Source: a virus. Taken from it: a stretch of DNA of 64,000 nucleotides. The stretch is from the IMG/VR virus record IMGVR_UViG_3300009181_000044, positions 34,858 to 98,857 of that record. One strand, given 5' to 3'. Below are positions 1 to 64,000 of this stretch, piece by piece. Numbering within the stretch: the first letter of the stretch is position 1; each line of letters starts with the position of its first letter. Under the pieces are notes generated by a model. That model worked only from the letters and a program-made list of their open reading frames with translations, was not told the DNA's origin and did no database searches. Made by a program: the position numbers and the translations under genes.

Positions 1-2
1 CC

Positions 3-1856
3 TCTGCGGTTACCCCCGCAAGTACCCCCGCAACAGTTTCTACTACAGGAAATAGTACATACCCTACTAGTGGTACTTGGTTTACTACTAATTCAAACGG
101 TATAACTTGGACTGTAACCTGGTTAGCAAATGCTCCTAACTCTATTAGTGAGGGATATACCCTTTACCAAAGTGATGGTGTGTTTGTTACTAATGGCAAT
201 ACTAGTTGGGGCTTTCCATACATTAGTTCTTTAAAGGTAGGTAACTTAGCAGCAATCAGTGTAAATACTGGTGGTTTAACAATTTCAGATTACATTAAAG
301 GTGGTAACGCCACTAGTCTTACAACCGGTAATGGTTTTTATGTAGACTCAAGTGGGTATATTAGAGTAGGCACTCCTGGAGCTGCTCAACTAAAGTTTGA
401 TGCTAGTGGATTAAAAATATCGGACTCCACAGGTACGGATATTTTTACTGTAGTTAGTACTGCTAGTACAAATGCAACTACAGCACTACAAACTGCAGGA
501 AGTGTTACTTGGCTGGGCGATGATGCAGTACAAATAATTACCGGCACTCAACTAAAGAAAATAAGCGGTAATAATCTGGCTTGGGATTCCCAAAGATATT
601 CAGCCGAAAGTTACGTAAATGGTGCCTACATAACTTTTATTCCTGTTAGTACAGCCAATGATTTCATGATAGGTTTAAATGCTGACCCAACTACTAATTC
701 AAGTTACAGTACTCTTGACTTTGCTTGGTATTGCACTGTTGCCGGCACTTTAGAAATATATGAAAACAATACTGGACAAAGTTTTGACGCAGGTATACCT
801 GCTCAAACATATAATAGTAGCACAGTTTTAGGTATTGTATATGATGGTAAAACTGTAAAATATTACAAAGATGGAACAGTAATAAGAACAGTAACAAAAA
901 GTGCTAATATAAGACTTTATGCAGATAGTAGTTTTTGTACACTTAATGCAGAAGCTAAATCTATCAGATTTGGTCCTGTAGGTGCAGCAGGTACTGATGG
1001 CATTACTCCTACTATAGCAGTAGGTACAATAACTACAGGGGGTGCTGGCAGCTCTGCATCAGTTACTCCAACTACTAGTGGCACAAATACAACACTAAAT
1101 TTTACTATTCCTCAAGGATATAAAGGCGATAATGGAGTATCTTATTCATTACTAGCAAGTCAACAAGTAATACGTAAACTAGCAAATGGAACCTTTAGTA
1201 TCCCGTATGTAACGGGTTACATTAAAAAATCAGATGGAACTACTGTTAGTGACTACAACGGATATTTTAAAATTTACAATGATAGTACAGGCTTAGTATA
1301 TACTAGTGCCGCAGCAGAAAGTAATAAAACGTATAATTTTTCTAGTGTTCCCGCCACAATGGCAGTAGATATATACGCATACGTTGATAGTGGATTTACT
1401 CAACTAATAGGTAGAATATCTATACCTGTAATTAAAGATGGTGCAGACTCTATAGTTCCCGGAGATGCAGGAGCTCGAGGTAGTTTACAAGGTTACGGTT
1501 CAAAGTATGGTATTACCACAGATTCTTGGAATAATAACTTAGCTAATCGTGTAATTTTTAATCTTGTTAATGGTTCTGCCGCGACAAGTGAAGTAACTTT
1601 TACAAGTTACAATCAAATAGGTGATACGGTTACCTTTACAAATTCTGCACAAACAGCATCGTTTACTAAATTCTGGGATGGCACTACATGGCTAGATCCT
1701 GCCGTAATTATAAATGGCAACCTAATAGCTACTGGAACTATTGCTGCTAATAGACTAGCGGCTAACTCACTGTTAGTAGGGCACAGAATTGAAAATACCG
1801 CAGGCACTTTTGTTATGAATTTTGGTGCTACGCCATCTATCTCGATCTCAGTTTAA
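3..1856 (+). CDS. Tail tip / central fibre (host-specificity J-like) protein, C-terminal part, 5'-truncated by the window
   Basis: Frame is open from position 3 to the ORF at 180; Thr/Gly/Ser-rich beta content, collagen-like GxxG stretches, and an 'INGNLIATGTIAANRL' beta-helix tail motif. Confidence 0.65.
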   Translation, partial: SAVTPASTPATVSTTGNSTYPTSGTWFTTNSNGITWTVTWLANAPNSISEGYTLYQSDGVFVTNGNTSWGFPYISSLKVGNLAAISVNTGGLTISDYIKGGNATSLTTGNGFYVDSSGYIRVGTPGAAQLKFDASGLKISDSTGTDIFTVVSTASTNATTALQTAGSVTWLGDDAVQIITGTQLKKISGNNLAWDSQRYSAESYVNGAYITFIPVSTANDFMIGLNADPTTNSSYSTLDFAWYCTVAGTLEIYENNTGQSFDAGIPAQTYNSSTVLGIVYDGKTVKYYKDGTVIRTVTKSANIRLYADSSFCTLNAEAKSIRFGPVGAAGTDGITPTIAVGTITTGGAGSSASVTPTTSGTNTTLNFTIPQGYKGDNGVSYSLLASQQVIRKLANGTFSIPYVTGYIKKSDGTTVSDYNGYFKIYNDSTGLVYTSAAAESNKTYNFSSVPATMAVDIYAYVDSGFTQLIGRISIPVIKDGADSIVPGDAGARGSLQGYGSKYGITTDSWNNNLANRVIFNLVNGSAATSEVTFTSYNQIGDTVTFTNSAQTASFTKFWDGTTWLDPAVIINGNLIATGTIAANRLAANSLLVGHRIENTAGTFVMNFGATPSISISV

Positions 1857-1864
1857 GGAACACC

Positions 1865-2686
1865 ATGGCAAACCTAAGAGTAATTTACAACAATTTGGCA
1901 GATGCGGCTGTTATTACAGCAAGCACAACTGCCTCAGGTTTTAGTGTTGATAACCTTAAAAATACTCAAAAAACCAGCGTTCATCGTAGTACTGGTGCTG
2001 CTGTAACTTATACACTAACTTGGTCAACCGCACAAAGCATTAGTTGTGTAGCCCTGCCTGCAACAAATTTGCAGGCAGGCGATACCATTAAAATTGTAGG
2101 GTACACAGAAACCGCAGACACTACGCCTATTTACGAAACTGACAATCTACCGGCTTGCACAGGTCGAGTAACAACACTGTATAATAAATACACGCTGCCA
2201 ACTTACGTTGATTTTGGTTTTGGCGGAGCTACTAAAACCAGTTTTTGGTTTCCCACAACTTATCAGCTTAAAAAGCTAGTAATTACCTTAACTAGTACTA
2301 CAGTTACAGCAATTGACTGTGCTAGACTTATTTGTGGCACATACTGGGAAAGCACTAGACAAGCTAGTAATGGTATTCAATTAGGCTACGAAGATTTAAG
2401 TGAAATTACTACAACTCGTAGTGGTAACACGTACGAAGACCGAAAGCCTATCTCAGAAACTATGCAGTTTGATTTAGAATACCTGCCAGACGCAGACCGT
2501 AAACAACTACAAACACTAATGCGTAGCTGGGGTTCTAGTGCATTAATATACTACTGTATATTTCCTAGCAATACTAATCCTGAGTTAACTCAAAGCTATA
2601 GTATATATGGTCGCAGTAATTCTAACAGTTTACAATATCAGTTCTTTAGTTTCTATAACACCAATCTTGATATAAAAAGTTGGTAA
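1865..2686 (+). CDS. Putative distal tail (Dit-like)/virion structural protein
   Basis: 273 aa with RBS AAGGA; position after the tail-tip gene; siphophage Dit-like C-terminal pattern. Confidence 0.5.
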   Translation: MANLRVIYNNLADAAVITASTTASGFSVDNLKNTQKTSVHRSTGAAVTYTLTWSTAQSISCVALPATNLQAGDTIKIVGYTETADTTPIYETDNLPACTGRVTTLYNKYTLPTYVDFGFGGATKTSFWFPTTYQLKKLVITLTSTTVTAIDCARLICGTYWESTRQASNGIQLGYEDLSEITTTRSGNTYEDRKPISETMQFDLEYLPDADRKQLQTLMRSWGSSALIYYCIFPSNTNPELTQSYSIYGRSNSNSLQYQFFSFYNTNLDIKSW

Positions 2687-2690
2687 AATA

Positions 2691-2722
2691 AAAAATACCA
2701 GTCTTAGGGCTGGTATTTTTTT
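2691..2722 (+). terminator. Intrinsic terminator
   Basis: AAAAAATACCAGTC-TTAG-GGCTGGTATTTTTTT hairpin plus U-tract. Confidence 0.85.
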
Positions 2723-2725
2723 ATG

Positions 2726-2754
2726 TTGACATTAGCCTGCCCTTATGATATAAT
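2726..2754 (+). promoter_or_regulatory. Consensus sigma70 promoter
   Basis: TTGACA-17 bp-TATAAT. Confidence 0.85.
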
Positions 2755-2879
2755 AATACAAAATGTCTAGACGTGTCGAATTTTTTTCTTGACAGGCTTT
2801 AGACGCTAATTAAATTGGTTTAACTATGTTATAGCAGGTTGTTTATAGAATAAACCTCCTGATAGGGGAGATATATTTT

Positions 2880-3227
2880 ATGGAGCATACAAGTCCAGAC
2901 GACATAATACAAACACTTATGATGCTTGCTGTGGGAATAATTGCGGCTTTATTTGTATTTAAAAAGTTAATAAAAGATTGGCTTAGTAATGATGTTGAGT
3001 CAAATCTTATTAAACTTATGCATACTGAGCTAGAACGTCTAAGTGAGCAAAATACGGCTCTTAGCCTGGAATTAGGTCGCTTACATACTGAAGTAATTGC
3101 ACTAAATCACGAACTACAAAAGTTAACTGTAGAAAATCAGCGATTACAAACCGAGGTTATTGCTCTTACAAACGAAGTAAGTAGCTTTAAACTATTAAGA
3201 CAAGGGAGTATTTATGGCAAGATCTAG
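2880..3227 (+). CDS. Membrane-anchored coiled-coil protein
   Basis: N-terminal TM helix followed by heptad repeats. Confidence 0.6.
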   Translation: MEHTSPDDIIQTLMMLAVGIIAALFVFKKLIKDWLSNDVESNLIKLMHTELERLSEQNTALSLELGRLHTEVIALNHELQKLTVENQRLQTEVIALTNEVSSFKLLRQGSIYGKI

Positions 3228-3837
3228 ATTATTAGACCCCATCAATGATTTAATTACAGATGGTGGTGACGTACTTTGGAGTTTTGTGCGTGGAGAACAA
3301 TTAGAGTTTCCTATTACACTAAATTTTGTAGAAGACGCCCTTAGTTGGTATGGAAATGCTAATAACAGAGGATATGTTTACGAAGCTGTAGTAGTAGAAG
3401 CAAATAATACTGTCGGACAAATCACTACACCAACTACAATTAAACCAAACGGAATTACTAATGTATTAACTGTTAGGGTGCCCTCACTTATTGGTAACTG
3501 GGACGCAGCTTCAGCTTATAATAAAGAAGAAGTAGTCTACTACACTGTAAACGGAAAATACTATAAATTATTAACTGGTGCAGCCAGAACAAGCGCAGTA
3601 ACTCCAGTTTTAGATACTGCATTTTGGGCTGAAACCACAATAAATAAAGTTTACTTACAATTTCCAAAAACATTGGGCACAACTTGGACTCAAACACCAA
3701 CTGTAGAAACTCCAGTTTATGGCTTCTTTGAGCTACGTGTAACAGAACCACAAGATGCTACTTTTATACGCACTTGGAAACCTGTTAGAGGAATGGTAGA
3801 GCTTTTATTTAGTCCTACATATAGCTCTAACGATTAA
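3214..3837 (+). CDS. Virion structural protein (BppU/collar-like)
   Basis: 'RGEQLEFPITL...FFELRVT...GMVEL' pattern resembles a BppU N-domain with an inserted small CBM-like segment. Confidence 0.45.
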   Translation: MARSRLLDPINDLITDGGDVLWSFVRGEQLEFPITLNFVEDALSWYGNANNRGYVYEAVVVEANNTVGQITTPTTIKPNGITNVLTVRVPSLIGNWDAASAYNKEEVVYYTVNGKYYKLLTGAARTSAVTPVLDTAFWAETTINKVYLQFPKTLGTTWTQTPTVETPVYGFFELRVTEPQDATFIRTWKPVRGMVELLFSPTYSSND

Positions 3838-3845
3838 GGAAAATT

Positions 3846-5927
3846 ATGGCAGATATTAAACAAATTTCAGTATCTGCTTCTATTAATACTGCTCAAGATA
3901 ATAGTAGCACTACAAATATAGTAACAAGCGTATCTACAACTAGTGTATCTACAAGCACTTTAGCTAGTATTACACCTAATACTCTAACACAAACTGAAAA
4001 TACAGAGTTAAACGTAGTAGTTACAAATATGGGCGAGGAAAGTATTCCAGAACCCACCTTATTTAAACGGTTAGACGATACCTTTGGGTACAGCGAGCAA
4101 TTAATAAAGGTCATAGCTAAAGTACTGGTGGACTTAGCAGGTACACAATATCAAGTTAGCGCAGCAGTCACAAAAGTATTGGCTGACCCCGCTACAGCCT
4201 CAGAAATATTTAGTAGAGTTGTAGAGTACTATAGAACATATACAGATGCTACCACCAATACCGAACAATTGCAATTAGCCGTTGCAAAAGTATTTGCAGA
4301 TATTACCGCTAATACTGAAACACTATCAAAAATACTAGATAAAACAGCACAAGATTTAACAACTACTAGTGAGCAGCAAGTATTTCAAGCAGATAAAGTA
4401 TTAGAAGACTGGGTAGACGCCACAGATGACATACTTGGCGAAGCAAACATAGATGATGATGAATATGCAGATGTTGGTAAAACTTTATCAGACTACGCAA
4501 CTACCAACGATCAATTTGACAGAACTGTTACTTTTGACAGACAAGTTGCAGACGCAGATAGCGTTACAGATTTAGCACAATTTGCAGTTGATGTCAATAA
4601 AGTAGATACTGCAACTAATACAGAACAAAGAACACTAGCCGTAGATAAAATAGCACAAGATCAAGTTGCTACTACTGAACAAGCTTATTTAAACACAAAT
4701 AAAGTAACACAAGAAACTACAACTACTAGTGAAACTACGCAACTTGCAGCTGATGTTAGCAAACTTGATCAAGTAACTACTAATGAAACTAGTAGTAAAG
4801 ATATTTTTCCGGTTGTGGCGGATCAAGCAGTTACAGCTGAAACATTTGACAGAACCGTTCAGTTTAATAGAACACTTACAGAGTCTAGTGCTACCACAGA
4901 ACAAGTGCAAAAATCCGTTGAGCCTGTATTAACGGAAACTATAACTACAAGCGAGCTAACAACACAACTTGTAGATAAGGTCGCACAAGAAAATATAACT
5001 ACTACTGAACAACAAGTATTTGAAGCAACTAAAGTCTTAGAAGATTTAGTTGATGCCACAGACGATGTGCTTGGAGAAGCAAATGTTGATGATGATCAGT
5101 ATGCTCAAGTAGATAAAACAGTATCCGATTACTTGGCTACAAGTGATCAATTTGATAGAACTGTTGATTTTAATAGAACAGTTACTGATACTGATACTAC
5201 TGTAGATTTAGTAACATTTGCAGCTGAAATAGTGCGTCAAGATAACGCAATAACTTCAGAAACATTTGACAGAGTTGTTGGTTTTAATAGAGACTTTACT
5301 GATCAAACTATTAACGCAGAACAAGTGCAAAAAGTTGTTGCAACAGTACTTGCAGAAATTACTGCTATTACAGAAGTTATAACTCAATTAATAGATAAAG
5401 CAGCTCAAGATTTAACAACTACTAGTGAATACCAGGTATTTCAAACAAACAAAGTTTTAGAAGACTGGGTAGATGCTACAGATGATTTTGATGGTGCCGC
5501 CACGATCGAAGACGATCAGTATGCTCAAGTAGATAAAACTCTATCAGACTACGCAACTACTAGTGATTTAATTAGTACAAGTGCTAGTTATAATAGAACA
5601 GTTACTGATACTGATACTACTGTAGATTTAGTAACACTTGCAATTCAACCAGCTTATCAAGAAACTGTAAATAGTCAAGAACAACTTGTTAAAGATGTTA
5701 CAACAACTTTAACAGAATCAAAAATTTTATCTGAGGTATTCGCTGCTGCAACTGACAAAGCACTTTCAGATAATACAAACAGTAGCGATACTGTAACTCT
5801 TGTTGGAGCACTTTCTAAAACGGAAACTGTTTCAATATCAGAAACAAAAACACTTGCTATGCAAAGCTACTTCGCTACAGACGATTACGTAGAAGCTGGG
5901 TATGTGGGTGAATACTATACTTATTAA
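3846..5927 (+). CDS. Thr/Asp-rich repetitive fibre-like virion protein
   Basis: 693 aa with three long 'KVLEDxVDATDD..GEAN.DDD.YA.VDKT.SDY' repeats plus ~19-aa sub-repeats. Confidence 0.6.
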   Translation: MADIKQISVSASINTAQDNSSTTNIVTSVSTTSVSTSTLASITPNTLTQTENTELNVVVTNMGEESIPEPTLFKRLDDTFGYSEQLIKVIAKVLVDLAGTQYQVSAAVTKVLADPATASEIFSRVVEYYRTYTDATTNTEQLQLAVAKVFADITANTETLSKILDKTAQDLTTTSEQQVFQADKVLEDWVDATDDILGEANIDDDEYADVGKTLSDYATTNDQFDRTVTFDRQVADADSVTDLAQFAVDVNKVDTATNTEQRTLAVDKIAQDQVATTEQAYLNTNKVTQETTTTSETTQLAADVSKLDQVTTNETSSKDIFPVVADQAVTAETFDRTVQFNRTLTESSATTEQVQKSVEPVLTETITTSELTTQLVDKVAQENITTTEQQVFEATKVLEDLVDATDDVLGEANVDDDQYAQVDKTVSDYLATSDQFDRTVDFNRTVTDTDTTVDLVTFAAEIVRQDNAITSETFDRVVGFNRDFTDQTINAEQVQKVVATVLAEITAITEVITQLIDKAAQDLTTTSEYQVFQTNKVLEDWVDATDDFDGAATIEDDQYAQVDKTLSDYATTSDLISTSASYNRTVTDTDTTVDLVTLAIQPAYQETVNSQEQLVKDVTTTLTESKILSEVFAAATDKALSDNTNSSDTVTLVGALSKTETVSISETKTLAMQSYFATDDYVEAGYVGEYYTY

Positions 5928-5936
5928 GGATTTTAT

Positions 5937-6404
5937 ATGTTATTAGAAAACATCAAAACTAAAGGTACGTTGACCCTAATTCTAACAGATGAATTCGGCA
6001 ACGTAAAACAACAAGCAGAAGAAAACTTAGTTGTTTCCACAGGTTTAGCTTATATTGCTAGCCGTATGAAAGATACTACACTAGCTGCAACAAGCTATAT
6101 GAGTATTGGTACAGGTTCAGTAGCAGCAGCTGCAGCAAACACACAATTGGGTGCTGAAAGCGCACGAGTTACGTTAACTTCTACTACCCTAGTAACAACA
6201 ACTGTAGCTAACGATGCTATTCAGTATGTTGCATCTTTCCCAGCCGGTACAGGTACTGCAGCAATTACTGAGGCGGGTCTACACGCAGGTGCTGCAACCG
6301 CAACCGTAAATAGCGGAACACTAGTAGCTCGCACCGTATTCTCAGTAATTAACAAAGGTGCACTAGATACCTTGACAATTACTTGGAAAATTACTGTAGC
6401 TTAA
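5937..6404 (+). CDS. Tail-collar/fibre attachment protein
   Basis: 'NLVVSTGL...IGTG...ITEAGL...ARTVFSVINKG..DTLTITWKIT' family pattern. Confidence 0.65.
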   Translation: MLLENIKTKGTLTLILTDEFGNVKQQAEENLVVSTGLAYIASRMKDTTLAATSYMSIGTGSVAAAAANTQLGAESARVTLTSTTLVTTTVANDAIQYVASFPAGTGTAAITEAGLHAGAATATVNSGTLVARTVFSVINKGALDTLTITWKITVA

Positions 6405-6422
6405 TTTTAACAGGGGATACTT

Positions 6423-6644
6423 ATGGCGACTATTATTACACGAGTATTGGGGGTTTCGCCAAAAAATACTCCCCTTACTAATTCAGAAGTTGATAATAAC
6501 TTTATTAACTTAAACACAGAACTTGGTGAAAAGTTGGTTAAAACGTCAAATTTAAATGATTTAAGTAACGTGGCAACCGCAAGAACAAATTTAGACGTAT
6601 ACAGTCAAGCAGAAGCAGTGGGTTTAGCTATTGCTTTAGGATAA
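6423..6644 (+). CDS. Small virion protein (fibre N-terminal-like module)
   Basis: 'PLTNSEVDNNFINLN' and 'NLNDLSNVATARTNL' fibre motifs. Confidence 0.55.
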   Translation: MATIITRVLGVSPKNTPLTNSEVDNNFINLNTELGEKLVKTSNLNDLSNVATARTNLDVYSQAEAVGLAIALG

Positions 6645-6653
6645 GGATACAAA

Positions 6654-6980
6654 ATGGCTTTCAAATCAAAAATAACAGCAAATATTGGAATAGATGCCAG
6701 TCCTAGTACCATAACTCCTACCATTACTGCAGGTCAGACTGGTACCTTAATCGGTTTATCTATTGCCAACACAACTGCTGCAACAATTACCGTTTCAGCA
6801 CGTTTAGTAAAAAATGGTGGAACATCAGCATTTTTAGTTAAAAGCGCCGCAGTACTTCCTGGCGGCGCTCTTGCCATTGTAGGCGGCGATCAAAAATTAG
6901 TTATTGAAGAAGGTGATTCAGTCACAGCCAGCGCAAGCGCAGCAACTTCAGCAGACGCAATTATTTCATACTTAATATAA
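6654..6980 (+). CDS. Small virion structural protein
   Basis: 108 aa beta-rich; tail context. Confidence 0.55.
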   Translation: MAFKSKITANIGIDASPSTITPTITAGQTGTLIGLSIANTTAATITVSARLVKNGGTSAFLVKSAAVLPGGALAIVGGDQKLVIEEGDSVTASASAATSADAIISYLI

Positions 6981-6990
6981 GGAGTACACT

Positions 6991-9216
6991 ATGGCAGTCA
7001 TAGGAAATGCTCCATTTCAGGGCTTAGTCTCTGGTGGTGAGATTTTAGACGGTTCGATTGAAGGTGTAGACTTAAGTACTAGTGCAATTGCAGCTAGACT
7101 TGGTTATACTCCTGTCAATCCAGGTGCGGCAGCTATTACAGCTGGTTCAATTAATAACACTACAATAGGTGCCACCACAGTTTCTACAGGTGCGTTCACA
7201 ACCTTAACAAGCAATGCTGCAGTAACTTTCACTGCAGGCACTGCTTCTACTACTACCGGGACAGGAACACTTGTAATCACAGGTGGTTTAGGGGTAAGCG
7301 GAAGAATTAACGCAGCCAACTTTGACGGTATTGTTGGTGCTAATACGGCGGCGGCTGGTTCGTTTACTACGCTGAGTGCTACGAGTGCAACTACTATTAC
7401 AGCCCAACTTACAGCATCGACTGGTGATGGAACATACCCAATAATCAGCAAAGATACCAGAGCATTTAGTGCGGGTGTTACCGGCCCACAGTTAGGGTTT
7501 TTTGGGCTGGATTCAACCTCAACAAATAATTCACTTGGTGCAATTCGTGCGCTTGCACAAACCAGTCAAAACGGAACACTAGAGGCACGAGTTTTATCAA
7601 ACGGTTCCATAACCACTATCGGCACATTCTCCTCCACTGGCCTTGCAGTCACTGGAACGCTGAGTGCTACGAATACGATTACTCAAACAGGGTCAAGCGG
7701 CACATTAGCATTTAACCAAAATCAAACTATCACTGGGGCAATAGTAAATACAAAAACAGCGGTAGGGGCAAATTCCCTTGGAGCCTACGATCAATTTGCT
7801 ACAAAAGACAATACTGGAGCGACAAATACATGGGCTGTTGGTGTAAATGTTAATTCAGCCAATAGCAGTTGGGAACTCTATAACGGCGGCACAAAATTTT
7901 TAATAACTCAAGCTGGCAGTGTTAGTATTGGGGGACATTCGCCTAACGCACGACTAGATGTGCGGGGTGATACTGGTTCTAGCGTAAATGCAATTATGAG
8001 AATAAGAGGCACAAACACTACCTCAAGAACAACTAGGTTGCAGTTTGAAGATTATTTGGGAACACTAGCAGATGCTACGATCGATTTTAAAATACCAACA
8101 GCAAGTTCTGCCGCTTCAGCCCTATTGCAAATGGGTATTAACGGCGCTGCTGCACTTGCTATAGACGTTAATTCTAACGTAGGTGTTGGGACTACTGCCC
8201 CACAAAACAGATTACAAGTAGTGACCACAACAAGGCCTCAATTTTCTGTAAGTTATGACGGCACAACAGGTTTGTATCTTGAAGATTCAAGTAACTCAGT
8301 TGGTAAAAGTTGGAAAATTGCTACTTCTACAGCGGTGGCAAGCGCATTAGAATTTTATCAATCAACTGCAACAAGCGGTGTTCCTGTTTGGTCAGCATCA
8401 GCGGCAATGACCCTTGATGCAAGCGGTAGGTTGTTAATTGGAACAACTACTCCTACACAAACTTCTAACTTACTGGAAGTAAATAAAAGTCAAGGTGGTC
8501 AAACTGGTGCCCATGTTGTTAATACTTCAACCAGTAGTGCTTATGCTGAAGCCGTACTTACTACGTCTGCATATAATACAGGATTACTCATAGGATCTGT
8601 TGGAGGAAACGTTACCACATTCGGAATTGCAACTATTGCAGGAGTAGCACCGGCTGGCGTTAGTTATATAATGCAGTTTAGTGCGTATCCAATGGTTATC
8701 AATCATTATGCGGCACAACCAATTGTATTTGGTACCGGCAATGCAAACCGCCTGACCATTGGCTCCACTGGTAACATTGGTATTGCTACCACAGCTGTCT
8801 ACAACAGCGCAAAACTTTCTATTGCTGGTGACCTTGAGGCTCGTGGCAACATGAAGTCTTATAACGGAAGTAGAGGAGGTTTAGCAATTGGAGCATCGGT
8901 AAACTTATTTACTATAAATACTGGCTCTTATGGTACGGCTGTTAGCATGATTGCCTACGTTCAGCAACGAGACGATAACGTTGGTGCTTTAAGTAACTAT
9001 CAATACAGCATCACTGGCTGGGGTGGCTCTGGCGTAACCGTCAATGTTGCCAGCTCTCAAAATTACGGTGTTGCTTCTGCACTTACTGTAACTACCTCAG
9101 GTTCTAGCGGCGGTGCAGTCGTCACCCTCACAAATGCTTCAGGAAGAGCAAGCACCTCAGTGGCTGTGGTAGCCATCGTGCTGATTGGATATGAGTCAGT
9201 TAACTGGGGCTTCTAA
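6991..9216 (+). CDS. Tail fibre protein
   Basis: Repeated 'GNVGIGTTxP'-type fibre-shaft motifs; Gly/Thr-rich. Confidence 0.8.
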   Translation: MAVIGNAPFQGLVSGGEILDGSIEGVDLSTSAIAARLGYTPVNPGAAAITAGSINNTTIGATTVSTGAFTTLTSNAAVTFTAGTASTTTGTGTLVITGGLGVSGRINAANFDGIVGANTAAAGSFTTLSATSATTITAQLTASTGDGTYPIISKDTRAFSAGVTGPQLGFFGLDSTSTNNSLGAIRALAQTSQNGTLEARVLSNGSITTIGTFSSTGLAVTGTLSATNTITQTGSSGTLAFNQNQTITGAIVNTKTAVGANSLGAYDQFATKDNTGATNTWAVGVNVNSANSSWELYNGGTKFLITQAGSVSIGGHSPNARLDVRGDTGSSVNAIMRIRGTNTTSRTTRLQFEDYLGTLADATIDFKIPTASSAASALLQMGINGAAALAIDVNSNVGVGTTAPQNRLQVVTTTRPQFSVSYDGTTGLYLEDSSNSVGKSWKIATSTAVASALEFYQSTATSGVPVWSASAAMTLDASGRLLIGTTTPTQTSNLLEVNKSQGGQTGAHVVNTSTSSAYAEAVLTTSAYNTGLLIGSVGGNVTTFGIATIAGVAPAGVSYIMQFSAYPMVINHYAAQPIVFGTGNANRLTIGSTGNIGIATTAVYNSAKLSIAGDLEARGNMKSYNGSRGGLAIGASVNLFTINTGSYGTAVSMIAYVQQRDDNVGALSNYQYSITGWGGSGVTVNVASSQNYGVASALTVTTSGSSGGAVVTLTNASGRASTSVAVVAIVLIGYESVNWGF

Positions 9217-9232
9217 TTTTTAAAGGAAAATC

Positions 9233-9565
9233 ATGACAACATGGACAATTGAACAACTGGAACGTGAAACTCAGACTGGTTTAGTAACTCAAGTGCACTG
9301 GCGTGCAACTGCCACAGACACAGTTGGAACTGGCGACGATACAAAAAACTACTCAGCTACCGCATACGGCTCACTAGGCTTAACAGCTGGCGATACCGTA
9401 ATCCCATTTGCTGACTTAACCAAAGATGTGGTAGTTGGCTGGGTAAAAGATAAACTGGGCACAGAAGCTGTCACAACTACAGAAGCCAGCCTAGCCCAAC
9501 AGCTTGCAGACCTAAAAGCACCAAAATCTACAGCAGGCTTTCCAACCAGTTGGACTGCAGTTTAA
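9233..9565 (+). CDS. Fibre-associated/chaperone-like protein
   Basis: 'WTIEQLER...VHWR...IPFADLTKDVVVGWVK' pattern typical of genes following fibre genes. Confidence 0.55.
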   Translation: MTTWTIEQLERETQTGLVTQVHWRATATDTVGTGDDTKNYSATAYGSLGLTAGDTVIPFADLTKDVVVGWVKDKLGTEAVTTTEASLAQQLADLKAPKSTAGFPTSWTAV

Positions 9566-9583
9566 TATACCGGAGAACAACCC

Positions 9584-10000
9584 ATGAGTAAAGCATTAGA
9601 ATTAGCCAAGTTTGGTAGGGAAACTATTCCTGCTGGTGCGGTCGTGGGTGACTCTGACACGCAAACTTTAAGCAATAAGCGTATTACGCCAAGAATTTTA
9701 GCAAGCACTAGTAATAGTGCTACACCTACATTAAATACCGATAGTTATGACATAATGGTCATTACTAACCAAACTGTTGCTATTACGTCATTTACTACTA
9801 ATTTGACGGGTACGCCAACAAACGGACAAAAACTTTGGATTTCAATTACTGGTACTGCTGCTGTTGCTATAACGTGGGGTGCTTCATTTGAAGCATCTAC
9901 AACAGCATTACCAACTACCACAGTTACTACTGCACGTTTAGATGTAGGGTTTGTGTGGAATTCAACAACTACAAAATGGCGTTGCGTGGCAGCGGCATAA
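9584..10000 (+). CDS. Short fibre/adaptor protein
   Basis: 'QTLSNKRIT' shaft motif plus a small beta C-domain. Confidence 0.55.
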   Translation: MSKALELAKFGRETIPAGAVVGDSDTQTLSNKRITPRILASTSNSATPTLNTDSYDIMVITNQTVAITSFTTNLTGTPTNGQKLWISITGTAAVAITWGASFEASTTALPTTTVTTARLDVGFVWNSTTTKWRCVAAA

Positions 10001-10011
10001 GGAAAAAAAGC

Positions 10012-10227
10012 ATGAAAATAGACTTTGAATTTGACTCAACTTACGGCGTATTTCGTGACGCCTTACACTTACCAGACAATCATACGTTTACAGATACAGA
10101 AATTAGCACAATGAAGCAACAACGTTTTGATAACTGGATTGCAGTAGTTACGGCTCCGCCACCAAATTACGTGCTAGATGCTGATGGAAATGTGGTGTTA
10201 GATGAAAACGGTAATCCTATAATTTAG
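10012..10227 (+). CDS. Small hypothetical tail-associated protein
   Basis: ORF with RBS AAGGA; tail context. Confidence 0.55.
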   Translation: MKIDFEFDSTYGVFRDALHLPDNHTFTDTEISTMKQQRFDNWIAVVTAPPPNYVLDADGNVVLDENGNPII

Positions 10228-10236
10228 GAGTAACAT

Positions 10237-13200
10237 ATGGCCAATAGATATTGGGTAGGTGGCACAGGTGCGTGGAGTAGTACAAGCACCGCAAACTGGT
10301 CTGCGGCGACTGGCTTGTCTTTTACCGCCAGCCGTACTGGTACTACTTTAACCACTGTTGGTTCGCCTGCACTTGCGGTTGGTATGACTGTTTGGGGTTC
10401 AACTGGCACTAATCTTGGAACAATAAGCAGTGGCAGTGTTAATACGTGGACTATGAACACAAGTGGAACTGTGTCATCTCAAAGCATGAGTGCGGCGACT
10501 ATTGGTGCATCTGTACCGACCGCGGCAGATTCTGTATTTTTTGATGCCAATTCAAATAGCAGTACTACGGCATTTACAGTAACAATGTCTGTAACGCCAA
10601 GGGTCTGTAATGACTTCACAGCGTCAGGTCTCGATGGGGTTATGACCCTTGCGGGTTCAGCTATTGGCTTGACAGTATCAGGCAGTCTTACATTTCACGC
10701 CACAAACTTTAGCCGCACCTATACGGGTACAACAACATTTAATGCCACGACAACAGGAAAAACTGTAACCACTAATGGTGTTGCTTTTGGTTCGGTGGTT
10801 ACGTTTGATGGTGTTGGCGGTGCATGGACTTTAGGTTCTGCGTTTAATTGCGGCACTAGCGACTTAACAGTTACCAACGGCACATTTGATACTTCAGCAA
10901 GTAATTATTCTGTAACTGCTGGCCGTTTATTTTCAAACAACGCAAACGTCAGAACGATAAATTTGAACGGATCAACTGTTGCTGTATCTAGTTCTAGCCC
11001 TGTCACATTTACTACAACAAACCTTACATTTAACGTAGGAACATCAACACTTAATTGTTCTAACGTATTTCCAACATTTTCTGGTAGCGGGCTAACTTAT
11101 TACAACGTATCTTTTACATCTACAACAGCATTACCAATAATCACAGGCGCAAACACATTTAATAATTTAACTTTTGCGGGTAGAACTACTGTTGGTGTCG
11201 GCGCAGTAAGTATTTATGCAAACCAGACAATTAACGGGACGTTTACAGTAAGTGCGGGTACTGCTTCTGCATACCGCATACAAATTAACTCTGACACTTT
11301 TGGCACAATACGCACATTAACTTGTGCGGCAGTATCTTTAACTGATGTTGATTTTAGGGATATAACTATTGCAGGGGCGGCGGCCCCTGCTACTGGAACA
11401 AGAATTGGAGATGGCAAAGGCAATAGTGGAATTACATTTCCTGCGGCTAAGACTGTTTACTATCGTGCACTTGTTTCTGCGGGTTGGGGTGGTACTGGTG
11501 GTGGTCTTTGGTCTGCTACATCAGGCGGTGCAGTAGACGGAACCATGTTCCCATTAGCACAAGACACTGCTGTATTTCCTGCGGATACATATCCTGCAAG
11601 TGGTTCAACGACAACTATCAATGATAATTACTACATTGGCACAATAGATATGTCGTTAAGAACGTCAAATACCATGACGTTAGCAACAGGCACAACTGCA
11701 CCATTTATTTACGGTAGTTGGATAAATGGTACGGGTATAACAATATCTGGAACAGGAATACTTACATTTGCAGGGCGCACTACACAACAAATTACAAGTG
11801 CGGGTATAACATTTACTCAGCCTATAACGATTAATAGTTCAGGTGGTTCGGTTACTTTACAAGATGCATTAAATATTGGCACTAACAACCTGTTAATTCC
11901 ACGGGGCACTTTTGATACATCGTCATCTGGAAATTATGCTGTAACTGCTGCTTCTTTGCAGCTGAATCAAACCAATCCAAGAGGCGCTAATTTAAACGCA
12001 TCTACTATTACGTTAAGCTCACAGTATCCAATTAGTATTCCTTCTACACTTGGTGGTTTAACATGGAATGCAGGAACATCAACCATAAATTGTACATCTC
12101 CAATAGTAGGTTGGTTCCCCGGTTCTACACAAACTTATTACAACGTAGCATTTACATCTACTGCACTAACCACTCCGCAATTGGGTGTAACTGCATCTGA
12201 TGCAAGCATATTTAATAATTTAACAATTACTGGTAGAGCTACTATTGGCATAGGTGTTTTATCCGTTGCTTCAAATCATACAATTAACGGAACATTTACA
12301 GTAAATGCTGGCGCGGTGGCATCATGCCGCATAGCCGTTTTCTCTAGCACTTTTAACACTACACGCACATTAACTTGTGCGGCTGTATCTTTAGCGGATG
12401 TTGATTTTAGAGATATAACCATTGCAGGGGCGGCATCTCCTGCGTCAGGAACTCGACTAGGTGATTGCAAAGGCAATAGTGGAATTACATTTCCTGCGGC
12501 TAAGACTGTGTTTTATGGGGAAACTGGGTCTAGCAGTTGGGGTACTGGAGGCATTGGTTCTTGGTCTGCTACGTCTGGTGGGGGTAGAGATTCAACGCAG
12601 TTCCCATTAGCACAAGATACTGCTGTATTTCCTGCGGCAACTTATCCTGCCTCTGGTTCAACGACAACTATTAACGCTGAGTACAACATTGGCACAATAG
12701 ATATGTCGTTGAGAACGTCAGACACGATGACGTTGGCAACAGGTGGAAATTCACTATCAGTTTATGGTAATTGGATAAATGGAACTGGGATTACATTAAC
12801 TGGTACAGGTCGAATAACATATTCGGGACGAACTACACAAACAATTACAAGTTCGGCTAAGACTTTTACACAGCCTTTTAGTGTTACCTCTCCAAGTGGT
12901 TCAGTTGTTTTGCAAGATGCGTTTACAACAAGTTCAACCCTTGCAACAAATTTAAACTATGGAACTTTAGACCTTCAGTCATACACATTAACTACAAGTT
13001 TATTTAGTTCAGCTAACTCCAACACTAGAACCATTGCTTTTGGTACAGGTCAAATATCTTGTACTGCTACAGGTACTCCGTGGGATACGCAAACAGTTAC
13101 AGGACTTACTACAACAGGAACACAGGTAGTTAACATAACATATACAGGCTCTACTACTATTACAGTATTTTCAGGTCCATTATCAGAAGCAAATTCAATT

Positions 13201-14136
13201 AGTTTTAACTTTACTGGAGGAACTTATGGACTGTTGTTTTTAAGTATCGCTGGATATACTGCAAGAAGCGTTAACTTTACTGGTTATGCCGGAGGAGTGA
13301 GCGTAATAGCCTCAACTATTATATATGGAAGTTTAACTCTTTCTGCAAGCATGACGCTTACTTCCTTCACAGGCGGACTAACATTTGGCGCAACAAGCGG
13401 CACTCAGCAAATAACAACAAACACAAAAACAATACCTTTTCCACTTAACTTTGATGGAGTTGGGGGCACATTCCAACTTCAAGATACGTTGACAATGGGT
13501 ACTAGTAGATCCATTACATTAACTAACGGCACATTAAATTTAAATGGTCAAACATTAACATTTACTGCTGGAAGCTTTATAACTGCAACAGGCACAAAAA
13601 ATTTAACCTTTAATGGCGGCACATTAGTTGTCCCATCCTCTGCATTTAACAACGCTGCACCCACAGGATTTACCACCACAGCAGGAACAGGAACAGGCAC
13701 AATTTCCATGACTAGCGCAACCGCCAAGACGTTTGTTGGCGGTGATTCTACATTTAATTGCACAATTAACCAAGGTGGTGCTGGTGCATTGTTTATTACA
13801 GGTTCAAACACTTTCAGCAATATCACAAACACAGTACAACCAGCGTCTGTGCTATTTACCGCAGGAACCACCACCACATTCAGCAATTTCAGTTTGTCAG
13901 GCACGGCGGGAAATTTGATAACGATTGGTTCTGACACTGCCGCAAGCCACACACTGTCAAAGGCAAGCGGTACTGTAAGCAGAGACTATTTGTCAATTAG
14001 TCAGTCCATAGCTACTGGTGGGGCCAATTGGTATGCAGGGGCAAATTCCACAGACGGCGGCAATAACTCAGGGTGGGTGTTTACTGTACCCCCTACGCCT
14101 ACTTCAAATGGCAACTTCTTTTTAATGTTTAATTAA
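10237..14136 (+). CDS. Large beta-solenoid fibre/spike-like protein with internal duplication
   Basis: 1299 aa, Thr/Gly/Ser-rich; 'RYWVGGTGAW' start; long internal repeat. Confidence 0.7.
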   Translation: MANRYWVGGTGAWSSTSTANWSAATGLSFTASRTGTTLTTVGSPALAVGMTVWGSTGTNLGTISSGSVNTWTMNTSGTVSSQSMSAATIGASVPTAADSVFFDANSNSSTTAFTVTMSVTPRVCNDFTASGLDGVMTLAGSAIGLTVSGSLTFHATNFSRTYTGTTTFNATTTGKTVTTNGVAFGSVVTFDGVGGAWTLGSAFNCGTSDLTVTNGTFDTSASNYSVTAGRLFSNNANVRTINLNGSTVAVSSSSPVTFTTTNLTFNVGTSTLNCSNVFPTFSGSGLTYYNVSFTSTTALPIITGANTFNNLTFAGRTTVGVGAVSIYANQTINGTFTVSAGTASAYRIQINSDTFGTIRTLTCAAVSLTDVDFRDITIAGAAAPATGTRIGDGKGNSGITFPAAKTVYYRALVSAGWGGTGGGLWSATSGGAVDGTMFPLAQDTAVFPADTYPASGSTTTINDNYYIGTIDMSLRTSNTMTLATGTTAPFIYGSWINGTGITISGTGILTFAGRTTQQITSAGITFTQPITINSSGGSVTLQDALNIGTNNLLIPRGTFDTSSSGNYAVTAASLQLNQTNPRGANLNASTITLSSQYPISIPSTLGGLTWNAGTSTINCTSPIVGWFPGSTQTYYNVAFTSTALTTPQLGVTASDASIFNNLTITGRATIGIGVLSVASNHTINGTFTVNAGAVASCRIAVFSSTFNTTRTLTCAAVSLADVDFRDITIAGAASPASGTRLGDCKGNSGITFPAAKTVFYGETGSSSWGTGGIGSWSATSGGGRDSTQFPLAQDTAVFPAATYPASGSTTTINAEYNIGTIDMSLRTSDTMTLATGGNSLSVYGNWINGTGITLTGTGRITYSGRTTQTITSSAKTFTQPFSVTSPSGSVVLQDAFTTSSTLATNLNYGTLDLQSYTLTTSLFSSANSNTRTIAFGTGQISCTATGTPWDTQTVTGLTTTGTQVVNITYTGSTTITVFSGPLSEANSISFNFTGGTYGLLFLSIAGYTARSVNFTGYAGGVSVIASTIIYGSLTLSASMTLTSFTGGLTFGATSGTQQITTNTKTIPFPLNFDGVGGTFQLQDTLTMGTSRSITLTNGTLNLNGQTLTFTAGSFITATGTKNLTFNGGTLVVPSSAFNNAAPTGFTTTAGTGTGTISMTSATAKTFVGGDSTFNCTINQGGAGALFITGSNTFSNITNTVQPASVLFTAGTTTTFSNFSLSGTAGNLITIGSDTAASHTLSKASGTVSRDYLSISQSIATGGANWYAGANSTDGGNNSGWVFTVPPTPTSNGNFFLMFN

Positions 14137-14174
14137 AAATACTTTGCAAATAAAAATAAATACGGAGGTAACAC

Positions 14175-14861
14175 ATGAGTTACATAGGAAATAGTCCAGG
14201 AGTAGCGTCACAAAGGGTGACTACTAACATAACAGCCACGGCCGGGCAAACTCAGTTTACCACCTTGTCCGGGTACATTTTAGGATACGTGGACGTATAC
14301 CTAAACGGTTCTAAGCTAATAAATGGCGTAGACTTTGAAGCTATTACAGGCACCTACATTACACTATTCACAGCTGCTGAGCTTAGTGATGTGGTAGAAC
14401 TGGTCAGTTATATACCGCGTGGTTTAACTGACGGATACACCAAAGCCGAAGCAGATGCTAAATTTTTAGACGTCGCTGGTGATACTGCCACAGGTACAGT
14501 TACCCTACCCACCCTAAACTTGACCAATGCGCTGGGTACGCAATATGGTGGTACTGGGGTTATTAATAATGTGGCAGCAACTGTTACCAGTTCTGGTAAC
14601 TTTGCGTATACCAGAACTCTTACTGCCACAACAAACGTAACATTTCCAACAACTGGTACCCTAGCTACTATAGCAGGTACAGAAACCCTAACAAACAAAA
14701 CTGTTAGTGCAGGTATTTTAACAGGTACTGTAACAGCGGGCGGCGGGGTGGGCACTAGTGGACAATTTTTACAGTCCACTAGTACAGGCGTACAGTGGGC
14801 TAGTGTTGTTTCGGCGCCTCCCATTACTAAACTACAAGCACAATCATTTGGAGGCTTTTAA
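14175..14861 (+). CDS. Tail fibre adaptor protein
   Basis: 'MSYIGNSP...ATAGQTQF...VDVYLNG' N-module and 'ETLTNKT' shaft. Confidence 0.65.
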   Translation: MSYIGNSPGVASQRVTTNITATAGQTQFTTLSGYILGYVDVYLNGSKLINGVDFEAITGTYITLFTAAELSDVVELVSYIPRGLTDGYTKAEADAKFLDVAGDTATGTVTLPTLNLTNALGTQYGGTGVINNVAATVTSSGNFAYTRTLTATTNVTFPTTGTLATIAGTETLTNKTVSAGILTGTVTAGGGVGTSGQFLQSTSTGVQWASVVSAPPITKLQAQSFGGF

Positions 14862-15284
14862 ATGGCACAAAATACAAACCCAATCTTTCCTTTAGTTCCA
14901 GTAGTAACATGGGTCAATGCGGCAGGTCTTGTTGCAAACACAACCACCGATTTAACTGCTGGTACTAACTACAATTCTAACTTTACTGCCAATGCAATAA
15001 ATGGTTCTAGAGTTGACTTTATCCGCGTAAGAACATTAGGTACAAACGTAGCAACAGTTATTCGCGTTTGGATTAACAATGGTTCAACTACAGCAACAGC
15101 CGCTAATAATACGCTATTTTTTGAAAGAACACTGGCTGCAACAACTGTTTCACAAACCGCAGAACAAATTGATACAGTTCTTCCAGTAAATATATCTTTA
15201 CCAGCAAGTTATAAAATTTACTACACATTTGGAACTGCTGTAGCAGCTGGCTATAGCATACAAGTAGTTGGCGGAGATTACTAA
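14862..15284 (+). CDS. Virion structural protein
   Basis: 140 aa beta-sandwich-like; translationally coupled to neighbours. Confidence 0.55.
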   Translation: MAQNTNPIFPLVPVVTWVNAAGLVANTTTDLTAGTNYNSNFTANAINGSRVDFIRVRTLGTNVATVIRVWINNGSTTATAANNTLFFERTLAATTVSQTAEQIDTVLPVNISLPASYKIYYTFGTAVAAGYSIQVVGGDY

Positions 15285-16411
15285 TGTTTAACGGCTTTCC
15301 TACAACTGTTAGCCCATTAGTCCAGCAATGGGATTTTTCAAACGCAAATTCAGCGCAACTAAGTAACCCTAGTAATCAAGTTGCATTAGCAGACGACTGT
15401 GCACCTACGCAACTTTTTTATGTTGGCGGTAGTTATTACCCAGTAAGGGTAATACTCCCTGCTGCGTCTGCTCTTGGAAAAATCATAAACATAAGAGTTG
15501 AACAAGTTGGAAGTGTTGTTAATTCAGGTAGTAATGGAGTTTGGGTATATGATCTACTAGCCCATCCCAATTCAAATAATGAAGGTACTGTTGTAGCAAA
15601 AATTGGAACTCCTGGAGACTTGTCTTTTGTCTGTGTTGCATATTCAGTAAAGGATGCATCTACTCGTAGCAACTACAAATGGGCGGTTCTTAGTGGAAGT
15701 ACTTCATCTTCCAATGCATTAGGAACCTACTCAGGTACAGGTTCTGCTCAGTTTGGTTATAACACAGTTTCTAGCGTTGGCTCTTTTGCCGCAGGTTCGG
15801 GCAATACTGTTTCAGGTTGGAATAGTGTTGCTTTTGGGCAGGGCCACACTGTGTCCAGTTTATATACTGGCGCTTTTGGAGGAAACTCAAACGTAGTAGA
15901 TGCGGTAAACGCAACTGCTATAGGTGGGTTTTACGGAACAACAAACGGCGTAGCTTTTAAAACCGTATTTCCCGGCGATAGTCTTGGAACTTTTGGCAAT
16001 AGAGGTTTAAGTCAAGCAGGGCTTTTGTCTCTTGCAGTCCAAACAACAGATGCCACAGCAACTGCATTAAGAAGTAATTCAAGCGCCGCTGGGACAACAA
16101 ACCAACTTGTTCTTCAAAACAATTCTGCAATGTACGTATCAGGGAGCATTATTGCCAACGTAACGGCAGCGGGTAATACGGCTGCTTGGAGTTTTGAGGC
16201 GGTTATTAAGCGAGGGGCTAACGCAGCCTCTACGGTGCTTGTTGGTACACCAGTAGTAAACCTAGTTGCTCGAGACGCTGGTGCTTCTACATGGATTGTT
16301 GCACTTACCGCAGACACAACAAACGGAGCATTAATGTTTACGGTAACGGGACAAGCCGCAACGACAATTCGTTGGGTGGCTAATCTTCGCTCGAATGAAG
16401 TTGGATTTTAA
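15284..16411 (+). CDS. Fibre/RBP with YadA-head-like repeats
   Basis: 'SFAAGSGNTVSGWNSVAFGQGHTVSS' 14-residue repeats. Confidence 0.6.
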   Translation: MFNGFPTTVSPLVQQWDFSNANSAQLSNPSNQVALADDCAPTQLFYVGGSYYPVRVILPAASALGKIINIRVEQVGSVVNSGSNGVWVYDLLAHPNSNNEGTVVAKIGTPGDLSFVCVAYSVKDASTRSNYKWAVLSGSTSSSNALGTYSGTGSAQFGYNTVSSVGSFAAGSGNTVSGWNSVAFGQGHTVSSLYTGAFGGNSNVVDAVNATAIGGFYGTTNGVAFKTVFPGDSLGTFGNRGLSQAGLLSLAVQTTDATATALRSNSSAAGTTNQLVLQNNSAMYVSGSIIANVTAAGNTAAWSFEAVIKRGANAASTVLVGTPVVNLVARDAGASTWIVALTADTTNGALMFTVTGQAATTIRWVANLRSNEVGF

Positions 16412-16420
16412 GGAACAATC

Positions 16421-16690
16421 ATGGCAATAGAAACAAATATACAAGAAACAGGAATTGGTGTGTCTTTTCCAACCGCATACGCACGAATTGTTGAATTTCG
16501 TGGAGACAAAACCAGCGTTCAATATCATGTCGCTGTATATGCAACAGCAGAAGCTAGAGAAAAGAGTTTTTCTCCTATAGAGACTCACATGTTTGCATGC
16601 CCATTGCCGCAAGGAGCAGTAGAATTATTGCCATATCTTTACAGTAATTTAAAGCAACAAGCTAGGTTTGAAAACGCGGAGGATTGCTAA
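16421..16690 (+). CDS. Fibre-associated small protein
   Basis: 'FPTAYARI...LYSNLK...FENAEDC' pattern following a fibre gene. Confidence 0.55.
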   Translation: MAIETNIQETGIGVSFPTAYARIVEFRGDKTSVQYHVAVYATAEAREKSFSPIETHMFACPLPQGAVELLPYLYSNLKQQARFENAEDC

Positions 16691-17008
16691 ATGCCTATTC
16701 CATTAAACCATGCAGGTGCAGGAACTGTAACTCTTGCAGCTCCTGCAAGCGGGTCATATACTTTAACATTTCCTACGGCAGTTGCTGCCGTAAATGGGTA
16801 TATGTTATCATCAGATACTAGTGGTAATTTAAGTTGGGTAGTAGTCCCTGACCCTGTAGCCACCAACGGTATAGTAGTGAACAGTTTAACGGTATCTACC
16901 AACTATACAATCGCCGCAGGCTATTCAGGGTCATCGGCAGGCCCCGTAACACTGGCTTCAGGAGTTACAGTAACAGTCGCATCCGGTTCACGCTGGGTTG
17001 TTTTATAA
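16691..17008 (+). CDS. Fibre adaptor protein
   Basis: 'SAGPVTLASGVTVTVASGSRWVVL' C-terminal motif common in fibre adaptors. Confidence 0.55.
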   Translation: MPIPLNHAGAGTVTLAAPASGSYTLTFPTAVAAVNGYMLSSDTSGNLSWVVVPDPVATNGIVVNSLTVSTNYTIAAGYSGSSAGPVTLASGVTVTVASGSRWVVL

Positions 17009-17018
17009 AGGAAAGAAT

Positions 17019-18257
17019 ATGAGTATTGTTTTACTCGGAGCAACAAGCGGAAGTGTTACCTTAGCCGAACCAGCCGTTGGTGGAAGTACCACTATTAATA
17101 TTCCTGCTGTTTCAGGCACTATGGCTGTGTTGCCCACTGCTACTGGGGTTCTTGCAGAAGCCAGTGGCGGCACTGGTACTGCGGTGGGTTATACAGGATT
17201 CAAGAATCGTATTATTAATGGTGCGATGGCGATTGACCAGCGTAATGCTGGGGCAATTATTAATAATGCTGGAAGCGGTGCTGGTGCATATACGCTGGAT
17301 AGATTTGTTATATTTGAAAATGGGTCAATGGCATTCTCTGTTCAGCAAACTCCAAGCACAACTGAAACTGGCTATGCTGTGCGTGTTGCCGCCGGATTTC
17401 AAAATTATTTAGCAGTAACTACAACAACTGGAGCAAGCCCAGGTACAGATGTTAGATCACAACTCTATCAAAGTATTGAAGGTTATAACATTGCAGATTT
17501 TGCATGGGGAACTGCTTCTGCAAAAACTGTTACTTTATCATTTTGGGTACGAAGTTCATTAACAGGCCAATTTGGTGGTACTCTACAAGGTGGGGCTGGT
17601 CAGTCATATCCTTTTATTTACACAATCTCTGCTGCAAATACTTGGGAACAAAAATCTATTACTGTACCAGGTGCAACAGCAGGAACCTGGGTAGTTAACA
17701 ACAACGCAGGTTTAACTTTAGTACTTGATCTTGGCGGCGGTTCAAATTTACTTTCGCCAACAAGCGGAGCATGGGTCACAGCAGATTATCGTGGTGTAAC
17801 TGGTGATACAAAAATAAGTGAAACTACGGGAGCCACCTTCTACATCACAGGCGTTCAACTGGAAAAAGGCTCAACAGCAACTGCGTTTGACTTCCGCCCA
17901 TATGGGACTGAGTTGGCTTTGTGTCAGCGGTATTATGAAAAATCATATGATATTGGAACTGCAATAGGAACAAGTTCAGCTGGAATAGTTGCTCCTCAGA
18001 TTACTACAACAAATTATTACAATAATGGTTTGCCTAGATGGATGGTTGAAAAAAGAGCTACACCAACAGTTGTAATTTACAACTCTAATACTGGTACAGT
18101 AAACTCTTTGTATAATACAGATAGTGGAGCAAATGTTACTATTAGCAGTTTAACTGGTGTGAATACAAAAGGATATCAGTATATTTACAGTAGTGCTGCT
18201 GTAGCATCAGCTGGACAACGATTGGAATATCATTACACGGTAAGTGCGGAACTATAA
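17019..18257 (+). CDS. Tail fibre/RBP with carbohydrate-binding-like domain (paralog 1)
   Basis: '[16 protein letters not shown]' and '[31 protein letters not shown]' motifs. Confidence 0.75.
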
Positions 18258-18261
18258 TTAT

Positions 18262-18426
18262 ATGTACAAATTAACTAATATAAATCCAAGAACAAATATC
18301 GTTGAGTGTTTAATACGTTTATCTGACGGAGCATTCATCCCATTTGCCCCCGACAACACAGACTACCAAGCCTTTCTTGCTTGGTGCGCAGAGGGCAACA
18401 CGCCTGAACCAGCAGAAGGAGCATAA
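18262..18426 (+). CDS. Tail fibre assembly chaperone-like
   Basis: '[23 protein letters not shown]' motif. Confidence 0.7.
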
Positions 18427-18428
18427 CC

Positions 18429-19673
18429 ATGGCGATCACGCTAGACGGAACTTTGGGCATCACAACCCCAGGACTGACAAACACAGGCACAGAAATCCTT
18501 GTTAATTTAACTACAACAGGCAACACCATTTTAGGTGACGCAAGCACAGACACTGTGTTAATGACTGGAGCGCCTTCTATTGGCGGTGCTGGCTTGGGCA
18601 TGGGCATGGGGTTTCGCAATCGTATTATTAACGGGGATATGCGGATTGACCAGCGTAATGCTGGGGCGAGTTTGTCGCTTACTAGTGTTTCTGGATTTCC
18701 TGTTGACAGATGGAATCCTGTTATCAGACCAACGGGCGGCGGTACTGCTACCGGACAACAAGTCTCAGATGCACCAACAGGATTTTCTAATAGTTTAAAA
18801 CTAACAGTTGCAACAGCAGATACTAGTCTTGCATCACAAGATTATTATTTTTTGTGGCAAAAAATTGAAGGATTTAATTCATACGATTTTCTGTTTGGTA
18901 CCGCTAACGCATCTTCTGTAACCTTATCGTTTTGGGTTAAATCTAGCGTTACGGGACAGCTGAGTGCATTTTTACAAAACTCAGCAGAATCATATATATG
19001 CCCTATTTCATATACAATTAATGCCGCAAATACTTGGGAAAAGAAAACAATCACTTTTTCCGGTGCAACTGCTGGAACTTGGGTTGGTGCAACTAACGGT
19101 GATGGATTGCATGTTGGATTTTCATTAGCTAATGGCACCGGTCTACAAAGCACCTCTGGTGTTTGGACTGCATCTAATTTATATGGTTCCACTGGAGATA
19201 TTAATTGGATGGCAACATCTGGTAATACATGGCAAATTACAGGCGTTCAGCTTGAAAAAGGCAGTACCGCAACATCGTTTGACTTTCGTGATTATGGGAC
19301 TGAGTTGGGTTTGTGTCAGAGGTACTACTGGCAATTAAGCAGTTCCGACAAAGGCGGCTACACAAACGGGTTGATTTATCAAGGGTGGGCCGACACAGCC
19401 ACGAGTTCAATTGGCATCGCTCAGTTTCCTGTGACCATGAGAACTGCTCCAACGCTTTCTACAAGCGGCACAGTGGCTGACTATGTATTTAGAGCGCCAC
19501 AGAGCCAAGGCATTTCCCCTGTTTGCAATGGCGTCCCAACAATTTCAACTAGCGGAACAAATTACGTTCGCATGGGTGCAACAACAAGCAGTACGTTCAC
19601 TATTGGCGCTGGTCACTATTTTAGTTTTTCTGGCAACACAACGGGCTTTGTTGGTTTTTCTGCGGAGTTATAA
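18429..19673 (+). CDS. Tail fibre/RBP (paralog 2)
   Basis: Same NRIING and ELxLCQRYY motifs as 17019..18257, with a different tip. Confidence 0.75.
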   Translation: MAITLDGTLGITTPGLTNTGTEILVNLTTTGNTILGDASTDTVLMTGAPSIGGAGLGMGMGFRNRIINGDMRIDQRNAGASLSLTSVSGFPVDRWNPVIRPTGGGTATGQQVSDAPTGFSNSLKLTVATADTSLASQDYYFLWQKIEGFNSYDFLFGTANASSVTLSFWVKSSVTGQLSAFLQNSAESYICPISYTINAANTWEKKTITFSGATAGTWVGATNGDGLHVGFSLANGTGLQSTSGVWTASNLYGSTGDINWMATSGNTWQITGVQLEKGSTATSFDFRDYGTELGLCQRYYWQLSSSDKGGYTNGLIYQGWADTATSSIGIAQFPVTMRTAPTLSTSGTVADYVFRAPQSQGISPVCNGVPTISTSGTNYVRMGATTSSTFTIGAGHYFSFSGNTTGFVGFSAEL

Positions 19674-19841
19674 ATGACTACATACAAACTTTTAAAAGTA
19701 GATGGTGTTGAAATTGGCGTTTTTCGTAACGATAAAGACAGCATCCCCTTTGTTGAAGACAACACTGACTACCAAGCATATTTGAAATGGCTTGCAGAGG
19801 GCAACACGCCCCTACCAGCAGACACACAAGGAGCTGTATAA
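19674..19841 (+). CDS. Tail fibre assembly chaperone-like (55 aa, not in ORF track)
   Basis: Hand-translated MTTYKLLKVDG...IPFVEDNTDYQAYLKWLAEGNTPLPADTQGAV; paralog of 18262..18426. Confidence 0.75.
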   Translation: MTTYKLLKVDGVEIGVFRNDKDSIPFVEDNTDYQAYLKWLAEGNTPLPADTQGAV

Positions 19842-21176
19842 ATGGCATCAATAATTAACGCAGCAACATCAGGTGGTTTAATTACCACCGCAGACACTTC
19901 AGGTATTTTAAACCTTCAAACTGCTGGAACCACAGCGATCACTGTAGATGGCTCACAAAATGTGGGTATTGGTACTACAAGTCCTTATCGTAAATTTCAA
20001 GTAGGAAACTACAGCGCAAACGCAGTAATGGCTCTTGGTTCATCACCAACTGGTACAGGCACGCTTGTTTTTTCAACATCAGATAGTGCGCCAGGTAGAT
20101 ATGTGGGGACAATTGACTACAACCACACAAGCAATTATCTAGCATTTACTACAAATGCTTCAGAGGGTATGCGTATCGACTCAAGTGGTAACTTGGGTAT
20201 CAACCAATCAACACCCGCTGGAAAACTTCATGTTGTCGGTGCAACAAATAACTGGACTCAAGTTGTTGCTGGTAGCACTACCTCTACACAATCTTATGGA
20301 TTACGCATACAAGCGGGAACTACTTCCGCTGACTTTTCATTTTTAATCAGAGATGCAACTAATGCCACTGATTATTTGACGGTGACTGGAAATGGTAATG
20401 TAGGTGTTGGAACCAGCTCGCCAACTGTTAAGTTCCAAACGGTTCAAACTATTGCTGATTGGACGGGAGATTTTAAAAATTACACAGCAGGGGCTTATGG
20501 GTTAAGAGTAGATTTATCGGGTTCGTCTGGCAGCCAAGCCGCTTTACAAGTATACACTGCGACAGGTAGTGGAATAATAGTAAAAAACGATGGTCTTGTT
20601 GGTATTGGGACTTTTACGCCTTATCGTCAATTTCAAGTAGGAAATTACAGCACAAACGCAATAATGGCCCTTGGTTCATCACCAACTGGTACAGGCACGC
20701 TTGTTTTTTCAACATCAGATAGTGCCCCTGGCAGATATGTAGGCTCGATTGACTACAATCACACAAGCAATTATCTAGCATTTACCGCAAATGCTTCAGA
20801 GCGTATGCGTATCGACTCCAGCGGTAACTTGCTTTTCAACTCAGGTTATGGGTCTGTTGCTACAGCCTACGGCTGTCGTGCTTGGGTAAACTTTAACGGC
20901 ACAGGTACTGTGGCAATTCGTGGAAGCGCTAACGTATCAAGCCTCACAGATAACGGGGCGGGTAATTACTCAGTTAATTACACGACGGCAATGCCCGATG
21001 CAAACTATGCAGGTCTTGCAACTTGCAGAAGGTCCGCAGCCTATACACTTTATGGGAATGCAACTTTTTTGCCAACATCTACATCTGCTGGACAAGTATG
21101 TACTGGCATTGAAGATTCTTACTCAGGTGAAATCCCGAATGACTCTGAGTGGGTGCACGTTGCAATTTTTAGATAG
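19842..21176 (+). CDS. Tail fibre protein
   Basis: 'NVGIGTTSP' and 'ERMRIDSSGN' repeats; 'CRAWVNFNG' tip domain. Confidence 0.8.
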   Translation: MASIINAATSGGLITTADTSGILNLQTAGTTAITVDGSQNVGIGTTSPYRKFQVGNYSANAVMALGSSPTGTGTLVFSTSDSAPGRYVGTIDYNHTSNYLAFTTNASEGMRIDSSGNLGINQSTPAGKLHVVGATNNWTQVVAGSTTSTQSYGLRIQAGTTSADFSFLIRDATNATDYLTVTGNGNVGVGTSSPTVKFQTVQTIADWTGDFKNYTAGAYGLRVDLSGSSGSQAALQVYTATGSGIIVKNDGLVGIGTFTPYRQFQVGNYSTNAIMALGSSPTGTGTLVFSTSDSAPGRYVGSIDYNHTSNYLAFTANASERMRIDSSGNLLFNSGYGSVATAYGCRAWVNFNGTGTVAIRGSANVSSLTDNGAGNYSVNYTTAMPDANYAGLATCRRSAAYTLYGNATFLPTSTSAGQVCTGIEDSYSGEIPNDSEWVHVAIFR

Positions 21177-21184
21177 GAGAAAAC

Positions 21185-21376
21185 ATGAACTCAAGAATTA
21201 TTTATCCAACTGACGATGGTGGGGTTGCCGTCGTCATTCCAGCACCAGAGTGCGGTTTAACCATTGAAGAAATTGCCGCCAAGGATGTTCCTGCTGGCAA
21301 AGCGTACAAAATTGTGGATGTTACTGACATTCCCTCAGACCGAACATTTAGAGCTGCATGGGAGTACACAGCATGA
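21185..21376 (+). CDS. Fibre chaperone-like protein, N part
   Basis: 'IAAKDVP...IPSDRTFRAAW' motif. Confidence 0.65.
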   Translation: MNSRIIYPTDDGGVAVVIPAPECGLTIEEIAAKDVPAGKAYKIVDVTDIPSDRTFRAAWEYTA

Positions 21377-21609
21377 TTATCATCAACATTAACAAAGCAA
21401 AAACAATTGCTCACGAAAAGCGTAGGCAAGCAAGGTCTGCTGAGTTTGCTCCGCTAGACATTAAAGCAACTATTCCAAGTGAAGCAACAGCCGCAGAAGC
21501 AGCTAGACAAGTTATCAGGGATAAGTATGCTACCATGCAAGTTGCAATTGACACAGCTGCCAATTTAGACGCAATTAAAATTGAACTAAATAGCCTATCA
21601 CCCACATAA
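21373..21609 (+). CDS. Fibre chaperone-like protein, C part
   Basis: 'INKAKTIAHEKRRQAR..EFAPLD' motif; ATGA overlap. Confidence 0.6.
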   Translation: MIIININKAKTIAHEKRRQARSAEFAPLDIKATIPSEATAAEAARQVIRDKYATMQVAIDTAANLDAIKIELNSLSPT

Positions 21610-21636
21610 CCGCTTTGGAAAGTGCATAAATAAACT

Positions 21637-22053
21637 ATGTGGTTCTTTAACTTTATACCTGAAATCTTGTTTTATGTGTTATTTATTGCAGCAGCAATAG
21701 GCTATTTAGTTAGCTTATTGCTGCCCAATAGCATACTTAAAAAACAAGTAAAAATTACTAGTATAGTTGTGCTAGTAATATCAATATACTTACTTGGTAT
21801 GTTGAAAGTAAACAACTGGTGGAAAGACAAAGCGGCCGCTCTTGAACAACAAGTTGTTGAATTAGCGGCAAAAAGTGCCGAAACAAATGTGGTAATTGAA
21901 AAACAACTAGTAACTAAAACTCAAGTTGTTAAAGTGCGCGGCGAGGAAATTGTCAAGTACATTGACAGGGAGATCGTCAAGTACAACACACAATGCGAAA
22001 TTCCCAAAGAATTTATTACTCAGCACAATCGTGCTGCGGAGCAGCCCAAATGA
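21637..22053 (+). CDS. i-spanin (Rz-like)
   Basis: N-terminal TM segments, periplasmic coiled coil, Cys near C-terminus. Confidence 0.7.
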   Translation: MWFFNFIPEILFYVLFIAAAIGYLVSLLLPNSILKKQVKITSIVVLVISIYLLGMLKVNNWWKDKAAALEQQVVELAAKSAETNVVIEKQLVTKTQVVKVRGEEIVKYIDREIVKYNTQCEIPKEFITQHNRAAEQPK

Positions 22054-22358
22054 AACACGAAGATCAAGGTGTTATTAGCTCTATGCTAACAGTTACCATT
22101 ATACTTTTACTTGTTTTAGCACTTTCTGCTTGTTCAACTGTAGTACCGGTTACCGCAAAATTTCCAGAAGCGCCGGCTAAACAAGCCTTAGTAGCGTGTC
22201 CACAGCTAAACACACTACAAGAAACTGCACAGCTTTCTGATGTAGCAAAAACTGTGGTAATTAATTACACAGAGTACTATACTTGTGCAGTTAAAATGGA
22301 TGCGTGGATTGAGTGGTATCAAAAACAAAAAATTATTTTTGAGGGATTAGGTAAATGA
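22050..22358 (+). CDS. o-spanin (Rz1-like lipoprotein)
   Basis: Lipobox LSAC, Pro-rich stretch, two further Cys. Confidence 0.7.
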   Translation: MKHEDQGVISSMLTVTIILLLVLALSACSTVVPVTAKFPEAPAKQALVACPQLNTLQETAQLSDVAKTVVINYTEYYTCAVKMDAWIEWYQKQKIIFEGLGK

Positions 22359-22975
22359 ATATAACTTTACAGCAATTACAGCAATTAATTCCTAAAAATC
22401 CTTATGTAAAGCAATGGCATAACGCCTTGTCACAGCTGCTTCCAGACTACGAGATCAACACTGCTGAGCGCATAGCTGCTTTCGTTGCACAGTGTTCACA
22501 TGAGTCCGGAGGTTTTACTGCACTAAAAGAAAATTTAAATTACAAAGCAGCTACCCTACGCAAGATATTTCCAAAATATTTTCCAGATGATGCTACTGCT
22601 GCACACTATGCCAGCTTGCCTAATAAGCAGGAAGCTATTGCTAACAAAGTATACGCTAGTCGTATGGGCAATGGTCCAGAAGAATCAGGCGATGGATACC
22701 GTTTTTGTGGTCGTGGCTTAATTCAGCTTACAGGACGCGACAACTATTCGTGGTTTGCAGCTAGCTTAAACATTTCAGTAGAAGAAGCATCACAATATCT
22801 TCAAACATTTGAGGGTGCTGCACAATCGGCTTGTTGGTTTTGGGAAACCAATAGTTTAAATCGTTGGGCAGATGCCGGCGACATACTAACATTAACCAAA
22901 AAGATTAATGGCGGTACAATCGGCCTAGAAGACCGTAAAAAACACTATGAGCATGCGTTGCATGTTTTAACCTAA
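22355..22975 (+). CDS. Endolysin, glycoside hydrolase family 19
   Basis: 'AAFVAQCSHESGG', 'GRGLIQLTGRDNY' and 'TKKINGG' motifs. Confidence 0.92.
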   Translation: MNITLQQLQQLIPKNPYVKQWHNALSQLLPDYEINTAERIAAFVAQCSHESGGFTALKENLNYKAATLRKIFPKYFPDDATAAHYASLPNKQEAIANKVYASRMGNGPEESGDGYRFCGRGLIQLTGRDNYSWFAASLNISVEEASQYLQTFEGAAQSACWFWETNSLNRWADAGDILTLTKKINGGTIGLEDRKKHYEHALHVLT

Positions 22976-23081
22976 TTTCGATTTTATAGAGGTTGCTTTA
23001 TCGAAACCACGTAACTATAGGAAACTAATATGTCTGACTCTAAACCGCTGTATTACAGCAAACTACAAGTAGTTTTGTAAC

Positions 23082-23846
23082 ATGGATCCCTTTACACTCT
23101 TTGCATTAGCCAATGGTGCTGTGTCTGCTGTAAAAGCAGGGTGTAAACTCTACAAAGATATAAAGGGAGCTGCTGGTGAGGTTAAAGATGTACTTAAGGA
23201 TCTTGACAAGCAGTTTAATAAACAATACGAAGGCAAGCCTATACCCAGGGAAGCCAAGCAGCAACTTCACGAAGAAAAAGAACGAATTGTTGAGTTAAGC
23301 AAAAAAGACCCTGGTGATGTGTACACACAAATTGGCGACCAATTAGGCGTGTACTTTGACAACATGGCTAAGTGCATGGCTATTTTTGCTGAAGAAGAAC
23401 GTCGCAGCAAAGAACTATATACAGGTGAAGAAAGTTTAGGCAAGCGTGCCCTGCAACGTGTGTTAATGCGTAAAAAGTTGGAACAGATGGCTAAAGAATT
23501 GCGCCAGCTGCTAATCTACGAAAGCCCTCCAGAACTAGGTGCCTTATACACTGACGTTTCTGAAATGATGGAGAAGATCAATAAGGAACAAACAACAGCC
23601 CTAGCTAAAAAAATGCGTGAAGATTACGCACGTGAGCAGCGTAAAAAACATAGAATGCGTAAATTATATGCAGAAGCTGTTTGGGGTATAGTAGCTGTTG
23701 CCGTTTGCTGTAGTGTTGGAATATTGTTTGCAGTTATAGTAGAAGATCGCATTAGAAAATATCCCCATCTTGGCACAGGATGGATCCCTAAATCAGAAGT
23801 TCAGCAGCGCACAGACGCAATACCACCAACCTATTTAGGACGTTAG
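23082..23846 (+). CDS. Hypothetical coiled-coil protein with C-terminal TM
   Basis: 'MDPFTLFALA' start, helical, TM near the C-terminus. Confidence 0.65.
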   Translation: MDPFTLFALANGAVSAVKAGCKLYKDIKGAAGEVKDVLKDLDKQFNKQYEGKPIPREAKQQLHEEKERIVELSKKDPGDVYTQIGDQLGVYFDNMAKCMAIFAEEERRSKELYTGEESLGKRALQRVLMRKKLEQMAKELRQLLIYESPPELGALYTDVSEMMEKINKEQTTALAKKMREDYAREQRKKHRMRKLYAEAVWGIVAVAVCCSVGILFAVIVEDRIRKYPHLGTGWIPKSEVQQRTDAIPPTYLGR

Positions 23847-23854
23847 GAGATTGT

Positions 23855-24004
23855 ATGAGCGATGAAGATAAATCAACTACTCAGTCTTTTTGTGCTTGGT
23901 TGTTATCAATGAGATTTTGGCCAGCAATTTTAATTGTTTGGCTTGCAGAATTAATTGCAGCAGTTGTAACACTTTTATTAATGTGGTGGTACTTAAAACA
24001 CTAA
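23855..24004 (+). CDS. Small membrane protein (49 aa, not in ORF track)
   Basis: RBS AGGAG; MSDEDKSTTQSFCAWLLSMRFWPAILIVWLAELIAAVVTLLLMWWYLKH. Confidence 0.55.
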   Translation: MSDEDKSTTQSFCAWLLSMRFWPAILIVWLAELIAAVVTLLLMWWYLKH

Positions 24005-24013
24005 GGAAATTTA

Positions 24014-24316
24014 ATGCACAATGATTTAAAACTATTTAAATGGGTAGTAATTTTGCTCATGTTACCCTTAGCACTGGCATTTTTTGGTAAAGAAAGTTTT
24101 CGCTATCCTTGCCAAGACCCCGCAAACTGGGACAAAGACTTTTGTAAAATACCTATTTGTGACGTTACCAGAACTTGTCCAGAACATATTTTTAAAGGTC
24201 AACGTGACCCTAGATTAGGACCCCCAAAAGATGGGCAAACTCAAGCACCTGTACCAGTGGCTCCAGCAATGGCATGCCAAGCACGACCAACACAAGGAAC
24301 CAATTGTGGAAAATAA
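24014..24316 (+). CDS. Cys-rich exported/membrane protein
   Basis: Signal/TM followed by 'FRYPCQDPANW...C..P.C.V.RTCP'. Confidence 0.6.
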   Translation: MHNDLKLFKWVVILLMLPLALAFFGKESFRYPCQDPANWDKDFCKIPICDVTRTCPEHIFKGQRDPRLGPPKDGQTQAPVPVAPAMACQARPTQGTNCGK

Positions 24317-24743
24317 TTCAATTATCTTTACTGAAGATCAGCTAATGGCTCGTCTTAAGTTTTTTATTGGTATTTGTTTAGCTCTTACCTTAACTGGTAT
24401 TGTATTTGTAGTTTTATACTCAATTATTTTTATTACCCAGCCCCTAAACGCAATCAGCCCAATTGACCAAAAGTTTTTTGAAATGATTATTCCAATTGCT
24501 ACTTTTTTAACCGGTACATTAAGTGGAATTATGTTATCTGGTGGCAGTAAAGAAGAAATGGAAATGAAACGCGACATGATTAAGCAAGCACAAGAAAATT
24601 CAAATACTTATGCTAAAGCTAATCCTGTTAAGATTGAACCGGTATTTCAGTCTGGAATGTCTACAACAGCAGTAGCGCCTGCCACAGTTATTATGATTAA
24701 CGGCAAACCAGCACCACAACAACCGCCCCAACCGGAGATTTAA
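24306..24743 (+). CDS. Two-TM membrane protein (holin candidate)
   Basis: Probable GTG start at 24306; two hydrophobic helices. Confidence 0.55.
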   Translation: MENNSIIFTEDQLMARLKFFIGICLALTLTGIVFVVLYSIIFITQPLNAISPIDQKFFEMIIPIATFLTGTLSGIMLSGGSKEEMEMKRDMIKQAQENSNTYAKANPVKIEPVFQSGMSTTAVAPATVIMINGKPAPQQPPQPEI

Positions 24744-24962
24744 ATGAATAATTTAAAAGCTATGCTATCCGACGATACTGCCGTTAGCAGTAAACGTGTA
24801 ATTACTTTTCTTGCTTTTTTACTATGTGCTGGCGCTTTTATAGCAATGGTATATGGTTACACAGTAGATCAAAAACTATTTGATTCTATGATGTATATTG
24901 TAATTGCAGGAATAGGATTTACCGCAAGCGAAAAGTTTGCACCAACCAAGGAACCTAAATGA
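24744..24962 (+). CDS. Two-TM holin-like protein
   Basis: 'SSKRVITFLAF' plus two TM segments; 72 aa. Confidence 0.55.
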   Translation: MNNLKAMLSDDTAVSSKRVITFLAFLLCAGAFIAMVYGYTVDQKLFDSMMYIVIAGIGFTASEKFAPTKEPK

Positions 24963-25180
24963 AGAATCTATTTTATTCAGTATGCGTAGTTCTAGGAGTT
25001 ACTTTCCTAACTTTAAACAACCCAGTACTTGCGGAAGCATCAACTAAACGGGTATGCGTTGATGTTAAAGATAAAGACGGCAAAGTTGCTAAAGATGCTA
25101 AAGGCAATCCAAAACAAAGTTGTAAAGATGTCAAACAGCATAAAAAGCTAGAAGGCACAGCAGTTCCAGAAAAGAAGTAA
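24959..25180 (+). CDS. Small exported Lys-rich protein
   Basis: Signal peptide and a Cys pair. Confidence 0.55.
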   Translation: MKNLFYSVCVVLGVTFLTLNNPVLAEASTKRVCVDVKDKDGKVAKDAKGNPKQSCKDVKQHKKLEGTAVPEKK

Positions 25181-25240
25181 CTTAAATAAGCTCCCAGGGC
25201 TTATTTAGGCCCTGGTTTTATTAACTAACCAGGCGCAAGT

Positions 25241-25924
25241 ATGTCAAATTCATCAGGAAAAAAAGCTCGTAGATCTCAAACTCAACCAAATCCTATTGAG
25301 TTTGGATTCAAAGATGTTAAACCCTTAAATTATATTCAGGGTGAGTACTTAGAAGCAATCAAAAATAATGAGATTATATTTGGTATAGGTTCAGCAGGTA
25401 CTGGAAAAACATATGTGCCAGCATCATATGCTGCTGGCGAGTTATTTCACAGACGAATTCAAAAAATTATTTTAACAAGACCTAATGTAGAGACAGGGCG
25501 AGGTTTAGGCTTCTTGCCTGGAGAATTAGAGGAGAAATATGCTCCTTACTTAGATCCATTTGACCAAGTTTTCAGTCGCACGCTTGGCGCAGGTTTCTAC
25601 GAATACGCTCTAAAATCTAAAGCTATTGAACCAAAACCGCTAGGTTTTATGCGCGGTGTATCATTTGAAAACGCTATCCTTTTAGTTGATGAAGTTCAAA
25701 ACATGACTAAAACTGAGTTTAAAATGTTACTATCTAGAATTGGTAAAAACTGTAAAGTTATCCTTTCTGGAGATCCAGACCAAACTGATATTGCGGATAG
25801 TGGCTTACCAGACGCTGTAAATAGATTAACGGACATTCCTGGCATTGAAATTGTTAGGTTCTTAGACGAAGACATTGTACGTAGTAAAATGTGTAAACAA
25901 ATTATTATGGCTTATAGAAATTAA
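25241..25924 (+). CDS. phoH: PhoH family ATPase
   Basis: 'GSAGTGKT', 'LGFLPG', 'FMRGVSF', 'DEVQN' and 'GDPDQTD' motifs. Confidence 0.95.
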   Translation: MSNSSGKKARRSQTQPNPIEFGFKDVKPLNYIQGEYLEAIKNNEIIFGIGSAGTGKTYVPASYAAGELFHRRIQKIILTRPNVETGRGLGFLPGELEEKYAPYLDPFDQVFSRTLGAGFYEYALKSKAIEPKPLGFMRGVSFENAILLVDEVQNMTKTEFKMLLSRIGKNCKVILSGDPDQTDIADSGLPDAVNRLTDIPGIEIVRFLDEDIVRSKMCKQIIMAYRN

Positions 25925-25959
25925 AAAAGCCCCTAAGTAGCAATACTTAGGGGCTTTTT
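25924..25959. terminator. Bidirectional intrinsic terminator
   Basis: AAAAAGCCCCTAAGTA-GCAA-TACTTAGGGGCTTTTT between convergent genes. Confidence 0.9.
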
Positions 25960-25974
25960 GTTTTACAGCAAAAT

Positions 25975-26154
25975 TTATTGCATGGTAGCAGCTTCTGGAG
26001 CGCTATCTTGCTTTGGCAATTGTGCTTCAGCTTGCTCACGAACTTTTTGTGTCAAAGGATTAGCAATTTTGGCAGGCAGCTCTTGCAAACCAGCTAAAAT
26101 AGCGTTTATTTCGTCAACGGAAAGTTCGGTTAAGGTAAATTTAGTATCGTTCAT
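25975..26154 (-). CDS. Small hypothetical protein (59 aa, not in ORF track)
   Basis: MNDTKFTLTELSVDEINAILAGLQELPAKIANPLTQKVREQAEAQL... Confidence 0.65.
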   Translation of the reverse strand: MNDTKFTLTELSVDEINAILAGLQELPAKIANPLTQKVREQAEAQLPKQDSAPEAATMQ

Positions 26155-26172
26155 GTTTATATAGATAAAGGG

Positions 26173-28137
26173 TTATTTAATTGGGCAACTACCCATGGCA
26201 CAGTCAGCATCTAGAATTTCATCGAAGCTATTGGTGTTTTCTAAGTTGACTTCTAAGAGTAATTTTACATACTCACTATGGTCTTCTTCAGTTACTACTT
26301 CTTGTGGAAGATATAAGTAACCTAAGTCTTTAGCAGTTTTAGTTGGGTCTGTACGATAGATGAAACTAACGCCTACATAACAATCCCAGTTTTCAAGTAA
26401 CCAGTCAATAATAGCAGGTACTTCTTCTGTACCATAGCTAATTGTTACACTAGTGTTTTGCTGTGTCCAACTGGTTTGAATTAGTTTATACTTTTCTAGC
26501 TGTTCAATTGCGGAATCTAAATTAACTTCTTTTCCTTCGTGCTTATGAAATGGAACGTCGTCCCAACAAACTGGGAAAGTTACTAATACACCACTATCAT
26601 CAGTCGGATGATTAATTACCCTGTAGTTAGCTTCGCGAAGTTTATCAACAACAGGGTCATGCTTGGAGAACTGAACATTGTTGAAAATATACTTACCTAA
26701 CGGCTTATGAATACCTTCTGTAGTATCCATGATCTTTGATAAGGTACCGGATGGCTTAACACAAGTAATATTTTTAGGAGCTGGCAACCCTAGTTCTTCC
26801 GCCATACCTACAGCTGCAGCAGTTGCAGTACGCTTTAGGTACTCATAGTCATAGCCAGTCATATCAGGACGCTTAGCGATCCCCGTGAGACCGACTCCAC
26901 AAAGACGCAAGAAGTAATTGTTGAGGTGCCAGGATTCTTGTAAGATACCATCTTGTAAGTTAACACAAGTCTGTCTGTAATTTGCTCTAGCCGCCAGTCT
27001 AATGGCTTTGTGTAACCCTGCGGTGTCGCCCTTGAACTTGCCAATGTCCGTTTCCGTAAGGTTACAGAAACTTTTGTTTCCAAGCAAGATCTCGACACAA
27101 GGATTGGCACCCTTAAACCAAGGGGCTCTGCGTAACGCCTCAACTTCATTGATAAAACCTGGTTCACTTCCACCTGCCTCCAACATTAGTTGAAAAATCT
27201 TTTCTAGGTCGCTGCGATGCGGCTTTTCTTTGAATACTAGGCTATTATTTGATTGCTGACGGTGACTGTTATTATGTAACCACCAATCTTTTTTAGCTAC
27301 TGCAAATTCTTCCCATTCTGGTTGTCCGTAATCAAAGAGGGCGATCTCAGCGCTACGACGACTAGATAATATAGTGCCCAGATGATTAACAATATCCAGA
27401 ATATCCATCCGGCTAAGTAAGCTATCAGCACGACCGTTAAGAATATTGGCAATAGCAACATAAGCGCTACTAATCGCACTATCACCACTAGAAATCCAAC
27501 CATAGCCTTTTAACCTTTCGCCAGCAGGACGTAATTGTGAGAAGTCTAGCACTAATGTATCTGCTGGATATTTACCTGCTAACAACTTACCAATAGACTT
27601 TGCCCAAGCTTCTGCTGAGTCACCAATTTGCAGAGTCCACGTTTTGGTTTGTGAATCCCAAGTTTCGCTATTACTTTCTCGACCACCTTTAGCAGTGCGT
27701 TCGCTGCGTACTACACGAATATTTTTGATGGGATTTGAGAATCCGTTCAGTGTACCAACAATAGGTTTAAATCCTACTCCACAACCTTGTAACAGCAACC
27801 ATAGAACATCTACTACGTCATAGACTGTTTCAACTTGTGTAAAACTGCAATTAAATTGTGATGCTTCACGAGTCTGTGCTACGTTTGTGCCGCCTAACCA
27901 AAGTGTGCGACCACTCATTGAAACTTTACGATCTAGCATTAACTGCTCAAGATCATAGAGTTCTGCGTATTCTTTGTCATCAAGATCACGTCCAGCAGCT
28001 CGCTGCCACAACCATTCTTGGTGATCTACTACTCGGGCAACTGTATCTTGCCAAGTTTCAAATTGTTTTCCGTCGTCTGAAATTGGTCTATTATATGTAC
28101 GACGTGTTATTACTTGTGCTCTTGTACTGAATGTCAT
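26173..28137 (-). CDS. nrdJ: Class II (B12-dependent) ribonucleotide reductase, monomeric RTPR type
   Basis: 'RRTYNR', 'QFNCSF', 'GANPCVEI', 'TCVKPSGT' and C-terminal 'CAMGSCPIK'. Confidence 0.92.
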   Translation of the reverse strand: MTFSTRAQVITRRTYNRPISDDGKQFETWQDTVARVVDHQEWLWQRAAGRDLDDKEYAELYDLEQLMLDRKVSMSGRTLWLGGTNVAQTREASQFNCSFTQVETVYDVVDVLWLLLQGCGVGFKPIVGTLNGFSNPIKNIRVVRSERTAKGGRESNSETWDSQTKTWTLQIGDSAEAWAKSIGKLLAGKYPADTLVLDFSQLRPAGERLKGYGWISSGDSAISSAYVAIANILNGRADSLLSRMDILDIVNHLGTILSSRRSAEIALFDYGQPEWEEFAVAKKDWWLHNNSHRQQSNNSLVFKEKPHRSDLEKIFQLMLEAGGSEPGFINEVEALRRAPWFKGANPCVEILLGNKSFCNLTETDIGKFKGDTAGLHKAIRLAARANYRQTCVNLQDGILQESWHLNNYFLRLCGVGLTGIAKRPDMTGYDYEYLKRTATAAAVGMAEELGLPAPKNITCVKPSGTLSKIMDTTEGIHKPLGKYIFNNVQFSKHDPVVDKLREANYRVINHPTDDSGVLVTFPVCWDDVPFHKHEGKEVNLDSAIEQLEKYKLIQTSWTQQNTSVTISYGTEEVPAIIDWLLENWDCYVGVSFIYRTDPTKTAKDLGYLYLPQEVVTEEDHSEYVKLLLEVNLENTNSFDEILDADCAMGSCPIK

Positions 28138-28145
28138 GATTTCCT

Positions 28146-28619
28146 TTATGTACCAGTACTGCCGAAGCCGCCAGTACCGCGTTCTGTGTCGTTCCAAATA
28201 TCCGTAAATGCAGGCAGCAGAACTGGGATAAGTACCAGCTGTGCAATTCTATCGCCGCGTTGAATTTTATACGGGTCTTCGGAAATATTTTTTAAGAGAA
28301 CTTTGATTTCGCCACGATAGTCCGCATCAATGACGCCTACGCTATGAGGCATAGTAATTCCCTTTTTTCCTTGACTGCTTCTGTTAAATATAAAGCCTGC
28401 GTAACCCTCTGGAAGTTTTATCGCTACTCCTGTACCAACAAGTTTTTGTTCTCCAGGATAGATTTCCAAATCTTCCATACTCATTAAATCTGCACCAGCG
28501 TCAGTGGGGTTAGCACGTTTTGGCAAGAATGCTTCGTCTTCTACTAGACAAGGGATTTGTTGTTTGATCGCAACTGCACGATTGTGGTCGTAGGTTTGGT
28601 TAATGTTTAAAAAGCTCAT
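28146..28619 (-). CDS. dut: Trimeric dUTPase
   Basis: 'AGADL', 'RSS', 'GVIDADYRGEI', 'RIAQL' and 'RGTGGFGSTG' motifs. Confidence 0.95.
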   Translation of the reverse strand: MSFLNINQTYDHNRAVAIKQQIPCLVEDEAFLPKRANPTDAGADLMSMEDLEIYPGEQKLVGTGVAIKLPEGYAGFIFNRSSQGKKGITMPHSVGVIDADYRGEIKVLLKNISEDPYKIQRGDRIAQLVLIPVLLPAFTDIWNDTERGTGGFGSTGT

Positions 28620-29461
28620 TTTATATATAGTTCTAGGGTTTCGTCTATTTGTTTACAATTATCTGCACCAATGGCTTCTTCACAGTACGTGACCAAGTCC
28701 ATTAGTTGATAGTTTAGCATTAGTTGTTCTCGGCACTGGTTGAGTGCTTCAATATATTTATATTTACCAGTAAGTGGAATACTTGCAATAATATCGTAAG
28801 TACTGCCGTATTCATTAATAAGTCCCACGGCTCGTTTAGGCCCAATACCAGGTACGCCAGCAACATTGTCACCACTATCGCCTGTAAGACACTTAATACT
28901 AATGTAGTCTTCTGGCTCAAAATCATAGTGATCGTGCCAGTTATTAAAGGTCACTTCTTTTCTGGTAACATAGCTAAATCTTGAAATATTGTTTTGAACT
29001 AACAAGTCCCAGTCTTTATCGCTTGATACAAGCCAGATATTTTCTACAGGCAGTTTTGATTTTTTACTAACAATGTACGCAGCTATGTCATCTGCCTCAA
29101 CACCCTGAAACTTAATAACTGGATATTCTGTATTTTCTTGAATATGCGCTAGTGCTGCTTGAAAATCTTCAAAAAACAACTCAAACGCTGCTTTTTCAGC
29201 TTCAGTTTGAGTTTCAAATTTGTCTTTACGATTTTGTTTATATTGTGGATATATTGCTTTACGGTAGCTTGATGAGCCTTGATCGCAAGCTATAATAACT
29301 TTTGATGCTTTATAGCTTTTTTGTAGGCTAACTACTGTTCGTAGGTAGTCTTCAGCAAAATCGGTAGCGCCGCTATGTTTATAGCGAAAAGCTAAGTTTA
29401 GTGCATCCACAACCATTAGTGTATTTTCTTGTGCTGTAACTTGTTGAAAACTTTTGCTCAT
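28616..29461 (-). CDS. 5'-3' exonuclease/flap endonuclease (T5 D15-like)
   Basis: 'YKQNR', 'EADD', 'SSDKD' and 'GDSGDNVAGVPGIGPK' motifs. Confidence 0.92.
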   Translation of the reverse strand: MSKSFQQVTAQENTLMVVDALNLAFRYKHSGATDFAEDYLRTVVSLQKSYKASKVIIACDQGSSSYRKAIYPQYKQNRKDKFETQTEAEKAAFELFFEDFQAALAHIQENTEYPVIKFQGVEADDIAAYIVSKKSKLPVENIWLVSSDKDWDLLVQNNISRFSYVTRKEVTFNNWHDHYDFEPEDYISIKCLTGDSGDNVAGVPGIGPKRAVGLINEYGSTYDIIASIPLTGKYKYIEALNQCREQLMLNYQLMDLVTYCEEAIGADNCKQIDETLELYIK

Positions 29462-29492
29462 TTTAGTGTTAATTTATTGTTTATTAGTATGT

Positions 29493-29521
29493 ATTATAAC
29501 TTAATTTACTAATAATTTCAA
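29493..29521 (-). promoter_or_regulatory. sigma70-like promoter
   Basis: TTGAAA-17-TATAAT. Confidence 0.65.
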
Positions 29522-29970
29522 GTTACAAATTGTGGTTGCTCATTGACTAACCAGTCTTCTAGCAGTGCAACATATAGTTCGTGTTCGTCAATGCTTACAA
29601 ATATATATCTGTAATTACTACTAGGCATATCTAAAAATGCCGTAAATATCTTTGATCGGTCAAACTTAAATATTAGTAGTGGTTTTTTGTTTACTTGGTG
29701 ACCTTGACGCACTGACTGTTTCCAGAACTCTATTAATTGTGGGCTTTTACCCGTTAATAGAGCACTTGAAACATGGTCTTCTGCGTAGCCTTTTACTTCT
29801 ACACACCACAAGTTAGTTCTACCAGGCACGTATAAATCGCCCTTAAGTTGATGTTTAGGGTCAAGAGCACCTGATCCAGGTACTCTTTCCCATGCTAACC
29901 CTGTATGTTTTTTAAGAGCATCACGTACTACAGTTTCAGTGCGAGCACCTTTTGCTCTACTGTCTACCAT
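29518..29970 (-). CDS. Holliday junction resolvase-like nuclease (T5 D14-like)
   Basis: 'SRAKGARTE', 'RVPGSGA', 'GD' and 'EVK' PD-(D/E)xK motifs. Confidence 0.8.
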   Translation of the reverse strand: MVDSRAKGARTETVVRDALKKHTGLAWERVPGSGALDPKHQLKGDLYVPGRTNLWCVEVKGYAEDHVSSALLTGKSPQLIEFWKQSVRQGHQVNKKPLLIFKFDRSKIFTAFLDMPSSNYRYIFVSIDEHELYVALLEDWLVNEQPQFVT

Positions 29971-30269
29971 TATTCAGCTGTTTTTGTTGGAAAAACAATA
30001 ACAGGTGTTTCTGCTGTAGCAGTAACTGTATCAGCTACTGCTACTTCTTGAGCTACAGGTGCCGGCACTTCTTCTTCCGCAGCCTTTACGCCAGGTACTT
30101 CAAAAGTACAGTTAGGGTCAACCCGTACTATAGCTTTTCCATTACCAACTACTGTTAGTGTTGCACTTTCGTGGTCACTGAAATAGTCGCCAGGACTAAG
30201 CTGTACTTGACCGACGTTTTCACGAGTAACAGTGCAGGTTACACTACCATCAATTTCTTCTAAAATCAT
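29970..30269 (-). CDS. Hypothetical protein
   Basis: 99 aa ORF coupled to its neighbours. Confidence 0.55.
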   Translation of the reverse strand: MILEEIDGSVTCTVTRENVGQVQLSPGDYFSDHESATLTVVGNGKAIVRVDPNCTFEVPGVKAAEEEVPAPVAQEVAVADTVTATAETPVIVFPTKTAE

Positions 30270-30270
30270 A

Positions 30271-32109
30271 TTATACCTCTATTTGTGAGATGTTGTTGCG
30301 TTTCAGTACATTTACTTTTTCCAGTAAAGGATGGGTAAATCCATGTGAAACAAGGAAAGTATTTAGGTGCTCTTCTCTGAGCAATACTTCTACTAGTTTT
30401 TCTTTGCCGTCAACGTCTAGCGTTTCGACAGTTTCATCTAATATTAGAAGGTTAATTCTTGAACTAGATAAAGTTTGCATTAGCTTTCTGATAGCTAATA
30501 AAGTTGCCACGTTAACTCTGGCTTTTTCACCACCAGAGAGAGCTAAGATTTCAATATCTTTGCCATTATCAGTGATAACTACATTTAGTTTGTCACTAGC
30601 AGATATTTTAAATCCTATTTGAAATCTACCATCAGATAAGTCAATTAGATACTTATTTGTAATTTCTTCTAAGTCTTTTACTAAGCATTCTATTTTATAA
30701 GCTACTAAACCAGTAGTTGAGAATGTCTTTGTTAACACGTTAGTTATAGACATTTTTTCAGATAATTCATGCAGTTTTGAACTATAAACTTCAAGTTCTG
30801 CATTCATTTCTGTTAGTTGACTACTAATAGTTTCTACTTTAGCGTTATGAGCACTAACACTAGCATTTTTCTTTTCTGCTATAGCAATAGTTGACTTAAT
30901 ATTAGCAATCGCTGTTTGAAGTGCTGTAAACTTAGAATCTAGTTCGTTTTTATCAAGCAAATCTTCTTGTAGCTCAGAATTAATTAGCTGATGATACTTT
31001 TCCCACTCATCTCGTGATTTATTTGCTGATTTCCATGCCGCAGTTTTAATAGTAAACTCTTGCTCAATTGTATCTATTTCAACTAGTCGCGTGTTAATTT
31101 TAGCTATTTTTCCAGAAGCATTCACTATTATAGCATATTGTTCAGCTACTAAAGTGGCGATTTTTTCTTTGTCAATAGCTTGTAAACAAGTAGGACACGT
31201 ACCTTGTAGAGCGCCTATCTTTTTAATAAAAGCGTCTGAGTCTTTCACAGATTTGGTTAACTCAATAGAACTAGTGTTTAATTGTTTAATTTCTGGATTT
31301 AAACCACTAACCGTGTCTACTGGATTTTCTGGTAGTGGAAATAGTTTAATACCGGACTGTATCTGTTTATAAGTATTATTCTGAGTAATCTTTTTGTTTG
31401 TGGAGTCTAGCCCGCGTATTTGGCTATCAAGTTCCGAAGCCTCAGTCAATAAAGTATCTTCTATCACAGGTACTTCACAATAGTCTTTGTGAGATAAATC
31501 CATCTTAGAATATTTATCTAACCAACTATTAACTGTGTTAACTTGTGACTGTGCTGACGCAATGTCTTTGGTCAATTCCTGAGCTACATCTTTAAATATT
31601 TCTTGTACGCGAGTATACTTAGTTAGATTCAGTATTTCAATTAAAAACTTTTTACGTGCTGTATCAGCAGCAGTTAAGAATTCTAAACTGCTAGCATTTG
31701 ATTGGTATACAATTTGTGCAAAAGTTTTATGATCGAATCCAAGAATATCTTCAATCATTTTATAAGTTGCTGTAGCAGTATGCGCACTTATATCTACAGT
31801 ATTTTTATATAGTTTAACTGTTTGAGCAGCCCCACGCGATGTTTTAATTGTGTACTCTACACCGTCGCGTTCAAAGTCAAGTTCAATAGTATAAGTTTTG
31901 TCTTTTACGTATCTATTTAAAATATCTGCTTTTTTAATGCCTTTTGAATTCTTATTAAATAATACTTCTTCTAAAATAAGAGCAATAGAGCTTTTGCCGT
32001 GACCGTTACGACCCACTAACTGTGTTAGGGGTGAAGCAACAAAATCAATGACATTATCTTTTCCATAACTAAAAGCATTGCTCCAATTTAATTTTTTAAT
32101 TGTTATCAT
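30271..32109 (-). CDS. SbcC/Rad50-like recombination ATPase (T5 D13-like)
   Basis: 'GRNGHGKS', CPTC zinc hook, 'LSGGE' and 'LLILDE' motifs. Confidence 0.92.
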   Translation of the reverse strand: MITIKKLNWSNAFSYGKDNVIDFVASPLTQLVGRNGHGKSSIALILEEVLFNKNSKGIKKADILNRYVKDKTYTIELDFERDGVEYTIKTSRGAAQTVKLYKNTVDISAHTATATYKMIEDILGFDHKTFAQIVYQSNASSLEFLTAADTARKKFLIEILNLTKYTRVQEIFKDVAQELTKDIASAQSQVNTVNSWLDKYSKMDLSHKDYCEVPVIEDTLLTEASELDSQIRGLDSTNKKITQNNTYKQIQSGIKLFPLPENPVDTVSGLNPEIKQLNTSSIELTKSVKDSDAFIKKIGALQGTCPTCLQAIDKEKIATLVAEQYAIIVNASGKIAKINTRLVEIDTIEQEFTIKTAAWKSANKSRDEWEKYHQLINSELQEDLLDKNELDSKFTALQTAIANIKSTIAIAEKKNASVSAHNAKVETISSQLTEMNAELEVYSSKLHELSEKMSITNVLTKTFSTTGLVAYKIECLVKDLEEITNKYLIDLSDGRFQIGFKISASDKLNVVITDNGKDIEILALSGGEKARVNVATLLAIRKLMQTLSSSRINLLILDETVETLDVDGKEKLVEVLLREEHLNTFLVSHGFTHPLLEKVNVLKRNNISQIEV

Positions 32110-32356
32110 GTTCCAATAGTTCTTTTTTCAATTCGTGCAATCCGCCCACATATTTTCCGTTTATAAATATCTGTGGAACACTCCTAGCATCTGGTACTTT
32201 TTGAACTAAGTCTTTCTTTGAGTACCCGTTAATGCCTATCATACACTCTACATAGCTAATTGCTCGTTGTTCTAGTAATCGTTTTGCTTCTGTGCAGGCG
32301 GGGCAGTTTGTTTGTGACCATACCTCGGCTTTAAAGTGACTCAAATTTTTCCGCAT
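32096..32356 (-). CDS. Glutaredoxin
   Basis: CPAC active site; 'SVPQIFING..VGG'. Confidence 0.88.
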   Translation of the reverse strand: MRKNLSHFKAEVWSQTNCPACTEAKRLLEQRAISYVECMIGINGYSKKDLVQKVPDARSVPQIFINGKYVGGLHELKKELLEHDNN

Positions 32357-33287
32357 GATTTTGTAACTCCTTTAGTACAGATTCTATTGTTTCATCTGGT
32401 AGTTCTAAGATGTAAGCTAAATACTCTTTAACTTCTTCTACCAGACTCATTTCAGGATCTAGGATAAGTGCAGAGTCTGTTTCTCGTTTAATTACCTTAC
32501 GGTCAATTAAATCTGAATCTTCGAGTTCGCCAAGTTCTTGCATATCGCCTTCAACTTGGTAAATGGTGTGATCAAAAACTGTTGCCGGTTTAGGGTCACT
32601 AACCCCAACAGTTTTTCTGATAAGTTGAGGTAAGCTGAATTTGAGCCAAACATGATCCAAAGAATCTGAGTCAAGCAAAATAGCTCCAGTGTCCACGGAA
32701 CTTCTATGAAAGCTAGTAGTATAAGGACTACCAGGATACAGGATATTAAGTTGTGAATTTTCATAACTGTGTAAATCACCTGCTAACACTACTTGCCAGC
32801 GGTTAAATAGTGTTAAGTCAACTTCGGACTTAACGTGTGGAGGAATGTCGCCACGAACGTGAGTACAACATATATTTCCATATACTAAGTGAGGGGCTTT
32901 TTCAAACTCTTTTAGTTTATTGTACGGAATAAAATCAATGTTATTGTAACTGTAAAAATCATCAATAACTTGTACTAGTGAGTTTAGTCTATTAGTTGAT
33001 TTTTTAAGGTTAGATAAGAAAGTAGTGTCTTTCTTTAGCATTTCGTGATTACCAGAATATATAATGGTTGGCTTTGTAAAACTAGCCACAAAGTCAAAAT
33101 ATAACTCTACTTCATCCATTGTTGGTAGTCGGTCAAATATATCACCACCAATAATTACTAAATCAGCCCCTTCTTGCATTTGTTGAAACTGCTCAACAAA
33201 CATATGAAAACGATTTTTTGCCCACTCAATAGGTACGTTTTTTTGACCTAATTTTATATGCACATCTGCGGTAAATAGTATTTTCAT
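32331..33287 (-). CDS. SbcD/Mre11-like nuclease (T5 D12-like)
   Basis: 'ADVH', 'GDIFD', 'GNHE', 'GDLH' and 'YPGS' motifs. Confidence 0.9.
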   Translation of the reverse strand: MKILFTADVHIKLGQKNVPIEWAKNRFHMFVEQFQQMQEGADLVIIGGDIFDRLPTMDEVELYFDFVASFTKPTIIYSGNHEMLKKDTTFLSNLKKSTNRLNSLVQVIDDFYSYNNIDFIPYNKLKEFEKAPHLVYGNICCTHVRGDIPPHVKSEVDLTLFNRWQVVLAGDLHSYENSQLNILYPGSPYTTSFHRSSVDTGAILLDSDSLDHVWLKFSLPQLIRKTVGVSDPKPATVFDHTIYQVEGDMQELGELEDSDLIDRKVIKRETDSALILDPEMSLVEEVKEYLAYILELPDETIESVLKELQNHAEKFESL

Positions 33288-33296
33288 TTTTATAGA

Positions 33297-33333
33297 CAAA
33301 ATAGCCCGCAAAGCATAAAGTTTTGCGGGCTAT
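33297..33333 (-). terminator. Intrinsic terminator
   Basis: ATAGCCCGCAAA...TTTGCGGGCTAT hairpin after D11. Confidence 0.75.
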
Positions 33334-33337
33334 AATT

Positions 33338-33985
33338 TTAACCTAAGTCTTTAACGGCTTCACGCTCTGATTCTGAAGCGCCTTCATCTGTTTCTTCGTC
33401 ACTATGTGTAGTAACTTTGTTTAACAGGGCTAATACTTCATCAGCGGTAGGACGAGGATACTTTTCATCAATAGCTTTACTGGTAGTAACTAGTTCGCGC
33501 TCTGTATCTGACAGTGGGCGTGACTTGCAACGAAGTACTTGCAGTTGGTATTCAACGTTAAAAGGTAGAGGGCCAGTCTTAACTCGCTTAAAAACAACAT
33601 CCCAACCACTATCAAAATCAGTTGGATCGCCCAAATCTTCGGCGGCTGTCATAACTTGTTCAAACAATTTCTTTTTAAGGTTAAGTGCCTTAATTTTGCC
33701 ATCTTTAGGGTCGATACAGTTTACTGTGTATGACCAAGTGCATTTTAGTTCAGGAAAGAATTTTGGAACATGATCTACTTCTAGATTGTCAAATTTTTCT
33801 TTTTCTCTACTAAAAGCTAAACACTCAACAGGAATATCCTTGTTATTAGTGCCCTTAATCCAGTAAATGTAGCGAGGTAAGAGTCCACCAATTAAGCGAA
33901 CTGAATTTTCGCCATCTTTGTACTCGTATGCCTCTACTTTGTTTGATTGTGCTTTGCCTTTTGTATTCTTAAAGCTAATTGCCAT
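33338..33985 (-). CDS. ssDNA-binding protein (T5 D11-like)
   Basis: T5 synteny; 'LGDPTD...GWDVVFKRVKTGP' and acidic tail. Confidence 0.75.
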   Translation of the reverse strand: MAISFKNTKGKAQSNKVEAYEYKDGENSVRLIGGLLPRYIYWIKGTNNKDIPVECLAFSREKEKFDNLEVDHVPKFFPELKCTWSYTVNCIDPKDGKIKALNLKKKLFEQVMTAAEDLGDPTDFDSGWDVVFKRVKTGPLPFNVEYQLQVLRCKSRPLSDTERELVTTSKAIDEKYPRPTADEVLALLNKVTTHSDEETDEGASESEREAVKDLG

Positions 33986-34370
33986 TTTTAATATCCTCGT
34001 ATTTAAAGTGTATTTTGTTTTCTGTTATAGTTAGTAGCGGATTTGTTATTATTTTGCTTATATCAATATCTTTGAAATAAGATAAGTCTAAGTAATTAAT
34101 ATTGTAAAGTTTGTATGAGCTATAATCTCGTCTTCCGGCTAACTGTATATATTGTGATTTATAAATTACATCAGTTGTTTTATCTGTAAATAAATCTGCA
34201 GGGTTTACTAAAAAACTATTTCCAATTAAATTACTAATGGGTTTAATTTTAGTCAAGTAATTTTTTGGTATAGATTTTTTAGTAAAATGCAAACGAAGTT
34301 TTTCAACTATTAAGTTAGGATCGTTTTTAGTTTCAGATTCTAAAACTGAAAGGTTAAAGAAAAAAGTCAT
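33975..34370 (-). CDS. Hypothetical protein (T5-like position between D10 and D11)
   Basis: ORF and synteny. Confidence 0.6.
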   Translation of the reverse strand: MTFFFNLSVLESETKNDPNLIVEKLRLHFTKKSIPKNYLTKIKPISNLIGNSFLVNPADLFTDKTTDVIYKSQYIQLAGRRDYSSYKLYNINYLDLSYFKDIDISKIITNPLLTITENKIHFKYEDIKNGN

Positions 34371-34389
34371 ATTCTGTAACTTAAAGATT

Positions 34390-34418
34390 ATTATAGCAGA
34401 TTAACAACTGTAGTGCAA
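34390..34418 (-). promoter_or_regulatory. sigma70-like promoter
   Basis: TTGCAC-17-TATAAT with extended -10 TG. Confidence 0.7.
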
Positions 34419-34428
34419 GTTAATTTTT

Positions 34429-35718
34429 TTATATGGTAGTTATTTGCCAGCCTTTACGCATATAAAGCCCAAGCCTATCATTGTTTTGTTTTTTATCAGC
34501 ATAACCAGCAAAGTTAATATCTATTACTAACGGATTCAGTTTTTCTGGAAAAATTCTTTGAATCCTGCCTATGATTTGTTCTAATAAGCTATCATTAGAC
34601 ATAGGCACTGCTAAAATAACGCACGATAAGGCATTAATAGAAATGCCTTCTGAAAAGATTTGTCTTGATCCTGCAATGGCTTTCTTTTCTCCATTGAGGA
34701 TTTGTTGTTTTGCTTGATCTCTGTCGCCTTCGGTTCCAGTAACCAACAAACACGTTTCTCCAACATATTCTTTGACCTTTTGTAAAAATTCAACTCTATC
34801 TGCAATAATCAATACAGAGTGACCATTATCAATTTCTATATTTGCTATACCAGCAACAAATTGTCGGTATTTATCGTTTTCACACAAATCATTGATTTTT
34901 TCTACCCAAGTTGCGCCAGTCTTTAGTGTTATACCACTTTTAACTATTCTGATCTTAGGAATAAGTGTATTAGCTTCTGGAGGCTTTAATACATGAGTAC
35001 CAAAATAATCAGGAAATAATATGTGCTTACCGTCTTTACGAATCATTGTACCCGAAAGAGCAATTCTGTATCTAGCGTAAAAACTGTCTACTGTTGTAGA
35101 AAAAGTAGTAGCAGGACAGTGGTGTGCTTCATCCATTATAACTGTACCAAATTCTTTTGATAAAGTTGCTAGATGTTTAACTACGGACTGTATGTTTCCT
35201 ACTACTATTGCCCTGTCTTCAATATCAAACTCGCCACCACCAATTACTCCAGCAGTCATACCAAATAAGATTTTTACTTCTTCTATCCACTGATCTCTTA
35301 GTGCAGCAGTATGTGTAATAACTAAAGTTCGTTGCCCAAACTTACGTGCTAAATGTAGCGCAGTAAAAGTTTTGCCCCAGCCTGGTAGTGCATTAATAAA
35401 ACACGTATCCTTTACTTCGTTATATATTAGTACTTGATCATCGCGTAAAGGATGTATTGTCTCAGGAAAGGGTACAGGTACTAGACTCCGCTTATCTATA
35501 ATTTCGAAATTTTCGGGAATCAAGTCCTGTCGTCCTTGAGGTATACTAACTATACCTTTAGGCAACATTTTGTAGTTTTTTATTGTTTCAACGGCAAAAA
35601 ATTTCTTTGAGCCAGTATCTTTTGCAATTTTATATGTTAGTGTTTTGATAATCTTTTTAAGGTAATCTGCACCTGGATTATCCATATATATTCTGTTTGA
35701 TATAATTGCTTTAGGCAT
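34429..35718 (-). CDS. SF2 helicase (T5 D10/UvsW-like)
   Basis: 'PGWGKT', 'DEAH', 'LSGT' and 'QIIGRIQR' motifs. Confidence 0.9.
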   Translation of the reverse strand: MPKAIISNRIYMDNPGADYLKKIIKTLTYKIAKDTGSKKFFAVETIKNYKMLPKGIVSIPQGRQDLIPENFEIIDKRSLVPVPFPETIHPLRDDQVLIYNEVKDTCFINALPGWGKTFTALHLARKFGQRTLVITHTAALRDQWIEEVKILFGMTAGVIGGGEFDIEDRAIVVGNIQSVVKHLATLSKEFGTVIMDEAHHCPATTFSTTVDSFYARYRIALSGTMIRKDGKHILFPDYFGTHVLKPPEANTLIPKIRIVKSGITLKTGATWVEKINDLCENDKYRQFVAGIANIEIDNGHSVLIIADRVEFLQKVKEYVGETCLLVTGTEGDRDQAKQQILNGEKKAIAGSRQIFSEGISINALSCVILAVPMSNDSLLEQIIGRIQRIFPEKLNPLVIDINFAGYADKKQNNDRLGLYMRKGWQITTI

Positions 35719-36290
35719 TATACTAGTCTCCAGCTATCGTTTGTAGCAGTCTCGCTAAGACCATATAATAAATATATTTTATTTATTACTAAGAATACTG
35801 CATAGCGGTGAAAGTCTTGTGGTCGTTGTAGGCTTTTAAATCTTTGAGATAGACCTTCTACTTCTAATACACACCCTATACCATCAGCAGGTAAAACTTG
35901 TTTGATCTTTTTTGTGGTAAGTTTGGCGCGTGTATATTTTTTCCACTGAAATACCTTGCCACTATTATCTATAAACCATGTACTGGCTTTGGCAAGTTTT
36001 ATTAAGTCAGCTAAAAAATATATTGCGGTTGATATTTTATGTAGTTTTATATTTGCGTCTTTTTGTAGTGCAAGCCTACGTAAACCCAGTGTTTTTTGTG
36101 GTAGATTTTTATCATCTATGATTTTAATTGTAAGACTACTAGTATTAGTATCGTCCACATATTCGGTGTGAAAGAACACCAACCCATTGTACTGGGTTGG
36201 CTCTTTTTCACTCAATTTAAATACGGGCCATGTTATCGCCTGTAACGCCGTAAACTTCGTCAAAGTGTCCAAAACTGTAGTCATCCCCAA
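35718..36290 (-). CDS. Hypothetical protein (T5-like, between pol and D10)
   Basis: ORF and synteny. Confidence 0.6.
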   Translation of the reverse strand: MGMTTVLDTLTKFTALQAITWPVFKLSEKEPTQYNGLVFFHTEYVDDTNTSSLTIKIIDDKNLPQKTLGLRRLALQKDANIKLHKISTAIYFLADLIKLAKASTWFIDNSGKVFQWKKYTRAKLTTKKIKQVLPADGIGCVLEVEGLSQRFKSLQRPQDFHRYAVFLVINKIYLLYGLSETATNDSWRLV

Positions 36291-38496
36291 TATCTTGATC
36301 TACGCCAATAGGTGTGTTAGGGATTTCGCAACCCCATTCGTGTTGTGTGTTACGCTTTAGAATTTCGCAATACTCTTCAACACATTCGTCCTTAACTAGT
36401 GCTACAACTGAGTCATGTACAAGCATAAAGATTTTAGCATCTAGCCCTTTGGCTTTAACTTCATTAGCAGTAGCCATAGCACCAAGCAAATTAATATCAC
36501 TAGCGAGAGACTGAACTTCAGCATTAATTCCGCTACGAACTTCGTGAGCAGCAATACCTTTATCACTAGAAAATACATTAGGTAAACGACGCTTGCGACC
36601 AAAAAAGCTATAAGTATAGCCATTTGTTTCAATAAATGTTTTACGTTCATTTAGCCACTTCTTTAGTTTACTAAATTTATTAAAGTATGCTTTAATATCT
36701 TCACGTGCTTGTTCAACTGGATAAGGTTGACCGGTTGCTTTTGATACAGTCTGAGATACTTTATTAGCACCTGAACCGTATAAAATGCCAAAAGAAATAG
36801 CTTTAGCCGATTGACGCATACTACCGTATAGCTTTTTAACATCCTCAACTGCACAGGGTAAGCTAAACACCATTTTTGCAATAGTTGAGTGAAAGTCACC
36901 ACCACTAGAGAAAACTTGTTGTAGGTTTTTATCTCCTGATAGCACAGCAGCATAGTACATTTCTGCTGTGGTCAAGTCTTGCGAAACAATTTTATAACCT
37001 TCGATAGCTTTGATACAGCCTTTGATAATAGGATTGTCCCTAGGTATTTGCTGAGCATTAAACTTACCAGAACTACTGAGGCGACCGCTAGTGGTAAAGA
37101 TAAGATTAAAATTTGTACGAATTCTACCGTCTCTATCAATTTCTGGTAAAATCTTGGAAATGTAGGTATTTTGAATTTTGCCAAGTTGTCTTACCTTTAA
37201 AATTGCAGCTGGCAATGGGTGTTCTTCGGATAACTGCTCTAGGACTTCGGCATCGGTTGAGATTGCTCCTGTTGCTGTCTTTTTTCCAGTTGGTTGTAAA
37301 CCCAAATAATCGAACAAGACGACACGCAACTGCAAAACACTATTAGGATTAAAAATTTTACCAGTGTCTTTTTCAAACCGCTTAACTTCGTCAAACCCAT
37401 AAACAACTTCCTTTGCTTGTGCAATCTGCTCGTCTAAATACATGTTAGCAGCAGCCATGCGTTCTTTATCTACAGGAATACCTACTTCTTCCATGTCCAT
37501 TAGAAACAAGGTACCTGGAATTAAGATTTCTTTATAGACTTTTAGTAGATTACCGTTCTTCTGAACAATGGGCCAAAACTTTTGAAACAAGTCAAATGTT
37601 ACGGCAGTGTCAATAGAAGCATAACGGCTAATAACATCAAAAGGTATGAGATCATACGTAAAGTCGTCTTGTAAAATTCCGTTCTTTGCACAGTATTCTT
37701 TCTTAAACTCGTCCAATTCAGCATCATAGTCCCCATAGTCAGTATATTTAAGTGCCAGTTGTTTTAAACCATGACTATCAATTTCGTCTAGTACATAGTG
37801 CATAACCATAGTATCGTGTACTTGGTTACGATTAAAATCTATTCCAAAATGATATTTAATCATCTTGTAGTCAAATTTCATGTTGTGAAATATAGTAGAA
37901 AAATTACTTATAATTTCTTGCATTAAATCTAAACACTCGTCATCTAAGCAGTCTGTTAAGATGTATCTGCCATGCTTAGATTTATAACTCATGGAAATAC
38001 CAAGCACATATCCGTCTCTTGGATAAAGTGCTGTTGTTTCCGTATCCCAGGCAACATAGCCCTCGGCATTGGCTAAGACTTCTCTAAAGAATTCTTTTGC
38101 TTCTTCAGTATCGTCAATGCCTTTAAAATCACCAGTTACTAGTGGCTGTAGTGAGCCTTTCACATATTTGTGAATTCTATCTACAGCACGATCAAAGTCT
38201 GGTTTGCCTTCTGGTTTAAACGCTAGCATGGCCGGATTTGAGATAGCAATAAATTTATCTGCTACTAATTGGCCTGCCATGTTTGTAACTGAGGATACTT
38301 TTGCGTATTCTTTTGCGGCTTCTGCGCCCACTAAGATAACGTAATTATAAGGTTCTAAGTCTACTACCAAGTCTACGTCTTTTTTCAAGAGTTTGGTAAT
38401 TGGCTTAGAACTCATATGATAGTGATCGTACTCAAATTCAAAATACTCTGAATAGCGGGTACGATTTGGGGCTTTGTCAATAATTGCAATTTTCAT
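36217..38496 (-). CDS. polA: Family A DNA polymerase with 3'-5' exonuclease domain
   Basis: 'DTETT', 'HNMKFD', 'TTSGRLSS', 'QDLTTAE', 'RQSAKAISFGILYG' and 'VHDS' motifs. Confidence 0.95.
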   Translation of the reverse strand: MKIAIIDKAPNRTRYSEYFEFEYDHYHMSSKPITKLLKKDVDLVVDLEPYNYVILVGAEAAKEYAKVSSVTNMAGQLVADKFIAISNPAMLAFKPEGKPDFDRAVDRIHKYVKGSLQPLVTGDFKGIDDTEEAKEFFREVLANAEGYVAWDTETTALYPRDGYVLGISMSYKSKHGRYILTDCLDDECLDLMQEIISNFSTIFHNMKFDYKMIKYHFGIDFNRNQVHDTMVMHYVLDEIDSHGLKQLALKYTDYGDYDAELDEFKKEYCAKNGILQDDFTYDLIPFDVISRYASIDTAVTFDLFQKFWPIVQKNGNLLKVYKEILIPGTLFLMDMEEVGIPVDKERMAAANMYLDEQIAQAKEVVYGFDEVKRFEKDTGKIFNPNSVLQLRVVLFDYLGLQPTGKKTATGAISTDAEVLEQLSEEHPLPAAILKVRQLGKIQNTYISKILPEIDRDGRIRTNFNLIFTTSGRLSSSGKFNAQQIPRDNPIIKGCIKAIEGYKIVSQDLTTAEMYYAAVLSGDKNLQQVFSSGGDFHSTIAKMVFSLPCAVEDVKKLYGSMRQSAKAISFGILYGSGANKVSQTVSKATGQPYPVEQAREDIKAYFNKFSKLKKWLNERKTFIETNGYTYSFFGRKRRLPNVFSSDKGIAAHEVRSGINAEVQSLASDINLLGAMATANEVKAKGLDAKIFMLVHDSVVALVKDECVEEYCEILKRNTQHEWGCEIPNTPIGVDQDIGDDYSFGHFDEVYGVTGDNMARI

Positions 38497-38516
38497 AGTT
38501 GTTTCCATAATACTTT

Positions 38517-38545
38517 ATTATAGCGTATTTAGCTAATCTTTTCAA
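38517..38545 (-). promoter_or_regulatory. sigma70-like promoter
   Basis: TTGAAA-17-TATAAT. Confidence 0.7.
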
Positions 38546-38547
38546 GT

Positions 38548-39402
38548 TCATTTTGTTATATACTCAGCAGTAGAGTCTACATCTTCTTGCGACAATTCAC
38601 CTGGGTCTACGTCGTCCGGTAGTGTTATTATTTGCACTATAAAACCGCAATCTTCAATTAGTGGCTTTAGTAACTCACTAGCTTTTCTGCCTGCTTCATC
38701 ACCATCAAACATTAAATAAACGTGAGTAATGCCTTGTGCTTTAAAAGGCAACATTTTTTGTTTTGTTGAATTTTGAAGTGTGTTTGTACCAAAAGCACAT
38801 ATAACATTATGTAAGCCCTTGTCGTACAAATTTAACATATCAAAAATACCTTCAACAATTACCATAGACTTGTAGCCTGCTGGTAAATGACTAGGAAATA
38901 CTGGTATCTGAACTCCGCTTGGGTAGTTTAAATATCTAGGATTGCCGTTTGATAGGGTATGTCTACCTACAAAAACTACTGTTTTACCAGTTATGTCCTT
39001 GACGGGAAATATAATTCGGTCTTGTAGTTTTTCTACTTGATTTGTATAAAAAGCTCCAAAATACTTTAAAGTTTGTGGGCTAATGCCGCGAAACTGTTTG
39101 GTATAAGGCGTATATCCTGTAGGCAACTCTAAGTCTAGTCCAAAGTTTTTTAGTTCCGCTAATTTTTCTTTTAGTGCTGCTATTTTAAGTGGAATTGGAT
39201 TTGTAAATATGCCGTAGTATTTAAATATGTTCGTTTTAAACCCACAACTAAAACAATGAGCAATCCCACTTACTCTGTCAACTCGGAAACTAGGGTTTGA
39301 GTCTTCGTGCTCTGAGTTTAGGCATTTGATTAAGTAGTCACGACCAGATACTGTAAATGCCAAACTATTTTTATTTAAAATATCTAATACTGGATCACTC
39401 AT
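38548..39402 (-). CDS. DNA primase
   Basis: Zn finger (C..H...PSF...HCFSC); TOPRIM 'VEGIFD' and 'FDGDEAG'. Confidence 0.92.
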   Translation of the reverse strand: MSDPVLDILNKNSLAFTVSGRDYLIKCLNSEHEDSNPSFRVDRVSGIAHCFSCGFKTNIFKYYGIFTNPIPLKIAALKEKLAELKNFGLDLELPTGYTPYTKQFRGISPQTLKYFGAFYTNQVEKLQDRIIFPVKDITGKTVVFVGRHTLSNGNPRYLNYPSGVQIPVFPSHLPAGYKSMVIVEGIFDMLNLYDKGLHNVICAFGTNTLQNSTKQKMLPFKAQGITHVYLMFDGDEAGRKASELLKPLIEDCGFIVQIITLPDDVDPGELSQEDVDSTAEYITK

Positions 39403-39602
39403 GTTACTACTTTACTTAATTGCCAACTGTGTACTTCTGCTAGTATGCCATCATCATAACGTACTGTTACGTTTGGCCAATATTTTTCTGCGTCATGTTT
39501 GTAAGTTTCTACAACAGCTTGTTTTCTGGTAGTACTTACATATACTAAATCCCCTACTACATATTCGATTCTACGACCATAAGGTACATTTTGATTATGC
39601 AT
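39399..39602 (-). CDS. Small SH3-like hypothetical protein
   Basis: ORF overlapping the helicase and primase ends. Confidence 0.5.
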   Translation of the reverse strand: MHNQNVPYGRRIEYVVGDLVYVSTTRKQAVVETYKHDAEKYWPNVTVRYDDGILAEVHSWQLSKVVT

Positions 39603-40983
39603 TCCAGGGTAAGTCAGATTGTGAATCATCTTGTTTTACCTGTTCTTTTGGTTTCTTACCAGCTTTCTTAATAACTTCCTTATCGGCAGGCCTGTCCACA
39701 GACTGTGGGCTAATGCGTAAGGTATCCCAATCGATCGGGCACGTAAATGCCATTTCCTTGCCGCCACGAATTTTCGTGGTTTCAAAGCTGATTGCGTTCG
39801 TTTCTTTATCGTGTGCTTCCATCGTAAGAGCAATGTCCGCCGCATCCAATATACCTTTTGCGAACCGTGCTTCTCCGGTTGCATCGATCTGGTATGGCGA
39901 AACCATAACAATTTCATATTTTCGTGCAAGATTTTTAAGTTTCTTTGATACTTCAATTTGTGGTTTCCAGTCAAACTGATCGCTTCCTTCTAGTACAATT
40001 TGATTTAGGTAATCAACAACCGCTACTTTTAGTTTATCACCAAATCTAGCTTTGGCTTTACCAATATGCAAGTCGATACTGCTTAGGGTTAAGTCTCTGT
40101 CATCAACAATAATCATTTGATTATCTTCTTTTAGCTGATGCTGTCTTACTAGGTTTTCTTCAAATTTAAACCTGTCTCTATGACGCATAAAGTCTAGTAC
40201 TGTTTGATCTGCGTCTTGAAACATATCTGCTCTGACTTTTACTACCCTAAGTATTTCATCGTCAGTTAGTTTATGCTGTTTGAGATTCTGGAGATTAACG
40301 TTAGCTAAAATTGCTAAGTTACGCTCCATTGTCTCCATTGCTGTCATTTCAATAGAGAAATAAATACTACTGTTACCAGACTGATATTGATTAACAAAGA
40401 TGTTGCTACTAGTAATAGATTTACCGGAGCCTCGTTTACCCCCAATGAGTATGAGTTCTTGGCGAGCAACACCACCAAGAACAGCGTCAAAAGTATTATT
40501 AAGGCCAAGATATACACGTTCTTTCTCCAAATCTTCTGGGTGACGAAACATCATTATGTCCGCCATTGTAAAAACTTTCTCACTAGTGTGAGTTTTTTCT
40601 TCTATTGTTAAGGCTATACTTGCTAAATTATCTTTTATTTCTGCGGAATCGTAAAGCGGTAGTTTGTCTACGAATTTGTCTAATAATTTTACGGTTTCAT
40701 TTTGTGTATACTGATCGATTAACGCATCTAGCGCAACCTCAGCTGAAACGTCAGGAACCTCAGTTAAACGGAGAGTTGCTAACGTCTTGGACGCCGGACC
40801 CTCCCTTAAGGTTAATTCTAGGTCATCAAATGACGGTATAGCGCTATACTTATCATAGTACTTATTTATTACGCTATACAAGGAAGAGTACGCAGCATCT
40901 AAAAATACTAACTTAAGCTTTGCCCAAATATCTAAGTTTCGCTCAGTTAATAATTTATTTAAGACTACTGCTGATGTATCCAA
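39595..40983 (-). CDS. Replicative DnaB-like helicase
   Basis: 'GKRGSGKS', 'FSIEM', 'VVDYLN' and 'KIRG' motifs. Confidence 0.9.
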   Translation of the reverse strand: MDTSAVVLNKLLTERNLDIWAKLKLVFLDAAYSSLYSVINKYYDKYSAIPSFDDLELTLREGPASKTLATLRLTEVPDVSAEVALDALIDQYTQNETVKLLDKFVDKLPLYDSAEIKDNLASIALTIEEKTHTSEKVFTMADIMMFRHPEDLEKERVYLGLNNTFDAVLGGVARQELILIGGKRGSGKSITSSNIFVNQYQSGNSSIYFSIEMTAMETMERNLAILANVNLQNLKQHKLTDDEILRVVKVRADMFQDADQTVLDFMRHRDRFKFEENLVRQHQLKEDNQMIIVDDRDLTLSSIDLHIGKAKARFGDKLKVAVVDYLNQIVLEGSDQFDWKPQIEVSKKLKNLARKYEIVMVSPYQIDATGEARFAKGILDAADIALTMEAHDKETNAISFETTKIRGGKEMAFTCPIDWDTLRISPQSVDRPADKEVIKKAGKKPKEQVKQDDSQSDLPWNA

Positions 40984-40985
40984 GG

Positions 40986-41285
40986 TTACCCTACTTTCGA
41001 TTCATTGTCTATAATAACTTGGTCAATAATTTCACTAATTTTATAAGTTATAGATTCTCTTAGCTTTTTTAAATCTTGTTGATAGGTTGCACCACTATCA
41101 TATAACAAACTTAATTGTTCGTGGGTTATAAGTTGCTGTAACCCAAAATAAATCTGGTCATAAGCCATAGTAGATTCAGGCGTAATATCTACTTGTACGG
41201 CTTTACCATAATTGTGCATTGCCTGTTTAACAACTTCCTCTACCGTAAAGGAGTCGTTATCGTGGTATGTTAATGTTACTTTCAT
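40986..41285 (-). CDS. Hypothetical protein
   Basis: 99 aa ORF in the operon. Confidence 0.6.
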   Translation of the reverse strand: MKVTLTYHDNDSFTVEEVVKQAMHNYGKAVQVDITPESTMAYDQIYFGLQQLITHEQLSLLYDSGATYQQDLKKLRESITYKISEIIDQVIIDNESKVG

Positions 41286-41303
41286 GTTACGACTCTACAA
41301 AGT

Positions 41304-41338
41304 AAAAAAGCTCGGAAGCTTTTATGGACTTCCGAGCT
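41304..41338 (-). terminator. Intrinsic terminator
   Basis: AGCTCGGAAG...CTTCCGAGCT plus U-tract on the minus strand. Confidence 0.75.
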
Positions 41339-41356
41339 AAATAGTATTTATACTTA

Positions 41357-42106
41357 TTAAGCAGCTGCTTTAGCTTCAGCTTTAGCTTTTTTAGCTGCGC
41401 CATCATAGTCAGCAACTTTGATACCACGACGAGTAAGCAAAGTACGAAGACCACGTTCTGTTTTGTCAACAGAGGCTGCAATTTCAGCAACAGTCATAGT
41501 GCTGAGTTTGTCACCCAAAGCTGTAACTGGATCAATAGATTCCTTAGCATGAGATTGCTTTTGAGCAGGAATCTTAGAAATTTGACCTTTGCGTGTCAGG
41601 CTAAGAGCCTTACCACGAACTGAGGCAACAGTTTTATTCAATGCAGTTGCAATGTCTTCAATGAAACTACCAGCTTCTGCCATGTTGATGAACTTGGCTT
41701 CTTCTGCGTCACTGTAAGTACGAGCAACTTCAACTTTTTCAGCAGGCTTTACTGAACCAGTCAATTCTAAGGCAAGTAACTTACCTTGAATTTGTTTGGC
41801 AGTAAACTTGGCATCAGCGAAATGTTCAGCAATTTGTTTGTAGGTTAAGTTACCAGCGTTTGCATTTACGAAGTCAGCAAGATCAGTGCTTTCGTCGTGG
41901 GTAAATGCACTAGTTTTTTCTTTAGCTAGTGAAGCAACTTCACGGTCTAGTTGACGCAATTTAGAAGCAACAGAGCGAGTTGTGAACCCAAGAACTTCAG
42001 CAGCGTGTTCAACAGACTCTACGCTAACGGGGCTTGAGTTACCAACGATATTCAAAAGTTGGCTAACAGTGTCGTCAGACCATTTTTTAGTGGCTTTTTC
42101 AGTCAT
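41357..42106 (-). CDS. DNA-binding protein (T5 D5-like)
   Basis: Repeated HTH units ('RSVASKLR', 'ASVRGKAL', 'RGLRTLLTRRG'); T5 synteny. Confidence 0.75.
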   Translation of the reverse strand: MTEKATKKWSDDTVSQLLNIVGNSSPVSVESVEHAAEVLGFTTRSVASKLRQLDREVASLAKEKTSAFTHDESTDLADFVNANAGNLTYKQIAEHFADAKFTAKQIQGKLLALELTGSVKPAEKVEVARTYSDAEEAKFINMAEAGSFIEDIATALNKTVASVRGKALSLTRKGQISKIPAQKQSHAKESIDPVTALGDKLSTMTVAEIAASVDKTERGLRTLLTRRGIKVADYDGAAKKAKAEAKAAA

Positions 42107-42860
42107 TTTTATTTTCTTTCAAGAAATTATTTAAGTTTGTGATTATGGTTATTCCGAGGGACTCGGCTTTTTTGCGTTTTGTACTACCTTTATCTTCTTC
42201 ATCAACTAAATAGTCTGTGGTTTTTGTTACAGACTCTGTTGCCTTGTACCCTGCAACTTCCAGTGCTTTATGTGCTTCTGCTTTAGTTTTAAATGAAGAT
42301 AATTTTCCTGTAATGCAAATGGTTTTTAAATCCCCAGTTACAACAGAATTTTTCTGAGAACGAAATGTGAAAGGCAAAAACTCTCTCATTTCGATAAAAT
42401 CAGTTTCTAGCCAAGACAATAGGTTTTGTGTAACCTTTTCGCCCAAACCTGCTTGTTTACAAGTTTCCTGATTAATTTCGTCTATTGAATTAACAACAAG
42501 ACAAATTTTTGTTGAAGCAGTATTACCTACAAGAGGTATTGAAAAAGATGCTAGAATAGTGGCTAAATCGGCGGATTTAGATTTTTCAATTTCTAAAAGA
42601 AGTTTTTCTGCTACTTTTGTACTACCCACTGCTTCAACTACTTGGTCTTGATCTAGATAATACAATTCAGTAATATCCGCTAGACTAAGTTTTTCTACTG
42701 TACGAGCACCCATACCTTTAATAGAAAGCGTCTTACAGAAGTGTTCGAGCTTTTTATTTAGTTGAGCACCGCAAGCTGTGTTTCTACAAAAGAGCTGATC
42801 GTTGACCAGTTCTAAAGTATAATTACAGCAGGGGCATTCGGTTGGTATTTCGATTCTCAT
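42099..42860 (-). CDS. NAD-dependent DNA ligase subunit B (Zn finger-HhH-BRCT)
   Basis: 'CPCC...FCRNTAC', HhH and BRCT 'ITGKL...SVTKTTDYLV..KAESLGI'. Confidence 0.9.
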   Translation of the reverse strand: MRIEIPTECPCCNYTLELVNDQLFCRNTACGAQLNKKLEHFCKTLSIKGMGARTVEKLSLADITELYYLDQDQVVEAVGSTKVAEKLLLEIEKSKSADLATILASFSIPLVGNTASTKICLVVNSIDEINQETCKQAGLGEKVTQNLLSWLETDFIEMREFLPFTFRSQKNSVVTGDLKTICITGKLSSFKTKAEAHKALEVAGYKATESVTKTTDYLVDEEDKGSTKRKKAESLGITIITNLNNFLKENKND

Positions 42861-42885
42861 AGTTTCATTATCAATTTATAAGTAT

Positions 42886-42914
42886 ATTATAACCGATTAA
42901 GGAGGCTTTATCAA
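42886..42914 (-). promoter_or_regulatory. sigma70-like promoter
   Basis: TTGATA-17-TATAAT. Confidence 0.7.
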
Positions 42915-42945
42915 GTGTAAATTTTACTACCCTGACTTCGTCAAC

Positions 42946-43899
42946 CTACGCATCTACTTTATGCAAGATGCAAGGAATAATCTCACCAGAGCGAATTACT
43001 GCTACAGTGTCTCCGATTTGGAGATCCAGCATTTCAATAAAGCCAGGATTATTAAGAGTAGCTCTGGAGACCAAAGCATCACCAATATAAACAGGCTCTA
43101 GAATAGCTACTGGAGTAACTTTACCAGATTTACCAACTTGCCACTCAACTCCGATAAGTTTTGTTTCAACGTGTTCGGCTCGCTCTTTTCTTGCATAAGC
43201 GCCCCTGGGATGTTTAGCTGTATAGCCCATTTCGTAAAATGTTTTATTGTCATTTACGCGAAATACTACACCATCACAAGGATATATTTTGTCTAGATCA
43301 GCTTCGTTGATTACACTAAATCCAAAAGACTTTAAGTCTGACATATCTTGGTTAAAAGTAGAAGCAATGCTTGGCTGTATCCCATAAGCAAAGAAACTAA
43401 TTGCTCTAGTTTTAAACTCGTCTGTATTTTTTAGATTTAGTGCACCTGCTGCATAGTTTCGGGCATTCTCAATATTTTTAGGGGCTACGATTTCGCCTGT
43501 AATTTGGAATACTCCCTTAACAGGTATTTCATGAGGCACAAGTTTAGTAGCTAACAACTTGTCAGTAATTACCTGACCTTCTATGCCATCACCACGCGTA
43601 AGACCTCTAACAAGATTACCATCAACATACAGTAAGCTAATAGCTGCCCCGTCCAGCTTAGTACTAACAACAATGTCTCGAATACCTTCCAAAGGCCGTT
43701 TTTGATTTTCGTCTTCATAGTATTTTTGTAAGCTGTACATTTGATAAACATGACGCTCTACATTGCCGTGTTGTTTTGCACCCACAGCATTGTAGCCAAT
43801 TGACTCAGCCAATTGGTCAAACTGAGCATCACTAATTACTGGACTACCGGCATAGTATGCTCTTGAAGCAACATTTAGATATTGTTCTAGTTTATTCAT
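42946..43899 (-). CDS. ligA: NAD-dependent DNA ligase subunit A (adenylation and OB domains)
   Basis: 'ISDAQFD', 'KLDG', 'TRGDG', 'DGVV', 'RATLNN' and 'RSGEIIP' motifs. Confidence 0.92.
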   Translation of the reverse strand: MNKLEQYLNVASRAYYAGSPVISDAQFDQLAESIGYNAVGAKQHGNVERHVYQMYSLQKYYEDENQKRPLEGIRDIVVSTKLDGAAISLLYVDGNLVRGLTRGDGIEGQVITDKLLATKLVPHEIPVKGVFQITGEIVAPKNIENARNYAAGALNLKNTDEFKTRAISFFAYGIQPSIASTFNQDMSDLKSFGFSVINEADLDKIYPCDGVVFRVNDNKTFYEMGYTAKHPRGAYARKERAEHVETKLIGVEWQVGKSGKVTPVAILEPVYIGDALVSRATLNNPGFIEMLDLQIGDTVAVIRSGEIIPCILHKVDA

Positions 43900-43921
43900 T
43901 AATCCTGCCTTTAAATAATAA

Positions 43922-44221
43922 TTATACCAGTTTAGGGTCGGCATTACAAGTCAATTTTTCTGAATAGTGACGGATAATATCTTCGCCTTCTGCTTTTGAG
44001 CATATGTCAAATAGTCCGTCTAACATTGCATAAATATTTTCTGTTGACGCAGGTATTGATACACCTTCTCGACTAGGTATCCACTCACCTTCATAACTTA
44101 AAAAGTACTTTCTAAGTTGTATATAAGTTGTTTCCCTAAAGTCATTAACTACTAAACGTACCTGGTAGCCTTTTTCTAGATTTTCTTCAATTAGTTTGTT
44201 GTATTGTATATTTGAATCCAT
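43922..44221 (-). CDS. PC4/YdbC-like ssDNA-binding protein
   Basis: 'NDFRETTYIQLRKYF...WIPSREGVSI'. Confidence 0.7.
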   Translation of the reverse strand: MDSNIQYNKLIEENLEKGYQVRLVVNDFRETTYIQLRKYFLSYEGEWIPSREGVSIPASTENIYAMLDGLFDICSKAEGEDIIRHYSEKLTCNADPKLV

Positions 44222-44278
44222 TTAGGCTCCGGTAAACTTTTTAACTTTTAAAATTTTGCTGGTTTGGCGCCTGTGTTT

Positions 44279-44899
44279 TTATATGCGTACACCCAGCTGT
44301 CGTAGGTGCTCTAGGCTAGCTAGCTCTGTGGCTTCTTGATATGCATTTTGTTGCCATTTTTCTGCCAACAACCACACTCTGTAAATCCAGCCGTGCCGCT
44401 CGCTAAAAGACTCCGCATCAATTCTAGCGGTAGAGTCATATCGAGCACTATAAACTACTTCACCAACTTTAAATCGATCACGCACTGCACCTTCTGGGAT
44501 TAGTTCTGGTTTAAAGTAGCTGCTTCCAGGTACACGAATAGGTACTGAGTTAGTTTCTAGAATATTCTTGATGAATGTGCTACTACGAAATGTAGCTTTA
44601 GAGATTGCATCTACAGTTTCGCCCGCAAGGTATTCAGAAATAATGTAAACGCGTTCTTCGTCAGTTACTGGCTTGCCTCGTTTCTCTGCTCTGCGTTCAG
44701 CATTCCTACTTTGTTTCTTTTTCCAGTCTTCGATGATTGTTCCAAGCCTGGTCGTATTATATGCCATGCCAAGAATTTGGCAAGCATCTTTTTTAGTAAT
44801 TGCTTTCGCACCTTGTTCAGGCTCTAGCAGTTTAATGACTTTTGCTATATTAGCATCCGTCATCAATTCTTCTTCACTAGCTGATTTTTTTCTTGCCAT
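44279..44899 (-). CDS. Putative DNA-binding protein
   Basis: HTH-like 'TKKDACQILGMAYNTTRL'. Confidence 0.6.
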   Translation of the reverse strand: MARKKSASEEELMTDANIAKVIKLLEPEQGAKAITKKDACQILGMAYNTTRLGTIIEDWKKKQSRNAERRAEKRGKPVTDEERVYIISEYLAGETVDAISKATFRSSTFIKNILETNSVPIRVPGSSYFKPELIPEGAVRDRFKVGEVVYSARYDSTARIDAESFSERHGWIYRVWLLAEKWQQNAYQEATELASLEHLRQLGVRI

Positions 44900-44915
44900 A
44901 ATGCTTCTCCAAAAG

Positions 44916-44938
44916 AAAAAGGCGGCACTAGGCCGCCT
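44916..44938 (-). terminator. Intrinsic terminator
   Basis: AGGCGGC-CTAGT-GCCGCCT-TTTT on the minus strand. Confidence 0.75.
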
Positions 44939-44941
44939 CGT

Positions 44942-45304
44942 TTACGCTTTCAACACGCCCAAGAAATAAACTGCGGCTTTGCCAGTCAGTTTGCTCAAAA
45001 TGTCTTCGTCAATCTCAGCACCTTTAGCTTCGATTGCGGCTTTAAGATCAGCAATGCTAGACTCTTTGCTAACACGCTTACTACCTTCACCAGCAGGCTT
45101 GGCAGTTTTGCTAGTAGAAGCACCGGCTTCTTTCTTAACATAAACACCAGCTTGTACTAGTACCATACGAACGCCGTTAGGCGACATTTCAATTTCTTCT
45201 GCAATATCTTTGATAATTTCAGTTGAGGATTCAGGGGTTGGGCCTGCTCCTTCATACATTTCAATAACTTTAGTTTTCAGTTCTTCAGTCCATGCGCTTG
45301 CCAT
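44942..45304 (-). CDS. DNA-binding protein (T5 D3-like)
   Basis: 'WTEELK...SPNGVRMVL..AGVYVKK...KLTGKAA.YF'; synteny. Confidence 0.65.
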   Translation of the reverse strand: MASAWTEELKTKVIEMYEGAGPTPESSTEIIKDIAEEIEMSPNGVRMVLVQAGVYVKKEAGASTSKTAKPAGEGSKRVSKESSIADLKAAIEAKGAEIDEDILSKLTGKAAVYFLGVLKA

Positions 45305-45317
45305 ATTTGTTCCTTTT

Positions 45318-45590
45318 TTAAATATATTCTGTGTTGATTGCCGACATTTGTTTTGGAGAAAATCGGCGATAGTTGTGCTTTAGATCGTGTTTAGCCAATA
45401 GAGCCATAGTTGCTTCATGCTGTGCGGTCTTTAAAGTACGCATTTCATTGGCAAATAAGGCAAACTCATCTTCTGGCATTTTGGTAACATCAATGCCTTC
45501 AATAAATTCAGTGGGGGTAACCAACTCAACTATTGCTCGGTCAGAAACTGAGCCGTCAGCTTTAGTGTATGTAAATTCCAAAAGTTTCAT
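45318..45590 (-). CDS. Hypothetical SH3/WYL-like protein
   Basis: 'FTYTKADGSVSDR...YRRF' pattern. Confidence 0.5.
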   Translation of the reverse strand: MKLLEFTYTKADGSVSDRAIVELVTPTEFIEGIDVTKMPEDEFALFANEMRTLKTAQHEATMALLAKHDLKHNYRRFSPKQMSAINTEYI

Positions 45591-45620
45591 GATGTGCCTT
45601 TTCTAATTGATTAAGTATAT

Positions 45621-45649
45621 ATTATATACTATAACAGTGATTGATTCAA
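45621..45649 (-). promoter_or_regulatory. sigma70-like promoter
   Basis: TTGAAT-17-TATAAT. Confidence 0.7.
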
Positions 45650-45660
45650 ATAAAAAATTT

Positions 45661-45921
45661 TTAATCTTGTTTTAATATTTCTTTTGACAGTCCACGTTCA
45701 AACGCTTCCGCGTATTTTGTAAATAAAAGAGGCAGTACTAAAAATGGGGCAACTATAGTACTAATGATTATATAAATGAATATACTTAACTTAGGATTCT
45801 TTGTAAATCCGTTTTCTACATTATTAGATCGTGCTTTTTGTAATAGTGGATAAAACCATATATAACAAGCAGTAAAAGAAGTACTAAACGCAAATAGCAA
45901 ATAGTATTCTATTACATCCAT
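45661..45921 (-). CDS. Two-TM membrane protein
   Basis: Two hydrophobic helices. Confidence 0.6.
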   Translation of the reverse strand: MDVIEYYLLFAFSTSFTACYIWFYPLLQKARSNNVENGFTKNPKLSIFIYIIISTIVAPFLVLPLLFTKYAEAFERGLSKEILKQD

Positions 45922-46304
45922 ACCAGCCTTCCGTTCTTATCGTGAGCGCGTGCACCCAACTGGAAACTTACTCTGCCTTCTGGCACTTTTTTGTCAGGAT
46001 TACTACGAGCAGCTTGAACAGCCTCTGATTGTGTTTTAGGATTACTACTAAACAATGCTTTGTCTGCTCTGCCAGTAAACAGCTTAAATATTTTAGCTAA
46101 TCGAATATCAGTATGCGACCACTGTGGGTTGCTAGGCGTTTTTCTACGTGCACGAATATTAGTTAAAGCATTTTTAATTTGCTCATTGTTGGGCTGCTGT
46201 TTCAACAGCCGCTGCAACTTTAGTTTACGATTCTTTTCGTATTTGTTAGAGCTCTTATAAACTGCACTGTAGTTTTGTTTTGATTTACTAGCTGATTTAG
46301 CCAA
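45912..46304 (-). CDS. Basic hypothetical protein
   Basis: Lys/Arg-rich 130 aa ORF. Confidence 0.6.
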   Translation of the reverse strand: MAKSASKSKQNYSAVYKSSNKYEKNRKLKLQRLLKQQPNNEQIKNALTNIRARRKTPSNPQWSHTDIRLAKIFKLFTGRADKALFSSNPKTQSEAVQAARSNPDKKVPEGRVSFQLGARAHDKNGRLVWM

Positions 46305-46305
46305 T

Positions 46306-46560
46306 TTAATATCCTTTTCTTATTTTAAAGATGCCAGTATCTTCTACTGACTTGAGCTCAACAATTTTAGCTTGCTCTAAGTATTCTAAGACTGCAAATG
46401 CTTCACCAAAAGAAAAAATACGTTGCTGCTCTTGATTAACAAGATCAGCAACGTGATTTAAATACTCTAGGCTTACTAGCTTCCAAGTCTCAGTACTTAG
46501 TTCACCAACGAGAGTCTTGAAGGGATTCGTTTTCAAACTGGACTTCGTGGTATTCGACAT
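46306..46560 (-). CDS. Hypothetical protein
   Basis: ORF; start uncertain. Confidence 0.5.
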   Translation of the reverse strand: MSNTTKSSLKTNPFKTLVGELSTETWKLVSLEYLNHVADLVNQEQQRIFSFGEAFAVLEYLEQAKIVELKSVEDTGIFKIRKGY

Positions 46561-46834
46561 GGGCAGCCTCGTCACTTTCAGCAAGTATTTCTAGTTCTTT
46601 AGCCTTGAGCACTTTCATGTGAATATCGTAGCAGGCTTGCAAAGCTGTAATTAGATCAGGTACTTGTTCAATAGAGATAGGCATATAGCGACGGCAAGTA
46701 TCTGTAATAGCGATTTCGTCTAAGCCGCCAGCATTAGTACCATATTCAACATAGTTGTAGAAATAGCTGTCATTATATTCAAAGGTCTCGTCGGTGTCGG
46801 TGAGGTCTAGGACTTCGGAAAAGTAAATTTTCAT
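46502..46834 (-). CDS. Acidic hypothetical protein
   Basis: ORF downstream of a promoter. Confidence 0.6.
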   Translation of the reverse strand: MKIYFSEVLDLTDTDETFEYNDSYFYNYVEYGTNAGGLDEIAITDTCRRYMPISIEQVPDLITALQACYDIHMKVLKAKELEILAESDEAAHVEYHEVQFENESLQDSRW

Positions 46835-46869
46835 AGTTTGTTTGCTTTAAAGTTGTTAGTGAAGTTAAT

Positions 46870-46898
46870 ATTATACTAAAAAATACTCAGCAATTCAA
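46870..46898 (-). promoter_or_regulatory. sigma70-like promoter
   Basis: TTGAAT-17-TATAAT. Confidence 0.7.
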
Positions 46899-46928
46899 GT
46901 AAATATTTTTTAATCAAAGTAGAATAGG

Positions 46929-47003
46929 TGGTGCACTGACTAGGAATTGAACCTAGACTCGACCGATTATGAGTCGGCTGCTTTACCATTAAGCTATCAG
47001 TGC
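46929..47003 (-). tRNA. tRNA-Ile2(CAT) (lysidine type; Met not excluded)
   Basis: Cloverleaf; CCGA-CTCATAA-TCGG anticodon arm like bacterial Ile2; CCA encoded. Confidence 0.8.
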
Positions 47004-47519
47004 TTGTTTTTTAATTTGTTCTAGTGATATTGGGGTGTAATTAATTCTTTCTACTGATACATTAAAGTATCTGCGATCTGGAATTTGTGCTAATTGCATA
47101 CGAACTACATTGTTATGTAGGTGCCCGTGCACATTAAGACCCCAGCGTGCTAGGCTTTCAGGGTGAATGGGAATATGGGTTAATATAATTCCGTCAAACT
47201 GGTGCGATCCACGAATGTCTTTAAAGTACTTTAAGTACTGTTGAGCAGTAGCTAAATCGTGATTGCCTTTAACAAGAACTTTTTCGCCATTAAGTCTACC
47301 TAAGATTTCCAATCCTGTAGCATTACGAGTCATAGTTACGTCACCCAAAAAGTAAACTTTATCCGCAGGACGCACCATACTGTTATGGCAAACAACCATA
47401 TGTTCATTCATATGTTCAACCGAATCAAAAACGCGCAGGGGAGCGCCTTCTGAGTCTTTAAACGTCAAAATGTTTTGGTGATGAAAGTGATGGTCACTTG
47501 CGAAAAATATGTTTGGCAT
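46989..47519 (-). CDS. Calcineurin-like metallophosphoesterase
   Basis: 'SDHHFHH', 'LGD', 'GNHD', 'THIP' and 'HGHLH' motifs. Confidence 0.88.
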   Translation of the reverse strand: MPNIFFASDHHFHHQNILTFKDSEGAPLRVFDSVEHMNEHMVVCHNSMVRPADKVYFLGDVTMTRNATGLEILGRLNGEKVLVKGNHDLATAQQYLKYFKDIRGSHQFDGIILTHIPIHPESLARWGLNVHGHLHNNVVRMQLAQIPDRRYFNVSVERINYTPISLEQIKKQALIA

Positions 47520-47546
47520 AAATAAAAAATCCCTGAACAAGTATAT

Positions 47547-47575
47547 ATTATACTAAATTCAAGGATTTGTGTCAA
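47547..47575 (-). promoter_or_regulatory. Consensus sigma70 promoter
   Basis: TTGACA-17-TATAAT. Confidence 0.8.
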
Positions 47576-47586
47576 GTTTAGATAAT

Positions 47587-47661
47587 TGGTACCTGGTGAC
47601 GGGTTCGAACCGCCGACCTTCGCCGTGTAAAAGCACTGCTCTACCGCTGAGCTAACCAGGC
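47587..47661 (-). tRNA. tRNA-Val(TAC)
   Basis: Cloverleaf with CCA; weak anticodon stem. Confidence 0.85.
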
Positions 47662-47733
47662 AATTCCAACTGTTACCTTACGCTAAACCGTTGGCGTTTT
47701 TGCGGCCTTTTTTAAAGTCACATAGGAACTGAC

Positions 47734-47807
47734 TGGAGCAGGGTGCGAGAATCGAACTCGCAACCGAAGATTGGAAATCTGCTGTTTTACCACTAAACTA
47801 ACCCTGC
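47734..47807 (-). tRNA. tRNA-Gly(TCC)
   Basis: Cloverleaf, U73, CCA. Confidence 0.9.
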
Positions 47808-47815
47808 AAAAAATC

Positions 47816-47890
47816 TGGAGCAGGATGTCGGGTTCGAACCGACGACATTCTCGTTGGCAACGAGACATTCTACCACTGAATTAATCCTGC
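47816..47890 (-). tRNA. tRNA-Gly(GCC)
   Basis: Cloverleaf, U73, CCA. Confidence 0.92.
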
Positions 47891-47891
47891 G

Positions 47892-47983
47892 TGGCGGAAG
47901 ACGGAGGAGTCGAACCCCATCCCTGTTAAGAGAACCTGGTTTTCAAGGCCAGTCGCAGGACCAACCCCGCTGCATCATCTTCC
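47892..47983 (-). tRNA. tRNA-Ser(TGA), non-canonical 8/4-type fold
   Basis: GGAAGATG/CGTCTTCC 8-bp acceptor, 4-bp T-stem, long variable arm, G73-CCA. Confidence 0.8.
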
Positions 47984-47987
47984 AAGA

Positions 47988-48060
47988 CTAGTTATTTTTG
48001 TGTCAGGAAACTAGCAAACCCCGTGAGCGCAGCCCATCCTGTTTTCGCGTCAGCGGAGCC
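47988..48060 (-). ncRNA. Putative kissing-loop/pseudoknot ncRNA
   Basis: Stems GGCTCCG/CGGGGTT, TGACGCG/TGCGCTCA and CTAGTT/AACTAG; loop-loop CAGGA/TCCTG. Confidence 0.5.
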
Positions 48061-48065
48061 AGAAG

Positions 48066-48662
48066 CTAAGAAGCATTTGTAGACAGGTCTGGCAATTTTT
48101 CTTTGCGTGATTCAATCAATTTGTTGATACGCTCAAGCACTTGTTCTGAAGTCATCCAAATGTCTTTGTTGTGCAACATAGCTTGGATTTCTTCGGTAGT
48201 TAAAAAATCTTTGTATACTTCGGTTAAGAACTGTTCTGACCAAGCTCGTTCAAACTGAACTTGATCGTACATTTCTCCGCCTTTACCAAATACTCCAGCC
48301 GAATAGTTGTGAAACATAAATAAGCTGTGTGGAGTTATTTCGTAACTGTGTCCTGACAAAAAGATCATGGTTGCAGCACTCATACAAGCACCTTCTACAC
48401 TAGTGGTGATGTGCGCAGCACTTTCACCCATTACGCGTAAGAATTGAATTGCGCTATATAAGTCTCCGCCACAACTGTTGATATGAAACTTAATCTCATC
48501 GTACTGTCGTGCATTGCGGATAATATCAAACCAGCTAGTATAATTTTCCGGCTCTAGTAGTTCTCCAGACAAATAAAACTCGTAAGAATTACTTGTGTTT
48601 TTGGTAAAAAACTCTGTTGACCCCAATTTAGGGTCAAGTAAATCATCTAGGCTATTTGTCAT
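48066..48662 (-). CDS. clpP: ClpP-family serine protease
   Basis: 'HINSCGG', 'ACMSAAT' (Ser), 'FMFHN' (His) and 'DIWMT' motifs. Confidence 0.85.
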   Translation of the reverse strand: MTNSLDDLLDPKLGSTEFFTKNTSNSYEFYLSGELLEPENYTSWFDIIRNARQYDEIKFHINSCGGDLYSAIQFLRVMGESAAHITTSVEGACMSAATMIFLSGHSYEITPHSLFMFHNYSAGVFGKGGEMYDQVQFERAWSEQFLTEVYKDFLTTEEIQAMLHNKDIWMTSEQVLERINKLIESRKEKLPDLSTNAS

Positions 48663-48674
48663 GTTATTTTATAA

Positions 48675-49217
48675 TTAGAAGCTAAACCCTACTCCGAGAC
48701 CATAAGCATTTTCTTGAATATCTTGATAGCTTTTGCTAGCATTTAAGTTTAATACAACGTTCTTAAGAACTGGGTAGCTATACGTACCAAATACAACTGA
48801 TTGTTTAGTTTCAGTTGTAGCAGTTGTGCCTACGCGAGTTTTTACACCAGCTAAAGCAAAACCAGGGCCAACCTTTAAACCAGCAGTTGCACCAACTAAG
48901 CCGTATTTATAGTCTGAGTTACGAGCACCATTAAGCCCATTGTCAAGACCAACACCAACAAAAGGTGTAACGCCAAACATGGATTTACCAGCTGTAACTT
49001 CTAGGCTATGAATCATGCCACCAGTTTCAAATGTGGCTGTACGGCCTTGTGCACCTAACTGAATGCCACTAACTTCTTTACCAGCACGAATATACTGAGC
49101 AGTACTGCGAGCACCAGAAGCCTGATCGTTAACACTATCGATGTCAACGCTAAAATAATCAGCAGCAGATGCCGCACATGATAAAGCAACTAAAGTTGCA
49201 GTTAAGACTTTTTTCAT
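48675..49217 (-). CDS. Outer-membrane beta-barrel-like protein
   Basis: Signal peptide (ASA|AD), amphipathic beta-strands, C-terminal 'YGLGVGFSF' BAM-type signal. Confidence 0.7.
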   Translation of the reverse strand: MKKVLTATLVALSCAASAADYFSVDIDSVNDQASGARSTAQYIRAGKEVSGIQLGAQGRTATFETGGMIHSLEVTAGKSMFGVTPFVGVGLDNGLNGARNSDYKYGLVGATAGLKVGPGFALAGVKTRVGTTATTETKQSVVFGTYSYPVLKNVVLNLNASKSYQDIQENAYGLGVGFSF

Positions 49218-49233
49218 AAAATTCCTTGTTAAT

Positions 49234-49528
49234 GCCAACTTATTCTGTTACGAGGAAAGTTGGCGGAAACCCTAAGCAGTGTTTAGGCTGCTAATGCGAA
49301 CTGTGAGTCGTTTGCGTTTACTTTTTGTTTAGTTTTTACAGCTACTCTGCTGAGTTGTCCACTCGTTTACTTGTCGCCCTGTCGAAACTATGCAGGCCCA
49401 TCAAAAGCACATAATCCCCACTAGAGCCCTAAGAGGTTTCTTTCATCTAGGACAACTATGTGCTTATGGTGGACCTGGGGGGATTCGCACCCCCGTCCAA
49501 GACACTTTTCTGTTTGCTTCATACAACC
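49234..49528 (-). ncRNA. ssrA: Circularly permuted two-piece tmRNA
   Basis: Acceptor piece ~49528..49467 (T-arm, CAGGTCCACCA) precedes coding piece starting GGGCCTG at 49399 (G3:U70); tag ANDSQFALAA* at 49315..49283; intervening segment 49466..49400; terminal hairpin 49264..49234. Confidence 0.92.
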
Positions 49529-49643
49529 ATATTATAACACACTACCCATGCTAGGCTAAGCTAATCCTAGTTACCCGCGGAAGGTGTGCGTACGTTTACT
49601 CCGCATATATGTATTAAGTGGCGAGTAATGTGCTATAATATGG
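49527..49643 (-). ncRNA. Stem-enclosed structured RNA cassette (tRNA-Thr to tmRNA)
   Basis: CCATATTATAGCACATTAC / GTAGTGTGTTATAATATGG closing stem with internal hairpins GCGGA/TCCGC and CTAGG/CCTAG. Confidence 0.6.
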
Positions 49644-49715
49644 TGCCGACTATCGGATTCGAACTGATGACCTATCGCTTACAAGGCGATTGCACTACCA
49701 CTGTGCTAAGTCGGC
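49641..49715 (-). tRNA. tRNA-Thr(TGT)
   Basis: Cloverleaf with CCA. Confidence 0.92.
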
Positions 49716-49719
49716 AATC

Positions 49720-49796
49720 TGGAGTTGGTGACAGGATTCGAACCTGCATAATACGGATTTGCAATCCGTTGCCTAGCCGTTCAGCTACACACCAAC
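49720..49796 (-). tRNA. tRNA-Cys(GCA)
   Basis: Cloverleaf, U73, CCA; slightly expanded D-region. Confidence 0.85.
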
Positions 49797-49797
49797 A

Positions 49798-50025
49798 TTA
49801 AATCATTTTTCTATCGTGTACTAATGCACTAAAGGTATCAAATAGCTGACCAAACTTTAATTCGTAAATGGTTTCTAAGCCTAACAAGAAGTTGGAAATC
49901 TCATCTTGAGTTATTGGTCCACCACCAATTTTGCCTTCCAAAACATTTTTGTTTAAAAGCTGAATTTCATCAGTAATTCTCCAGCAATCAAGAATTTGTT
50001 GTTCAAGATCAAATCTGTCTGCCAT
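49798..50025 (-). CDS. Hypothetical protein
   Basis: 'DRFDLEQQILDCW' phage-type small protein. Confidence 0.65.
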   Translation of the reverse strand: MADRFDLEQQILDCWRITDEIQLLNKNVLEGKIGGGPITQDEISNFLLGLETIYELKFGQLFDTFSALVHDRKMI

Positions 50026-50155
50026 TTTGTTTTTCCTTTAGTAATTGTTTAATTGCGTTTTCTACTAATTGACTCAGGGTAATGTTTTGCTGTTTTGCTA
50101 AACGCTTGCACTGGTCTAATAATTCTTTATCAAAGTGTATTGTAACTGTTTTCAC
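50009..50155 (-). CDS. Ribbon-helix-helix-like small protein (48 aa, not in ORF track)
   Basis: (V)KTVTIHFDKELLDQCKRLAKQQNITLSQLVENAIKQLL... Confidence 0.55.
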   Translation of the reverse strand: MKTVTIHFDKELLDQCKRLAKQQNITLSQLVENAIKQLLKEKQNGRQI

Positions 50156-50156
50156 G

Positions 50157-50627
50157 TTAATTTGCAAGTATAAATTTTAATCGGTCTGCTGCATAACTAG
50201 CGGCAAATGCGTCTGGCTTTACCTGTGCAGTAATATTACAGGTGCCTTTAATATATCCAATAGCTTGACTTACTACTATGTTACTAGCATATTTATCATT
50301 AGGGTTAATATCTAAGTGAACCTCAACGTGTCTGTCTTCTAGCACATCTGCAAGCTGTTGAAATAGTTCTGATACTTTGTAAACTTCAATCATTAAGCGC
50401 ATTGCAGGTTTATTTGCTTTTTGGTCGTAGTCACGTTCACGCTGTATATCGCCAAAAATTTTGCAACCATGCTTGCCGTCTATATGAACAACAACTGCTA
50501 AAGTATAGTCTGCATACCAGATACCGCGAACATTTAAACGCTCTGAATCAGCGCCTAAGTATATTTTGGTTTCAGGGGATTGCTCTACGATAAACTGTTT
50601 TACTTGTTCAATGTCAAAGGGTTGCAT
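50157..50627 (-). CDS. RNase H-like YkuK/DUF458 family protein
   Basis: 'IYLGADS', 'RLMIEV', 'EVHLDIN' and 'KPDAFAASYAAD' motifs. Confidence 0.8.
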   Translation of the reverse strand: MQPFDIEQVKQFIVEQSPETKIYLGADSERLNVRGIWYADYTLAVVVHIDGKHGCKIFGDIQRERDYDQKANKPAMRLMIEVYKVSELFQQLADVLEDRHVEVHLDINPNDKYASNIVVSQAIGYIKGTCNITAQVKPDAFAASYAADRLKFILAN

Positions 50628-50640
50628 GATATTATGTGTT

Positions 50641-50717
50641 TGGTACGGCCTAAGAGATTCGAACTCCTAACCTTCTCGTTCGTAGCGAGGTGCACTATCC
50701 AGTTGTGCTAAGGCCGT
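50641..50717 (-). tRNA. tRNA-Arg(ACG)
   Basis: Cloverleaf with CCA. Confidence 0.9.
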
Positions 50718-50718
50718 G

Positions 50719-50792
50719 TGGCAGAGGGTACTGGGTTCGAACCAGTGATGACAGAGTCAAAGTCTGTAGTGTTACCGCTACACTAACCCCCA
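50719..50792 (-). tRNA. tRNA-Gln(TTG)
   Basis: Cloverleaf, G73, CCA. Confidence 0.9.
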
Positions 50793-50799
50793 ACTGTAT

Positions 50800-50875
50800 T
50801 GGCTCCCCAGGATGGGATCGAACCACCGACACGTTGATTAACAGTCAACTGCAACTACCGCTGTGCTACTAGGGA
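50800..50875 (-). tRNA. tRNA-Asn(GTT)
   Basis: Cloverleaf with CCA. Confidence 0.9.
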
Positions 50876-50883
50876 ATGTGTTT

Positions 50884-51039
50884 TTACCAGTGGTGAATTA
50901 CACCGGCAACGATAAAACAGTTAGTTACTAAATAACTAACTACTATAATTGTTCTTATTATGGCAACTCGGTCAGCGGTTTCATTATCGCCTGATTTTTC
51001 GCCTAGGGCTTTAGCCCATAATGTCCATAATGTTTTCAT
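50884..51039 (-). CDS. Small membrane protein (51 aa, not in ORF track)
   Basis: MKTLWTLWAKALGEKSGDNETADRVAIIRTIIVVSYLVTNCFIVAGVIHHW. Confidence 0.65.
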   Translation of the reverse strand: MKTLWTLWAKALGEKSGDNETADRVAIIRTIIVVSYLVTNCFIVAGVIHHW

Positions 51040-51043
51040 AATT

Positions 51044-51119
51044 TGGCGGGTCTAGGGGGTAACGATCCCCACTCTTCGGCAGTGACAGTGCCGTGTGCGT
51101 CCATGAACACTTTAGACCC
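51044..51119 (-). tRNA. tRNA-Asp(GTC)
   Basis: Cloverleaf; atypical T-loop ATCGTTA; CCA. Confidence 0.85.
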
Positions 51120-51123
51120 TTAT

Positions 51124-51207
51124 TGGTACGAGAGACGGGACTCGAACCCGTATGCCTTGCGACGAGAGATTTTAAGTCTCTTGAGTATACCATTTCTCCA
51201 CTCTCGC
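51124..51207 (-). tRNA. tRNA-Leu(TAA)
   Basis: Type II cloverleaf with CCA. Confidence 0.9.
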
Positions 51208-51215
51208 GTATATTT

Positions 51216-51308
51216 TGGTGGATTAGGTTGGAGTCGAACCAACATTGTTTTCCCAGAGGGGACGGGTTTACAGCCCGCCGATGCACACGCCATAGCATCA
51301 ACTAATCC
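51216..51308 (-). tRNA. tRNA-Tyr(GTA)
   Basis: Type II; 5-bp D-stem GATGC/GCATC; CCA. Confidence 0.82.
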
Positions 51309-51325
51309 AGTGATTTTGAAAAGTA

Positions 51326-51354
51326 ATTATAACAAAACTTGACCACAAAGTCAA
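51326..51354 (-). promoter_or_regulatory. sigma70-like promoter with overlapping palindrome
   Basis: TTGACT-17-TATAAT; AAACTTGAC-N6-GTCAAGTTT. Confidence 0.7.
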
Positions 51355-51364
51355 GTTTAAAAAT

Positions 51365-51438
51365 TGGTATCCCGTGAGAGAATCGAACTCCCGCCAAGAG
51401 ATTTGGAGTTTCTTGTGCTACCATTACACCAACGAGAT
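51365..51438 (-). tRNA. tRNA-Trp(CCA)
   Basis: Cloverleaf; A73 instead of the usual G73. Confidence 0.82.
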
Positions 51439-51439
51439 A

Positions 51440-51619
51440 TTAAGCGTAAAACCACTGCTCATTTTCTTTTATTAAAGCTTGTTCTGTTGTGAGTATATCA
51501 TAGTACTCGTTTTTATCTATACCTGTATTATCAGGATTTTTTGCAAATGTTCGCGCCCAATTTTCGGCAACTACTTCATCTGCTACAGTTTGGGGCCTTT
51601 GTTTTGAACCTTTTGACAT
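51440..51619 (-). CDS. Small protein (59 aa, not in ORF track)
   Basis: RBS AGGAG; MSKGSKQRPQTVADEVVAENWARTFAKNPD... Confidence 0.6.
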   Translation of the reverse strand: MSKGSKQRPQTVADEVVAENWARTFAKNPDNTGIDKNEYYDILTTEQALIKENEQWFYA

Positions 51620-51631
51620 AACTTCTCCTAT

Positions 51632-51706
51632 TGGTGGACATAAGTAGATTCGAACTACTGACCTAGGCCGTATGAAGACCGTGCACTACCGCTGTGCTAT
51701 ATGTCC
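51632..51706 (-). tRNA. tRNA-Met(CAT), elongator-like
   Basis: Cloverleaf, G1:C72, CCA. Confidence 0.82.
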
Positions 51707-51712
51707 TGAATC

Positions 51713-51758
51713 TGGTTGCACCATTCTCGAAACGATAGGCTGACTACTATCCCTGGCA
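51713..51758 (-). ncRNA. Putative CCA-terminated mini-RNA B
   Basis: GCCA/TGGT pairing, internal GATAG/CTATC hairpin, ends TGCAACCA. Confidence 0.35.
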
Positions 51759-51767
51759 TGGGTTTAT

Positions 51768-51843
51768 TGGTTGCAGTGGCTGGATTCGAACCAGCGATTT
51801 TTGGCTTATGAGACCAAACGGATGACCACTTCCATACACTGCG
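51768..51843 (-). tRNA. tRNA-fMet(CAT)
   Basis: C1:A72 mismatch, CAT anticodon, CCA. Confidence 0.88.
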
Positions 51844-51849
51844 ATAAGT

Positions 51850-51996
51850 TTAATAACAAGTATTAAATGTTCTGCGATTTTGATATGCTTGCCAGATTGA
51901 CTCTAGACGTTGTATATCTTTGTGATCTTGAGGATTTGCATCATTCATGAAATCTTCTATCGTGTAAGGTTTGAACACTTCCCTTACACGCTGCAT
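51850..51996 (-). CDS. Small hypothetical protein (48 aa)
   Basis: MQRVREVFKPYTIEDFMNDANPQDHKDIQRLESIWQAYQNRR... Confidence 0.45.
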   Translation of the reverse strand: MQRVREVFKPYTIEDFMNDANPQDHKDIQRLESIWQAYQNRRTFNTCY

Positions 51997-52000
51997 TAAA

Positions 52001-52228
52001 TCACTTAGCATGGGCAACAAAACCATATAGTTTTTGAGCTTGATCTAAGACTTCATCAAAAGTATACATTTTAGGCATATACTCTTTGTAGTCTGACTCA
52101 ACTTTTTGGCCTTGTTTAACCAATTCTTCAAAGGCTCGCTTTGCAAATTGGGTGTTAATTTCGTGTTGTGTTTCAAGGTACTCTTTAGCCATTTCTAGCA
52201 GTTGAGTACGAATTTCAAATGGATTCAT
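52001..52228 (-). CDS. Small phage protein
   Basis: 'NPFEIRTQLLEMAK...EVLDQAQKLYGFV' pattern; CA-repeat leader. Confidence 0.7.
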   Translation of the reverse strand: MNPFEIRTQLLEMAKEYLETQHEINTQFAKRAFEELVKQGQKVESDYKEYMPKMYTFDEVLDQAQKLYGFVAHAK

Positions 52229-52259
52229 AATATTTCCTGTGTATTGTGTGTGAAAGAAG

Positions 52260-52297
52260 GTCGCGTCTTTTAGAGCCTTAACACGACTATGAGGGCT
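52260..52297 (-). promoter_or_regulatory. Putative H-type pseudoknot
   Basis: AGCCCT/AAGGCT stem 1 and GTCGTGTT/GACGCGAC stem 2. Confidence 0.4.
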
Positions 52298-52301
52298 AAT
52301 A

Positions 52302-52511
52302 TTATTCTGACTTGCCTAAACGACCCATATCGCCATCATGGGTAATACCCTCGGTAGCGGCTACAATAGTAATTGGCATTAATTCGGTGCTTCCAGGTGC
52401 TAAATCGCCTACATCTGCTCCAGTTTTAGGGTCTTTGACTTCAGCATAGCCTTCGTCATAAGGTACGCCAATAGCTGTTGGTTTTGGCTCTATCATTGCT
52501 TTTGTTTTCAT
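52302..52511 (-). CDS. Hypothetical protein
   Basis: RBS AAGGA; 69 aa. Confidence 0.55.
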   Translation of the reverse strand: MKTKAMIEPKPTAIGVPYDEGYAEVKDPKTGADVGDLAPGSTELMPITIVAATEGITHDGDMGRLGKSE

Positions 52512-52528
52512 ATAATTCCTTAAAAGTT

Positions 52529-52603
52529 TGGTATCCATGGACAATTCCGAGATGTCGACCTAACGCTTATCAAGCGTTTGCTCTGCCTCTGAGCTACACG
52601 GAT
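52529..52603 (-). tRNA. tRNA-Ile(GAT)
   Basis: Cloverleaf; atypical T-loop CTCGGAA; CCA. Confidence 0.82.
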
Positions 52604-52608
52604 ATAGT

Positions 52609-52684
52609 TGGTCCTGCCTCGTGGGATCGAACCACGTTCACTGGTTCTTCAAACCAGCGCTATGACCACATCAGCTAAAGCAGG
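52609..52684 (-). tRNA. tRNA-Phe(GAA)
   Basis: Cloverleaf, G37, CCA. Confidence 0.85.
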
Positions 52685-52889
52685 GATTTTCGTCTTGCCA
52701 CTTCTGAGCCTGATAGCTATTGCAATCAACTCGCCAGGGGCACTGTGAAAGAACAATTGATGAGCAATCGTCCATACCCCAACAACGTGGTGGAATACTT
52801 CCACGTATGGCAATAATTTGTTTTACTACCATGTCGTGACGATTGCTTAGGTTAGCTTGCTTGTCAAGCAGTGTTTGTAAATCTGACAT
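52671..52889 (-). CDS. Cys-rich hypothetical protein (72 aa)
   Basis: MSDLQTLL...CWGMDDCS...CPWRVDC; stop codon inside tRNA-Phe. Confidence 0.6.
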   Translation of the reverse strand: MSDLQTLLDKQANLSNRHDMVVKQIIAIRGSIPPRCWGMDDCSSIVLSQCPWRVDCNSYQAQKWQDENPCFS

Positions 52890-52901
52890 AAAACCTCTAG
52901 G

Positions 52902-52972
52902 GGTGGCCACTGGGAGTTGAACCCAGACTAAAAGAATCACAATCTCGGGTGCTGCCATTACACTATGACCAC
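52902..52972 (-). tRNA. tRNA-His(GTG), no encoded G-1 or complete CCA
   Basis: GTGGTCA/TGGCCAC acceptor, C73, followed by CCT; flanked by an inverted repeat. Confidence 0.8.
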
Positions 52973-52986
52973 ACCTAAAAGTTTTA

Positions 52987-53078
52987 TGGCGGAACATATT
53001 GGATTCGAACCAATGGGGCAGCTTTCGCCACCCGCCGGTTTAGCAAACCGGTGCCTTAGACCTCTCGGCCAATGTTCC
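52987..53078 (-). tRNA. tRNA-Ser(GCT)
   Basis: Type II cloverleaf, G73, CCA. Confidence 0.92.
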
Positions 53079-53155
53079 ATATAGGAACACACTACCTAGT
53101 TTTAACTTTTTGCGTAGGACTTTCGCCTGCAACGTAGTAATGTGTTTTTATATGG
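53077..53155 (-). ncRNA. Stem-enclosed RNA cassette (tRNA-Lys to tRNA-Ser)
   Basis: CCATATAAAAACACATTAC / GTAGTGTGTTCCTATATGG stem; inner GAAA tetraloop hairpin. Confidence 0.55.
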
Positions 53156-53227
53156 TAGAGGCACAGAGAATCGAACTCTGATTTACTGGTTAAAAGCCAG
53201 TTACTTTAGCCGTTAAGTTATGCCTCC
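53153..53227 (-). tRNA. tRNA-Lys(TTT)
   Basis: Cloverleaf with CCA. Confidence 0.9.
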
Positions 53228-53340
53228 AGGCTACGCTTCCATTTACCACGAAGCTGTTTGTGGCTTTTTTTATGCGAACCACTGCCGTTACACTTCTGTA
53301 AAGCTAAGGCAACATGGTTCCGTGGTTTGGGTATCTTCAT
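53218..53340 (-). CDS. Small basic protein (40 aa, not in ORF track)
   Basis: RBS AAGGA; MKIPKPRNHVALALQKCNGSGSHKKSHKQLRGKWKRSLEA; stop codon inside tRNA-Lys. Confidence 0.65.
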   Translation of the reverse strand: MKIPKPRNHVALALQKCNGSGSHKKSHKQLRGKWKRSLEA

Positions 53341-53354
53341 AATACTTCCTTGTT

Positions 53355-53396
53355 TGGTGGCGGATTTACCTTTACGTCAGTTACTCTGACAACGCC
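53355..53396 (-). ncRNA. Putative CCA-terminated mini-RNA A
   Basis: GGCG/CGCC-A-CCA with an internal GTCAG/CTGAC hairpin. Confidence 0.45.
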
Positions 53397-53411
53397 AAGG
53401 CTTAAAACTAT

Positions 53412-53486
53412 TGGTGGACCGAGGGAGGATCGAACTCCCACCCGAGGCTTGCAAAGCCACTGTGCTCCCATTATCACTATCAGCCC
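53412..53486 (-). tRNA. tRNA-Ala(TGC)
   Basis: G3:U70, cloverleaf, CCA. Confidence 0.9.
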
Positions 53487-53669
53487 ATTTTAATGTATAT
53501 ACTATTTACTACCCAAGCCGCTAAGCTTGTGACTCTAGTTTATTGTGTTCATGACGCACGCCTGTACTAGAGTTCAGTCTATACCCTATATCATTACTAG
53601 TAAATATAGGTTTCAAAACTGCAAGGTTCCAAACTAAATTGGCCACGAGCAGTATATACATTAAAATGG
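53485..53669 (-). ncRNA. Stem-enclosed ~185-nt multibranch RNA (tRNA-Pro to tRNA-Ala)
   Basis: Perfect 19-bp CCATTTTAATGTATATACT/AGTATATACATTAAAATGG stem; internal stems CCTATAT/ATATAGG and ACTCTAGT/ACTAGAGT. Confidence 0.65.
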
Positions 53670-53740
53670 TCTCAGTGGCAAGAATCGAACTTGCGCTTCA
53701 TGTTCCCAAAACACGGGTGATGCCATTTCACTACACTGAG
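53667..53740 (-). tRNA. tRNA-Pro(TGG)
   Basis: Cloverleaf, C1:G72, CCA. Confidence 0.9.
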
Positions 53741-53747
53741 ACTAAAC

Positions 53748-53975
53748 TTATTTTGTTTTTTGTGGAAAAACTACTTTTGTTTCTTCTTTTTTGATTTCTG
53801 TATCTGCAAATCTACCTGTACCTAAGTTCCAACTATCTTCGGTAAACACCTTAACAGGTTTCCAGAATTTATGTATAATATTGTTAATTGCACAAATTCC
53901 AGCAACAATAACAATAAATCCTGCAACTACTAAAACTCCACCTGCTAAAAAGGTTGATGCTATATCTATATCCAT
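53748..53975 (-). CDS. Single-TM membrane protein
   Basis: N-terminal hydrophobic helix. Confidence 0.6.
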   Translation of the reverse strand: MDIDIASTFLAGGVLVVAGFIVIVAGICAINNIIHKFWKPVKVFTEDSWNLGTGRFADTEIKKEETKVVFPQKTK

Positions 53976-53976
53976 A

Positions 53977-54978
53977 CTAAGTCCTTAAAAGTTGTTGTGA
54001 CGCTATGTTTTTTTCTTTTGATTCACACATTATATCAGACACTGACCTAAATGTCAAGGCCCAAGTATTTACTGCCTGATTCCAGTAAAGATCACTATGA
54101 GCACGTAATTTAGTGCTAGTAAAACCCATTGACTTTAATGCAGCTAAGTCAGGTTTTGTTAGAGGATCATGATCTACAAGCACATCTTCGCGTGACACTG
54201 AGTAGTGAATTACAGGACGAACACCGCGCCATGATTCTGCTACAGCTTGTACTCTGTCGTCGTCAGGCTCAATGTATTCGCCTGTTGCAATCCAGTGATG
54301 ATGAATGTCTAGCACTAGTGCACAGTCGTGCATAAGCTCAAGGGAACTATCAAGACCCCAGGTATACTCAGCATTTTCAATGGTTAAGCAATTGCGGGCT
54401 TCGGGACTCAGCTTTTTTAAAGCAGCTTGAATTCCAGCAGGTCCGCGTTTACCGCCGATATGTACGTTGCACTTAAAGTCTTGAAATTGCTTACCATAGC
54501 CCATATATCTAATAAGGTCACAGTGGTACTCAAACTCAAGGATACTGCGATCAACAATTCCATCATTTTCACTCGCTAAAACGCAAAATTGACCTGGGTG
54601 GAAACTAAGTCGCACATCCAGGCTACGGGCTAGTTCACCAATCTTTGAAAGATTGGTTTCTAGAAATTGTACTACATCGGGTTCAAAATAAAACCACATC
54701 CAGTCATCATGTGTGTAGGCCGTCAGTAGATCCGAGGAGATACGGAACATACGTTGGCTTCGATCTAGACGACCTACCCACACAATTTGGTTATAGAGCG
54801 CACTCATGTTATGGCCCATCAAGTCCCAGAGACGAGCAACGGCTACGTCTTTAGTTTGCTTGTTGAGCCAAGTTATGGTTGTGCCCTTAGTATTCAATTT
54901 AGGGTCGGCAACGCCTTCGGACTTTTGAATCTTACAGGCAAAGCCAACACGAGAAATAGTTTGGTCAAAGCTATACAT
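53977..54978 (-). CDS. uvsE: UV damage endonuclease (UvsE/UVDE)
   Basis: 'RVGFAC', 'FRISS', 'RLSFHPGQF', 'TIEN', 'LDIHHH', 'HYS', 'AHSD' and 'IMCESK.K' motifs. Confidence 0.92.
   Translation of the reverse strand: MYSFDQTISRVGFACKIQKSEGVADPKLNTKGTTITWLNKQTKDVAVARLWDLMGHNMSALYNQIVWVGRLDRSQRMFRISSDLLTAYTHDDWMWFYFEPDVVQFLETNLSKIGELARSLDVRLSFHPGQFCVLASENDGIVDRSILEFEYHCDLIRYMGYGKQFQDFKCNVHIGGKRGPAGIQAALKKLSPEARNCLTIENAEYTWGLDSSLELMHDCALVLDIHHHWIATGEYIEPDDDRVQAVAESWRGVRPVIHYSVSREDVLVDHDPLTKPDLAALKSMGFTSTKLRAHSDLYWNQAVNTWALTFRSVSDIMCESKEKNIASQQLLRT
54029..54057 (-). promoter_or_regulatory. Consensus sigma70 promoter inside the uvsE 3' end, upstream of the main tRNA run
   Basis: TTGACA-17-TATAAT with extended -10 TG. 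Confidence 0.75.
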
Positions 54979-54979
54979 T

Positions 54980-55339
54980 TTATTGCCAAGTTTTATGTGC
55001 TTCAGCAACGTGCTCAAGACCATCATATTCTACAATATGCCAGTCTATGTTATCAGGAATCTCAACAATTTTAATACTGGCATAGTGTCCATTAGCAGCT
55101 TCGCCCAGCTGTTCAATAACCGCAATCAAGTCAGGGTCATTGCGATCACGATAAAAGTCGTAATGATTAATATAAGTAGCGTCTGAGTGTGGACGGCCTG
55201 CCAGGTAATAGTCACTACCTCTCCAGGCTTTTTCAGTGTCTACTACCTCAAATGCAATGTTTTTGCGTGTAAGCAGTGCTTCAAACGCTTGATCGCTAAT
55301 GCCAAATCCGCCAAAATCTGTGTTAATTGCTATTTTCAT
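54980..55339 (-). CDS. Hypothetical phage protein
   Basis: 'INTDFGGFGIS...RNDPDLIAVIEQLG...EYDGLE' pattern. Confidence 0.7.
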   Translation of the reverse strand: MKIAINTDFGGFGISDQAFEALLTRKNIAFEVVDTEKAWRGSDYYLAGRPHSDATYINHYDFYRDRNDPDLIAVIEQLGEAANGHYASIKIVEIPDNIDWHIVEYDGLEHVAEAHKTWQ

Positions 55340-55359
55340 TTTGTGTGCTTTATGTTAAG

Positions 55360-55443
55360 TGGTACCCCAGAGGAGACTCGAACTCCTACGCCTTGCGACA
55401 TTGGCTTCTAAGACCAACGTGTCTACCATTCCACCACCAGGGC
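55360..55443 (-). tRNA. tRNA-Leu(TAG)
   Basis: Type II cloverleaf with CCA. Confidence 0.92.
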
Positions 55444-55448
55444 TTTGA

Positions 55449-55646
55449 TTATTGTGTTTGTTTATATATTTTAATTGCGTCAGCATCTAGGGATGCATAT
55501 ACACGAAATTTGTCTCGGCCAACCTTGTCGTAGAATTCGGCAGTAATTGTTTCAAGATGCTCTAGTTGTTCGATTGTGATTAAATTACAAGCAATATATC
55601 TGCTCATAAAAGCATCAATTAAAAATTCTCGTGTATACGCACTCAT
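55449..55646 (-). CDS. Hypothetical protein
   Basis: RBS GGAG; promoter-like TTGCAT-18-TATAAT at 55699..55670. Confidence 0.6.
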   Translation of the reverse strand: MSAYTREFLIDAFMSRYIACNLITIEQLEHLETITAEFYDKVGRDKFRVYASLDADAIKIYKQTQ

Positions 55647-55713
55647 ATTATTTCTCCAAATCAGACTATATTATAGCCTGATTTAAGGACTTAATGCAAG
55701 TCTATAATTTTAT

Positions 55714-55788
55714 TGGTCCGGCGTAAGGGAATCGAACCCCTATTCGCACTTTAGAAGAATGCTGTCCTATCCATTGAACGAACGCCAG
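55714..55788 (-). tRNA. tRNA-Arg(TCT)
   Basis: Cloverleaf with CCA. Confidence 0.88.
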
Positions 55789-55792
55789 AAGA

Positions 55793-56215
55793 TTAATAGC
55801 CTAGTGGCTTAAATAATTGTGCTTCAAAGAAACTTTGTAGTTCAGGAGCCATGTACTCAAAGTTGTCTGGAATACTAAGCACAACTTGTTTTTGTTCAAT
55901 CTGTTCTAGAAGGTCTTTGTGACCTACAAAATTGCTTTCCAACTGCCACAAGTTTTCTTTGTTAACAAATACAATCTTGTCAGCCCAGTTAATTAGGTTA
56001 GCGCTACAAGGTACTAACGCATAGTTAAAATTTGAGCCACATGAGCGACTGTTGATACCATGTTTGACAGCGAGTGCAGCGCCGGTTGGGCTTCGCAAGA
56101 GACCAGCGCTGCACACAAAAAGCCAACGAGAACGGCTAGTTTGATATGGGTTGCTGTATGGGGCATTAGTTTGAAAGATTGCGGCATTTTTTGTTCCAGC
56201 GCTAAATTCTTGCAT
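55793..56215 (-). CDS. Low-molecular-weight protein tyrosine phosphatase-like protein
   Basis: 'LFVCSAGLLRSPT' CX5R loop; 'WADKI'; 'IPDNFEYM.PEL'. Confidence 0.8.
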   Translation of the reverse strand: MQEFSAGTKNAAIFQTNAPYSNPYQTSRSRWLFVCSAGLLRSPTGAALAVKHGINSRSCGSNFNYALVPCSANLINWADKIVFVNKENLWQLESNFVGHKDLLEQIEQKQVVLSIPDNFEYMAPELQSFFEAQLFKPLGY

Positions 56216-56276
56216 TTTGTTCTCTTTGTTTAAAATATTATTATACACTATTGTAAACAATTAAACAAATTGATTT

Positions 56277-56510
56277 TTATAATCCTGCAATTTGTTCACA
56301 GACTTTACATATAGGATTACCATCTAAGTCTTCAATAGGCTTAGTTGTCCAAATATTGCAGTGTGAACACTGATCTATGTGCTGTTGCAGCAGATCGTAA
56401 TCTAGTCTATCAGTGTCTATGTTAGCATCCGCACACAGCTGTGCCAGGCTTTTTCGCGTACCATTTAAAAGTTTAGTTAACTCTAGGTACTGGGGGTTTA
56501 TATCTGTCAT
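56277..56510 (-). CDS. Zinc-finger protein
   Basis: CSHC...CKVC. Confidence 0.6.
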   Translation of the reverse strand: MTDINPQYLELTKLLNGTRKSLAQLCADANIDTDRLDYDLLQQHIDQCSHCNIWTTKPIEDLDGNPICKVCEQIAGL

Positions 56511-56907
56511 CTAGGTGTTGGTGAGTTTTCTCAAACTCCAGTAAAAACATAATGCAGCAAGCTGCATGAGCAAGGTGTGACAATCCTGACTCAGGGTCTT
56601 TGTCTTCACCATCATTAAAAGCTGTAATATGTCTCATGGCTGCACTTAAGGGTCGTGACCACGTAAACCCATCACGCCAGTTGTGTGCGGCGTACTTTTG
56701 TGCACCAAATGCTAATACAGCTGCTGTTTGGTTCATGGCTTCAGTACTTAGTAGGTGAAGCGGTAATTTGTTTTCGTCAAACTTTATGGCAGTTGCTGCT
56801 AGTTTGCCAACTATAGCTTCAAGTTCAAGTTGTTGTTTGATTTCAGGATAATCATCCAAGGTGCTTCCACCGCCATGATCACCATATTGTTCGTCTAGTT
56901 TAGGCAT
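56473..56907 (-). CDS. dATP/dGTP diphosphohydrolase (DUF5664-like)
   Basis: 'KFDENK', 'FGAQKYAAHNWRDG', 'AAMRH' and 'DPESGLSHLAHAAC' motifs. Confidence 0.85.
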   Translation of the reverse strand: MPKLDEQYGDHGGGSTLDDYPEIKQQLELEAIVGKLAATAIKFDENKLPLHLLSTEAMNQTAAVLAFGAQKYAAHNWRDGFTWSRPLSAAMRHITAFNDGEDKDPESGLSHLAHAACCIMFLLEFEKTHQHLDDRYKPPVPRVN

Positions 56908-56938
56908 ATTAAAAGTAGTATTATAAGGTTAAGTATAT

Positions 56939-56967
56939 ATTATACCCTAAATCCAAATATTTTTCAA
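56939..56967 (-). promoter_or_regulatory. sigma70-like promoter
   Basis: TTGAAA-17-TATAAT. Confidence 0.7.
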
Positions 56968-56969
56968 CT

Positions 56970-57155
56970 TTATTTTTGCTTTGGTTTTAGCAAAGCAGGT
57001 AATTCAGCTTTTGTCTTTATTTGTTTTAATAACTCTGGATTAATACTTAAATTATCAGGATTTATACCTTTTTCTTTGCAGTGTTTATAATACACTGGTA
57101 AAAGAGTGTCTAGGATTAAAACTTCTAATTGCCTGATATAGCTTATATTTGACAT
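56970..57155 (-). CDS. Hypothetical protein
   Basis: RBS GAGG; MSNISYIRQLE... Confidence 0.55.
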   Translation of the reverse strand: MSNISYIRQLEVLILDTLLPVYYKHCKEKGINPDNLSINPELLKQIKTKAELPALLKPKQK

Positions 57156-57174
57156 GGTGTACCTCGTAACGACT

Positions 57175-57289
57175 ATTATATACGATAAGCAAATATTTTT
57201 CAATACAGTATTTTTTGTGGTTTGGCGCAGCCCTGCCAAAAGGCAACCAAAAATTTTGACTTGCCAAGCTGTGGTTATTGTTATATAAT
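57175..57289. promoter_or_regulatory. Divergent promoter pair at the strand switch
   Basis: Minus strand TTGAAA-17-TATAAT (57203..57175); plus strand TTGCCA-17-TATAAT (57261..57289). Confidence 0.75.
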
Positions 57290-57316
57290 TAACGATTGTT
57301 CCTAACAGGAGAAACT

Positions 57317-57778
57317 ATGAATAAGCTAAAATTATTAGTGTATTCTACGTTGCTTGTTTTTTGTACTACTATTGGCACGCCTGCTATTAGTCGCCCTAAA
57401 ATTCAGGCTTTTCATAAAACGGATCTAAACTGCCTAGCACATAATATTTACCACGAAGCACGAGGTGAACCAATTGAGGGTCAAATTGCTGTTGCACTAG
57501 TAACTACTAACAGAGTACTTAGTGGGCTATTTGGAAATACCGTATGTGCAGTAGTTTATGCTAAACAACAATTTAGTTGGACAGACGACCCAACTAAAAC
57601 TATTGTAGATGCTAAGGCATTTAAAGCGGCTAAAGAAATAGCTGCTGGAGTATTAAGTCAAACTATACATTTGCCTGATTTTACTGCTCTTTATTTTCAC
57701 AATAAAACTGTAAGACCACAATGGCGAAAAAATAAACTATTAGTTGCCCAAATTGGTAACCACGTATTTTATAAGTAA
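57317..57778 (+). CDS. Cell wall hydrolase, SleB/Hydrolase_2 family
   Basis: 'CLAHNIYHEARGE...GQIAVA.V..NRV', 'QFSW' and 'IGNHVFY' motifs. Confidence 0.9.
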   Translation: MNKLKLLVYSTLLVFCTTIGTPAISRPKIQAFHKTDLNCLAHNIYHEARGEPIEGQIAVALVTTNRVLSGLFGNTVCAVVYAKQQFSWTDDPTKTIVDAKAFKAAKEIAAGVLSQTIHLPDFTALYFHNKTVRPQWRKNKLLVAQIGNHVFYK

Positions 57779-57780
57779 TA

Positions 57781-57823
57781 AAAAGCACAATAAGCTCTTA
57801 AAAACAGGCTTGTTGTGCTTTTT
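57781..57823 (+). terminator. Intrinsic terminator overlapping the next promoter
   Basis: AAAAGCACAATAAGC...GCTTGTTGTGCTTTT; TATAAT at 57833. Confidence 0.7.
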
Positions 57824-57861
57824 GTTTTGTGTTATAATATTAGCATAAAACAGGAAAAATT

Positions 57862-58617
57862 ATGAAAATCAGATTACTATCAGACCTACATACAGAATTT
57901 AGACTGCCGTACAAAACTGCTGATTTTGCAGAGTATCGGGGCGAGGATGTGCTCGTCCTGGCAGGAGACATTGCGTCAGGCAGTACTAATGTTATGGACG
58001 TAATTAAGTTTTTTAAAGCACAAGGATTTCCTAACATTGTTTATGTTCCTGGTAACCACGAATACTATGGTGGTAACTTTACAGAATTCAATGAAAAAAT
58101 GCAGGACAAGTGCGATCGCTGTGCTAATGTGTACTACTTAAACCCTGGTCAAGTAGAAATTGATGACGTGTTGTTTGTTGGTGGTACACTTTGGACTAAC
58201 TTTGCAGACAGCCCCACTAGTCAGTGGCACGCTAAACGCAGTATTAATGACTTTAAAATTATTAAAAATTTTGGAGTTAATGTTGCGTATGACACTTACT
58301 ATCAGCACGTAGACTTTATTAAAACAGCTTACGAAGCTCGTAATAACCGTAAAGTTGTAGTTGTTACTCACTTCTTACCTGCACGCGAGTGTATTGCACC
58401 TCGTTGGCAAGGGCCGGACTTACTAAATGATTACTTTGCTAATAATCTTGGGGAATATATTAGTGGTATGTCGGATACTACATGGCTATTTGGACATACA
58501 CACGATGCTACTGCAATTGAGCTTGGTACTACTCGTGTTATCGCAAACCCTCATGGCTATTATGGGGCCGTGAACGACGGTGTTGGTTTTGATCCTTTTA
58601 AAACAATTGAAGTATGA
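57862..58617 (+). CDS. Metallophosphoesterase
   Basis: 'SDLH', 'LAGDI', 'GNHEYY', 'THFLP' and 'GHTH' motifs. Confidence 0.88.
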   Translation: MKIRLLSDLHTEFRLPYKTADFAEYRGEDVLVLAGDIASGSTNVMDVIKFFKAQGFPNIVYVPGNHEYYGGNFTEFNEKMQDKCDRCANVYYLNPGQVEIDDVLFVGGTLWTNFADSPTSQWHAKRSINDFKIIKNFGVNVAYDTYYQHVDFIKTAYEARNNRKVVVVTHFLPARECIAPRWQGPDLLNDYFANNLGEYISGMSDTTWLFGHTHDATAIELGTTRVIANPHGYYGAVNDGVGFDPFKTIEV

Positions 58618-58790
58618 TTACACCAGAAACATTAATGGCTAAATTAATTGAAGTGTACGGGGATAATTTAGCGGACGCTGATCATTATCCTGTACAATTC
58701 AATCATCAAGCTAAAGTACAGCTTTATTATATGCGTATGTCGGAGGCACAGAATGTATCAACTGATATTATTGACTTTACTAGCAACTAA
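58614..58790 (+). CDS. Small hypothetical protein (58 aa)
   Basis: ATGA overlap; MITPETLMAKLIEVYGDNLADADHYPVQF... Confidence 0.45.
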   Translation: MITPETLMAKLIEVYGDNLADADHYPVQFNHQAKVQLYYMRMSEAQNVSTDIIDFTSN

Positions 58791-58947
58791 CGGCAACCTT
58801 GAAATACATCAGACTAAGTTGGAAAGTTTTTATACTTTAACAGAATGTCAAGGTTTTAAGACTGCCATAGAAAGCAAAATACTACTAAAACTAAATCAAA
58901 ATACTACTAATGCCATAGTAATGTTTGAATGCAGACGAGAAATATAA
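58753..58947 (+). CDS. Small exported protein
   Basis: Hydrophobic N-terminus and a Cys pair; RBS GGAGG. Confidence 0.5.
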   Translation: MYQLILLTLLATNGNLEIHQTKLESFYTLTECQGFKTAIESKILLKLNQNTTNAIVMFECRREI

Positions 58948-59156
58948 TGATTAAAACTATAATTCACTGTGACAAATGTGACGGCACTGATGTACTACAC
59001 GAACTTAAACGCCAGCCTGTTCAAGAACAGCACAAAACTATGTCAGAACTAATGGAAGATTCCAAGAAAATGCAAACTACGCATGGAGTTTACTATTATG
59101 CTTACTGGATTTTATTGTGCAAAGACTGCGGACACAGATTGGAGTACTATGTATAG
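58947..59156 (+). CDS. Zinc-ribbon protein
   Basis: CDKC...CKDC. Confidence 0.55.
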   Translation: MIKTIIHCDKCDGTDVLHELKRQPVQEQHKTMSELMEDSKKMQTTHGVYYYAYWILLCKDCGHRLEYYV

Positions 59157-59430
59157 CCAACAACATACTTACTATAACCAACAATTAGCAAAAATACGTA
59201 GAGGTGGTAGCCATCACTATGCTGAAATACTTGACTCTATTGGTGGTCTTGGCAGTTATAACCTTGGCCCTGTTAGTCCACCAGTTGTAATGTTTGGTCA
59301 AGACGATGACCCGCACTACACACAATACTTGCAAAACTGGCAAGAAGTCGATGCGCTTGTTAACAATATACTTGCTGCTGCTGAAAAGGCTTGGGGGCCT
59401 AACACTATTACTAATAACACAACAACCTAA
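59149..59430 (+). CDS. Hypothetical protein
   Basis: RBS GGAG before MYSQQ. Confidence 0.55.
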   Translation: MYSQQHTYYNQQLAKIRRGGSHHYAEILDSIGGLGSYNLGPVSPPVVMFGQDDDPHYTQYLQNWQEVDALVNNILAAAEKAWGPNTITNNTTT

Positions 59431-59432
59431 AT

Positions 59433-60080
59433 ATGACGCAACAAGTTAACATTTCCTGGGCAACGCCCGATATTGACAATAAAATTGCTTACATTGCCCG
59501 AGTAAGCAATCCCAGCAATCAAGACAACCCTAACATTGCCGGACTACTTAAGTACATGGTTACTCATGGTCACGTTAGCCCATTTGAAATGGCTAACGTA
59601 TGCTTGGAGATTACCACTACTAGAGATATTGGGCGTCAAGTTCTTAGACACCGCAGCTTTAGTTTTCAGGAGTTTTCGCAGCGTTATGCAGCCGTGGACG
59701 ACTTGGGCGAGTTTGTGGAACGTGAAGCACGACTACAAGATGTAAAAAATCGTCAAAACTCCTTGGAGACTGAAGACTTACAATTACAAGCATTTTGGCA
59801 AGAGCGTCAATTACGAGTAATTCGTGAAGCTAAAGCAGCCTACGACTGGGCATTACACGCGGGCATTGCCAAAGAACAGGCCCGAGCTGTCCTGCCTGAA
59901 GGATTAACTCCTTCTAAAATGTACATGAATGGCACTATTCGTAGTTGGATTTTTTATCTTCAGCAACGCTTAGACCCAACTACTCAAAAAGAACATAGAG
60001 AGTTGGCAGAGTTGATTTTAAAAGAGTTGATACAAATTGCGCCAATTACTTTCAAAGCATTCTTTTCAAGAGAAGCTTAA
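59433..60080 (+). CDS. thyX: Flavin-dependent thymidylate synthase
   Basis: 'GHVSPFE', 'RHRSFSFQEFSQRY' and 'EQARAVLP' motifs. Confidence 0.95.
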   Translation: MTQQVNISWATPDIDNKIAYIARVSNPSNQDNPNIAGLLKYMVTHGHVSPFEMANVCLEITTTRDIGRQVLRHRSFSFQEFSQRYAAVDDLGEFVEREARLQDVKNRQNSLETEDLQLQAFWQERQLRVIREAKAAYDWALHAGIAKEQARAVLPEGLTPSKMYMNGTIRSWIFYLQQRLDPTTQKEHRELAELILKELIQIAPITFKAFFSREA

Positions 60081-60206
60081 ATCTATTCTAGAATTTTTAT
60101 TACTATCACCACTATACGCAGCACTTGCGTTAATGTGGTTAGGAATTATGCCTGCCATATTTTATGGAATGGGCAAAGCACTACTTATTTATATTTGGGG
60201 ATTATT

Positions 60207-60392
60207 ATGACAGGATTTCAAAGCAAAAAGATGATGGCCCAAAGTCGAATTGTTGAGTTAATCGAAGATGGTGAAGACTTAATTCTTCCTTTAGGCGACG
60301 AAATATTTGACGAACTTGGCTGGCAGGTAGGAGACACTGTAAACTGGTCAGACAATGGTGACGGGTCTTGGACTGTTAGAAAGGTACTATGA
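60207..60392 (+). CDS. AbrB/MazE-like DNA-binding protein
   Basis: 'DLILPL...ELGWQVGDTV'. Confidence 0.65.
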   Translation: MTGFQSKKMMAQSRIVELIEDGEDLILPLGDEIFDELGWQVGDTVNWSDNGDGSWTVRKVL

Positions 60393-60745
60393 ATGTTATA
60401 TTGTATACTATAGACTTTGAGCCGCTAACTGTTTTAGAACTGCCAATAGACGTTTTAGAAAAAATGGAAGTGGAAGGAGCACTAAAAATAATAGTTGCTA
60501 AACCTCCTAAAACTATGAGCGAAGGTACCCTTACTTTCCCTATGCCAGAAACAATCACAATCTACTGTCAAAAAATGCGGTGGTTAGATAGCTCAATTAA
60601 AACCATTTTATTTACAGAAGACGAAGAGTTAGCATTAGCTATTAAACCTAGTTGGCTTCCTGGTCAAACAGCCAATGTGCAGCACTACAAAAGCACTATT
60701 AAACATTTAAACGAACAAATCATAAGAGTAATGAGAAAAAATTAA
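60389..60745 (+). CDS. Hypothetical protein
   Basis: ORF with ATGA overlap. Confidence 0.6.
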   Translation: MNVILYTIDFEPLTVLELPIDVLEKMEVEGALKIIVAKPPKTMSEGTLTFPMPETITIYCQKMRWLDSSIKTILFTEDEELALAIKPSWLPGQTANVQHYKSTIKHLNEQIIRVMRKN

Positions 60746-60746
60746 C

Positions 60747-60775
60747 TTGAGTAGCCTGTCAATAAATTGTATAAT
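60747..60775 (+). promoter_or_regulatory. sigma70-like promoter
   Basis: TTGAGT-17-TATAAT. Confidence 0.65.
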
Positions 60776-60799
60776 AATTCATTGATTAAAGGAAATATT

Positions 60800-61006
60800 A
60801 TGTTTAATTGCGTAAATTGTGGTGAAAGTGTGGCTAGCGCTCGCTGGCGGCTTGGCTTTCATCGTTGTTTAGACTGCGGAGAAAAACACGCCAAAGCCTA
60901 CAAACACACGATTGTGCCAATGCACAAGTCTAACTACGTTCCCATATTTAACTTAGCTGATTTAGTTGGCATCAACTCAAAAAGCGGAAACCACACGTAC
61001 CTTTAA
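60800..61006 (+). CDS. DksA/TraR-type C4 zinc-finger protein
   Basis: CVNCGE...ARWRLG..CLDC. Confidence 0.6.
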   Translation: MFNCVNCGESVASARWRLGFHRCLDCGEKHAKAYKHTIVPMHKSNYVPIFNLADLVGINSKSGNHTYL

Positions 61007-61007
61007 A

Positions 61008-61211
61008 ATGAATATTATCAAACCAGGAACCCCTGTATGGGTTATGTATCAAGCCGAGAATCGCTCAGGCCGTGTTACCGGCGGAAAGTTTCAGTCAGAC
61101 AAGTTCAGGTATGAAGTTGTACTTGATGAGCCTATTGAACTACGCTGGAGACCTTCAGTGGTTAAATCAATTTTTGTTTGTCAAGAACTTGTAGAGGTTA
61201 AAAATGATTGA
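61008..61211 (+). CDS. Hypothetical protein
   Basis: ORF in an early-type gene run. Confidence 0.5.
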   Translation: MNIIKPGTPVWVMYQAENRSGRVTGGKFQSDKFRYEVVLDEPIELRWRPSVVKSIFVCQELVEVKND

Positions 61212-61410
61212 ACTAGTTATTAAATGTGAAAGTTTAGAAGAAGCCAGCACTTATCTTAGTGCACAGCAATACTTAAATTTGTTACAAGACTTTTATAGTG
61301 CGCTGCGTAATTCTCGTAAACACGGGTCAGACGCCGATGTACTTAAAACAGTTGATATGTTTATGCCTGACCTAATTGCTGCTATTGCACACAACGAAGG
61401 AGCCTACTAA
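61204..61410 (+). CDS. Hypothetical protein
   Basis: RBS GAGG. Confidence 0.55.
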   Translation: MIELVIKCESLEEASTYLSAQQYLNLLQDFYSALRNSRKHGSDADVLKTVDMFMPDLIAAIAHNEGAY

Positions 61411-61733
61411 TGAAACGCGAACAATTTAACTTAGACCGTGAGTTTATTAAATGGTTTTACGAAGAACAGTACCCTGAACAGGGCAGCAATCGTTGCCAAG
61501 TTCATACAGTAAGTGATTTTTCTATTACCAATATTGATACTCGCGACTACTGGATGCGTCAAGCGTTCAAAGCAGGTGCTGAGTCAATGTGGTCAGATGT
61601 TAACTATACTCTGGCACAATACGCTTGTGCTTGTGAAGGGTTAGACCCTGAAATGGTAACTCCATCAGAAGTATATGATCGTGCTCGTGAAAGCTTGCAC
61701 AACTATGTTAACGAACAACTAGAACTATTTTAA
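61410..61733 (+). CDS. Hypothetical protein
   Basis: Coupled ORF. Confidence 0.55.
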   Translation: MKREQFNLDREFIKWFYEEQYPEQGSNRCQVHTVSDFSITNIDTRDYWMRQAFKAGAESMWSDVNYTLAQYACACEGLDPEMVTPSEVYDRARESLHNYVNEQLELF

Positions 61734-61744
61734 GGATATAAAAA

Positions 61745-62395
61745 ATGAAAGTTGTAATTGGCCCCTACAAAAGCTGGATTGGCCCTTACCAGATTGCCAA
61801 TGCGCTTTGCTTTTGGGTTAAACCCATCAAGGATAAGTATGGTATGTCTGATAAGCCTGACTGGGTACACGACTTTGGTACTTGGTTGAGTGGCGGGGAA
61901 AACGGCGAATCTTGGCTGCTTAAAGTGTGTCAGTGGATTGAAAGCAAGCGTAAGCGTCGTGTCTATGTTAAGATTGACAAGTACGATACTTGGTCAATGG
62001 ACCACACTTTGGCATACATGATTGTGCCTATGCTTAAACAGCTGAAAGCTACCAAGCACGGTGCTCCCAGTGTAGATAACGAAGACGTGCCTAGCCCACT
62101 ACGTAGTACAGCACCTGGTGCTCGTGATCGTTGTGAAAATGACTGGGACATTGACGACAACCACTTCCATCGTTGGAACTACGTCTTGGACGAAATGATC
62201 TGGGCTTTTGAACAGCAACTTGATGACACTGCTGAAAACCAGTTCTATGATCATGGCGAAAAGATTGCTGGTGAAAGCATCATGGATTCTGTTGAACGCT
62301 TGAAAGTTGATGACGCAGGTCTCAAAGCTTGGGCAGACCGCAAACAGAACGGCTATCGCTTGTTTGGCAAGTACTACGAAGCCCTATGGGACTAA
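61745..62395 (+). CDS. Hypothetical phage protein
   Basis: 'IDKYDTWSMDHTLA.MIVPMLKQLK...LFGKYYEALWD' pattern. Confidence 0.7.
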   Translation: MKVVIGPYKSWIGPYQIANALCFWVKPIKDKYGMSDKPDWVHDFGTWLSGGENGESWLLKVCQWIESKRKRRVYVKIDKYDTWSMDHTLAYMIVPMLKQLKATKHGAPSVDNEDVPSPLRSTAPGARDRCENDWDIDDNHFHRWNYVLDEMIWAFEQQLDDTAENQFYDHGEKIAGESIMDSVERLKVDDAGLKAWADRKQNGYRLFGKYYEALWD

Positions 62396-62396
62396 C

Positions 62397-62543
62397 ATGA
62401 TTATATTTTTTATACTAACCTTTGTGGTAGTAATAGCACTGTTTTTGCAGAAGCAAAAAATGCCACCTGCTCCACCCCCACATCAACCGCCAGTGAAACT
62501 CAATGAAGCTAGCTGGCCTTTTCCACCTGCAAAGAAGCCGTAA
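62397..62543 (+). CDS. Small membrane protein with Pro-rich tail
   Basis: TM followed by 'WPFP'. Confidence 0.5.
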   Translation: MIIFFILTFVVVIALFLQKQKMPPAPPPHQPPVKLNEASWPFPPAKKP

Positions 62544-62732
62544 ATGTACTTATTTAGAGAAACAGCAGAAAAAATCCTGTACGTTATGAATCAGTTGCCA
62601 GAGCATGACGCATTTTACATGGAAGTGACAGAGAGTGGTATTGGCACCTTAGTTACCCTAGAGGTCGACATTGTTCATAAGACCCTACCTGGCAAGTTTA
62701 GGGTCGAGGTTCAAGGCACAGAGAATTGGTAA
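62544..62732 (+). CDS. Hypothetical protein
   Basis: ORF. Confidence 0.55.
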   Translation: MYLFRETAEKILYVMNQLPEHDAFYMEVTESGIGTLVTLEVDIVHKTLPGKFRVEVQGTENW

Positions 62733-62737
62733 TTAAC

Positions 62738-62772
62738 AAAGCCCTCAAAGTTTTAGACTTGAGGGCTTTTTG
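62738..62772 (+). terminator. Intrinsic terminator overlapping the next promoter
   Basis: AAAGCCCTCAA...TTGAGGGCTTTTT; TATAAT at 62783. Confidence 0.75.
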
Positions 62773-62811
62773 TTTTTTGTGTTATAATTGTTTTATTAAC
62801 AGGAGAGTACC

Positions 62812-63012
62812 ATGAATTTTGAAAAACGAAAAAGCGTATACACTGAACTTAACGACTACTGCCACCATGCCAAGAAACACGAAGTCATCGAAATCACAGA
62901 GTGGACAAACGGTGAAGGCTGGGACATTGCCATAGGTGACAAACACATCGCGTTGACCATGGGCGAACTGCAAGCCATTGAAGTCTTAACCAAAGTTGCA
63001 CACCCAAAATGA
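62812..63012 (+). CDS. Hypothetical protein
   Basis: RBS AGGAG; 'ITEWTNGEGWDI'. Confidence 0.6.
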   Translation: MNFEKRKSVYTELNDYCHHAKKHEVIEITEWTNGEGWDIAIGDKHIALTMGELQAIEVLTKVAHPK

Positions 63013-63161
63013 ATGTGATTGCTATACTTGTGTATAACTTTTTGTTAGTTGCTGGTACTGCATACCTTGTGGTTGAGCACAACTGGTCCATGTGGACTTT
63101 TTTACTAACCCTTGCGTTCTTTATGATCAATAGGACTAAGACTAAAAAGGATGAAGAATGA
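63009..63161 (+). CDS. Small two-TM protein (50 aa)
   Basis: ATGA overlaps; hydrophobic. Confidence 0.5.
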   Translation: MNVIAILVYNFLLVAGTAYLVVEHNWSMWTFLLTLAFFMINRTKTKKDEE

Positions 63162-63293
63162 CTGAAACTAAAAAAGAAATAGATTGTCCTAGTTGTGCTG
63201 GTAACTGGTTCACGGATTTGGACGAAAGTGGTATACCTTATACTTGTTTTCACTGCTGTAACGGCACACTGCCATGCTATGAAGGAGAAGAGT

Positions 63294-63491
63294 GTGAATA
63301 AGCGACTTCAAGAACTAGCGACTACGGCAGGTATTAGCATAGAATACCTAACAAACACCAAGCAAATCACAACACTAGAAAAGTTTGCCGAATTGATTAT
63401 CCTAGAAGCTGCTGACATTGCAACCGTAAACCAACATCAGTGGCATTGCCCGGGTACATATATCAAACAGCATTTTGGAATTGAACCATGA
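63294..63491 (+). CDS. Hypothetical protein
   Basis: 'NKRLQELA...LEKFAELII..A...IKQHFGIE' pattern. Confidence 0.55.
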   Translation: MNKRLQELATTAGISIEYLTNTKQITTLEKFAELIILEAADIATVNQHQWHCPGTYIKQHFGIEP

Positions 63492-63615
63492 AAACATATG
63501 CTAGAGACGTGACCGTCAGCGTAACTAATAAGTTTACTTTATGGGAAGCACTTTTTATAAAAGAACTTATTGTGGCAATCCTTGAAGGCAGAAAAGTAAC
63601 TGTAGAGCCCAGAAA

Positions 63616-63816
63616 ATGAACAACTACCAAGAAACCATTCACCAAACACAACAAGTGTTTGCAAAGTATCACAAAGCACCAGCCGGTGAGCAGCTGGCCG
63701 ATGACTACTGGCTGCTACACAAATGGCTAAATGAGGCTCAAACTCAGCCTGTCAACCGCCCAGCCTTAGCCAGAGTACTGTGGTATATTCAACAAAATCT
63801 CCCAAATGATCACTAA
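63616..63816 (+). CDS. Hypothetical protein
   Basis: ORF. Confidence 0.45.
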   Translation: MNNYQETIHQTQQVFAKYHKAPAGEQLADDYWLLHKWLNEAQTQPVNRPALARVLWYIQQNLPNDH

Positions 63817-64000
63817 ACATAATAGCTACTATGGTGTTACTAAGACCAGGACTAATGCTTCATGGAACACAGAGTACTACCACGAAGTCATACAACACGC
63901 CATTTGGTACTGTGCAAACTGTAAGCAGTACATTACTGACCCTAAACTAGCGCAAACTCATGACCACCATACCCAGACCACTACCGCCACCGCCACCGCC

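What the first reader, a model, noticed from the sequence alone, without database searches (positions are those of the whole stretch)
49398..53669. Recurrent 'CCA-stem-cargo-stem-GG' RNA cassette family in the tRNA array, shared with the permuted tmRNA
Seen: five times on the minus strand, a long stem starts exactly at the encoded CCA of a tRNA or tRNA-like piece and encloses a different cargo. (1) tmRNA intervening segment 49469..49398 (CCATAAGCACATAGTT/GATTATGTGCTTTTGATGG). (2) Thr to tmRNA, 49643..49527 (CCATATTATAGCACATTAC/GTAGTGTGTTATAATATGG). (3) Ser to His, 52989..52887, where the cargo is tRNA-His itself. (4) Lys to Ser, 53155..53077 (CCATATAAAAACACATTAC/GTAGTGTGTTCCTATATGG). (5) Pro to Ala, 53669..53485 (perfect 19 bp). 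In cases 1, 4 and 5 the closing TGG includes nt 1-2 of the next RNA. Cases 1, 2 and 4 share a CACAT/(A)TGTG core while the outer stem sequences differ but still pair. Known: RNase III cuts stems of about 2 helical turns, and T4/T5 tRNA clusters yield stable non-tRNA RNAs. Inference: this is a modular expression chassis in which tRNA processing (RNase P/RNase III) releases small cargo RNAs. The shared geometry with the permuted tmRNA precursor also suggests a route to gene permutation.
Basis: partly seen in the sequence, partly recalled or inferred. Interest (0 to 1): 0.85.

Follow-up and report, generated by a model that had tools for sequence, protein, structure and literature searches.

The report
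Stem-closed RNA modules between phage tRNAs
In the tRNA gene array of an uncultured phage, long RNA helices run from one tRNA's CCA tail to the first bases of the next RNA and enclose small folded RNAs; two belong to a large, apparently undescribed phage-only family with a nearly constant stem, and the helices probably mark where host enzymes cut these RNAs free.

Summary
All five stems are real, at the stated coordinates, and far beyond chance. They are the five top inverted repeats of the array (folding z -3.8 to -5.7 for the four tested).

They are not one family but three topologies.
- Cases 2 and 4 belong to a constant-stem hairpin family. I found it in at least 119 viral contigs, almost always co-oriented inside tRNA arrays. 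It has 147 unique copies and 99 cargo classes, and 12 of its 19 stem pairs show compensatory change.
- Case 5 belongs to a second family: a conserved ~180-nt multi-helix RNA after tRNA-Pro. Its 19-bp closing stem covaries freely (17 members, 37 of 50 pairs compensated).
- Case 3 is a conserved leader-trailer helix around tRNA-His. Its CCA anchoring is incidental.
- Case 1 is the intervening hairpin of a permuted tmRNA. A bacterial tmRNA of the same type has the same geometry.

No Rfam family, cultured phage or paper matched.

Most likely these are processing and insulation stalks in polycistronic tRNA-mRNA transcripts. Host RNase P, RNase E and/or RNase III would release clamp-closed small RNAs. 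The nuclease and the cargo function are untested.

Earlier notes of this scan found the constant-stem family on other phage DNA.

The parts
49527..49643 (-). Case 2: constant-stem cassette between tRNA-Thr and the tmRNA acceptor piece. 5' arm 49643-49625, cargo 49624-49546, 3' arm 49545-49527.
   Evidence: 19/19 pairs including 2 G.U; z -4.12. The cargo is 85-97% conserved in L002, L099 and L082, always just upstream of a permuted tmRNA, with 2 compensated pairs in its second hairpin.
53077..53155 (-). Case 4: constant-stem cassette between tRNA-Lys and tRNA-Ser. 5' arm 53155-53137, cargo 53136-53096, 3' arm 53095-53077.
   Evidence: 17/19 pairs with two A.C mismatches; z -4.15. The cargo is 94-98% conserved in L105 and L015, with different arm variants and different neighbours.
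53485..53669 (-). Case 5: ~180-nt multi-helix RNA after tRNA-Pro, closed by a perfect 19-bp stem (arms 53669-53651 and 53503-53485) that ends on G1-G2 of tRNA-Ala.
   Evidence: 17 unique homologues in viral contigs. RNAalifold predicts 50 pairs, 37 with compensatory change, including 10 of the closing-stem pairs.
52887..52989 (-). Case 3: leader-trailer helix that extends the acceptor stem of tRNA-His (52972-52900). The 3' arm holds the Shine-Dalgarno and the AUG (52889) of the next ORF.
   Evidence: Repeat I1, 28 nt; z -5.67. The helix is kept in L146, L141 (outer part covaries) and L018, and is absent in L063.
49398..49469 (-). Case 1: intervening hairpin of the permuted tmRNA, stacked on the tmRNA acceptor stem.
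   Evidence: z -3.80. Homologous hairpins occur in 8 further phage tmRNA genes and one bacterial one. In the fold of the precursor it is continuous with the acceptor stem.
49283..49528 (-). Permuted (two-piece) tmRNA gene: acceptor piece, intervening segment, coding piece with tag ORF.
   Evidence: Rfam RF04321 113.2 bits (gathering score 47) and RF01850 101.1 bits (gathering score 84). ARAGORN reports a permuted tmRNA with a tag ending ALAA.
54029..54057 (-). Consensus sigma-70-type promoter upstream of the unit that holds cases 5, 4 and 3.
   Evidence: 12 of 12 hexamer matches with TG. No terminator-like site on the minus strand between it and tRNA-Phe.

Best explanation
The helices are RNA-level processing and insulation stalks inside long phage transcripts that mix tRNAs, small ORFs, a two-piece tmRNA and non-coding RNAs.

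Shown:
- Each stalk is a helix of about 16-20 bp. Its foot lies on the mature ends of the neighbouring RNAs: the NCCA of the upstream one, and U(-1)G1G2 of the downstream one.
- The helices are conserved by compensatory change on the tRNA strand.
- They enclose conserved or exchangeable small folded RNAs.

Inferred:
- Host tRNA-processing enzymes cut at the foot. RNase P cuts before G1. An RNase E-type cut falls right after CCA, as for the E. coli proline tRNAs. RNase III may also cut within the roughly two-turn helix.
- These cuts mature the flanking tRNAs and release the enclosed RNA as a hairpin-clamped molecule that resists exonucleases.
- In the constant-stem family (cases 2 and 4) the nearly invariant arm sequence acts as a common handle. 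That handle is either a preferred nuclease site or a protein-binding site.
- What the cargo RNAs do is unknown.
For: Reality and register of the stems.

RNA-level selection:
- Constant-stem family: 12 of 19 pairs have compensatory change. 92.1% of cells are paired, against 82.3% in shuffles (0 of 500 reach the observed value) and 30-55% when partners are slid.
- An independent set of 48 copies shows U.G at stem position 16 in 31.
- Case-5 family: 37 of 50 pairs are compensated.
- The tRNA-His helix covaries in L141.

Context:
- 108 of 114 family copies have a same-strand tRNA within 1.5 kb. Only 5 have an opposite-strand one.
- 54 copies start exactly on an ARAGORN tRNA CCA, and 28 end on a tRNA's first G.
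- Copies without an upstream tRNA often follow an acceptor-like hairpin plus one base plus CCA: 34 of 55, against 27% of control positions.

Co-transcription: consensus promoters and no terminators at the stems.

Predicted consequence: in precursor folds the stalk takes G1-G2 and disturbs the downstream acceptor stem, so it must be removed.

Precedents:
- RNase E removes a hairpin that starts right after CCA in one step (PMC5291269).
- RNase III prefers helices of about 20-22 bp, and mismatches can give stabilising hairpin ends (PMC3867540).
- Permuted tmRNA transcripts are cut by tRNA-processing enzymes (PMC11915505).

The phage itself encodes no RNase III or CCA-adding enzyme, so host enzymes are implied.
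Against: - No transcript ends, cleavage data or expression data exist for any member. The nuclease is a guess.
- A generic dsRNA nuclease does not explain why the arms of cases 2 and 4 stay nearly invariant across very different phages, while the arms of the case-5 family drift freely.
- The helix extends 2-4 bp into the mature RNAs. A pure 'cut at the foot' model does not need this.
- Some family copies sit between protein genes with no tRNA-like neighbour (L099).
- In case 4 the opposite strand pairs slightly better: 18 against 17 of 19.
Confidence: 0.55

Rival explanations
1. Sequence-specific handle. The constant stem is the binding site of a dedicated protein, from the phage or the host. 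That protein loads, presents or stabilises the variable interior, for example as a decoy or regulator. Processing is secondary.
For: The arms are nearly invariant at stem positions 1-5, 9, 10, 13, 15 and 17. There is a recurrent U.G at position 16 and an A.C at position 8. Meanwhile 147 copies carry 99 unrelated cargo classes. The case-5 family shows the opposite pattern, with free arms and a conserved interior.
Against: No protein family accompanies the cassettes universally. The commonest neighbour, PF04308 (RNase H-like), is in 21 of 119 loci and 17 of 50 whole records. The window's phage lacks the DUF2828/DUF7788 proteins seen in 15 loci. Constancy could instead come from recombination between copies.
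Confidence: 0.2
2. Timing or masking device. The helices hold CCA ends, G1-G2 of the next tRNA, or a ribosome-binding site in a duplex. This delays tRNA maturation or couples translation of the next ORF to tRNA processing. The interior is only a variable apical region.
For: The 3' arm of case 3 contains the Shine-Dalgarno and AUG of the next ORF, here and in L146. In precursor folds the downstream acceptor stems are disturbed. In L099 the closing GG is part of a Shine-Dalgarno. 76 of 99 cargo classes are singletons.
Against: Cargo sequences and their internal helices are conserved between phages as well as the flanking tRNAs are. In L141 and L018 the tRNA-His helix has no ORF start in its 3' arm.
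Confidence: 0.12
3. DNA-level element. The arms are terminal inverted repeats or single-strand DNA hairpins of a small mobile or recombining cassette (MITE-like or attC-like), and the RNA structure is a by-product.
For: The same cargo class follows five different tRNA types. The same cargo occurs with different arm variants and different neighbours. An 'empty' junction of CCA, three bases and GG exists between adjacent tRNAs in other phages. The A.C mismatches at stem position 8 would be G.T on the other strand.
Against: The copies are co-oriented with tRNAs, 108 against 5. In the independent set, non-pairs are about half as frequent on the tRNA strand as on the opposite strand (tally). The register on CCA and G1 is exact. 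No transposase or integrase is associated. Only two copies exist in 98.9 kb, both inside the array.
Confidence: 0.08
4. Chance or neutral leftovers of tRNA gene duplication, with no function.
For: CCA and GG give 2-3 free pairs at any tRNA-tRNA junction.
Against: Shuffle z-scores, the anchored test and the compensatory changes in three independent families.
Confidence: 0.02

Closest known systems
RNase III processing stalks (stems flanking 16S/23S rRNA; phage T7 early-RNA sites)
   Same: Helices of about 20 bp formed by sequences flanking a stable RNA inside a polycistronic transcript. The length fits the two-turn RNase III substrate (PMC3867540). Mismatches in the helix are a known way to shape the products.
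   Different: Here the foot of the helix coincides with tRNA mature ends (CCA and G1). One family keeps the same arm sequence across many unrelated phages with about 100 different interiors. No cleavage has been shown.
Stable non-tRNA RNAs in the phage T4 tRNA gene cluster (species 1 and 2, rnaC/rnaD). Cited from my own knowledge, not checked in a paper here.
   Same: Small stable RNAs of unknown function, co-transcribed with phage tRNAs and released by host processing enzymes.
   Different: No sequence or Rfam relation. T4 is not known to use a constant closing stem, and no cultured phage matched the cassettes.
Hairpins directly after CCA in E. coli proK/proL/proM, removed in one step by RNase E (PMC5291269)
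   Same: A hairpin begins immediately after the encoded CCA. A single endonucleolytic cut at CCA would free both the tRNA and the hairpin.
   Different: Those hairpins are Rho-independent terminators with a U tract at transcript ends. The phage stems have no U tract and are internal to the transcript.
Intervening segment of two-piece (permuted) tmRNA genes (Rfam RF04321, RF01850; PMC11915505; phage examples in PMC9004378)
   Same: Case 1 is exactly this. The hairpin joins the CCA end of the acceptor piece to G1 of the coding piece. A bacterial beta-type gene (L164) has the same layout.
   Different: In some phages the hairpin carries the core of the constant-stem family (L017). In every phage checked, the tmRNA gene is preceded by a constant-stem cassette with the same cargo.
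Large ornate RNAs next to tRNAs in phages (GOLLD, ROOL). Cited from my own knowledge.
   Same: Structured non-coding RNAs of unknown function that sit beside tRNA genes in phage genomes.
   Different: Those are much larger and are in Rfam. Nothing in the cargos matched any Rfam model at E up to 1.

Membership tests
Constant-stem hairpin family of phage tRNA arrays (undescribed; defined here and in earlier notes of this scan) | Basal helix of 17-19 bp with the family's consensus arms | tested here: met
   Cases 2 and 4 match both arm patterns with 0 mismatches on the minus strand and align with 33 independent members. Case 1 shares only the core. Cases 3 and 5 do not match.
Constant-stem hairpin family of phage tRNA arrays | Lies inside a tRNA array on the tRNA strand, with the 5' arm starting on an NCCA end | tested here: met
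   Cases 2 and 4 start on the CCA of tRNA-Thr and tRNA-Lys. Family-wide, 108 of 114 copies are co-oriented with tRNAs and 54 sit exactly on a tRNA CCA.
tRNA-Pro-trailing ~180-nt RNA (second family, defined here) | Conserved internal loops and single-stranded motif, a multi-helix interior, and a 19-bp covarying closing stem after tRNA-Pro | tested here: met
   Case 5 aligns with 16 other unique members. 37 of 50 pairs are compensated.
RNase III processing stalk | Regular double helix of about two turns (~20-22 bp) | tested here: met
   The stems are 16-20 bp and are continued by cargo or acceptor helices. The criterion is taken from PMC3867540.
RNase III processing stalk | Cleaved by RNase III, with products that have 2-nt 3' overhangs | not testable with these tools
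   No RNA end data. The phage has no RNase III of its own.
Permuted two-piece tmRNA gene | Acceptor piece, intervening segment and coding piece in that order, scoring above the Rfam threshold, with a tag reading frame | tested here: met
   RF04321 113.2 bits against a threshold of 47. ARAGORN reports a permuted tmRNA with a tag peptide.
Rho-independent terminator abutting CCA (E. coli proline tRNA type) | Hairpin followed by a U tract | tested here: not met
   No terminator-like site was reported at any of the five stems. The bases after the 3' arms are tRNA or tmRNA starts.
VIPR vrRNA arrays | Guide made of alternating GGY/NN units | tested here: not met
   No run of GGY at a 5-nt period in any cargo. 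The definition is from bioRxiv 10.64898/2026.04.26.720920.

The most novel reading that the evidence does not exclude
Phages of many lineages share an RNA 'cassette system'. A nearly invariant 17-19-bp stem, docked on tRNA-like CCA ends, is read by one conserved factor. It serves as a universal expression and release handle for a large, rapidly exchanged repertoire of small structured RNAs, for instance decoys or regulators used in phage-host or phage-phage conflict. The same handle matures phage two-piece tmRNAs. This would be an RNA counterpart of integron cassettes.
Probability: 0.25. Interest if true: 0.85.

Novelty: new variant of a known kind. Interest (0 to 1): 0.7.

Why it matters
Phage tRNA arrays are usually read as lists of tRNAs. 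Here the gaps hold at least two conserved, unnamed RNA families and a common architectural rule: a two-turn helix whose foot lies on the neighbours' mature ends.

If the stalks are processing signals, they explain how phages release non-tRNA RNAs, tRNA-His without an encoded CCA, and both pieces of a tmRNA from one transcript using only host enzymes.

The constant-stem family has about 100 different interiors in roughly 120 contigs and no counterpart in cultured phages, bacteria or Rfam. That points to a sizeable unexplored repertoire of phage small RNAs. It also offers a ready-made natural scaffold for expressing stable small RNAs.

Tried and rejected
- Rfam at E up to 1 over 46000-57000 found only tRNAs and the tmRNA.
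- BLAST of two cassettes against 50,697 cultured phage records gave only spurious hits.
- A protein directly upstream of tRNA-Pro had no relatives in viral contigs.
- Relatives found through the PF04308 protein mostly lack the cassettes in the stretch held.
- Ro/Y-RNA-like idea: DUF2828/DUF7788 proteins occur in 15 cassette loci but not in this phage.
- The phage has no RNase III or CCA-adding enzyme of its own.
- PF04308 as a universal partner is rejected: 17 of 50 records carry it.
- Terminator and promoter readings of the arms are rejected. There is no U tract. Only the 3' arm of case 2 resembles an extended -10 box, and the general consensus does not.
- My attempt at a 'null' from non-tRNA CCAT sites in the fetched loci was contaminated by real elements and is not used.
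- Five literature searches found no description of these elements.
- Two tmRNA papers (PMC516066, PMC16621) are not held.


Full report
SETTING. The window is part of a 98.9-kb viral contig, about 93% complete. On the minus strand it carries 23 ARAGORN tRNAs and a permuted tmRNA. Rfam confirms the tmRNA: tmRNA_permuted 113 bits and beta_tmRNA 101 bits. Rfam also adds a tRNA at 52532-52603, and finds nothing else between 46000 and 57000 at E up to 1. Consensus sigma-70 promoters lie at 54057-54029, 51354-51326 and 47575-47547. There are no minus-strand terminators at the stems, so tRNAs, small ORFs and non-coding spacers are co-transcribed.

OBSERVATION.
- The five stems are the strongest inverted repeats of the array (I1-I4 and I8).
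- Each closes in the minimum-energy fold.
- Cases 1-4 have z-scores of -3.8 to -5.7, and 0 of 200 shuffles fold as well.
- When anchored on the encoded CCA, they pair at 14-16 of 16 positions. The other 19 CCA ends of the array pair at 10-13.
- The closing GG is nt 1-2 of the next RNA in cases 1, 2, 4 and 5.

CASES 2 AND 4: A LARGE CONSTANT-STEM FAMILY.
- In 114 hits, an unconstrained partner 19-300 nt upstream pairs at 16 or more of 19 positions, nearly always beginning with CCA.
- 108 of 114 copies have a same-strand tRNA within 1.5 kb, against 5 with an opposite-strand one. 54 start exactly on a tRNA's CCA and 28 end on a tRNA's first G.
- Copies without a called tRNA upstream often follow an uncalled tRNA, or a short acceptor-like hairpin plus one base plus CCA. 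This holds for 34 of 55, against 27% of control positions.
- The closest relative, L002, shows this directly. A 378-aa ORF has been inserted after tRNA-Thr, and the cassette is now docked on a 6-bp mini-hairpin followed by ACCA.
- In an independent set whose 3' arms do not match my search pattern, several positions covary. Position 16 is U.G in 31 of 48 copies, and position 8 is often A.C.
- On a 35-sequence alignment, 12 of 19 pairs carry compensatory changes. 92.1% of cells pair, against 82.3% in shuffles (0 of 500) and 30-55% when partners are slid.
- 147 unique copies carry 99 cargo classes, of which 76 are singletons. The largest class follows five different tRNA types.
- The cargo of case 4 recurs in L105 and L015 with other arm variants and other neighbours. 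The cargo of case 2 recurs in L002, L082 and L099, always just upstream of a permuted tmRNA. In L099 it lies between two protein genes.
- The whole 98.9-kb genome has only these two copies.
- A two-arm pattern found just six stretches in 185,579 prokaryote genomes. All were short contigs of metagenome bins. Cultured phages gave nothing.
- Earlier notes of this scan describe the same family on other phage DNA.

CASE 5: A SECOND FAMILY.
- A motif shared with L063 retrieved 21 contigs and 17 unique sequences. All lie right after a tRNA-Pro-like 3' end.
- The interior is conserved and multi-branched. The 19-bp closing stem changes freely while staying paired. 37 of 50 predicted pairs are compensated.
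- This is the mirror image of the first family, which has constant arms and a free interior.
- Other CCA-anchored stems with their own conserved interiors exist in the fetched arrays. One example is a ~124-nt class after tRNA-Ala, tRNA-Glu or tRNA-Ile.

CASE 3.
- The helix extends the acceptor stem of tRNA-His, which lacks an encoded CCA.
- It is kept in L146, L141 and L018, and its outer part covaries in L141. In L141 and L018 the 5' arm is not on a tRNA.
- In this window and in L146 the 3' arm contains the Shine-Dalgarno and start codon of the next ORF.

CASE 1.
- Eight phage permuted tmRNA genes have an intervening hairpin from CCA to G1, with a related stem base. A ninth, on a contig from a metagenome bin (L161), has the same layout.
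- In L017 the stem core is identical to the constant-stem core. In the closest relative, L002, it is not.
- A bacterial beta-type two-piece tmRNA gene (L164) has the same hairpin geometry. The geometry therefore belongs to that tmRNA lineage.
- Phage two-piece tmRNAs are known (PMC9004378). Permuted tmRNA transcripts are said to be cut by tRNA-processing enzymes (PMC11915505).

MECHANISM.
Shown:
- The helices are real and conserved on the tRNA strand.
- Their register on the mature ends is exact.
- A U precedes G1.
- In precursor folds the stalk takes G1-G2 and disturbs the downstream acceptor stem.

Inferred:
- RNase P cuts before G1.
- An RNase E-type cut falls after CCA, as for the E. coli proline tRNAs (PMC5291269). 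RNase III may also cut in the roughly two-turn helix (PMC3867540).
- The interior is released as a clamp-closed RNA.
- The phage has no RNase III or CCA-adding enzyme, so host enzymes are implied.

No universal protein partner was found. PF04308, the commonest neighbour and present in this array, is in 17 of 50 whole records. The constancy of the arms in the first family remains unexplained by a generic nuclease and keeps a sequence-specific reader in play.

NOVELTY. No Rfam family, cultured phage or paper in five searches describes these elements.

Noticed in passing
L002:6649-7806: In the closest relative, a 378-aa ORF is inserted between tRNA-Thr and the case-2 cassette. The cassette is then preceded by a 6-bp mini-hairpin plus ACCA, an acceptor-stem mimic, instead of a tRNA.
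   Followed up: partly
window 48066-48662 (-) and 49283-49528 (-): A ClpP-like protease gene (PF00574) lies about 600 nt downstream of the phage tmRNA. The phage may pair its own degradation tag with its own protease subunit.
   Followed up: no
window 53218-53340 (-): A 40-aa very basic ORF lies between tRNA-Ala and tRNA-Lys, and its end runs into tRNA-Lys. A similar ORF precedes tRNA-Lys in L018, and the spacer DNA is conserved in L018 and L063.
   Followed up: partly
window 52532-52603 (-) and 47896-47983 (-): Rfam finds a tRNA (47.8 bits, probably tRNA-Ile) that ARAGORN missed. It also finds a long-arm tRNA-like sequence that scores 36.6 bits on the tRNA-Sec model, below threshold.
   Followed up: no
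window 52900-52972 (-): tRNA-His and its homologues in four relatives carry no encoded CCA: a U or C stands where A76 should be. Its 3' end must be made by cutting plus CCA repair.
   Followed up: partly
window 55647-55695 (-): A 24-nt-arm hairpin lies 18 nt after tRNA-Arg(tct). Its 3' arm covers the Shine-Dalgarno of the next ORF. This is a second possible case of a ribosome-binding site masked by a hairpin next to a tRNA.
   Followed up: no
Rfam gave no hammerhead hit at E up to 0.1, perhaps because of the long insertion in stem III.
   Followed up: partly
L025:3826-3950, L030:2311-2434, L044:10476-10600, L046:2011-2134: Another conserved interior of about 90 nt, closed by covarying CCA-anchored 19-bp stems, follows tRNA-Ala, tRNA-Glu or tRNA-Ile in different phages.
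   Followed up: no
L059:2003-3415 and 14 other cassette loci: Proteins with DUF2828 + DUF7788 domains (possibly Ro/vWA-like; my guess, unchecked) sit near constant-stem cassettes in 15 of 119 loci. They are absent from this phage.
   Followed up: partly
window 49527-49545 (-): The 3' arm of case 2 reads as an extended -10 box just before the tmRNA acceptor piece. It aligns with the -10 region of the Rfam beta_tmRNA consensus, so it may double as a promoter.
   Followed up: no
window 50157-50627 (-): A PF04308 (YkuK-type RNase H-like) gene lies inside the array. It is the commonest protein neighbour of cassette-bearing arrays, but not a universal one.
   Followed up: yes
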